Below, piece by piece: positions 1 through 14,400 of a DNA stretch of 14,400 nt; the first letter of the stretch is position 1; every line of letters starts with the position of its first letter. Origin of the DNA: a virus. Taxonomy: Duplodnaviria > Heunggongvirae > Uroviricota > Caudoviricetes. Where the stretch lies: IMG/VR virus record IMGVR_UViG_2778261036_000011. One strand, given 5' to 3'. The notes below the pieces were generated by a model. It did not search any database. It was not told the DNA's origin and was given only the letters and a program-made list of their open reading frames with translations. A program made the position numbers and the translations under genes.

Positions 1-168
1 GCTAATCGCATTAATTTCTGACGTAAACGCGGACAGCGCAGGCTGATTACGCAGTACCTGTTCGATCTTCGCTTTCTAGGAAGCCTCACATTCACCATCT
101 GCACAGGCCACCAGGTAGGCAGCATTAATAACCGCCTGTGCCAGATCGCGTTTCTCAAACTTTCCTTT
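1..168 (-). pseudogene. Gene fragment with in-frame amber stop, running off the left edge of the window
   Basis: Minus-strand translation gives ...PEKGKFEKRDLAQAVINAAYLVACADGECEAS-(TAG)-KAKIEQVLRNQPALSAFTSEINAIS, protein-like on both sides of the stop codon at 76..78. No start codon after the upstream TAA. Family not recognised with confidence. Confidence 0.25.
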
Positions 169-277
169 TTCCGGTTAACGTGACACACCAATAACTCTTG
201 TCGAAAAAGCCAGCAAGCTGAAAGACAGGTATTCACCGCCACCAGCACGTTTACTGTACTGGACCGATTTCAGCCAT

Positions 278-301
278 AAAAAACCCGCTCGCGGCGGGTT
301 T
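278..301 (-). terminator. Candidate rho-independent terminator (minus-strand orientation)
   Basis: Inverted repeat aaacccgc / gcgggttt (281..288 and 294..301) with a 5-nt loop. On the minus strand the stem is followed by a 6-T run (complement of a278..a283); on the plus strand only 3 T. Confidence 0.4.
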
Positions 302-419
302 AAGCTGTGTGGCGAAGTAACCACTCTTAACACGATATAATACTTTTTGCGTACGCGTTAGGATTTTTATAAACTATGCGTCCCCATTCTCGCTATCTTT
401 AGTCGGTCCTGGAATACAC

Positions 420-1346
420 ATGAAAGTTAGAAGCATAGGGTTTACAATAAATAACAATAACAAAAATATTAATACCGTTGACGTAATGAATGCTTTTATC
501 AACGCATCAAACAGAGAACACAGTCGCACAGACTATACTCGTAAAATTCTCATTTCGGATGTGAATGATTTCTATTATGGATTAGTTGTCACATTCAGAA
601 ACCAAAAAAAGAACTGTAAGTCGCAATTTGTTGATGGTAAATTCCAGCTTAAAATTGAAGATCTTCAAGGAAGTGACAAACTTGCTAATTTCAACTTTTT
701 CTTAATTAAAAAATCTAATCTTTCTGGTCTCTATATGTATCACCACGGTTCATGCAGTCTGAACACTCTCTTTTCTCATTTAGAAACAATAAGTAATGAA
801 TTTATCAGAAATCAAAATAAAGAAGAAATAAAAAAACTTGGTGATAAACCAAAACAAAAAGAAGTAACTGCAATAAATAAAAAATACAAAGAAAGACTGA
901 CTTTCAGCCTTATGACAAATAAAAACAACATTCAGAGTGTTTTATGTCAATTCAAAGAGATTAAAAGCACAAGCTTTAAATTTAATTATATAGATTTTAA
1001 AGGTGGACCAATGACTGCGCTTGAACAATTTGTTAACACCACCACAATAGATATGAATTTTAATTCTAGCGACAGAACAAAAGTGCAACAACTATCTCAG
1101 AATCTTTCAAATATTTATAATTCTATGAGTGGAGTTGCTAAAGCACAGGTTATTGCAGTAAACCATGCAGGAATAGAAAAAACCATTGATTTTATGAACT
1201 GCCCTGTTTTTTTTGAAACATACGATTTCGATATAATTGCCGATAAAGTCAATGGATTGACAAACGATAATTATACAACAAACCCTGTTTTTGATATGAT
1301 AAAAGAAGAAATGCTGAACGGGACGAATAAAAATGCCTTTATATGA
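420..1346 (+). CDS. Hypothetical protein, 308 aa, A+T-rich foreign gene (cassette gene 1)
   Basis: Long ORF whose composition shifts abruptly to low G+C at about 420; Asn/Lys-rich, no transmembrane segment, no motif I recognise. Overlaps the next ORF by 14 nt. Confidence 0.6.
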   Translation: MKVRSIGFTINNNNKNINTVDVMNAFINASNREHSRTDYTRKILISDVNDFYYGLVVTFRNQKKNCKSQFVDGKFQLKIEDLQGSDKLANFNFFLIKKSNLSGLYMYHHGSCSLNTLFSHLETISNEFIRNQNKEEIKKLGDKPKQKEVTAINKKYKERLTFSLMTNKNNIQSVLCQFKEIKSTSFKFNYIDFKGGPMTALEQFVNTTTIDMNFNSSDRTKVQQLSQNLSNIYNSMSGVAKAQVIAVNHAGIEKTIDFMNCPVFFETYDFDIIADKVNGLTNDNYTTNPVFDMIKEEMLNGTNKNAFI

Positions 1347-1881
1347 ATGGCTAATAAATAAAAGATTGAGGTATCAGTACCTTACACTGCTTGCATTCTC
1401 GATCCTGGCATTGCTTGCACTTTACCTATTGTACAGAAACACACCTAAAGTAAGTGTTAACTTTTTTGATTTTTATCATAAAAACTTACGAGGCTATCTC
1501 TTCTCCGGTTTTATTTCCGTGGGCTCATTTTTATTGAGCCTGCATACCTTTGTCATAATAAATTTACGCGATAAGGTTTTTGCAACTCAGGAATATAAGG
1601 AAATTTATAGCATTGCCACTGGTATACCTATTGACAAAATCAATGATAGTGTACTTTATAAACCTTTAGACAATTTATCCTCATTTATTAATACATCAAT
1701 ATTATGTTCTATCACAACAGCAATTGCACAATTCACTATTGGACTTTCAACTAATTTATATGCATGCTTATTTTGCGTATGGCTTGCAATACTAACGGTA
1801 TTTCTTTTATTACATTGCCTCATCATAATCAGACAAAATATTAAAATTTTATTAAAGCAACAGAGAAAAAAAGGGGGGTAA
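1333..1881 (+). CDS. Small integral membrane protein, 182 aa, about 4 predicted TM helices (cassette gene 2)
   Basis: Four hydrophobic stretches (YLTLLAFSILALLALYLLY, GYLFSGFISVGSFLLSLHTFVII, ILCSITTAIAQFTIGL, LYACLFCVWLAILTVFLLLHCLIII) and a basic C-terminus (RQNIKILLKQQRKK). ATG at 1333 overlaps gene 1 stop (1344..1346). Same low G+C. Confidence 0.6.
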   Translation: MPLYEWLINKRLRYQYLTLLAFSILALLALYLLYRNTPKVSVNFFDFYHKNLRGYLFSGFISVGSFLLSLHTFVIINLRDKVFATQEYKEIYSIATGIPIDKINDSVLYKPLDNLSSFINTSILCSITTAIAQFTIGLSTNLYACLFCVWLAILTVFLLLHCLIIIRQNIKILLKQQRKKGG

Positions 1882-1890
1882 TTCCCCCTA
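1866..1890 (-). terminator. Strong intrinsic terminator between convergent genes
   Basis: GGGGG(1874..1878)-taatt-CCCCC(1884..1888). On the minus strand the stem is followed by a 7-T run (complement of a1866..a1872). Sits 6 nt after the Q-like stop and overlaps the stop codon of the cassette membrane gene. Confidence 0.6.
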
Positions 1891-1893
1891 ATA

Positions 1894-2235
1894 TTACAAC
1901 ATTGAAAGCACACCATCCAGAAAACCAAGAGCTGTTTGCAACTCTTTTCTTATTGTCCCATCAGAACACTTCTGCTTCTTTGCAATAGTTCTTAGTGAGA
2001 TGCCGATAACAAAATGAGCAATAACCAACTCATACTCTTCGGGCTTATATTTCCGCAATCGCGCAACACAGCTGTCAATCATGATTCCTTCATCATCATC
2101 GCATTGTTGGCGTGTTTTCTTTCCATGAGGTAGTAAACCTTTAAACCCTGCAGCAACAGGCTGCCAGTCCACACCACTGTTATCTGCTGCAGCCCATGCA
2201 CCCCAGCGGTCCAATACTTCATACATATCACGCAT
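1894..2235 (-). CDS. Q-type late-gene antiterminator (short QuuD-like family)
   Basis: Start chosen at the ATG giving MRDMYEVLDRWGAWAA...AAGFKGL...CDDD...CVARLRKY, which matches my recollection of the DLP12 QuuD sequence; this is recollection, not a search. Follows the nin-region genes as Q does in lambdoid phages. The ORF track extends to a TTG at 2250. Confidence 0.55.
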   Translation of the reverse strand: MRDMYEVLDRWGAWAAADNSGVDWQPVAAGFKGLLPHGKKTRQQCDDDEGIMIDSCVARLRKYKPEEYELVIAHFVIGISLRTIAKKQKCSDGTIRKELQTALGFLDGVLSML

Positions 2236-2252
2236 CAACTTTCTCCACAAAA

Positions 2253-3248
2253 TCAGGCCAGCACGCCAATTGCCAGTGCACGATCGATAAAACGAAATAT
2301 CAGCTCCAGCTGGGAGCCATACTTCTCTTCAAATGCCACGGTATCCGCATGCAGTTCGTCATGGTGTTTTCTGCACAAAGGCAACACAAAAAGGTCATGC
2401 GCTTTTGTACCCATTCCACCCTGACCATGACCAATCAGGTGATGAGGATCGTCGGCTGGCTTACCACAACATGCACACGGCTGCGTCTTAACCCAGCGCG
2501 TGTACTTTTCATTAACCCAGCGGCGACGTTTTGGGCGTAACATAAAAGACTCCGGCGACTCCGGATCCACTTTCAGCGCCAGCACCTTTTTCGCCTTATC
2601 CTGGATGATGCTGGTGGCAGGAACCGAAGGCACAAGGTCACTTTCCCGGGTGACAGACGGCACAACAGGCTTCGGTAATCTCAGTGCCTTACGGGCTGCA
2701 CTTTCCGGTAAGGCATCCGCCAGATCATTACGAATCAGCCACCAGCACAGTTCCGGCATTGTCACAACGTGACTGTCATCAAAACCGAGATCACGGCGCA
2801 CAACAGATAACACCCAGCGGGCACAGTTATCCGTTGCCATTGATTCCAGCCGTTCCGTGAACTGATCGCGCAGCTGGTTATCGCAGTGCCAGCACAGACG
2901 GATTGCACCCGGAGCGTGTCGCATTGTGGTCATGTTCTCGCTGTGCCAGTCGGAATGAAGCCACTGGCAGCCTTTTTCACGAAGTAACCAGCTTTCAAGA
3001 CATTCCACGCCACCAGCACGACGGATCACTGCCTCATTGCGGAACACGGCCCGAACGGAAGGATCATCCGCCAGCGGTTGTGATGCCGCCGGAACGGCAC
3101 CACTAGCGAAAGATGAATAACGTTCCGGCTCAGGCTCCAGCAGGACACGCCCCTGCATAAACAGGGGCATCAGCTCTGAACCTGGCCTGAACAATACGAT
3201 CCCCATACGCGGGGCAATTTCAGGGGTCAGTAGTGCTCTCACGGTCAC
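2253..3248 (-). CDS. DUF968-type protein with C-terminal HNH-like zinc-finger motif
   Basis: 331 aa; C-terminus CACCGKPADDPHHLIGHGQGG...LCRKHHDELH fits a C-x2-C...HH...H HNH pattern; position and size fit the DUF968 family of lambdoid nin regions. GTG start at 3246..3248. Confidence 0.55.
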   Translation of the reverse strand: MTVRALLTPEIAPRMGIVLFRPGSELMPLFMQGRVLLEPEPERYSSFASGAVPAASQPLADDPSVRAVFRNEAVIRRAGGVECLESWLLREKGCQWLHSDWHSENMTTMRHAPGAIRLCWHCDNQLRDQFTERLESMATDNCARWVLSVVRRDLGFDDSHVVTMPELCWWLIRNDLADALPESAARKALRLPKPVVPSVTRESDLVPSVPATSIIQDKAKKVLALKVDPESPESFMLRPKRRRWVNEKYTRWVKTQPCACCGKPADDPHHLIGHGQGGMGTKAHDLFVLPLCRKHHDELHADTVAFEEKYGSQLELIFRFIDRALAIGVLA

Positions 3249-3249
3249 C

Positions 3250-4065
3250 TCAATGAACGGTATCGAGCAGCTTTAACAGCTCAGGGAATCGGGATTCGAA
3301 GAAATGCGGCTGCGTCTCGCGCGGATTTGCGGGACTGGTGATGTTCTTGCCGAACATGCAGCCTTTCGCCGTCAGCGACCAGAATTTTTTGATGTTGTTA
3401 ATCCCGGTACGGCTGTATCGTTCGCGCTGCTCGACGATCCCCAGCTTCACCATCTGGTGATATGCCTGATTAGCCGTCAGGCGGATACCATACTGCTTCA
3501 GCAGTGCACTCAGCGACAGCGTAGGGCGGCTTGAACCATCTGGCGCATCAGCAGGTGCATCAATGGCATAGATCGGCATAAGTTCAGGAAGACCAGCTAC
3601 CTTTGATAATTTCTGGTATGCACCAAGTTTCGAGGAGTTTGACAGATTTAGAGTCTTTGCTGCTGATTCAAGCAGAATGACCCCGGATTTAATTTTGTCG
3701 GATGTGGTTTCTTCTGGTGATGAATTATGAAGCGCATCAAAAGTACGTATCACTTTTAAGCTGAATGCCGGGCTGATCCACATTGCATATGCATAGACCA
3801 GCTCTTTACAGACATACGTCCCACCATTGCGCCCCTGAATGGTGATGACAGGAATACTACGGGAATCTCCCGTAGTTTCTTCTTCCAGTAATTCCACAAG
3901 AGCCTTCGTTTCAGGACGACGCATAAACTCGTGAACTTCCAGCGAACGGGAGGAGCGATTCTCACCAGCGGCAAGAAGAGCAGCTTTCTGAAGGTCGTTA
4001 AGACAGTAGTTAGATTCAAAGTACTGGCGCACAGAAACGCCATCAATTACAAGCAACTGATTCAT
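3250..4065 (-). CDS. KilA-N domain protein (Bro/antirepressor-like) with uncharacterised C-terminal domain
   Basis: N-terminal region (LLVIDGVSVRQYF...NYCLNDLQKAA...ITIQGRNGGTYVCKELVYAYAMWISPAFSLKV) matches the KilA-N signature. Start placed at the internal ATG (4063..4065), which has a GGAG ribosome-binding site about 9 nt upstream; the track ORF runs to 4161. Confidence 0.7.
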   Translation of the reverse strand: MNQLLVIDGVSVRQYFESNYCLNDLQKAALLAAGENRSSRSLEVHEFMRRPETKALVELLEEETTGDSRSIPVITIQGRNGGTYVCKELVYAYAMWISPAFSLKVIRTFDALHNSSPEETTSDKIKSGVILLESAAKTLNLSNSSKLGAYQKLSKVAGLPELMPIYAIDAPADAPDGSSRPTLSLSALLKQYGIRLTANQAYHQMVKLGIVEQRERYSRTGINNIKKFWSLTAKGCMFGKNITSPANPRETQPHFFESRFPELLKLLDTVH

Positions 4066-4151
4066 TGGTTTCTCCACAAATTTCGGGACTGCACTCCCTT
4101 TTCGTTGATGCAAGATGAACTTACTGCGATTTTTAATAGTTATCAAGGATA

Positions 4152-4171
4152 CACTGTTCATAAATACAGTA
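4152..4171. promoter_or_regulatory. SOS box (LexA operator) in the KilA-N gene promoter
   Basis: cACTGTtcataaatACAGta fits CTGT-N8-ACAG, about 16/20 to the E. coli consensus TACTGTATATATATACAGTA. Lies just downstream of a minus-strand promoter candidate (-35 TTGAGC at 4206..4211, 17-bp spacer, -10 TATTAC at 4183..4188). Confidence 0.55.
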
Positions 4172-4216
4172 TCTTTAACGAGGTAATACCCAAATTTAGG
4201 GTGTTGCTCAATTCCG

Positions 4217-4612
4217 TTACCGAGTTGCTAATTTGCAACTCGCTTTTTCGTACTTACTGATAGTGATCTCGACCTTCCCTTCCGGGATAACCGGTCCCCA
4301 CTCCACCAGCATTCTTTTCACCTGACTGTCGTCTTCCCACACACCCGCGTGGGTCAGGGCGTCAAACAGCGCCTTGTTATAGTTGTCCAGATCGCGGATC
4401 CGGTTATCCGGAGGAAACAACACGATCTCCACTGATGCAGGTGCCGACGTTGGTTTTGGCAGACGACGTAACTGCTCAACTATTGCTGCACACGCCGCGC
4501 TCTGGAATTTGCGCCCCGCCGCGCTTATCAGGCTCTTACCAGCAAACGCCCCTTTGTTGGGGTGTCGCCAGTACGTGTTCACGCTGGGCGGAAAAGGCAG
4601 GATCAGCTTCAT
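4217..4612 (-). CDS. rusA: RusA Holliday-junction resolvase
   Basis: 131 aa; LPFPPSVNTYWRH...RDLDNYNKALFDALTHAGVWEDDSQV matches the RusA signature including the catalytic acidic residues; typical nin-region position. Start overlaps the upstream stop (ATGA). Confidence 0.85.
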   Translation of the reverse strand: MKLILPFPPSVNTYWRHPNKGAFAGKSLISAAGRKFQSAACAAIVEQLRRLPKPTSAPASVEIVLFPPDNRIRDLDNYNKALFDALTHAGVWEDDSQVKRMLVEWGPVIPEGKVEITISKYEKASCKLATR

Positions 4613-4935
4613 ACTTTCAGGCCCCTCTCATGTAACCAGTGGGTTGCACGCAGCCTTGCGTTTTCCTCACCGGCAAGCAGTGAGTGGATAATCCCGACCG
4701 CCTCGCTGTCGTCGTCCTTCACCGCGGTATGAAGCGTTATCCCCCGGGCCACGCCACGCTTTATCGTGATGACGCCTTTTTTCTCCAGTGCGCGAAGATG
4801 CTCTACCGCTGCATTCACTGAACGGTATCCCAGCATGGTTGCCACCTCCTGATTGGTTGGCGGAAAGCCACGCTCTTTCTGATAAGAAATCAGCATATCC
4901 AGCACCTGCTGCTGGCATTGAGTTAATGTCGTCAT
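4609..4935 (-). CDS. LexA N-terminal DNA-binding-domain-only protein (no S24 peptidase domain)
   Basis: 108 aa; MTTLTQCQQQVLDMLISYQKERGFPPTNQEVATMLGYRSVNAAVEHLRALEKKGVITIKRGVARGITL aligns residue-for-residue with E. coli LexA 1..70 (MKALTARQQEVFDLI...[36 protein letters not shown]...SRGIRL). The C-terminal 35 aa have no Ala-Gly cleavage site or Ser/Lys dyad. Confidence 0.75.
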   Translation of the reverse strand: MTTLTQCQQQVLDMLISYQKERGFPPTNQEVATMLGYRSVNAAVEHLRALEKKGVITIKRGVARGITLHTAVKDDDSEAVGIIHSLLAGEENARLRATHWLHERGLKV

Positions 4936-5585
4936 GCCGCCATCTCCCTGACCAGTTTTTCCGCCTGCTGGCGAACCTGCGCCAGAAACGCCTCACCACA
5001 TGCCTCAAGTTCATCGCGCCCAATGTAGCTGATTGCCGGTCCCTTCCAGGTCTTGTCAAAAACAGCAATAGCACCAGCGAAAAAAGCTCCTGTCGGTACC
5101 TGCTTCTCGTCTTTCGGGATAAACCAGACAGGCAGTTCAAAACCAATACGCCCGCGAATAAAAGTAATATGATCTGCATCTTCCGGCCACCACACTTCGC
5201 TGGTGGCAGCTTTGATCAGGAAAACATAGCGCCCGCCTTTATCACGCATGGCACTGGCATGCTTCATGATGTAACGCATGCCAGTGATGTATTTCCCCTC
5301 ATGCTGACTGGCGCGGCTGTATGGGGGATTACCAAAGGCAGCACCTTTAAGCTCCGCAAGACGTTCTGACCAGTCATGCGCCAGCGCGTTATCTTCCGCC
5401 GTGTAATACGCGGCACATTTGGCGTTATCACCGTCAGTAAACAGATCCAGAACAAACGGGCCAAACAGGGTGTTAATTCCCCAGAAAATGTTGTCCGGCG
5501 TGCGCCACTGATCGCCCACTTCCTTCAGTTCATGGGCTGGTTTGTTCCGCAGTTCCACCAGCGCCTGGCAATATTTATTACTCAT
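4932..5585 (-). CDS. Phage DNA N6-adenine methyltransferase (orphan, Dam-like)
   Basis: Contains the NPPY catalytic motif (AAFGNPPYS) of N6-adenine methyltransferases. Start at ATG 5583..5585 shares one nucleotide with the upstream stop (TAATG); an in-frame start at 5618 is less likely. Confidence 0.8.
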   Translation of the reverse strand: MSNKYCQALVELRNKPAHELKEVGDQWRTPDNIFWGINTLFGPFVLDLFTDGDNAKCAAYYTAEDNALAHDWSERLAELKGAAFGNPPYSRASQHEGKYITGMRYIMKHASAMRDKGGRYVFLIKAATSEVWWPEDADHITFIRGRIGFELPVWFIPKDEKQVPTGAFFAGAIAVFDKTWKGPAISYIGRDELEACGEAFLAQVRQQAEKLVREMAA

Positions 5586-6079
5586 TAAGCCCCCACGTAA
5601 TTCCCTGACAGATACCACTCTTCACCCGATGCAGCGCGCTTGCTGCTTTTCCGTAAGCACCGCTCACGACGCGCCAGAAAATTGTTTTGTTCTGGCTGGG
5701 AGTGGCTTTCACGGAATGCCGCCATCCACACGGTTGCAGCACGACGGTATAAGCCCCTGGACTCCAGTTCTTCAGCCTGGCGGGTCAGGCACAAAATCAC
5801 CCGTGGATCGTTAGTGCCGACATAGAAATTGCGCACAGGTCTGGTTTCTCGAACTGGTTGTGGTTCCGGTTCCTGCGCTCTCTCAGTCAGGCGCGGGAAA
5901 TGTCTGCGTGTATCTCCTTCACAACGGTGAGCCACACGCCCACTCTGACGTAACTTGCTTGCTGACTGCAGAACGCGCTGCCGTGAGTAACCTGCAAAAG
6001 CATCCGCAATGTCTCCGGAAGTACACCCCGGATGGGCTTCAATGAATTTCTGAACTTCATTCAAAAGACTCATGATCAC
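5585..6079 (-). CDS. Putative regulator with PerC-like C-terminal motif
   Basis: 164 aa; C-terminal AEELESRGLYRRAATVWMAAF resembles the PerC/Pch GLWRRAA motif as I recall it. Start overlaps the O-like stop (ATGA). Confidence 0.4.
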   Translation of the reverse strand: MIMSLLNEVQKFIEAHPGCTSGDIADAFAGYSRQRVLQSASKLRQSGRVAHRCEGDTRRHFPRLTERAQEPEPQPVRETRPVRNFYVGTNDPRVILCLTRQAEELESRGLYRRAATVWMAAFRESHSQPEQNNFLARRERCLRKSSKRAASGEEWYLSGNYVGA

Positions 6080-7068
6080 CCCCTGAATCCTGCCGGGATC
6101 TGGCTGTAGTCCACGTTGTCGTAACTGGACTTGAAGTACGGGTCTTCGCGTTTTTCGGTGTACGTGCTGACGGACGGCGATAAGCGCAGGGAAAGCTCAT
6201 CCCATTTTTCCCGCAGCTTCGACGGGCTGAGCACGTTACGGCACCAGAACGGATCGCGGCTGACGCGGCAGTACATCTCGCAGATTTGTTTGTGAGTACG
6301 CCCATCCTGTACACACATCAGGCGAATTTCGTTTGCCCAGGCTGTCCAGTTCGGTTCTTTAGGACGTACCACTTCGCCGTCACATTCGGCGGCCTGCTCG
6401 TACAGAGCGATGATTTTTTTCCAGAGCCACTGTGCGCAGGTCAAATCATCCTGCGTTCCCCACTGGCGCTTTTTAGGGCTGAATACAACCGCATCAGGAT
6501 GGCGAGTTAAAAAATCCTGTTCAGCCATCTGCGTGTCCGGTTGCGAAGCGTCCGGACGAGAAGAGGTTTTATTCTCTGTAGTAATCTCTGTTGTATTCTC
6601 TGTAAGATCATTGGGCCATTTTGACCCGATGACAGCGTGTCGTTTTGAACCAATGGATCGTGTCATTTTGCGCCCATCCATCAGGTCACTTTGACCCGAT
6701 GGAGAAGTGCATTTTGACCTAATGGATTCGTTCACTTTGACCTCTTCTAAAAGCTCACTTTCATAGTTGATCGTGTAGAAGTTGGTCATGTCACGCTTCG
6801 ATTTATTGAGTTGCTCGCGACGCAAAACCCCAAGTGATTTCAGGCTTGCAAATGTGCGTTTCAGAGTGGACTCTGACCAGAACGGAAACTGCTCCAGCCA
6901 CTGTTCTGTCGTGTTATAAACCCAGCGAATTCCGCCATGCTCAGTGCCGGAATTCGTTTCATTCAGCCAGTAATGAAGCTGCTGCAACACAATTGCCTCA
7001 TTCAGACCAATACGGCATGCAAGATCACGATTTATCACAATGGGCTGGGATGTCATTAACAGGCTCAT
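6076..7068 (-). CDS. Replication initiation protein (lambda O-like) with iterons embedded in its linker
   Basis: 330 aa; N-terminal winged-helix-like region (LNEAIVLQQLHYWLNE...), repetitive linker encoded by the iterons (LTENTTEITTENKT...SKRHAVIGSKWPNDL), and a Trp-rich C-terminal domain. GAGG ribosome-binding site before ATG 7068. Confidence 0.65.
   Translation of the reverse strand: MSLLMTSQPIVINRDLACRIGLNEAIVLQQLHYWLNETNSGTEHGGIRWVYNTTEQWLEQFPFWSESTLKRTFASLKSLGVLRREQLNKSKRDMTNFYTINYESELLEEVKVNESIRSKCTSPSGQSDLMDGRKMTRSIGSKRHAVIGSKWPNDLTENTTEITTENKTSSRPDASQPDTQMAEQDFLTRHPDAVVFSPKKRQWGTQDDLTCAQWLWKKIIALYEQAAECDGEVVRPKEPNWTAWANEIRLMCVQDGRTHKQICEMYCRVSRDPFWCRNVLSPSKLREKWDELSLRLSPSVSTYTEKREDPYFKSSYDNVDYSQIPAGFRG
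6572..6747. repeat. Phage origin of replication: six 23-bp-periodic iterons plus three 12-bp-periodic repeats
   Basis: Iterons cattttgacccgatg(6617), cgttttgaaccaatgg(6641), cattttgcgcccatcc(6664), cactttgacccgatgg(6687), cattttgacctaatgg(6710), cactttgacctcttc(6733). Adjacent TCTCTGT(A/T) repeats at 6573, 6585, 6597. All lie inside the O-like coding sequence, as in lambda. Confidence 0.7.
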
Positions 7069-7077
7069 GACCGACCT

Positions 7078-7416
7078 CTATTTCCCTGAATTTACGACGA
7101 AACTGTTCGAGCGGGCTGAAGCACTCATGTTCATAGCCTTCACGGAGGTAGATAACCCGTTGTGTTTCCGGCTCCCAACGAATGACTCTGACGGGCACTC
7201 CGTAGTGATCTTTGAACCAGCGGTTAACTTGTCGCAAAGGACTGTCTCCTTCTGCCGGTTGAAATCCCCCACAGCCCACTCTGCAAAGCTGTGGGTTACA
7301 ATTTCCCTGTCACCTGGTACATTCACTGCATAGCAATACTCCACCTTCGCTTTTCCACCCGGTACAGGAAGCGCAATCAGTTGCGAGCGACGGTAGTGTG
7401 TTGTTAAACTGTTCAT
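7078..7416 (-). CDS. Hypothetical small protein between the CII-like gene and O
   Basis: 112 aa ORF whose ATG overlaps the CII-like stop (ATGA); stop lies 10 nt before the O-like start. C-terminal half is Ser-rich and less protein-like; a second frame overlaps it (see findings). Confidence 0.35.
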
Positions 7417-7997
7417 GCGTTAGTTTCTCCACAACCAGAAGCAATCGACGCCACGACGCCCGGAGCTGCACACTCGCGGGCGTTACTCTTTTCCGGCGCA
7501 CAAAAAACACGAAATAACAGTGTTAAATGCTCCTGCCACTTCGCCATTACTTGGTAGCTGTTCTCTTCGATTTGCTCACGCTCAGCTTGGTCAATAACTC
7601 CATCAGCAGTTGCCTTGCGTAAGTACTGGGAATGCTTGCCAATCCATTCTATTGACTCCATCAGCCGCTGATTAATGTCACCATTGTCAATGTCATCAAT
7701 GACCACCAGCGGCACAAACACCCCATTACTACGACGGGCTATTGCATCCGTTACATGCCTGGTACCACTGGCATCCTGTAAAACCATGGCCCACTCAAGT
7801 GGAAAAATTTGATCCCCACCGCTACGCAGTCTGTTATGCAATTGATCTTTTGCTGGGGTGATATCATCAGATTTATACAAACCAAGAATTTCTGCTGCTT
7901 CCTCATAGCCATGAGGTAAATCAGCAATCGTTCTTCGTATTGCTGCCACCAGCCATGCTGGTTGCTTATCAACTTTCCATTCAGGTTCTTTACCCAC
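7413..7997 (-). CDS. CII-like lysogeny regulator (large YdaT/CP76-type, tentative)
   Basis: 194 aa; second gene of the rightward operon directly after cro, the canonical CII position. GTG start with GAGGG ribosome-binding site. Family assignment is by position and size, not a recognised motif. Confidence 0.45.
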
Positions 7998-8024
7998 GTT
8001 TAAGCCCTCATATCTGTGGTGTTT

Positions 8025-8222
8025 TTATGCCGCAGCACTGTTAGTCTTTTGATATAAAGACACGTCAACTTTCAGTTTCCCGTTAGTAATTTTTTCTAAC
8101 TGGTACGCTCGGCCTTCAGGAATAATCTCAGGCCACTCTGAAACAGACGGATGCTTAATACCTAGGGCTTCGGCGGTTTTACAAACTCCGCCGAAATAAT
8201 TAATCACGTCGGATTTCCGCAT
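8025..8222 (-). CDS. cro: Cro-like repressor
   Basis: 65 aa basic protein with an HTH-like segment (VCKTAEALGIKHPSVSEW), transcribed divergently from cI directly from the operator region. Confidence 0.65.
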   Translation of the reverse strand: MRKSDVINYFGGVCKTAEALGIKHPSVSEWPEIIPEGRAYQLEKITNGKLKVDVSLYQKTNSAAA

Positions 8223-8254
8223 TTCTGTCTCCCGTTAAATTACGTTAAGCAGGA

Positions 8255-8319
8255 ATGTAGGATATCCAACATATCAATGTCAAGAATCCTACATGAGCAT
8301 GTGGTAGGATTGCCTACAT
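8255..8319. promoter_or_regulatory. oR operator cluster with divergent pR and pRM
   Basis: Three operator sites: ATGTAGGATATCCAACAT (8255..8272), right half-site ATCCTACAT (8286..8294), TGGTAGGATTGCCTACAT (8302..8319). pR -35 TTGACA on the minus strand at 8278..8283, with -10 about 17 bp downstream overlapping the first operator. Confidence 0.6.
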
Positions 8320-8971
8320 GATGAACATGAGTGATCGTATTCGCCAAAGGCGAAAAGAACTGAACCTGACACAACAAGCACTGGCTGATTTGACTGGTGT
8401 GAACCGTGTCACGGTTACTGGATGGGAAAAGGACGACTACCAACCAAATGGAGCCAACCTTCAAGCCCTAGCCAACGCACTTAAATGCGATCCTCTGTGG
8501 CTTGTTAGCGGAAAAGGCTCGCCTGAACCAAAGATAAATCTAAAACCTGAAATATTCGCAGTTAAAAAAGTCCCCCTCATCTCGTGGGTTCAGGCGGGTT
8601 CATGGACAATGACGGAGCCTGGTGTCAGGAAAGAAGATGCTGAAGAGTGGGTTTATACTACCGCCCTTGTATCAGAAATGGCATTTGCACTACGGGTCCG
8701 TGGTGATTCAATGACCAATCCCCTCGGCTCACCATCGATACCAGAAGGTTCTATCGTTATCGTAGAGCCAGATATTATTGATACAGAGTGTATTAACGGA
8801 AAAATCGTTGTTGCCCATATCAATGGTGGGCAAGAAGCGACACTCAAAAAATTTGTTGAGGACTGGCCGAACAGGTATCTCGTCCCACTAAATCCTAACT
8901 ATAAAACTATTGAATGCGGTGAGAACTGCAGAATAGTTGGTCTTGTCAAACAAGTAATAATGGATTTTTGA
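8318..8971 (+). CDS. cI: cI-type prophage repressor (HTH plus S24 LexA-like autopeptidase)
   Basis: 217 aa; N-terminal HTH (LTQQALADLTGVNRVTVTGWE), Ala-Gly cleavage site (VQAGSW), Ser/Lys dyad (RVRGDSM ... ATLKKF) in the C-terminal domain. Confidence 0.9.
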   Translation: MMNMSDRIRQRRKELNLTQQALADLTGVNRVTVTGWEKDDYQPNGANLQALANALKCDPLWLVSGKGSPEPKINLKPEIFAVKKVPLISWVQAGSWTMTEPGVRKEDAEEWVYTTALVSEMAFALRVRGDSMTNPLGSPSIPEGSIVIVEPDIIDTECINGKIVVAHINGGQEATLKKFVEDWPNRYLVPLNPNYKTIECGENCRIVGLVKQVIMDF

Positions 8972-8991
8972 CACATCTTCCTCACTATCGC

Positions 8992-9017
8992 AAAACCGGG
9001 GTATCCCCGGTTTTTTT
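8992..9017 (+). terminator. Intrinsic terminator after cI
   Basis: aaaaccgggg-tat-ccccggtttt hairpin followed by a 7-T run (9011..9017), 21 nt after the cI stop. Confidence 0.7.
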
Positions 9018-9033
9018 ATGAGCCTATCTTTTT

Positions 9034-9087
9034 ATGTAGGATAACCAACATAAACTCTTGACACTCACATGTTGGATATCCTACATT
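9034..9087 (+). promoter_or_regulatory. oL operators and pL promoter
   Basis: Operators ATGTAGGATAACCAACAT (9034..9051) and ATGTTGGATATCCTACAT (9069..9086), the same palindrome family as oR. -35 TTGACA at 9058..9063, with -10 (CTACAT/TACATT) about 17-18 bp downstream inside the second operator. Confidence 0.6.
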
Positions 9088-9246
9088 TGTTTTTAGAGTT
9101 GTGGTGAATGCGCAGGCTGATGCGCGAAAGACATTGCAGCTATTGCGGAAAAGAGCTGTTCGGCGGGGCAATTAAACGCCCGTGAGAGTCTGAAATAACC
9201 GCAAGCCGGAGATCAGCACCGGTCACCACAACAGCCACTGCTTTGG

Positions 9247-9380
9247 CGGTACCAGTTTGTACACTTGCTTCCGGCTGGTACCGCTCTTTTTACAAAACAG
9301 AGAAGAGCATCACCGGACGACGGGCTCATAACCCAATCCATCCGGGCGGCTGCCACCGCAGGTGTTCTTCTCTGTTTTGT
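9247..9380 (+). promoter_or_regulatory. Structured pL leader: hairpin plus T-run, boxA-like CGCTCTTTTTA, and a long composite stem-loop
   Basis: Hairpin cggtaccag(9247..9255)/ctggtaccg(9275..9283) followed by ctcttttt; boxA-like cgctcttttta (9283..9293); 15-bp stem 9292..9306 pairing with 9366..9380 around a GC-rich loop of about 59 nt with internal complementarity (ccgga 9314..9318 / tccgg 9341..9345). Confidence 0.35.
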
Positions 9381-9428
9381 GGAGAAACCAACCGACCTTG
9401 CAGGGTCGATATGATGAGGAGCAGCAAA

Positions 9429-9791
9429 ATGGCTAGCGAACGCAGTACTGATGTGCAGGCATTTATCGGGGAGCTGGACGGCGGCGTATTTGAAACCAAA
9501 ATCGGCGCAGTTCTCAGTGAAGTCGCTTCCGGTGTGATGAACACGAAAACCAAAGGGAAGGTCTCACTCAATCTGGAAATCGAACCGTTTGATGAGAACC
9601 GTGTGAAAATCAAACACAAACTCTCATATGTTCGCCCGACTAACCGCGGGAAAATTTCCGAAGAAGACACCACCGAAACGCCGATGTATGTCAATCGCGG
9701 TGGTCGCCTGACTATTCTGCAGGAAGACCAGGGACAATTACTGACTCTTGCCGGTGAACCTGACGGAAAACTCCGCGCAGCAGGTCATTAA
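9429..9791 (+). CDS. First gene of the leftward operon; hypothetical 120 aa protein (YfdP-like by size and context)
   Basis: Start at ATG 9429 with a GAGGA ribosome-binding site 8 nt upstream; the track ORF start at 9243 would translate the structured leader. Resemblance to the E. coli CPS-53 yfdP..yfdT gene set is from recollection of lengths and order only. Confidence 0.5.
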   Translation: MASERSTDVQAFIGELDGGVFETKIGAVLSEVASGVMNTKTKGKVSLNLEIEPFDENRVKIKHKLSYVRPTNRGKISEEDTTETPMYVNRGGRLTILQEDQGQLLTLAGEPDGKLRAAGH

Positions 9792-9856
9792 TATCGTTCT
9801 TAATTAACTGATTATTTATCTCATCACTGAATATCTTTATATAGTGAGGACTTATT

Positions 9857-10423
9857 ATGTCTCAGAACTTAGACGCAACCGCAATTAATCAAATCCATGC
9901 CCTTATTTCTGCTCAGGGTGTTAATGAAATTATCAGTAAGATTGGTGCCGATGCTGTGGCATTGCCTGAGAATTTCCGCATTCATGATCTGGAAAAATTT
10001 AATTTAAATCGCTTCCGTTTCCGTGGTGCGCTTTCCACTGCCAGCATCGATGACTTTACCCGTTATTCTAAAGATCTTGCAGATGAAGGCACCCGCTGCT
10101 TTATTGATGCTGATAATATGCGTGCCGTCAGTGTGCTTAACCTGGGTACTATTGATGAACCAGGTCACGCAGATAACACCGCCACTCTCAAACTGAAAAA
10201 GACAGCACCGTTCTCTGCTCTGTTGTCTGTTAATGGCGAGCGTAACTCCCAGAAATCACTGGCAGAATGGATTGAAGACTGGGCCGACTACCTTGTGGGC
10301 TTTGATGCTAATGGTGACACCATTCAGGCAACAAAAGCGGCTGCGGCGGTCCGTAAAATCACGATTGAAGCAAACCAGACCGCTGATTTTGAAGATAATG
10401 ACTTCAGCGGCAAACGCTCCTGA
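9857..10423 (+). CDS. Hypothetical protein, 188 aa (possible N-terminal part of a YfdQ-like protein)
   Basis: Clean ORF with a GTGAGGA ribosome-binding site; acidic protein. Stop TGA overlaps the ATG of the next ORF (TGATG). Confidence 0.5.
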
Positions 10424-10680
10424 TGGAGTCTGTCGAAGCGAAGACCAAAGACATTATGCCAGTGGCATTTGAATTTAAATGCATTCCGTTTGAAGGTCTG
10501 AAAGAACGTCCGTTTAAATTACGCCTCAGCATTATCACTGGCGATCGTCCGGTACTGGTTCTGCGCATTATTCAGCTGGAGGCGGTGCAGGAAGAAATGG
10601 CTAACGAATTTCGTGATCTGCTTGTTGAGAAATTCAAGGACAGCAAAGTAGAAACCTTTATTGGTACTTTCACCGCCTGA
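10423..10680 (+). CDS. Hypothetical protein, 85 aa (separate coupled gene or C-terminal part of a frameshifted gene)
   Basis: Protein-like ORF ([85 protein letters not shown]) starting in the TGATG overlap. Confidence 0.4.
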
Positions 10681-10692
10681 TTTCATTACTGC

Positions 10693-10714
10693 AAATGCCC
10701 CTGAGGGGGCATTT
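10693..10714 (+). terminator. Perfect 9-bp palindromic hairpin (weak terminator or RNA element)
   Basis: aaatgcccc-tgag-ggggcattt; the trailing T residues are inside the stem and are followed by atgg, so no strong T-tract. Confidence 0.3.
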
Positions 10715-10807
10715 ATGGAAACGTAATTTACTCAATAATCGCCGGATGGTGAGGGATTCTTTTTACCAGAATTCAGCGCGGTGCAGCGCATATACGTGGA
10801 GAACAAA

Positions 10808-11344
10808 ATGTCATTTATTAAAACTTTTTCCGGGAAGCATTTTTATTATGACAGGATAAATAAAGACGACATCGATATTAACGATATCGCGGTTTCCCTT
10901 TCAAATATCTGTCGCTTTGCCGGTCATCTTTCGCACTTCTACAGCGTCGCCCAACATGCGGTTCTTTGCAGCCAGCTGGTACCGCAGGAATTTGCTTTTG
11001 AAGCATTAATGCATGATGCAACAGAAGCGTATTGCCAGGACATCCCCGCTCCACTGAAACGCCTTCTTCCTGACTATAAACGGATGGAAGAAAAAATTGA
11101 CGCCGTAATCCGTGAGAAATACGGGTTACCCCCAGTTATGAGTACGCCCGTGAAATATGCCGATCTTATCATGCTGGCAACCGAACGCCGCGATCTCGGG
11201 CTTGATGATGGCTCTTTCTGGCCTGTACTGGAAGGCATCCCGGCAACAGAGATGTTCAACGTGATTCCACTGGCACCTAGCCATGCCTACGGGATGTTTA
11301 TGGAACGTTTTAACGAGTTATCGGAGTTACACAAATGCGCATGA
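10808..11344 (+). CDS. yfdR: HD-domain phosphohydrolase (YfdR-like 5'-deoxynucleotidase family)
   Basis: HD motif (SVAQHAVL ... LMHDATEAY ... D). Start at ATG 10808 with GTGGAG ribosome-binding site gives 178 aa; the track ORF starts 27 nt upstream. Confidence 0.7.
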   Translation: MSFIKTFSGKHFYYDRINKDDIDINDIAVSLSNICRFAGHLSHFYSVAQHAVLCSQLVPQEFAFEALMHDATEAYCQDIPAPLKRLLPDYKRMEEKIDAVIREKYGLPPVMSTPVKYADLIMLATERRDLGLDDGSFWPVLEGIPATEMFNVIPLAPSHAYGMFMERFNELSELHKCA

Positions 11345-11685
11345 ATGTTTTCGAAATGGAAGGGTTTCTTCGCGGGAAATGTGTACCGCGAGATCTGAAA
11401 GTGAATGAAACAAATGCTGAGTATCTGGTGCGTAAATTCGATGAAGTACGTGCTGAGGCTCGCAACGAGGGTATTAACTATACCGCAAGCCGTCTTGCTG
11501 CTGCTTTCAATCACGGATTTATCAATAAGCCTTTGGCTGAAGTTTTCGACGTTACACGCATGATTTTGTCAGCGAAAGAAGAGTTGGCTAATGAAGCGCA
11601 TCCGATTGATGGCCTGTCTGGTGAATATGCGGAGAAATCCCTTGAAGAATGGGCGGAACAGATTCGCAAAGGAAGCAGCCAGTGA
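11335..11685 (+). CDS. Hypothetical protein, 116 aa
   Basis: ORF overlapping the upstream stop; C-terminal tail ...LEEWAEQIRKGSSQ resembles the tail of the 244 aa protein further downstream. Confidence 0.55.
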   Translation: MRMNVFEMEGFLRGKCVPRDLKVNETNAEYLVRKFDEVRAEARNEGINYTASRLAAAFNHGFINKPLAEVFDVTRMILSAKEELANEAHPIDGLSGEYAEKSLEEWAEQIRKGSSQ

Positions 11686-11972
11686 ATATCGACACGACAA
11701 TAACGATCGATACGCTCCTAAATACCGGTCTGGCACTTCTCGGTTGGCTTTACATCATGTCCCGCACATGGCGATGGCTGGGTTCCATTTTCCTAAAACA
11801 GTGGAAAAAACGGCGCAAACAGGAACTACGCCAGAAGGCATTAGAAGCGTTCTATGACGCATTTGAGCTTAGCCGCATTGAACCAGGTACAACAGCCAGG
11901 ATAGCGACAAAAGGCGACCTGATGATAGTGATGTTCCGACAGGAGAGAGCAGAGAAAGGGGAATCAGCATGA
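11682..11972 (+). CDS. Small protein with one predicted TM helix, 96 aa
   Basis: GTG start overlapping the upstream stop (GTGA) with an AAGGAAG ribosome-binding site; hydrophobic segment LLNTGLALLGWLYIM followed by a basic region. The track ORF from 11649 has no ribosome-binding site. Confidence 0.45.
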   Translation: MNIDTTITIDTLLNTGLALLGWLYIMSRTWRWLGSIFLKQWKKRRKQELRQKALEAFYDAFELSRIEPGTTARIATKGDLMIVMFRQERAEKGESA

Positions 11973-12703
11973 AATTTTCCAAATTTTCTGAGTTGGTGAA
12001 TCGTATTTTGTCCAACAACCACAGCCATCGTCGCGATATGGATGTAACAATCGTTGTTCATTCGCCTGGCAGCATTGGTTCAACACCTTCAGTTGAGGTT
12101 CAGTCAATTCACGCTGGTTTTGATTGGGATTCCGGGAAAGTGCTTATTTTCCCATCACAGCCACTGACCACGCTAACACCAGAACAGATTACTGATATCA
12201 CTGATAGTGTGCGCAAAGGTCAGTCTTGGCACGCATATCAGGAATACAAGAAGCATCAAGAGCAGTTGGAAAAATTGTCGATTGAACTGGATGCCGCAAA
12301 ACAGCGCATTGCAGAGCTGGAGGGTAATCGCACGGCGCTGGCAGTGGAGAATGAGCTGGCTCGTAAGGCAGTTCAGGCATTCTGCGATGTTGTTGGCGAC
12401 AACACCGAGGTTATCGCTGAGGTGGTTGGGCGAGATGGCGTTCTGGTTATTTTGGAGGCCATGAAGGCAACAGGAAATATGCCAGCCACCGATGCTTTCC
12501 TGGCTGAAGTGCGGGCGCAGGGCGTGGATGCTGCTATAGAAGCTGCAAAAAATCTGGTGGCCCAAGAATATGAGTATAAGGATTTCAAAGCGGCGCAGAG
12601 TGATTGCTGTATGCACCCTGGTTCAGACCTGGTAGGGAAGGTTGAAATGACTGAGTGGTTAGTTGACTTTGCTGCCCAGCTTCGCAAAGGAGGCAACCAG
12701 TGA
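11969..12703 (+). CDS. Hypothetical coiled-coil protein, 244 aa
   Basis: ATG overlaps the upstream stop (ATGA); central heptad-like region (QEQLEKLSIELDAAKQRIAELEGNRTALAVENELARKAVQ). Confidence 0.6.
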   Translation: MKFSKFSELVNRILSNNHSHRRDMDVTIVVHSPGSIGSTPSVEVQSIHAGFDWDSGKVLIFPSQPLTTLTPEQITDITDSVRKGQSWHAYQEYKKHQEQLEKLSIELDAAKQRIAELEGNRTALAVENELARKAVQAFCDVVGDNTEVIAEVVGRDGVLVILEAMKATGNMPATDAFLAEVRAQGVDAAIEAAKNLVAQEYEYKDFKAAQSDCCMHPGSDLVGKVEMTEWLVDFAAQLRKGGNQ

Positions 12704-13332
12704 GCGAAATTAATTACCAGGCACTGCGTGAGGCGGCGGAACGTGCAATTCCAGCAATGGAACGCCTGTTAATGTTGCCAGCTGATGATGATTTGTTAAG
12801 TGAACAGGAACTTAAAGATTACGGTGTGGATATTGATGCGCTCAACGCCTTCAAATTTCTGGCCGGACCAGAAACCGTGCTGGCACTACTGGATGAACGG
12901 GAAAGGAACCAGCAATACATCAAATCCCGCGACCAGGAGAACGAGGATATTGCGCTTACGGTTGGGAAGCTGAGAGTTGAGCTTGAGGAGACAAAATCAA
13001 AACTCAACGAGCAGCGTGAGTATTACGAAGGTGTTATCTCGGATGGGAGTAAGCGCATTGCTGAACTGGAGGAGCGGGAAATAAAACCAGCCAAAGGTGA
13101 AGTTCTGGTCGTTGTATCTGGTTTTACTGGTTGCGGAAAAAGCGCCATTGCCGGGGAAATAGAAATCGCGATGAAGGCTATTGGTGTACCGGTTAAGTGG
13201 ACTAATGGCGATGCAGAAAAGCGCATGACTGGCGCTGACTGGCTGACTGCGATTGAGATGTACAAACCAACTGTGCGCATCGTGGAAGTTAATGTGCCAC
13301 GCGCCCCTGGCATTCGCATCAAAGGAGAGTGA
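12700..13332 (+). CDS. Hypothetical protein, 210 aa, coiled-coil N-terminus and Walker-A-like motif
   Basis: GTG start overlapping the upstream stop (GTGA); VVVSGFTGCGKSA fits GxxxxGKS after a hydrophobic strand, though the domain is short for a canonical P-loop fold. Confidence 0.55.
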   Translation: MSEINYQALREAAERAIPAMERLLMLPADDDLLSEQELKDYGVDIDALNAFKFLAGPETVLALLDERERNQQYIKSRDQENEDIALTVGKLRVELEETKSKLNEQREYYEGVISDGSKRIAELEEREIKPAKGEVLVVVSGFTGCGKSAIAGEIEIAMKAIGVPVKWTNGDAEKRMTGADWLTAIEMYKPTVRIVEVNVPRAPGIRIKGE

Positions 13333-13334
13333 TA

Positions 13335-13543
13335 TGGCTATCGCTGCAAGTTACACCATGCATCTCTATTGTGACTGCCGCCAGTGTACGGAAGGTGTAT
13401 ATCCAGTGCCAGACTTCGGTGAGTATATCGGTACGTCATGGTCTGGTTGTGCAAAAGAGGCCCGTAAAGACGGGTGGCGAATAAGTAAAGACAAAACACG
13501 TGCTTTTGCGCCCGGGCATAAAGTTTTGAGGATTAACAAATGA
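13335..13543 (+). CDS. Small Cys-rich protein, 69 aa (possible zinc-binding)
   Basis: ATG at 13335 preceded by AAGGAG; cysteines at CDCRQC plus a later C. The track ORF from 13253 overlaps the upstream gene out of frame. Confidence 0.5.
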
Positions 13544-13902
13544 CCACTATTACCAAAGAACGTATCGAATTATTCATTAAAAATCCGCTTGATAACGGGC
13601 TTACCCGTGGCGAACAAATGGAACTGGCACGAATTGCGCTGGCATCACTGGAAGCCGAACCGGTTGCAGTAAACGACGACATGGCTTACGCATTCCATCA
13701 CGCATTGTCAGATTCATCGCTAGGCGCTGATGAAGTAGAGGAAATTAAGGCCGGTTTGCGTGCTGCCTTTGCCAACGTCACTATCCAACCAGAGCCGGTA
13801 GTGCCGGATGAAATCGATCCAGACGATAGCAATACGTTTGATTATGTTGATGGCTGGAACGCCTGCCGCGCTGCCATGCTTCAGGGTAAGGGAGGTGAGT
13901 AA
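13540..13902 (+). CDS. Hypothetical acidic protein, 120 aa
   Basis: ATG overlaps the upstream stop (ATGA); clean ORF. Confidence 0.6.
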   Translation: MTTITKERIELFIKNPLDNGLTRGEQMELARIALASLEAEPVAVNDDMAYAFHHALSDSSLGADEVEEIKAGLRAAFANVTIQPEPVVPDEIDPDDSNTFDYVDGWNACRAAMLQGKGGE

Positions 13903-14078
13903 TGCGTGTGGCATTTTTCGGCTTGTTACCGTACCCGACTCGTTTTTGGGCTTCTGCGCTAATTGCAAAGCCACATGTCCTGATGGCTGACAACATCATC
14001 CCGGCACCAAAGCGCCGCCATACCGGTATTGCAGCGGCACGACGAGCAGCAAAGAGACGCAGGAGAGCAAAGCGATGA
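13902..14078 (+). CDS. Small ORF, 58 aa, with Arg-rich C-terminus (below the ORF-track cutoff)
   Basis: ATG overlaps the upstream TAA (TAATG) and its stop overlaps the next ATG (ATGA), so it fits the coupled gene chain. Translation by hand: MRVAFFGLLPYPTRFWASALIAKPHVLMADNIIPAPKRRHTGIAAARRAAKRRRRAKR. Confidence 0.35.
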   Translation: MRVAFFGLLPYPTRFWASALIAKPHVLMADNIIPAPKRRHTGIAAARRAAKRRRRAKR

Positions 14079-14263
14079 AAAACCGTAAAGCAAAGATTCT
14101 GTTAGTTCGTAGAAACGCTCCTGGCGTCTGGCAGTGGGTGAGACTCAGCAACCGACGGATGGGGTTGATGAAATATTACGGGATGATGGATTGTGGTTTT
14201 TGCAAAAAGCCCAGCGCGGCGCAAAACCGCTGGAAAAACCACTTGCGCACTAAAGGAGAGTGA
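14075..14263 (+). CDS. Small basic protein, 62 aa
   Basis: ORF in the coupled chain; contains CGFC; ends in the conserved junction aaaggagagtgatATGg. Confidence 0.45.
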   Translation: MKNRKAKILLVRRNAPGVWQWVRLSNRRMGLMKYYGMMDCGFCKKPSAAQNRWKNHLRTKGE

Positions 14264-14264
14264 T

Positions 14265-14400
14265 ATGGCGTTAACACACCGCGAACTCTGTCAGATTGCG
14301 TATAAGTTCCTTAAGCGCAACGGGTTCAAGGTTTGTTTTCATGACCGCTTTATAGCTGTAACCAGTACCGGAGAACAGCCAGATGCTATGGGATTCAGAA
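14265..14400 (+). CDS. Hypothetical protein, 5' part only (continues past the window end)
   Basis: ATG 14265 preceded by AAGGAG; open frame MALTHRELCQIAYKFLKRNGFKVCFHDRFIAVTSTGEQPDAMGFR... to the window edge. Confidence 0.5.
   Translation, partial: MALTHRELCQIAYKFLKRNGFKVCFHDRFIAVTSTGEQPDAMGFR

Follow-up and report, generated by a model that had tools for sequence, protein, structure and literature searches.

Do a phage-encoded LexA-like protein that lacks a protease domain and an SOS box upstream of the kilA-N gene of the same phage belong to one regulatory circuit? Control by the SOS response extends to prophage induction, Shiga-toxin release, mutagenesis, and antibiotic tolerance. The window, i.e., the whole 14,400-nucleotide stretch of DNA that we analysed, is part of an SfIV/SfV-type lambdoid prophage, and both features lie within its nin (delayed-early) region. 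A sequence-only reading of this DNA had placed the two in a dedicated loop, in which host LexA controls KilA-N as an antirepressor and the uncleavable mimic silences the promoter again after induction.

Gene order and transcription of the region

The genes and transcription signals of the region are as follows.
1872..1889, minus strand: strong intrinsic terminator, directly after Q
1894..2250, minus strand: Q antiterminator gene, the last gene reachable by any transcript from the candidate promoter PkilA
2253..3248, minus strand: gene of a DUF968/HNH protein, immediately downstream of kilA-N
3250..4065, minus strand: KilA-N domain protein (271 aa), with the Shine-Dalgarno sequence GGAG at 4075-4072
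4217..4612, minus strand: RusA resolvase gene, its ATG overlapping the stop of the LexA-like gene
4221..4242, plus strand: palindrome CGAGTTGC-TAATTT-GCAACTCG in the last rusA codons, at a mosaic boundary
4609..4935, minus strand: LexA-like protein (108 aa), with a winged helix-turn-helix (residues 1-68), a flexible linker (69-74), and two helices (75-87 and 93-102)
4932..5618, minus strand: phage Dam methyltransferase gene, its stop overlapping the ATG of the LexA-like gene
8254..8283, minus strand: pR candidate TTGACA-18-TACATT, upstream of cro, the transcription source for the LexA-like gene
8318..8971, plus strand: cI repressor of the self-cleaving type (HTH_3 and Peptidase_S24)

The order methylase, LexA-like protein, RusA, KilA-N, DUF968, and Q is kept across genera of Enterobacteriaceae. 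The LexA-like gene overlaps both of its neighbors and belongs to the pR (nin) operon, which agrees with its earlier assignment to the lytic operon; the pR candidate was ranked first by the promoter scorer. The annotation of SfV includes a promoter for the lysogenic state at dam, from which the LexA-like gene would be transcribed in lysogens; the equivalent position in the window scores below 2, and a promoter of this kind was rejected here. A terminator scan from kilA-N to Q (4065 to 1894) found no convincing terminator, and the palindrome in rusA is terminator-like on the plus strand only. PADLOC returned nothing meaningful.

The 108-aa LexA-like protein

The 108-aa protein is a paralogue of the LexA N-terminal domain with a two-helix module in place of the protease/dimerisation domain. 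Its match to Pfam PF01726 (LexA_DNA_bind) spans the entire profile (positions 1-65 of 65; E=3e-19), and the top match in a PDB sequence search was the N-terminal domain of E. coli LexA (1lea, E=7e-16; aligned segment RSVNAAVEHLRAL). Its AlphaFold model superposes on LexA (3jso/1lea, Foldseek) with an rmsd of 1.0-1.2 Å over 66-68 residues at 51% identity. The fold is thus common to both proteins, with 45-51% identity over residues 2-69. E. coli LexA has an S24 domain and a Ser-Lys dyad, whereas the 108-aa protein has neither: it ends at residue 108, and a Pfam profile search gave no PF00717/S24 match. Likewise, only positions 1-91 of 203 of TIGR00498 (LexA equivalog) are matched, at 71 bits, which is below the cut-off of 110.95. 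Because there is no protease domain, RecA-stimulated self-cleavage of this protein is impossible. On both counts, namely, the alignment with LexA's DNA-binding domain and the insensitivity to RecA, the sequence-only reading was right.

Two other views of the protein were rejected. A decaying gene fragment is ruled out because relatives from different genera, at 40-67% identity, share the whole protein with its tail, and the C-terminal tail carries a motif that is also conserved among the relatives. A retained LexA cleavage site (LLAGE aligned with VAAGE of LexA) was rejected because the AG, at residues 88-89 of the 108-aa protein, is not conserved in the family; relatives show LLANE, LLVGE, LLTRK, or MVERE at this place.

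In LexA, the S24 peptidase domain is the dimerisation domain as well. Any dimerisation of the 108-aa protein must use the new helical tail, which AlphaFold modelled as two confident helices after a flexible linker, and on this model the protein is probably a dimer held together by the tail. Since the dimerisation module differs, half-site spacing or specificity may differ from those of LexA.

The residues S39, N41, A42, and E45, which are DNA contacts of LexA (PMC3091678), are identical in E. coli LexA and the 108-aa protein, such that four of the five contact residues are present and only position 44 is an exception. Among relatives at 40-50% identity (Cronobacter, Kosakonia, Enterobacter, Cedecea, and Klebsiella), S39 and N41 do not vary, and E45 and H46 are retained for the most part. 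With four of the five contacts retained, the residue pattern indicates that the protein most likely binds CTGT-type (SOS-box-like) DNA.

The closest precedents for the two features of this locus are gp6 of GIL01 and the LexA-controlled modules of the Gifsy prophages. The gp6 protein of GIL01, a Bacillus thuringiensis tectivirus, is a truncated LexA homologue that is essentially a bare winged helix-turn-helix lacking any additional C-terminal module (Fornelos et al., 2018; PMC6182141). Its specificity has changed: it binds GaCACAnnTGTGtC, for which K38 is critical, and it activates the late promoter P3; truncated LexA homologues are thus able to acquire a different target and to act as transcriptional activators (PMC6182141). 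Compared by description, gp6 and the 108-aa protein share a phage-encoded LexA winged helix, the absence of an autocleavage domain, and early lytic expression. In contrast to gp6, the 108-aa protein keeps the LexA recognition residues except E44 and adds a conserved two-helix tail, and its gene resides in a lambdoid nin operon with the late genes under Q.

By analogy to gp6, the 108-aa protein may have a diverged specificity and may regulate, or perhaps activate, some other phage or host site, with no relation to SOS boxes. We regard this as possible yet doubtful. Position 44 fits such a change, as it is hydrophobic (V, F, A, T, or L) across the family and Glu was never seen, and one relative at 65% identity is altered at positions 42-45 too; the new dimerisation module could also impose another half-site geometry. 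However, the invariance of S39 and N41 extends down to 40% identity, and Q already drives late transcription in lambdoid phages. Furthermore, among inverted, everted, and direct arrangements of CTGT and ACAG in the window (spacings 0-20), none stood out besides the SOS box and repeats in the O gene.

The SOS box, the candidate internal promoter, and the KilA-N protein

Upstream of kilA-N, we distinguished the following elements.
3823..4240, minus strand: mosaic segment of 418 bp that holds the box, the promoter, the leader, and the first ~80 kilA-N codons, specific to the window/SfIV/PhiR49_1 allele
4085..4098, minus strand: hairpin GGGA-GTGCAG-TCCC, in what is predicted to be the 5' leader of kilA-N
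4118..4146, minus strand: best sigma-70 candidate, PkilA, with TTGATA at 4146-4141, a 17-bp spacer, and TAAGTT at 4123-4118; predicted start at ~4111
4152..4171, no strand assigned: LexA (SOS) box CACTGTTCATAAATACAGTA, read as TACTGTATTTATGAACAGTG on the minus strand; core CTGT-N8-ACAG at 4154-4169
4166..4193, minus strand: weaker promoter candidate TTGGGT-16-TACTGT (score 6.5), its -10 within the box

The site at 4152-4171 is of a quality expected for a genuine SOS box and adjoins a plausible promoter. On a LexA matrix that we rebuilt from box sequences, it reaches 21.4 bits, a value within the recA/sulA range; the next best site in the window scores 8.4, and none of 2000 shuffles reached 21.4 bits. 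It agrees with the consensus at 16 of 20 positions, with both cores perfect, and its HI-like index of 5.5 is comparable to those of the recA and sulA boxes. It is also the only exact CTGT-N8-ACAG in the whole window. A near-consensus box with no second copy in the window is what had been described before.

The PkilA candidate is in the top 0.01% of window positions and is the fourth best on the minus strand, as scored with promoter frequencies that were likewise rebuilt. The 17-bp spacing between the -35-like and -10-like hexamers is kept in relatives with 74-88% identity (Kluyvera, Leclercia, Citrobacter, and Raoultella), and seven diverged relatives all share the TA...T of the -10. The box lies upstream of the -35, 5 bp away from it, and spans ~-60 to -41, centred at ~-50. 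It had been placed just after the promoter; this placement has to be corrected because the PkilA candidate is located downstream of the box. LexA boxes usually overlap the -35, the -10, or the +1. Since the box here is upstream of the -35, repression of PkilA by LexA could be weak or absent. In addition, a stricter promoter scan called no promoter at the box/kilA-N upstream region.

This atypical position and the result of the stricter scan would fit a box that is regulatory noise or acts otherwise, with no active promoter beside it or with LexA at -50 failing to repress. The site might merely be tolerated, its right half being set by the ancestral ATGAACAGTG belonging to an upstream ORF, and the near-boxes of relatives (GTGG-N8-ACAG or GTGG-N8-CCAG) overlap the Shine-Dalgarno sequence and ATG of an upstream ORF. 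We consider this reading unlikely, since a match of 16/20 with perfect cores is not expected to arise from a half-site without selection, as the shuffles indicate, and sites resembling the box are found again upstream of unrelated kilA-N alleles.

In the leader, hairpins are found upstream of kilA-N homologues with variable stems and a constant TGCAG apex; an Rfam search with this hairpin gave no match. The start of kilA-N is most likely the ATG at 4065-4063 behind the GGAG Shine-Dalgarno sequence, and not position 4161. The structural model of the protein combines a KilA-N/APSES-like domain with long helices and a C-terminal domain that weakly resembles a winged helix, and it looks like a two-domain DNA-binding protein; the fold search gave weak matches only (E>0.1). 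Its designation as antirepressor-like is unsupported, as none of its relatives is called an antirepressor in any source. Moreover, cI matches Peptidase_S24 (E=3.7e-25) and has the motifs QAG, GDSM, and LKKF, such that an antirepressor is not needed for induction.

Distribution and possible roles of the two features

The LexA-like gene was found in 2233 of the 5426 complete E. coli genomes (41%) and the box-bearing cassette in 187 (3.4%), making the gene ~12 times more widespread than the box. SfV, SfII, and Stx2 phages carry the gene with no box at kilA-N, and in general the gene is equally present beside box-less kilA-N alleles. The perfect form of the box is derived and belongs to the one 418-bp mosaic allele. 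It is identical in all 43 IMG/VR loci with the same kilA-N allele as the window, a conservation that carries little weight because this allele is at least 95.8% identical wherever found (~4% divergence at most). Deep conservation was therefore judged on diverged kilA-N alleles. Within 200 nt upstream of kilA-N homologues from other species, five LexA-box-like sites were observed and 0.23 were expected, in a comparison of AT-rich intergenic DNA with a mostly coding background. These include a 19.1-bit box in Edwardsiella and a 16.4-bit box in Erwinia (L028) that, by eye, overlaps the -10 of a TTGCCA-17-TATATT candidate. In one Edwardsiella contig (L020), the box-preceded kilA-N is followed directly by a LexA-like gene; at the Erwinia and Serratia loci with box-like sites, such a gene is absent within 2.5 kb. 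In a scan for strong boxes covering five genomes with the LexA-like gene and lambda, the single strong box was located at the methylase in SfV and inside cI in SfII, compared with kilA-N/Q here. Gene and box each occur without the other, and there is no specific pairing between them.

The dedicated loop is accordingly a quite improbable explanation: the LexA-like gene and the box are ~440 bp apart in one operon, 41 of the 43 box-bearing loci also have the gene, and the Edwardsiella contig joins the two, but at two loci (L094 and L097) the box occurs while the gene is missing, KilA-N shows no antirepressor signature, and, with pR on, read-through reaches kilA-N whatever the internal promoter does. 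Of the overall interpretation offered before, the uncleavable LexA paralogue and the SOS-grade box by a plausible promoter are supported, and the loop and the antirepressor role are not.

With moderate confidence, we favor two real and separable features, namely, a host-LexA operator at an internal promoter and a non-inducible LexA paralogue. The site at 4152-4171 would be the operator for host LexA, abutting the -35 of a promoter from which kilA-N, DUF968, and Q would be read. During lysogeny, LexA bound at ~-60 to -41 and reaching the -35 would hold PkilA down; upon DNA damage, PkilA would fire independently of cI. The 108-aa protein would be made from pR in lytic growth, could not be inactivated by RecA, and may serve as a non-inducible substitute once host LexA has been destroyed. 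The analysis itself establishes the domain content, the gene order, the distribution, the quality of the box, and the promoter candidate; binding by LexA, activity of the promoter, DNA specificity, dimerisation, and what either feature does biologically are inferred.

The operator part of this proposal resembles the LexA-controlled modules dinI-gfoA/gftA of Gifsy-1/2/3, tum of 186, and antC of N15, in which an SOS-box promoter is likewise located outside the immunity region; the Gifsy modules, a precedent from this same region of the genome, have the box downstream of the replication genes behind a palindrome, similar to the layout here (Lemire et al., 2011; PMC3121763). GfoA/GftA, Tum, and AntC are small antirepressors, and the repressors of their phages are non-cleavable (PMC3121763). 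In contrast, the gene presumed to be controlled here encodes a 271-aa protein of the DNA-binding KilA-N type and has DUF968 and Q behind it, and cI belongs to the self-cleaving S24 repressors. A paper on Gifsy-1 RtcR does not mention the LexA box, KilA, RusA, or DUF968, and our literature search found no specific study of the enterobacterial 108-aa protein or of SOS boxes in nin regions.

More tentatively, the RecA-proof LexA paralogues, which are prophage-borne in ~40% of E. coli genomes, might take over the SOS boxes vacated by cleaved LexA during lytic growth. They could thereby silence the host SOS regulon once more, with SOS toxins, colicins, and LexA-controlled antirepressors from rival prophages among the targets, together with the single strong box of the phage itself, which would amount to a phage-encoded SOS override. 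If about two-fifths of E. coli genomes do carry a non-inducible LexA, induced prophages would rewrite the damage response of the host and the fate of co-resident prophages. A LexA-gated promoter into Q would link DNA damage to late-gene expression without the involvement of cI, with consequences for toxin expression in the Stx relatives. Should neither host LexA nor the 108-aa protein bind as predicted, the finding shrinks to a domain annotation plus a site that looks like a chance occurrence.

As a separate observation, the repeats in the O gene that surfaced in the search for CTGT/ACAG arrangements are iteron-like.

Setting of the SOS box

The window, read on its minus strand, corresponds to the early-right arm of a lambdoid prophage; it closely resembles the Shigella phages SfIV, SfV, and SfII, the Stx2 phages, and coliphage mEp460. 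The main features are as follows.

8318-8971, plus strand: cI, with HTH_3 and Peptidase_S24 domains
8283-8254, minus strand: pR, TTGACA-18-TACATT, ranked first on its strand by a simple promoter scorer
8025-8222: cro
after cro: CII-like gene, then O-like replication gene
after the O-like gene: PerC-like gene, then Dam (4932-5618)
4609-4935, minus strand, after Dam: LexA-like gene (108 aa)
4217-4612, after the LexA-like gene: RusA
about 150 bp between RusA and KilA-N: intergenic gap, with the SOS box at 4152-4171
3250-4065: KilA-N
2253-3248, after KilA-N: DUF968/HNH
1894-2250, after DUF968/HNH: Q

Stop and ATG start codons overlap where dam meets the LexA-like gene and again where the latter meets rusA; these three genes thus form a single translationally coupled unit within the pR operon. 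The promoter scorer found no credible promoter directly upstream of dam. Within the O-like gene, CTGT-N8-CTGT is repeated at 6576 and 6588 (6576-6607), and these repeats are probably origin iterons.

The motif CTGT-N8-ACAG occurs once in the 14.4 kb, which agrees with the sequence-only reading that there is no second site. Under a symmetrised matrix of 27 E. coli LexA boxes, the box scored 21.4 bits (heterology-type index 5.5), a value close to those of the recA and sulA boxes. The runner-up in the window scored 8.4 bits, and 0 of 2,000 shuffles reached 21.4 bits. Most likely, host LexA would gate an internal promoter for kilA-N-DUF968-Q through this box; we infer both binding and expression. 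The earlier proposal was that a phage LexA mimic could re-silence an antirepressor-like KilA-N gene controlled by the box, or host SOS genes. Its observations, a LexA-like protein lacking S24 and an SOS box, hold; its interpretation is supported in part, the dedicated pairing and the antirepressor role being unsupported.

Candidate promoter and the genes it may serve

The top sigma-70 candidate in the rusA-kilA-N gap consists of TTGATA (4146-4141), a 17-bp spacer, and TAAGTT (4123-4118); it ranks within the best 0.01% of window positions and fourth on its strand. With a predicted start near 4111, the SOS box lies at about -60 to -41 and therefore adjoins the -35 from the upstream side, rather than following the promoter as first described. 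In a weaker candidate, TTGGGT-16-TACTGT, the -10 falls within the box, and a stricter promoter scan returned no promoter in the gap. When kilA-N alleles of 74-88% identity (Kluyvera, Leclercia, Citrobacter, and Raoultella) are aligned, they share both the -35-like and -10-like hexamers and their 17-bp spacing; the TA...T of the -10 is invariant, and a conserved hairpin and a GTGGAGA Shine-Dalgarno sequence follow. Because no convincing terminator was found from kilA-N to Q and a strong one lies right after Q, transcripts from the candidate promoter should include Q.

The hairpin (4085-4098, minus strand) has a constant TGCAG apex, and its stems vary yet stay complementary (GGGA/TCCC, GGGC/GCCC, GGCGG/CCGCC, and longer). 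Throughout Enterobacterales it lies ahead of the kilA-N ribosome-binding site, ~20-40 nt upstream of the kilA-N start in comparison loci L004, L005, L007, L008, L011-L014, L024, L028, L033, L034, and L041. T(G/A)TACGG loops replace the apex in Proteus and Morganella, and in SfV-type phages the hairpin lies within the rusA 3' end. It has no Rfam match and could be an RNA element of the boxB type or one that controls translation. An open frame (4066-4161, minus strand) whose ATG (4161-4159) falls within the SOS box continues in frame into kilA-N, giving the 303-aa form in some annotations. Relatives (L004, L008, L173, and L177) also have an upstream ORF or extension with a Shine-Dalgarno sequence; the peptide (..GSNV..CKRNGRAGP..) is conserved with mostly synonymous differences, and in Leclercia the ORF terminates in an ATGA overlap with the kilA-N start. 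This frame may encode a leader peptide.

The antirepressor label for KilA-N found no support, though such a role is conceivable: none of 2728 related clusters is so named by any source; the PHROGs label is transcriptional regulator. The structural model (pLDDT 76) has three parts: an N-terminal KilA-N domain with weak likeness to the Mbp1/APSES DNA-binding domain (E>0.1), long linking helices, and a C-terminal alpha/beta domain with weak likeness to PadR-/DnaD-type winged helices (E>0.1). Moreover, cI has an S24 domain with QAG, GDSM, and LKKF motifs, such that induction needs no antirepressor. In Gifsy prophages, a dinI-antirepressor module under LexA control follows the replication genes and has a palindrome ahead of it, and phage 186 tum and N15 antC are further cited cases (PMC3121763). 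The present layout resembles these, although a different gene is regulated and the repressor of this phage is cleavable.

The LexA-like protein as a probably independent paralogue

The LexA-like protein matches the entire Pfam LexA_DNA_bind model (E=3e-19) and has no Pfam S24 domain. It covers only positions 1-91 of 203 in the NCBIfam lexA equivalog, scoring 71 bits against a cut-off of 110.95 bits; its database label is "LexA family transcriptional regulator". Among solved structures, its best match is the E. coli LexA N-terminal domain (E=7e-16). LexA contacts DNA through Ser39, Asn41, Ala42, Glu44, and Glu45 (PMC3091678), and in the aligned recognition helix, RSVNAAVEHLRAL, four of these five are kept, the exception being Val at 44. 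The AlphaFold model (pLDDT 79) is a winged helix-turn-helix with a low-confidence linker (69-74) and two helices predicted with confidence (75-87 and 93-102); its DNA-binding domain can be superposed on DNA-complexed LexA at 1.0-1.2 A. The protein probably still recognises CTGT-type sites.

An exhaustive profile search with cluster look-ups found full-length relatives of 40-50% identity in Cronobacter, Kosakonia, Enterobacter, Cedecea, Klebsiella, and Citrobacter. All of these have S39 and N41 and a hydrophobic residue at position 44; most have E at position 45, H46 is almost invariant, and a tail pattern, EAxxxIRALLxxxxxARxRAxxWLxxRG, is kept. Judged by this residue and tail conservation, the family is a distinct, selected LexA paralogue in which a LexA reading head is joined to a small helical module that is new and plausibly serves dimerisation. 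The "AG" aligning to the LexA cleavage site is unconserved and thus a vestige. Our literature search found no publication on this enterobacterial protein. GIL01 gp6, a truncated LexA homologue, binds a different palindrome and activates a late promoter (PMC6182141); in contrast, the enterobacterial protein keeps LexA contact residues (4/5), has an added helical tail, and belongs to a Q-controlled phage.

The LexA-like gene is present in 2233 of 5426 complete E. coli genomes. In loci from Citrobacter, Kluyvera, Cedecea, Leclercia, Raoultella, and Buttiauxella, it likewise has a methylase gene on one side and rusA on the other, with kilA-N-DUF968-Q further downstream; most of these loci have no box at kilA-N. 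Conversely, two loci have the box without the gene, and no LexA-like gene was found within 2.5 kb of the Erwinia and Serratia box-like sites. Because gene and box each occur without the other, acting on the kilA-N box cannot be the conserved job of this protein, which is most likely an independent, widespread, RecA-proof LexA paralogue. A near-consensus box scan covered five complete genomes with the gene, plus lambda. Four of the five have exactly one box each, at differing positions: over the first codons of a methylase-like gene located past Q (SfV), inside cI (SfII), and upstream of kilA-N (PhiR49_1 and SfIV). The fifth, mEp460, has the methylase box and two boxes at a dinI-like gene. Lambda, without the gene, has nothing above 15.6 bits. 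Such single boxes keep a looser gene-box link alive, in a sample of five genomes that is far too small for an association test.

The 23-bit methylase box, TACTGTAAAAATAAACAGTG, spans codons 3-9 of its DNA methyltransferase-like gene, which is located between Q and the lysis genes; it occurs in SfV (L164; 34170-34189), mEp460 (L167; 39700-39719), and L139 (6179-6198), and is also found in L004, L014, and L032, phages of several genera. The near-perfect SfII box (L166; 29167-29186), TACTGTTTTTATATACAGTA, scores 26.9 bits and lies within the cI coding sequence ~210 nt from its start; SfII has no other strong box. The best lambda match (L168; 38660-38679), TACTGGATCTATCAACAGGA, scores 15.6 bits in the short cII-O intergenic gap and is probably due to chance.

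Probable origin and occurrence of the box

Homology to the SfV/Stx2 type is lost between 3823 and 4240; in those phages, rusA and kilA-N are only 20 bp apart, with no gap and no box. The box-bearing segment was found in 187 of 5426 complete E. coli genomes, each at ≥95.8% identity. Five phage records also have it, and the box is identical in each of the 43 IMG/VR loci with the window kilA-N allele. The perfect box looks like a derived state on an older half-site, because the closest diverged alleles have near-boxes at the same position in which the core begins with G instead of C: GTGG-N8-ACAG (14.6 bits), GTGG-N8-CCAG (13.1 bits), and GTGT-N8-ACAG (9.2 bits). These near-boxes overlap the ribosome-binding site and ATG of an upstream reading frame. 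Box-like sites 75-92 nt upstream of kilA-N were found in three further loci, namely, Edwardsiella (19.1 bits), Erwinia (16.4 bits; overlapping the -10 of a TTGCCA-17-TATATT candidate read by eye), and Serratia (14.5 bits). Among 38 species-representative loci, five sites of at least 13 bits lie within 200 nt upstream of kilA-N versus 0.23 expected from the flanks, a mostly coding background that overstates the enrichment.

A palindrome with an 8-bp stem (4221-4242) in the last rusA codons marks the left mosaic boundary; the T-run needed for terminator function is on the plus strand, antisense to the operon. Beyond Q, two overlapping ORFs of 308 and 182 aa (420-1881, plus strand; the second hydrophobic) face Q from the opposite strand. 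They have no PADLOC or Pfam assignment, belong to PHROG 2802 (function unknown), look like a moron, and share with Q a bidirectional terminator at 1872-1889.

Follow-up and report, generated by a model that had tools for sequence, protein, structure and literature searches.

Sites for RNase III are known from phage leaders, the lambda N leader and the intergenic sites of T7 being precedents. RNAs that are tRNA-like or mimic a tRNA anticodon arm include the thrS operator, which mimics such an arm, viral tRNA-like structures, tmRNA and YrlA, and phage tRNAs are used against defences that target tRNA. Lambda 6S RNA and StxS are short terminated transcripts from the constitutive pR′-tR′ (PMC7547250). 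In phage HK022, put consists of two stem-loops (~70 nt) located before terminators, at or near the start of the transcript (PMC9378689). A put-like mechanism was the subject of speculation by the authors who reported phage LLS, as LLS lacks N (PMC12315714). In E. coli K1 RS218, a 193-nt RNA named sRNA-17 was mapped by 5′/3′ RACE and Northern analysis to a position just upstream of yfdP in an mEp460-like prophage; it was presented as a free-standing, ArcA-regulated, trans-acting sRNA, and its replacement with a cat cassette raised yfdP ~95-fold (PMC7719688). Here, we show that the pL leader of a related locus is a chain of separable RNA modules and not a nut or put site. Behind the sRNA-17 module lies a second one, termed Y, a widely conserved RNA that has apparently not been described.

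The early-left promoter and its terminated leader RNA

The window, i.e., the whole 14,400-nt stretch of viral DNA that was analysed, is the immunity region of a lambdoid E. coli prophage. Its features outside the Y module are as follows (window positions):

8025-8222, minus strand: cro-like gene
minus strand: cII-like and O-like genes
8255-8272: third copy of the operator ATGTWGGATAWCCWACAT, overlapping the divergent pR
8318-8971, plus strand: S24-type repressor gene
9034-9051 and 9069-9086: repressor operators ATGTWGGATAWCCWACAT, an 18-bp palindrome, flanking or overlapping pL (operator pattern search)
9034-9087, plus strand: pL, with -35 TTGACA at 9058-9063, an 18-nt spacer and -10 TACATT at 9082-9087 (promoter scan)
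9097-9290, plus strand: leader RNA, assigned to sRNA-17 by fold and primer mapping; multi-branch body closed by 9098-9106/9228-9236, plus the terminator
9245-9291, plus strand: intrinsic terminator T, 13-bp stem 9245-9257/9273-9285 and U5 at 9287-9291 (fold)
9282-9292, plus strand: boxA-like string CGCTCTTTTTA, formed by the terminator 3′ stem arm and U-tract
9429-9791, plus strand: YfdP-family gene, first after the leader, ATG at 9429, 120 aa (ORF list, PHROG match)
downstream of it, plus strand: frameshifted YfdQ/DUF2303 gene, then a YfdR-type 5′-deoxynucleotidase gene

The operator pattern search returned six strand-matches to ATGTWGGATAWCCWACAT vs. 0.09 expected. Given three operator copies at this excess over expectation, we conclude that pL is a genuine promoter and that it is under repressor control. 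An earlier, sequence-only reading of this DNA had described a structured leader of about 330 nt downstream of pL. Such a leader is present: the entire region 9090-9430 folds with a minimum free energy of -135 kcal/mol (z = -5.5 vs. shuffles), and its features exceed chance, with the coordinates given earlier being correct to within 1–2 nt. The 457 bases round the leader are 100% identical to Stx2c-converting phages and, in part, 99% identical to mEp460, cdtI and the SfV family. The first gene product, which was said not to be arginine-rich, is indeed an acidic protein; it belongs to phrog_204 and is without a Pfam match. A further hairpin reported at 10693-10714 also exists as a 9-bp stem, but it lacks a U-run.

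Comparison with the published oligonucleotides placed sRNA-17 on this leader. The full-length primers map to 9097-9129 (plus strand, one mismatch) and 9259-9290 (minus strand, no mismatches), and eleven published primers and probes fall within 9084-9427, with zero to one mismatch within the RNA body. Relative to the plus strand, the RT and 5′ RACE primers and the Northern probe lie in antisense and the 3′ RACE primers in sense orientation. Judged by these matches, window 9097-9290 is the published sRNA-17, with the same sequence, strand and ends. The RNA spans from ~10 nt past the -10 of pL to the U-run of the leader hairpin, and it is at this U-run that the published 3′ RACE end falls (PMC7719688). 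Because sRNA-17 ends there, the hairpin acts as a terminator in vivo, and sRNA-17 is the terminated pL leader of a prophage. In RS218 the upstream promoter-operator region differs from that of the window (different immunity type). The original report neither places the RNA as a pL leader or attenuator nor mentions the adjoining Y (PMC7719688). Reading sRNA-17 as a pL attenuator is new but ordinary, and the 193 nt themselves were already known.

The published deletion took out 9123-9240 and left the terminator in place. From the map of pKD3 we assume that cat is oriented towards yfdP in the deletion strain. If so, the rise in yfdP is probably read-through from the inserted cat promoter; passage of such transcripts into yfdP beyond the retained terminator would imply no more than some leakiness, and it does not measure T. 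With the published “virulence sRNA” re-read as a terminated pL leader, the ~95-fold yfdP phenotype of its deletion needs reinterpretation.

The hairpin with a T-run that had been noted at 9247-9290 was borne out in the form of T, which folds with -21.2 kcal/mol (z = -4.7). A hairpin with a run of at least four Ts abuts Y in 53 of 54 distinct class-1/2 contexts, a count that is a reading of the listed stems and T-runs, a stricter automatic test having passed 18 of 64. T is conserved in form, and its stem sequences vary among relatives. The conserved hairpin with its U-run, together with the published mapped 3′ end, supports the earlier suggestion of an attenuation element, with T attenuating transcription ahead of the early-left genes. 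Lambda can form plaques without its early-left genes, so even strong attenuation would not have to be lethal.

Fold, covariation and distribution of Y

The module that follows T, and its immediate surroundings, comprise the following features:

9292-9380, plus strand: Y element, a three-way junction (fold, covariation, covariance model)
9292-9311/9361-9380: P1, the closing stem, 20 bp including two G-U pairs
9313-9319/9339-9345: P2, with an internal loop and an anticodon-like tip
9321-9334, plus strand: P2 tip CGGGCUCAUAACCC, containing GGG-CUCAUAA-CCC (9322-9334), a 3-bp stem and a 7-nt loop, CAU at 9327-9329
9346-9349/9356-9359: P3, loop 9350-9355
9381-9388, plus strand: 3′ flank GGAGAAAC, conserved in alignment A1
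9393-9398/9403-9408, plus strand: small hairpin downstream of Y, UUGCAG-type loop (fold)
9416-9421, plus strand: Shine-Dalgarno sequence GAGGAG

A composite stem-loop had been proposed at 9292-9380. It does exist there (-45.5 kcal/mol, z = -7.3), but its closing stem is 20 bp and not 15, and it encloses two hairpins. The junction has one unpaired A between P1 and P2 and one after P3, and the G-U pairs of Y fit the plus strand only.

Covariation across relatives, which had been set beforehand as a test of the leader, was found, and it supports a different kind of RNA from that proposed. In alignment A1 (28 sequences, MAFFT-based and not fitted to the structure model), 94% of the cells were paired, vs. 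37–53% when the partners were slid; ten pairs showed compensatory changes, a result that none of 500 shuffles matched. The covariance-model alignment (92 hits, 66 of them distinct) gave 93% paired vs. 35–54% when slid. In the 66 distinct sequences, compensatory changes affected five pairs of P1, five of P2 and three of P3 (13 altogether); this alignment, being fitted to the model, leans towards the structure, whereas the MAFFT-based count is without that bias. The covariance-model match in the window scored 115 bits.

The three helices differ in how freely they vary. P1 ranges from 20 bp down to 6 bp, P3 takes 12–37 nt with steps that are not multiples of three, and P2 never changes in length. 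The fixed length of P2, set against the variable P1 and P3, points to P2 as the functional arm, and the P3 lengths together with the RNA covariation exclude a coding explanation. On these grounds two coding readings of the region were rejected, namely an in-frame extension of yfdP from TTG 9243 and a minus-strand ORF at 9213-9356 that is annotated in mEp460. A hammerhead core (CUGAUGA) occurs in the Klebsiella form only and was likewise dismissed, as was a pseudoknot of the Y loop with the 3′ tail or the Shine-Dalgarno sequence, which is not conserved across classes.

Rfam 15 produced no match in the window at the gathering threshold; under permissive thresholds the best hits there were noise, and on five related loci the search returned true tRNAs only. 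The Rfam search envisaged in the sequence-only reading thus yielded no family for either the leader or Y. A description of Y was not found by sequence string or by concept in the searchable literature, the coverage of which is incomplete.

Prophages with Y belong to at least 14 genera of Enterobacterales. When viral contigs and one genome per species were scanned for its pattern, Y turned up in Escherichia, Shigella, Salmonella (ST64B), Citrobacter, Enterobacter, Kosakonia, Leclercia, Mixta, Phytobacter, Pseudescherichia, Pseudocitrobacter, Buttiauxella, Erwinia, Klebsiella, Raoultella and Pantoea. Among complete E. coli genomes, Y is present in 2487 of 5426 (46%), with up to five copies each, and it is unannotated in all ten E. 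coli matches listed. The body of sRNA-17 is found in only 818 of these genomes, which shows that the two modules are separable. Y of the window starts one base after the U-run of T, and pL-leader copies start one or two bases after the U-run of a terminator in 53 of 54 distinct contexts. LLS carries the same terminator-Y arrangement as the window. The leaders of ST64B, phiNP and LLS are longer and contain two units in tandem, each made up of a terminator and a long stem, and the 5′ end of the window leader (GUUGUGGUGAAUGCG) is homologous to the sequence after the first unit. The region upstream of yfdP in CPS-53 of K-12 is without Y through rearrangement. The Pas sRNAs (Zhu et al. 2026) map elsewhere, close to Q and the holin gene.

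The core of Y also occurs, at ~82% identity, in Klebsiella and Pantoea phages, where BLAST searches against phages located it in the Q-dependent late leader and not at pL. In Klebsiella phages it follows Q, tR′, and tRNA-Asn and/or tRNA-Arg, lying 7 nt after the CCA of a tRNA gene or remnant, and another terminator stands between Y and the holin gene. In Pantoea phage PA-1, Y is immediately downstream of the late terminator. Klebsiella phage GZ7, checked over its complete genome and canonically lambdoid in layout, holds one copy, in the late leader, and one viral contig contains both a pL-type and a late-type Y on the same strand. Y is therefore portable between pL and late leaders.

These contexts bear on whether Y could be a translational operator of the yfdP-family gene, one that binds YfdP, MetRS or the 30S subunit. 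Within ~50 nt downstream of the pL-leader copies there is always a yfdP-family start, preceded by the small hairpin and a Shine-Dalgarno sequence, and the thrS operator offers an analogy. GZ7, however, has Y with neither yfdP nor yfdQ anywhere in its genome, and on this ground we rejected Y as an operator for YfdP. In some E. coli variants (L158), moreover, Y is joined directly to the hairpin upstream of yfdR, again without yfdP/Q, and complementarity of the Y loop to the start region is not conserved. We regard the operator reading as a whole as highly improbable.

Antitermination, processing and mimicry

The leader had been suggested to be a nutL variant or an HK022 put-like cis-acting RNA. 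The boxA-like string behind the first suggestion is present, one base away from the position given for it (at 9282-9292), but it is part of the terminator and is not conserved, relatives having CGTCCTTTTT, CGCACTTTTTT, CGCCCTTTTT or GGCACCTTTTT. At 9282-9292 we found no conserved single-stranded boxA of the CGCTCTTA type. No boxB-type hairpin (a short GC stem with a GNRA-like pentaloop) was found 3′ of the string, where the 20-bp P1 arm directly follows; the only small hairpins have loops of 6–7 nt (CUCAUAA and CUGCCA). As had been stated, an N-like gene is missing: searches with PHROGs and Pfam gave no match to N-like or Q-like proteins among the 20 ORFs of the window. A nutL variant is thus not supported. 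As a separate candidate, GGCGGTAC was considered as an RfaH ops element and rejected, its likeness being partial and not conserved.

The put-like suggestion fared no better. The covariance model of Y had no match in the put region of HK022 (putL and putR taken from the phage record), the window lacks the put consensus string, and aligning Y with put revealed no similarity. Y, furthermore, comes after the first terminator and, being transcribed only after T, cannot rescue transcription at T. That Y or the whole leader could still be a put-like cis antiterminator, or a nut site for an unrecognised N-like factor, is in our opinion very unlikely. The operon is long, an N homologue was found in neither the window nor LLS, a boxA-like string is present, one contig has Y in two operon leaders, and the LLS authors also speculated about put (PMC12315714). 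Yet the terminator that would have to be suppressed lies before Y and works in vivo (PMC7719688). The window has a single Y, and a second copy was found neither in its pR arm nor in the first 50,000 of the 51,315 bases of the matching Stx2c phage, and late leaders bear Y with an annotated Q just upstream, where Q is expected to antiterminate. We conclude that attenuation is supported and nut/put antitermination is not.

The P2 tip offers a different kind of evidence. Over 14 nt, CGGGCUCAUAACCC and the tRNA-fMet anticodon stem-loop of E. coli (metZ; compared with L155:888-964) do not differ at any base, and the identity takes in the three G-C pairs that mark initiator tRNAs. Early scans were selected on the CAU-loop motif, and in such directed scans the canonical loop was present in at least 120 matches. 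An unbiased repeat anchored on the P1/junction scaffold alone gave 77 hits, with the loops CUCAUAA (44), CUCAUUA (15), CCCAUAA (5), CCCAUCA (4) and CUCCUAA (3); CAU was kept in 74 of the 77. Scans for anticodon variants detected a changed first base in four contigs, a changed second base in four and a changed third base in none. In 9 of the 77 copies the position of U33 is C, and three contigs have CCU for CAU; neither would be expected if the tRNA were strictly mimicked. The stem of the mimic has only three base pairs.

Y is not a tRNA. ARAGORN predicted no tRNA in the window, and the Rfam tRNA model (RF00005) had no match at E ≤ 10 in either the window Y or the Klebsiella form. The window Y ends in ...GUUUUGU-GGAG, without an acceptor-like RCCA/CCA end. 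Only the Klebsiella type combines a P1 of GGCCUG/CAGGCC with RCCA, the latter in 12 of 13 sequences; its conservation stops exactly at CCA, beyond which at least five different downstream sequences occur.

The 14-nt identity, some resemblance in the flanks and the position next to tRNA genes in Klebsiella phages might be taken as signs of a decaying, functionless tRNA pseudogene. We find this scarcely credible, as compensatory changes keep three helices that are not tRNA helices, and the core is kept across many genera, in mosaic backgrounds and in 46% of complete E. coli genomes.

The main rival reading, in which Y serves solely in cis in the processing or stability of the long operon mRNA, deserves more attention, although we are inclined to doubt it. 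Y might be an RNase III site (through P1), tRNA-like punctuation that sets a new 5′ end, a protection of the downstream mRNA or a shield that prevents Rho loading by keeping the long untranslated leader folded, and the likeness to the tRNA-fMet loop would then be a coincidence or left over from an ancestral tRNA gene. Such a role fits equally well with the constant location of Y, which always has a terminator (or tRNA array) before it and the first ORF of a long operon behind it; P1 forms a duplex of 20 bp, the entire leader is highly structured, and the lambda N leader and the T7 intergenic RNase III sites provide precedents. A duplex or stabiliser should, however, not need a near-invariant P2 tip on an arm of fixed length across at least 14 genera. 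In the Klebsiella-type late leaders P1 is reduced from 20 bp to 6 bp, P3 varies freely, and in that type conservation ends at RCCA with a further terminator before the holin gene. A cis role therefore explains the position of Y but not its invariant loop.

The interpretation that we prefer, with about as much doubt as confidence, is that Y may be a self-contained tRNA-like RNA of the lytic phase, excised from its transcript and read by a conserved host or defence factor, and not a cis antiterminator. Like all our functional statements on Y, it is drawn from anatomy, conservation and context. A tRNA-like RNA is favoured by the occurrence of Y at two sites for which strong transcription is limited to lytic growth and of which one also holds phage tRNAs as cargo, and by the constraint on the anticodon-like arm only. 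The repressor-controlled pL transcript first yields the RNA of ~193 nt (9097-9290) that ends at T, and Y (9292-9380) is contained in read-through transcripts only. Partial read-through is the simplest assumption for how RNA polymerase gets past T, as we see no evident device for antitermination in cis. The putative excision could be carried out by RNase III via the 20-bp P1 for the window Y, and by tRNA-processing enzymes for the RCCA form. A host or defence factor would then probably bind or cut Y in place of the tRNA-fMet anticodon arm, with VapC-type nucleases, MetRS and the 30S P site as candidate readers.

VapC toxins of Salmonella and Shigella cleave the anticodon stem-loop of tRNA-fMet, and structures like this stem-loop generally (PMC7180214). 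Both Shigella and Salmonella are hosts of Y-bearing phages. The cut in tRNA-fMet reportedly falls between A38 and C39, and the bases of Y at these positions, A9331 and C9332, are the same. Given this cleavage, the most interesting specific version of the tRNA-like interpretation is that of a phage decoy of the initiator-tRNA anticodon arm, which would be made only on lytic read-through and would sequester or divert a factor that reads this arm, PIN nucleases of the VapC/MvpT type in Shigella and Salmonella being the obvious candidates. We put the decoy forward tentatively and consider it unlikely as such. If it were true, Y would protect translation initiation during phage growth, and almost half of sequenced E. 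coli would carry an RNA counter-defence.

Comparison with known systems

Y is present in Shiga-toxin phages and in prophages of many enterobacterial genera. Should it be a trans-acting mimic of tRNA-fMet, it would represent a new class of phage RNA effector, for counter-defence or host take-over, alongside the phage tRNAs. Should it be a cis element, it would still define early-left expression behind the terminator in lambdoid phages without N, that is, SfV, ST64B, mEp460, LLS and many Stx2c phages.

The terminated part of the leader is similar to lambda 6S RNA and StxS in that an intrinsic terminator close to the promoter gives rise to a small stable RNA and keeps the operon silent except on read-through; in the Pantoea and Klebsiella phages, Y itself follows a late terminator of the pR′-tR′ kind. 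Unlike in those systems, transcription of the window leader starts from the repressor-controlled pL, for which an acting factor of the Q or N type is not known. With putL and putR of HK022, Y shares the character of a protein-independent structured RNA in the early leader of a lambdoid phage without N (PMC9378689), and one Y-related contig resembles HK022 in having copies in two leaders. Y differs from put in being a three-way junction with a long closing stem that is placed after the first terminator, and in lacking any sequence or model similarity to it. The location between pL and the first gene, the boxA-like string and the long duplex recall lambda nutL and the RNase III site of the N leader; here, in contrast, the boxA-like string is an unconserved part of a terminator, boxB and N are absent, and cleavage by RNase III is putative. 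Unlike tRNAs, Y has no D or T arm and is missed by tRNA models, and the window form has a 20-bp stem without an acceptor end. Like the tRNA mimics, it presents the exact anticodon stem-loop of a specific tRNA, and in its Klebsiella type it does so with an acceptor-like stem that ends in RCCA, within a phage tRNA cluster.

Conserved mismatches and recurrent hairpins

Two positions within otherwise well-paired helices of Y, the three-way-junction RNA of the leader, are mismatched in most of the 66 distinct sequences of the covariance-model alignment. One is the pair at alignment columns 15/134 in the closing helix P1 (window 9302/9370; 60 of 66 sequences), and the other lies at columns 31/53 in helix P2 (window 9318/9340; 46 of 66). 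Such conserved departures from pairing may serve as recognition features, e.g. for a nuclease.

Two small hairpins were also located downstream of Y:

9393-9408, hairpin separating Y from the Shine-Dalgarno sequence; it reads CGACCUUGCAGGGUCG in the window and GGCGGUGGCAGCCGCC elsewhere
10693-10714, 9-bp hairpin AAAUGCCCCUGAGGGGGCAUUU 5′ of yfdR, lacking a U-run

The first has a UUGCAG (or UCCUAA) loop, which is found at a second site, the tip of helix P3 of Y, in many relatives from other genera, and it could be a repeated protein-binding hairpin. A near-identical copy of the second occurs directly 3′ of Y in some E. coli variants, namely L158 (9518 region) and those ending ...GGAGAAACTAACCGCCCCTACG. 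In all these variants joining Y to the yfdR-type hairpin, yfdP and yfdQ are absent. Small hairpins of the 10693-10714 type may mark recombination boundaries between gene cassettes.

Gene calls over the leader and the yfdQ gene

Deposited annotations place small hypothetical minus-strand ORFs over the terminator/Y region and over pL, as exemplified by:

9213-9356 (minus strand), ORF of the window
mEp460_036 and mEp460_037 (L001), annotated ORFs of phage mEp460

Covariation and length variation that is not in triplets led us to reject these ORFs as genes; both point to spurious calls. The YfdQ/DUF2303 gene (window 9857-10680) is split by a frameshift into ORFs of 188 and 85 aa, covering profile positions 1-189 and 191-274, respectively. 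Since the gene is unbroken (275 aa) in mEp460, LLS and the Klebsiella-type contig L100, it is probably a pseudogene in the window prophage.

Leader modules on plasmids and in other phages

In a search of E. coli genomes, 237 of 952 matches to the body of sRNA-17, the terminated pL leader RNA (window 9097-9245), were plasmid-borne; plasmids or phage-plasmids therefore also spread part of the leader. For Y, this was the case for just 10 of 3319 matches. Long leaders of 500-900 nt were observed in three phages:

L126:1935-2645, ST64B leader
L128:1830-2710, phiNP leader
L157:2630-3170, LLS leader

Each contains two units in tandem, in which a terminator with its U-run comes first, then a long stem and GGWGAAW. 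Further conserved sequence (AGCGAACAGGCAGGACGCCCACGAAGTAGCCGCC...) lies 5′ of these units and could represent another structured RNA.

Operon layout in a Klebsiella-type contig

In L100 (IMGVR_UViG_3300029616_000040), region 3536-14703 holds an operon that lies on a single strand. It begins after the repressor and a Y copy of the pL type and comprises yfdP, yfdQ, a ParB-like gene, NinG and a Q-like gene, with a late-type Y next. Either this layout is a genuine alternative or the prophage is rearranged. Because the operon occupies one strand, genes of the early-left type are co-linear with the Q/late leader in L100, unlike in lambda.
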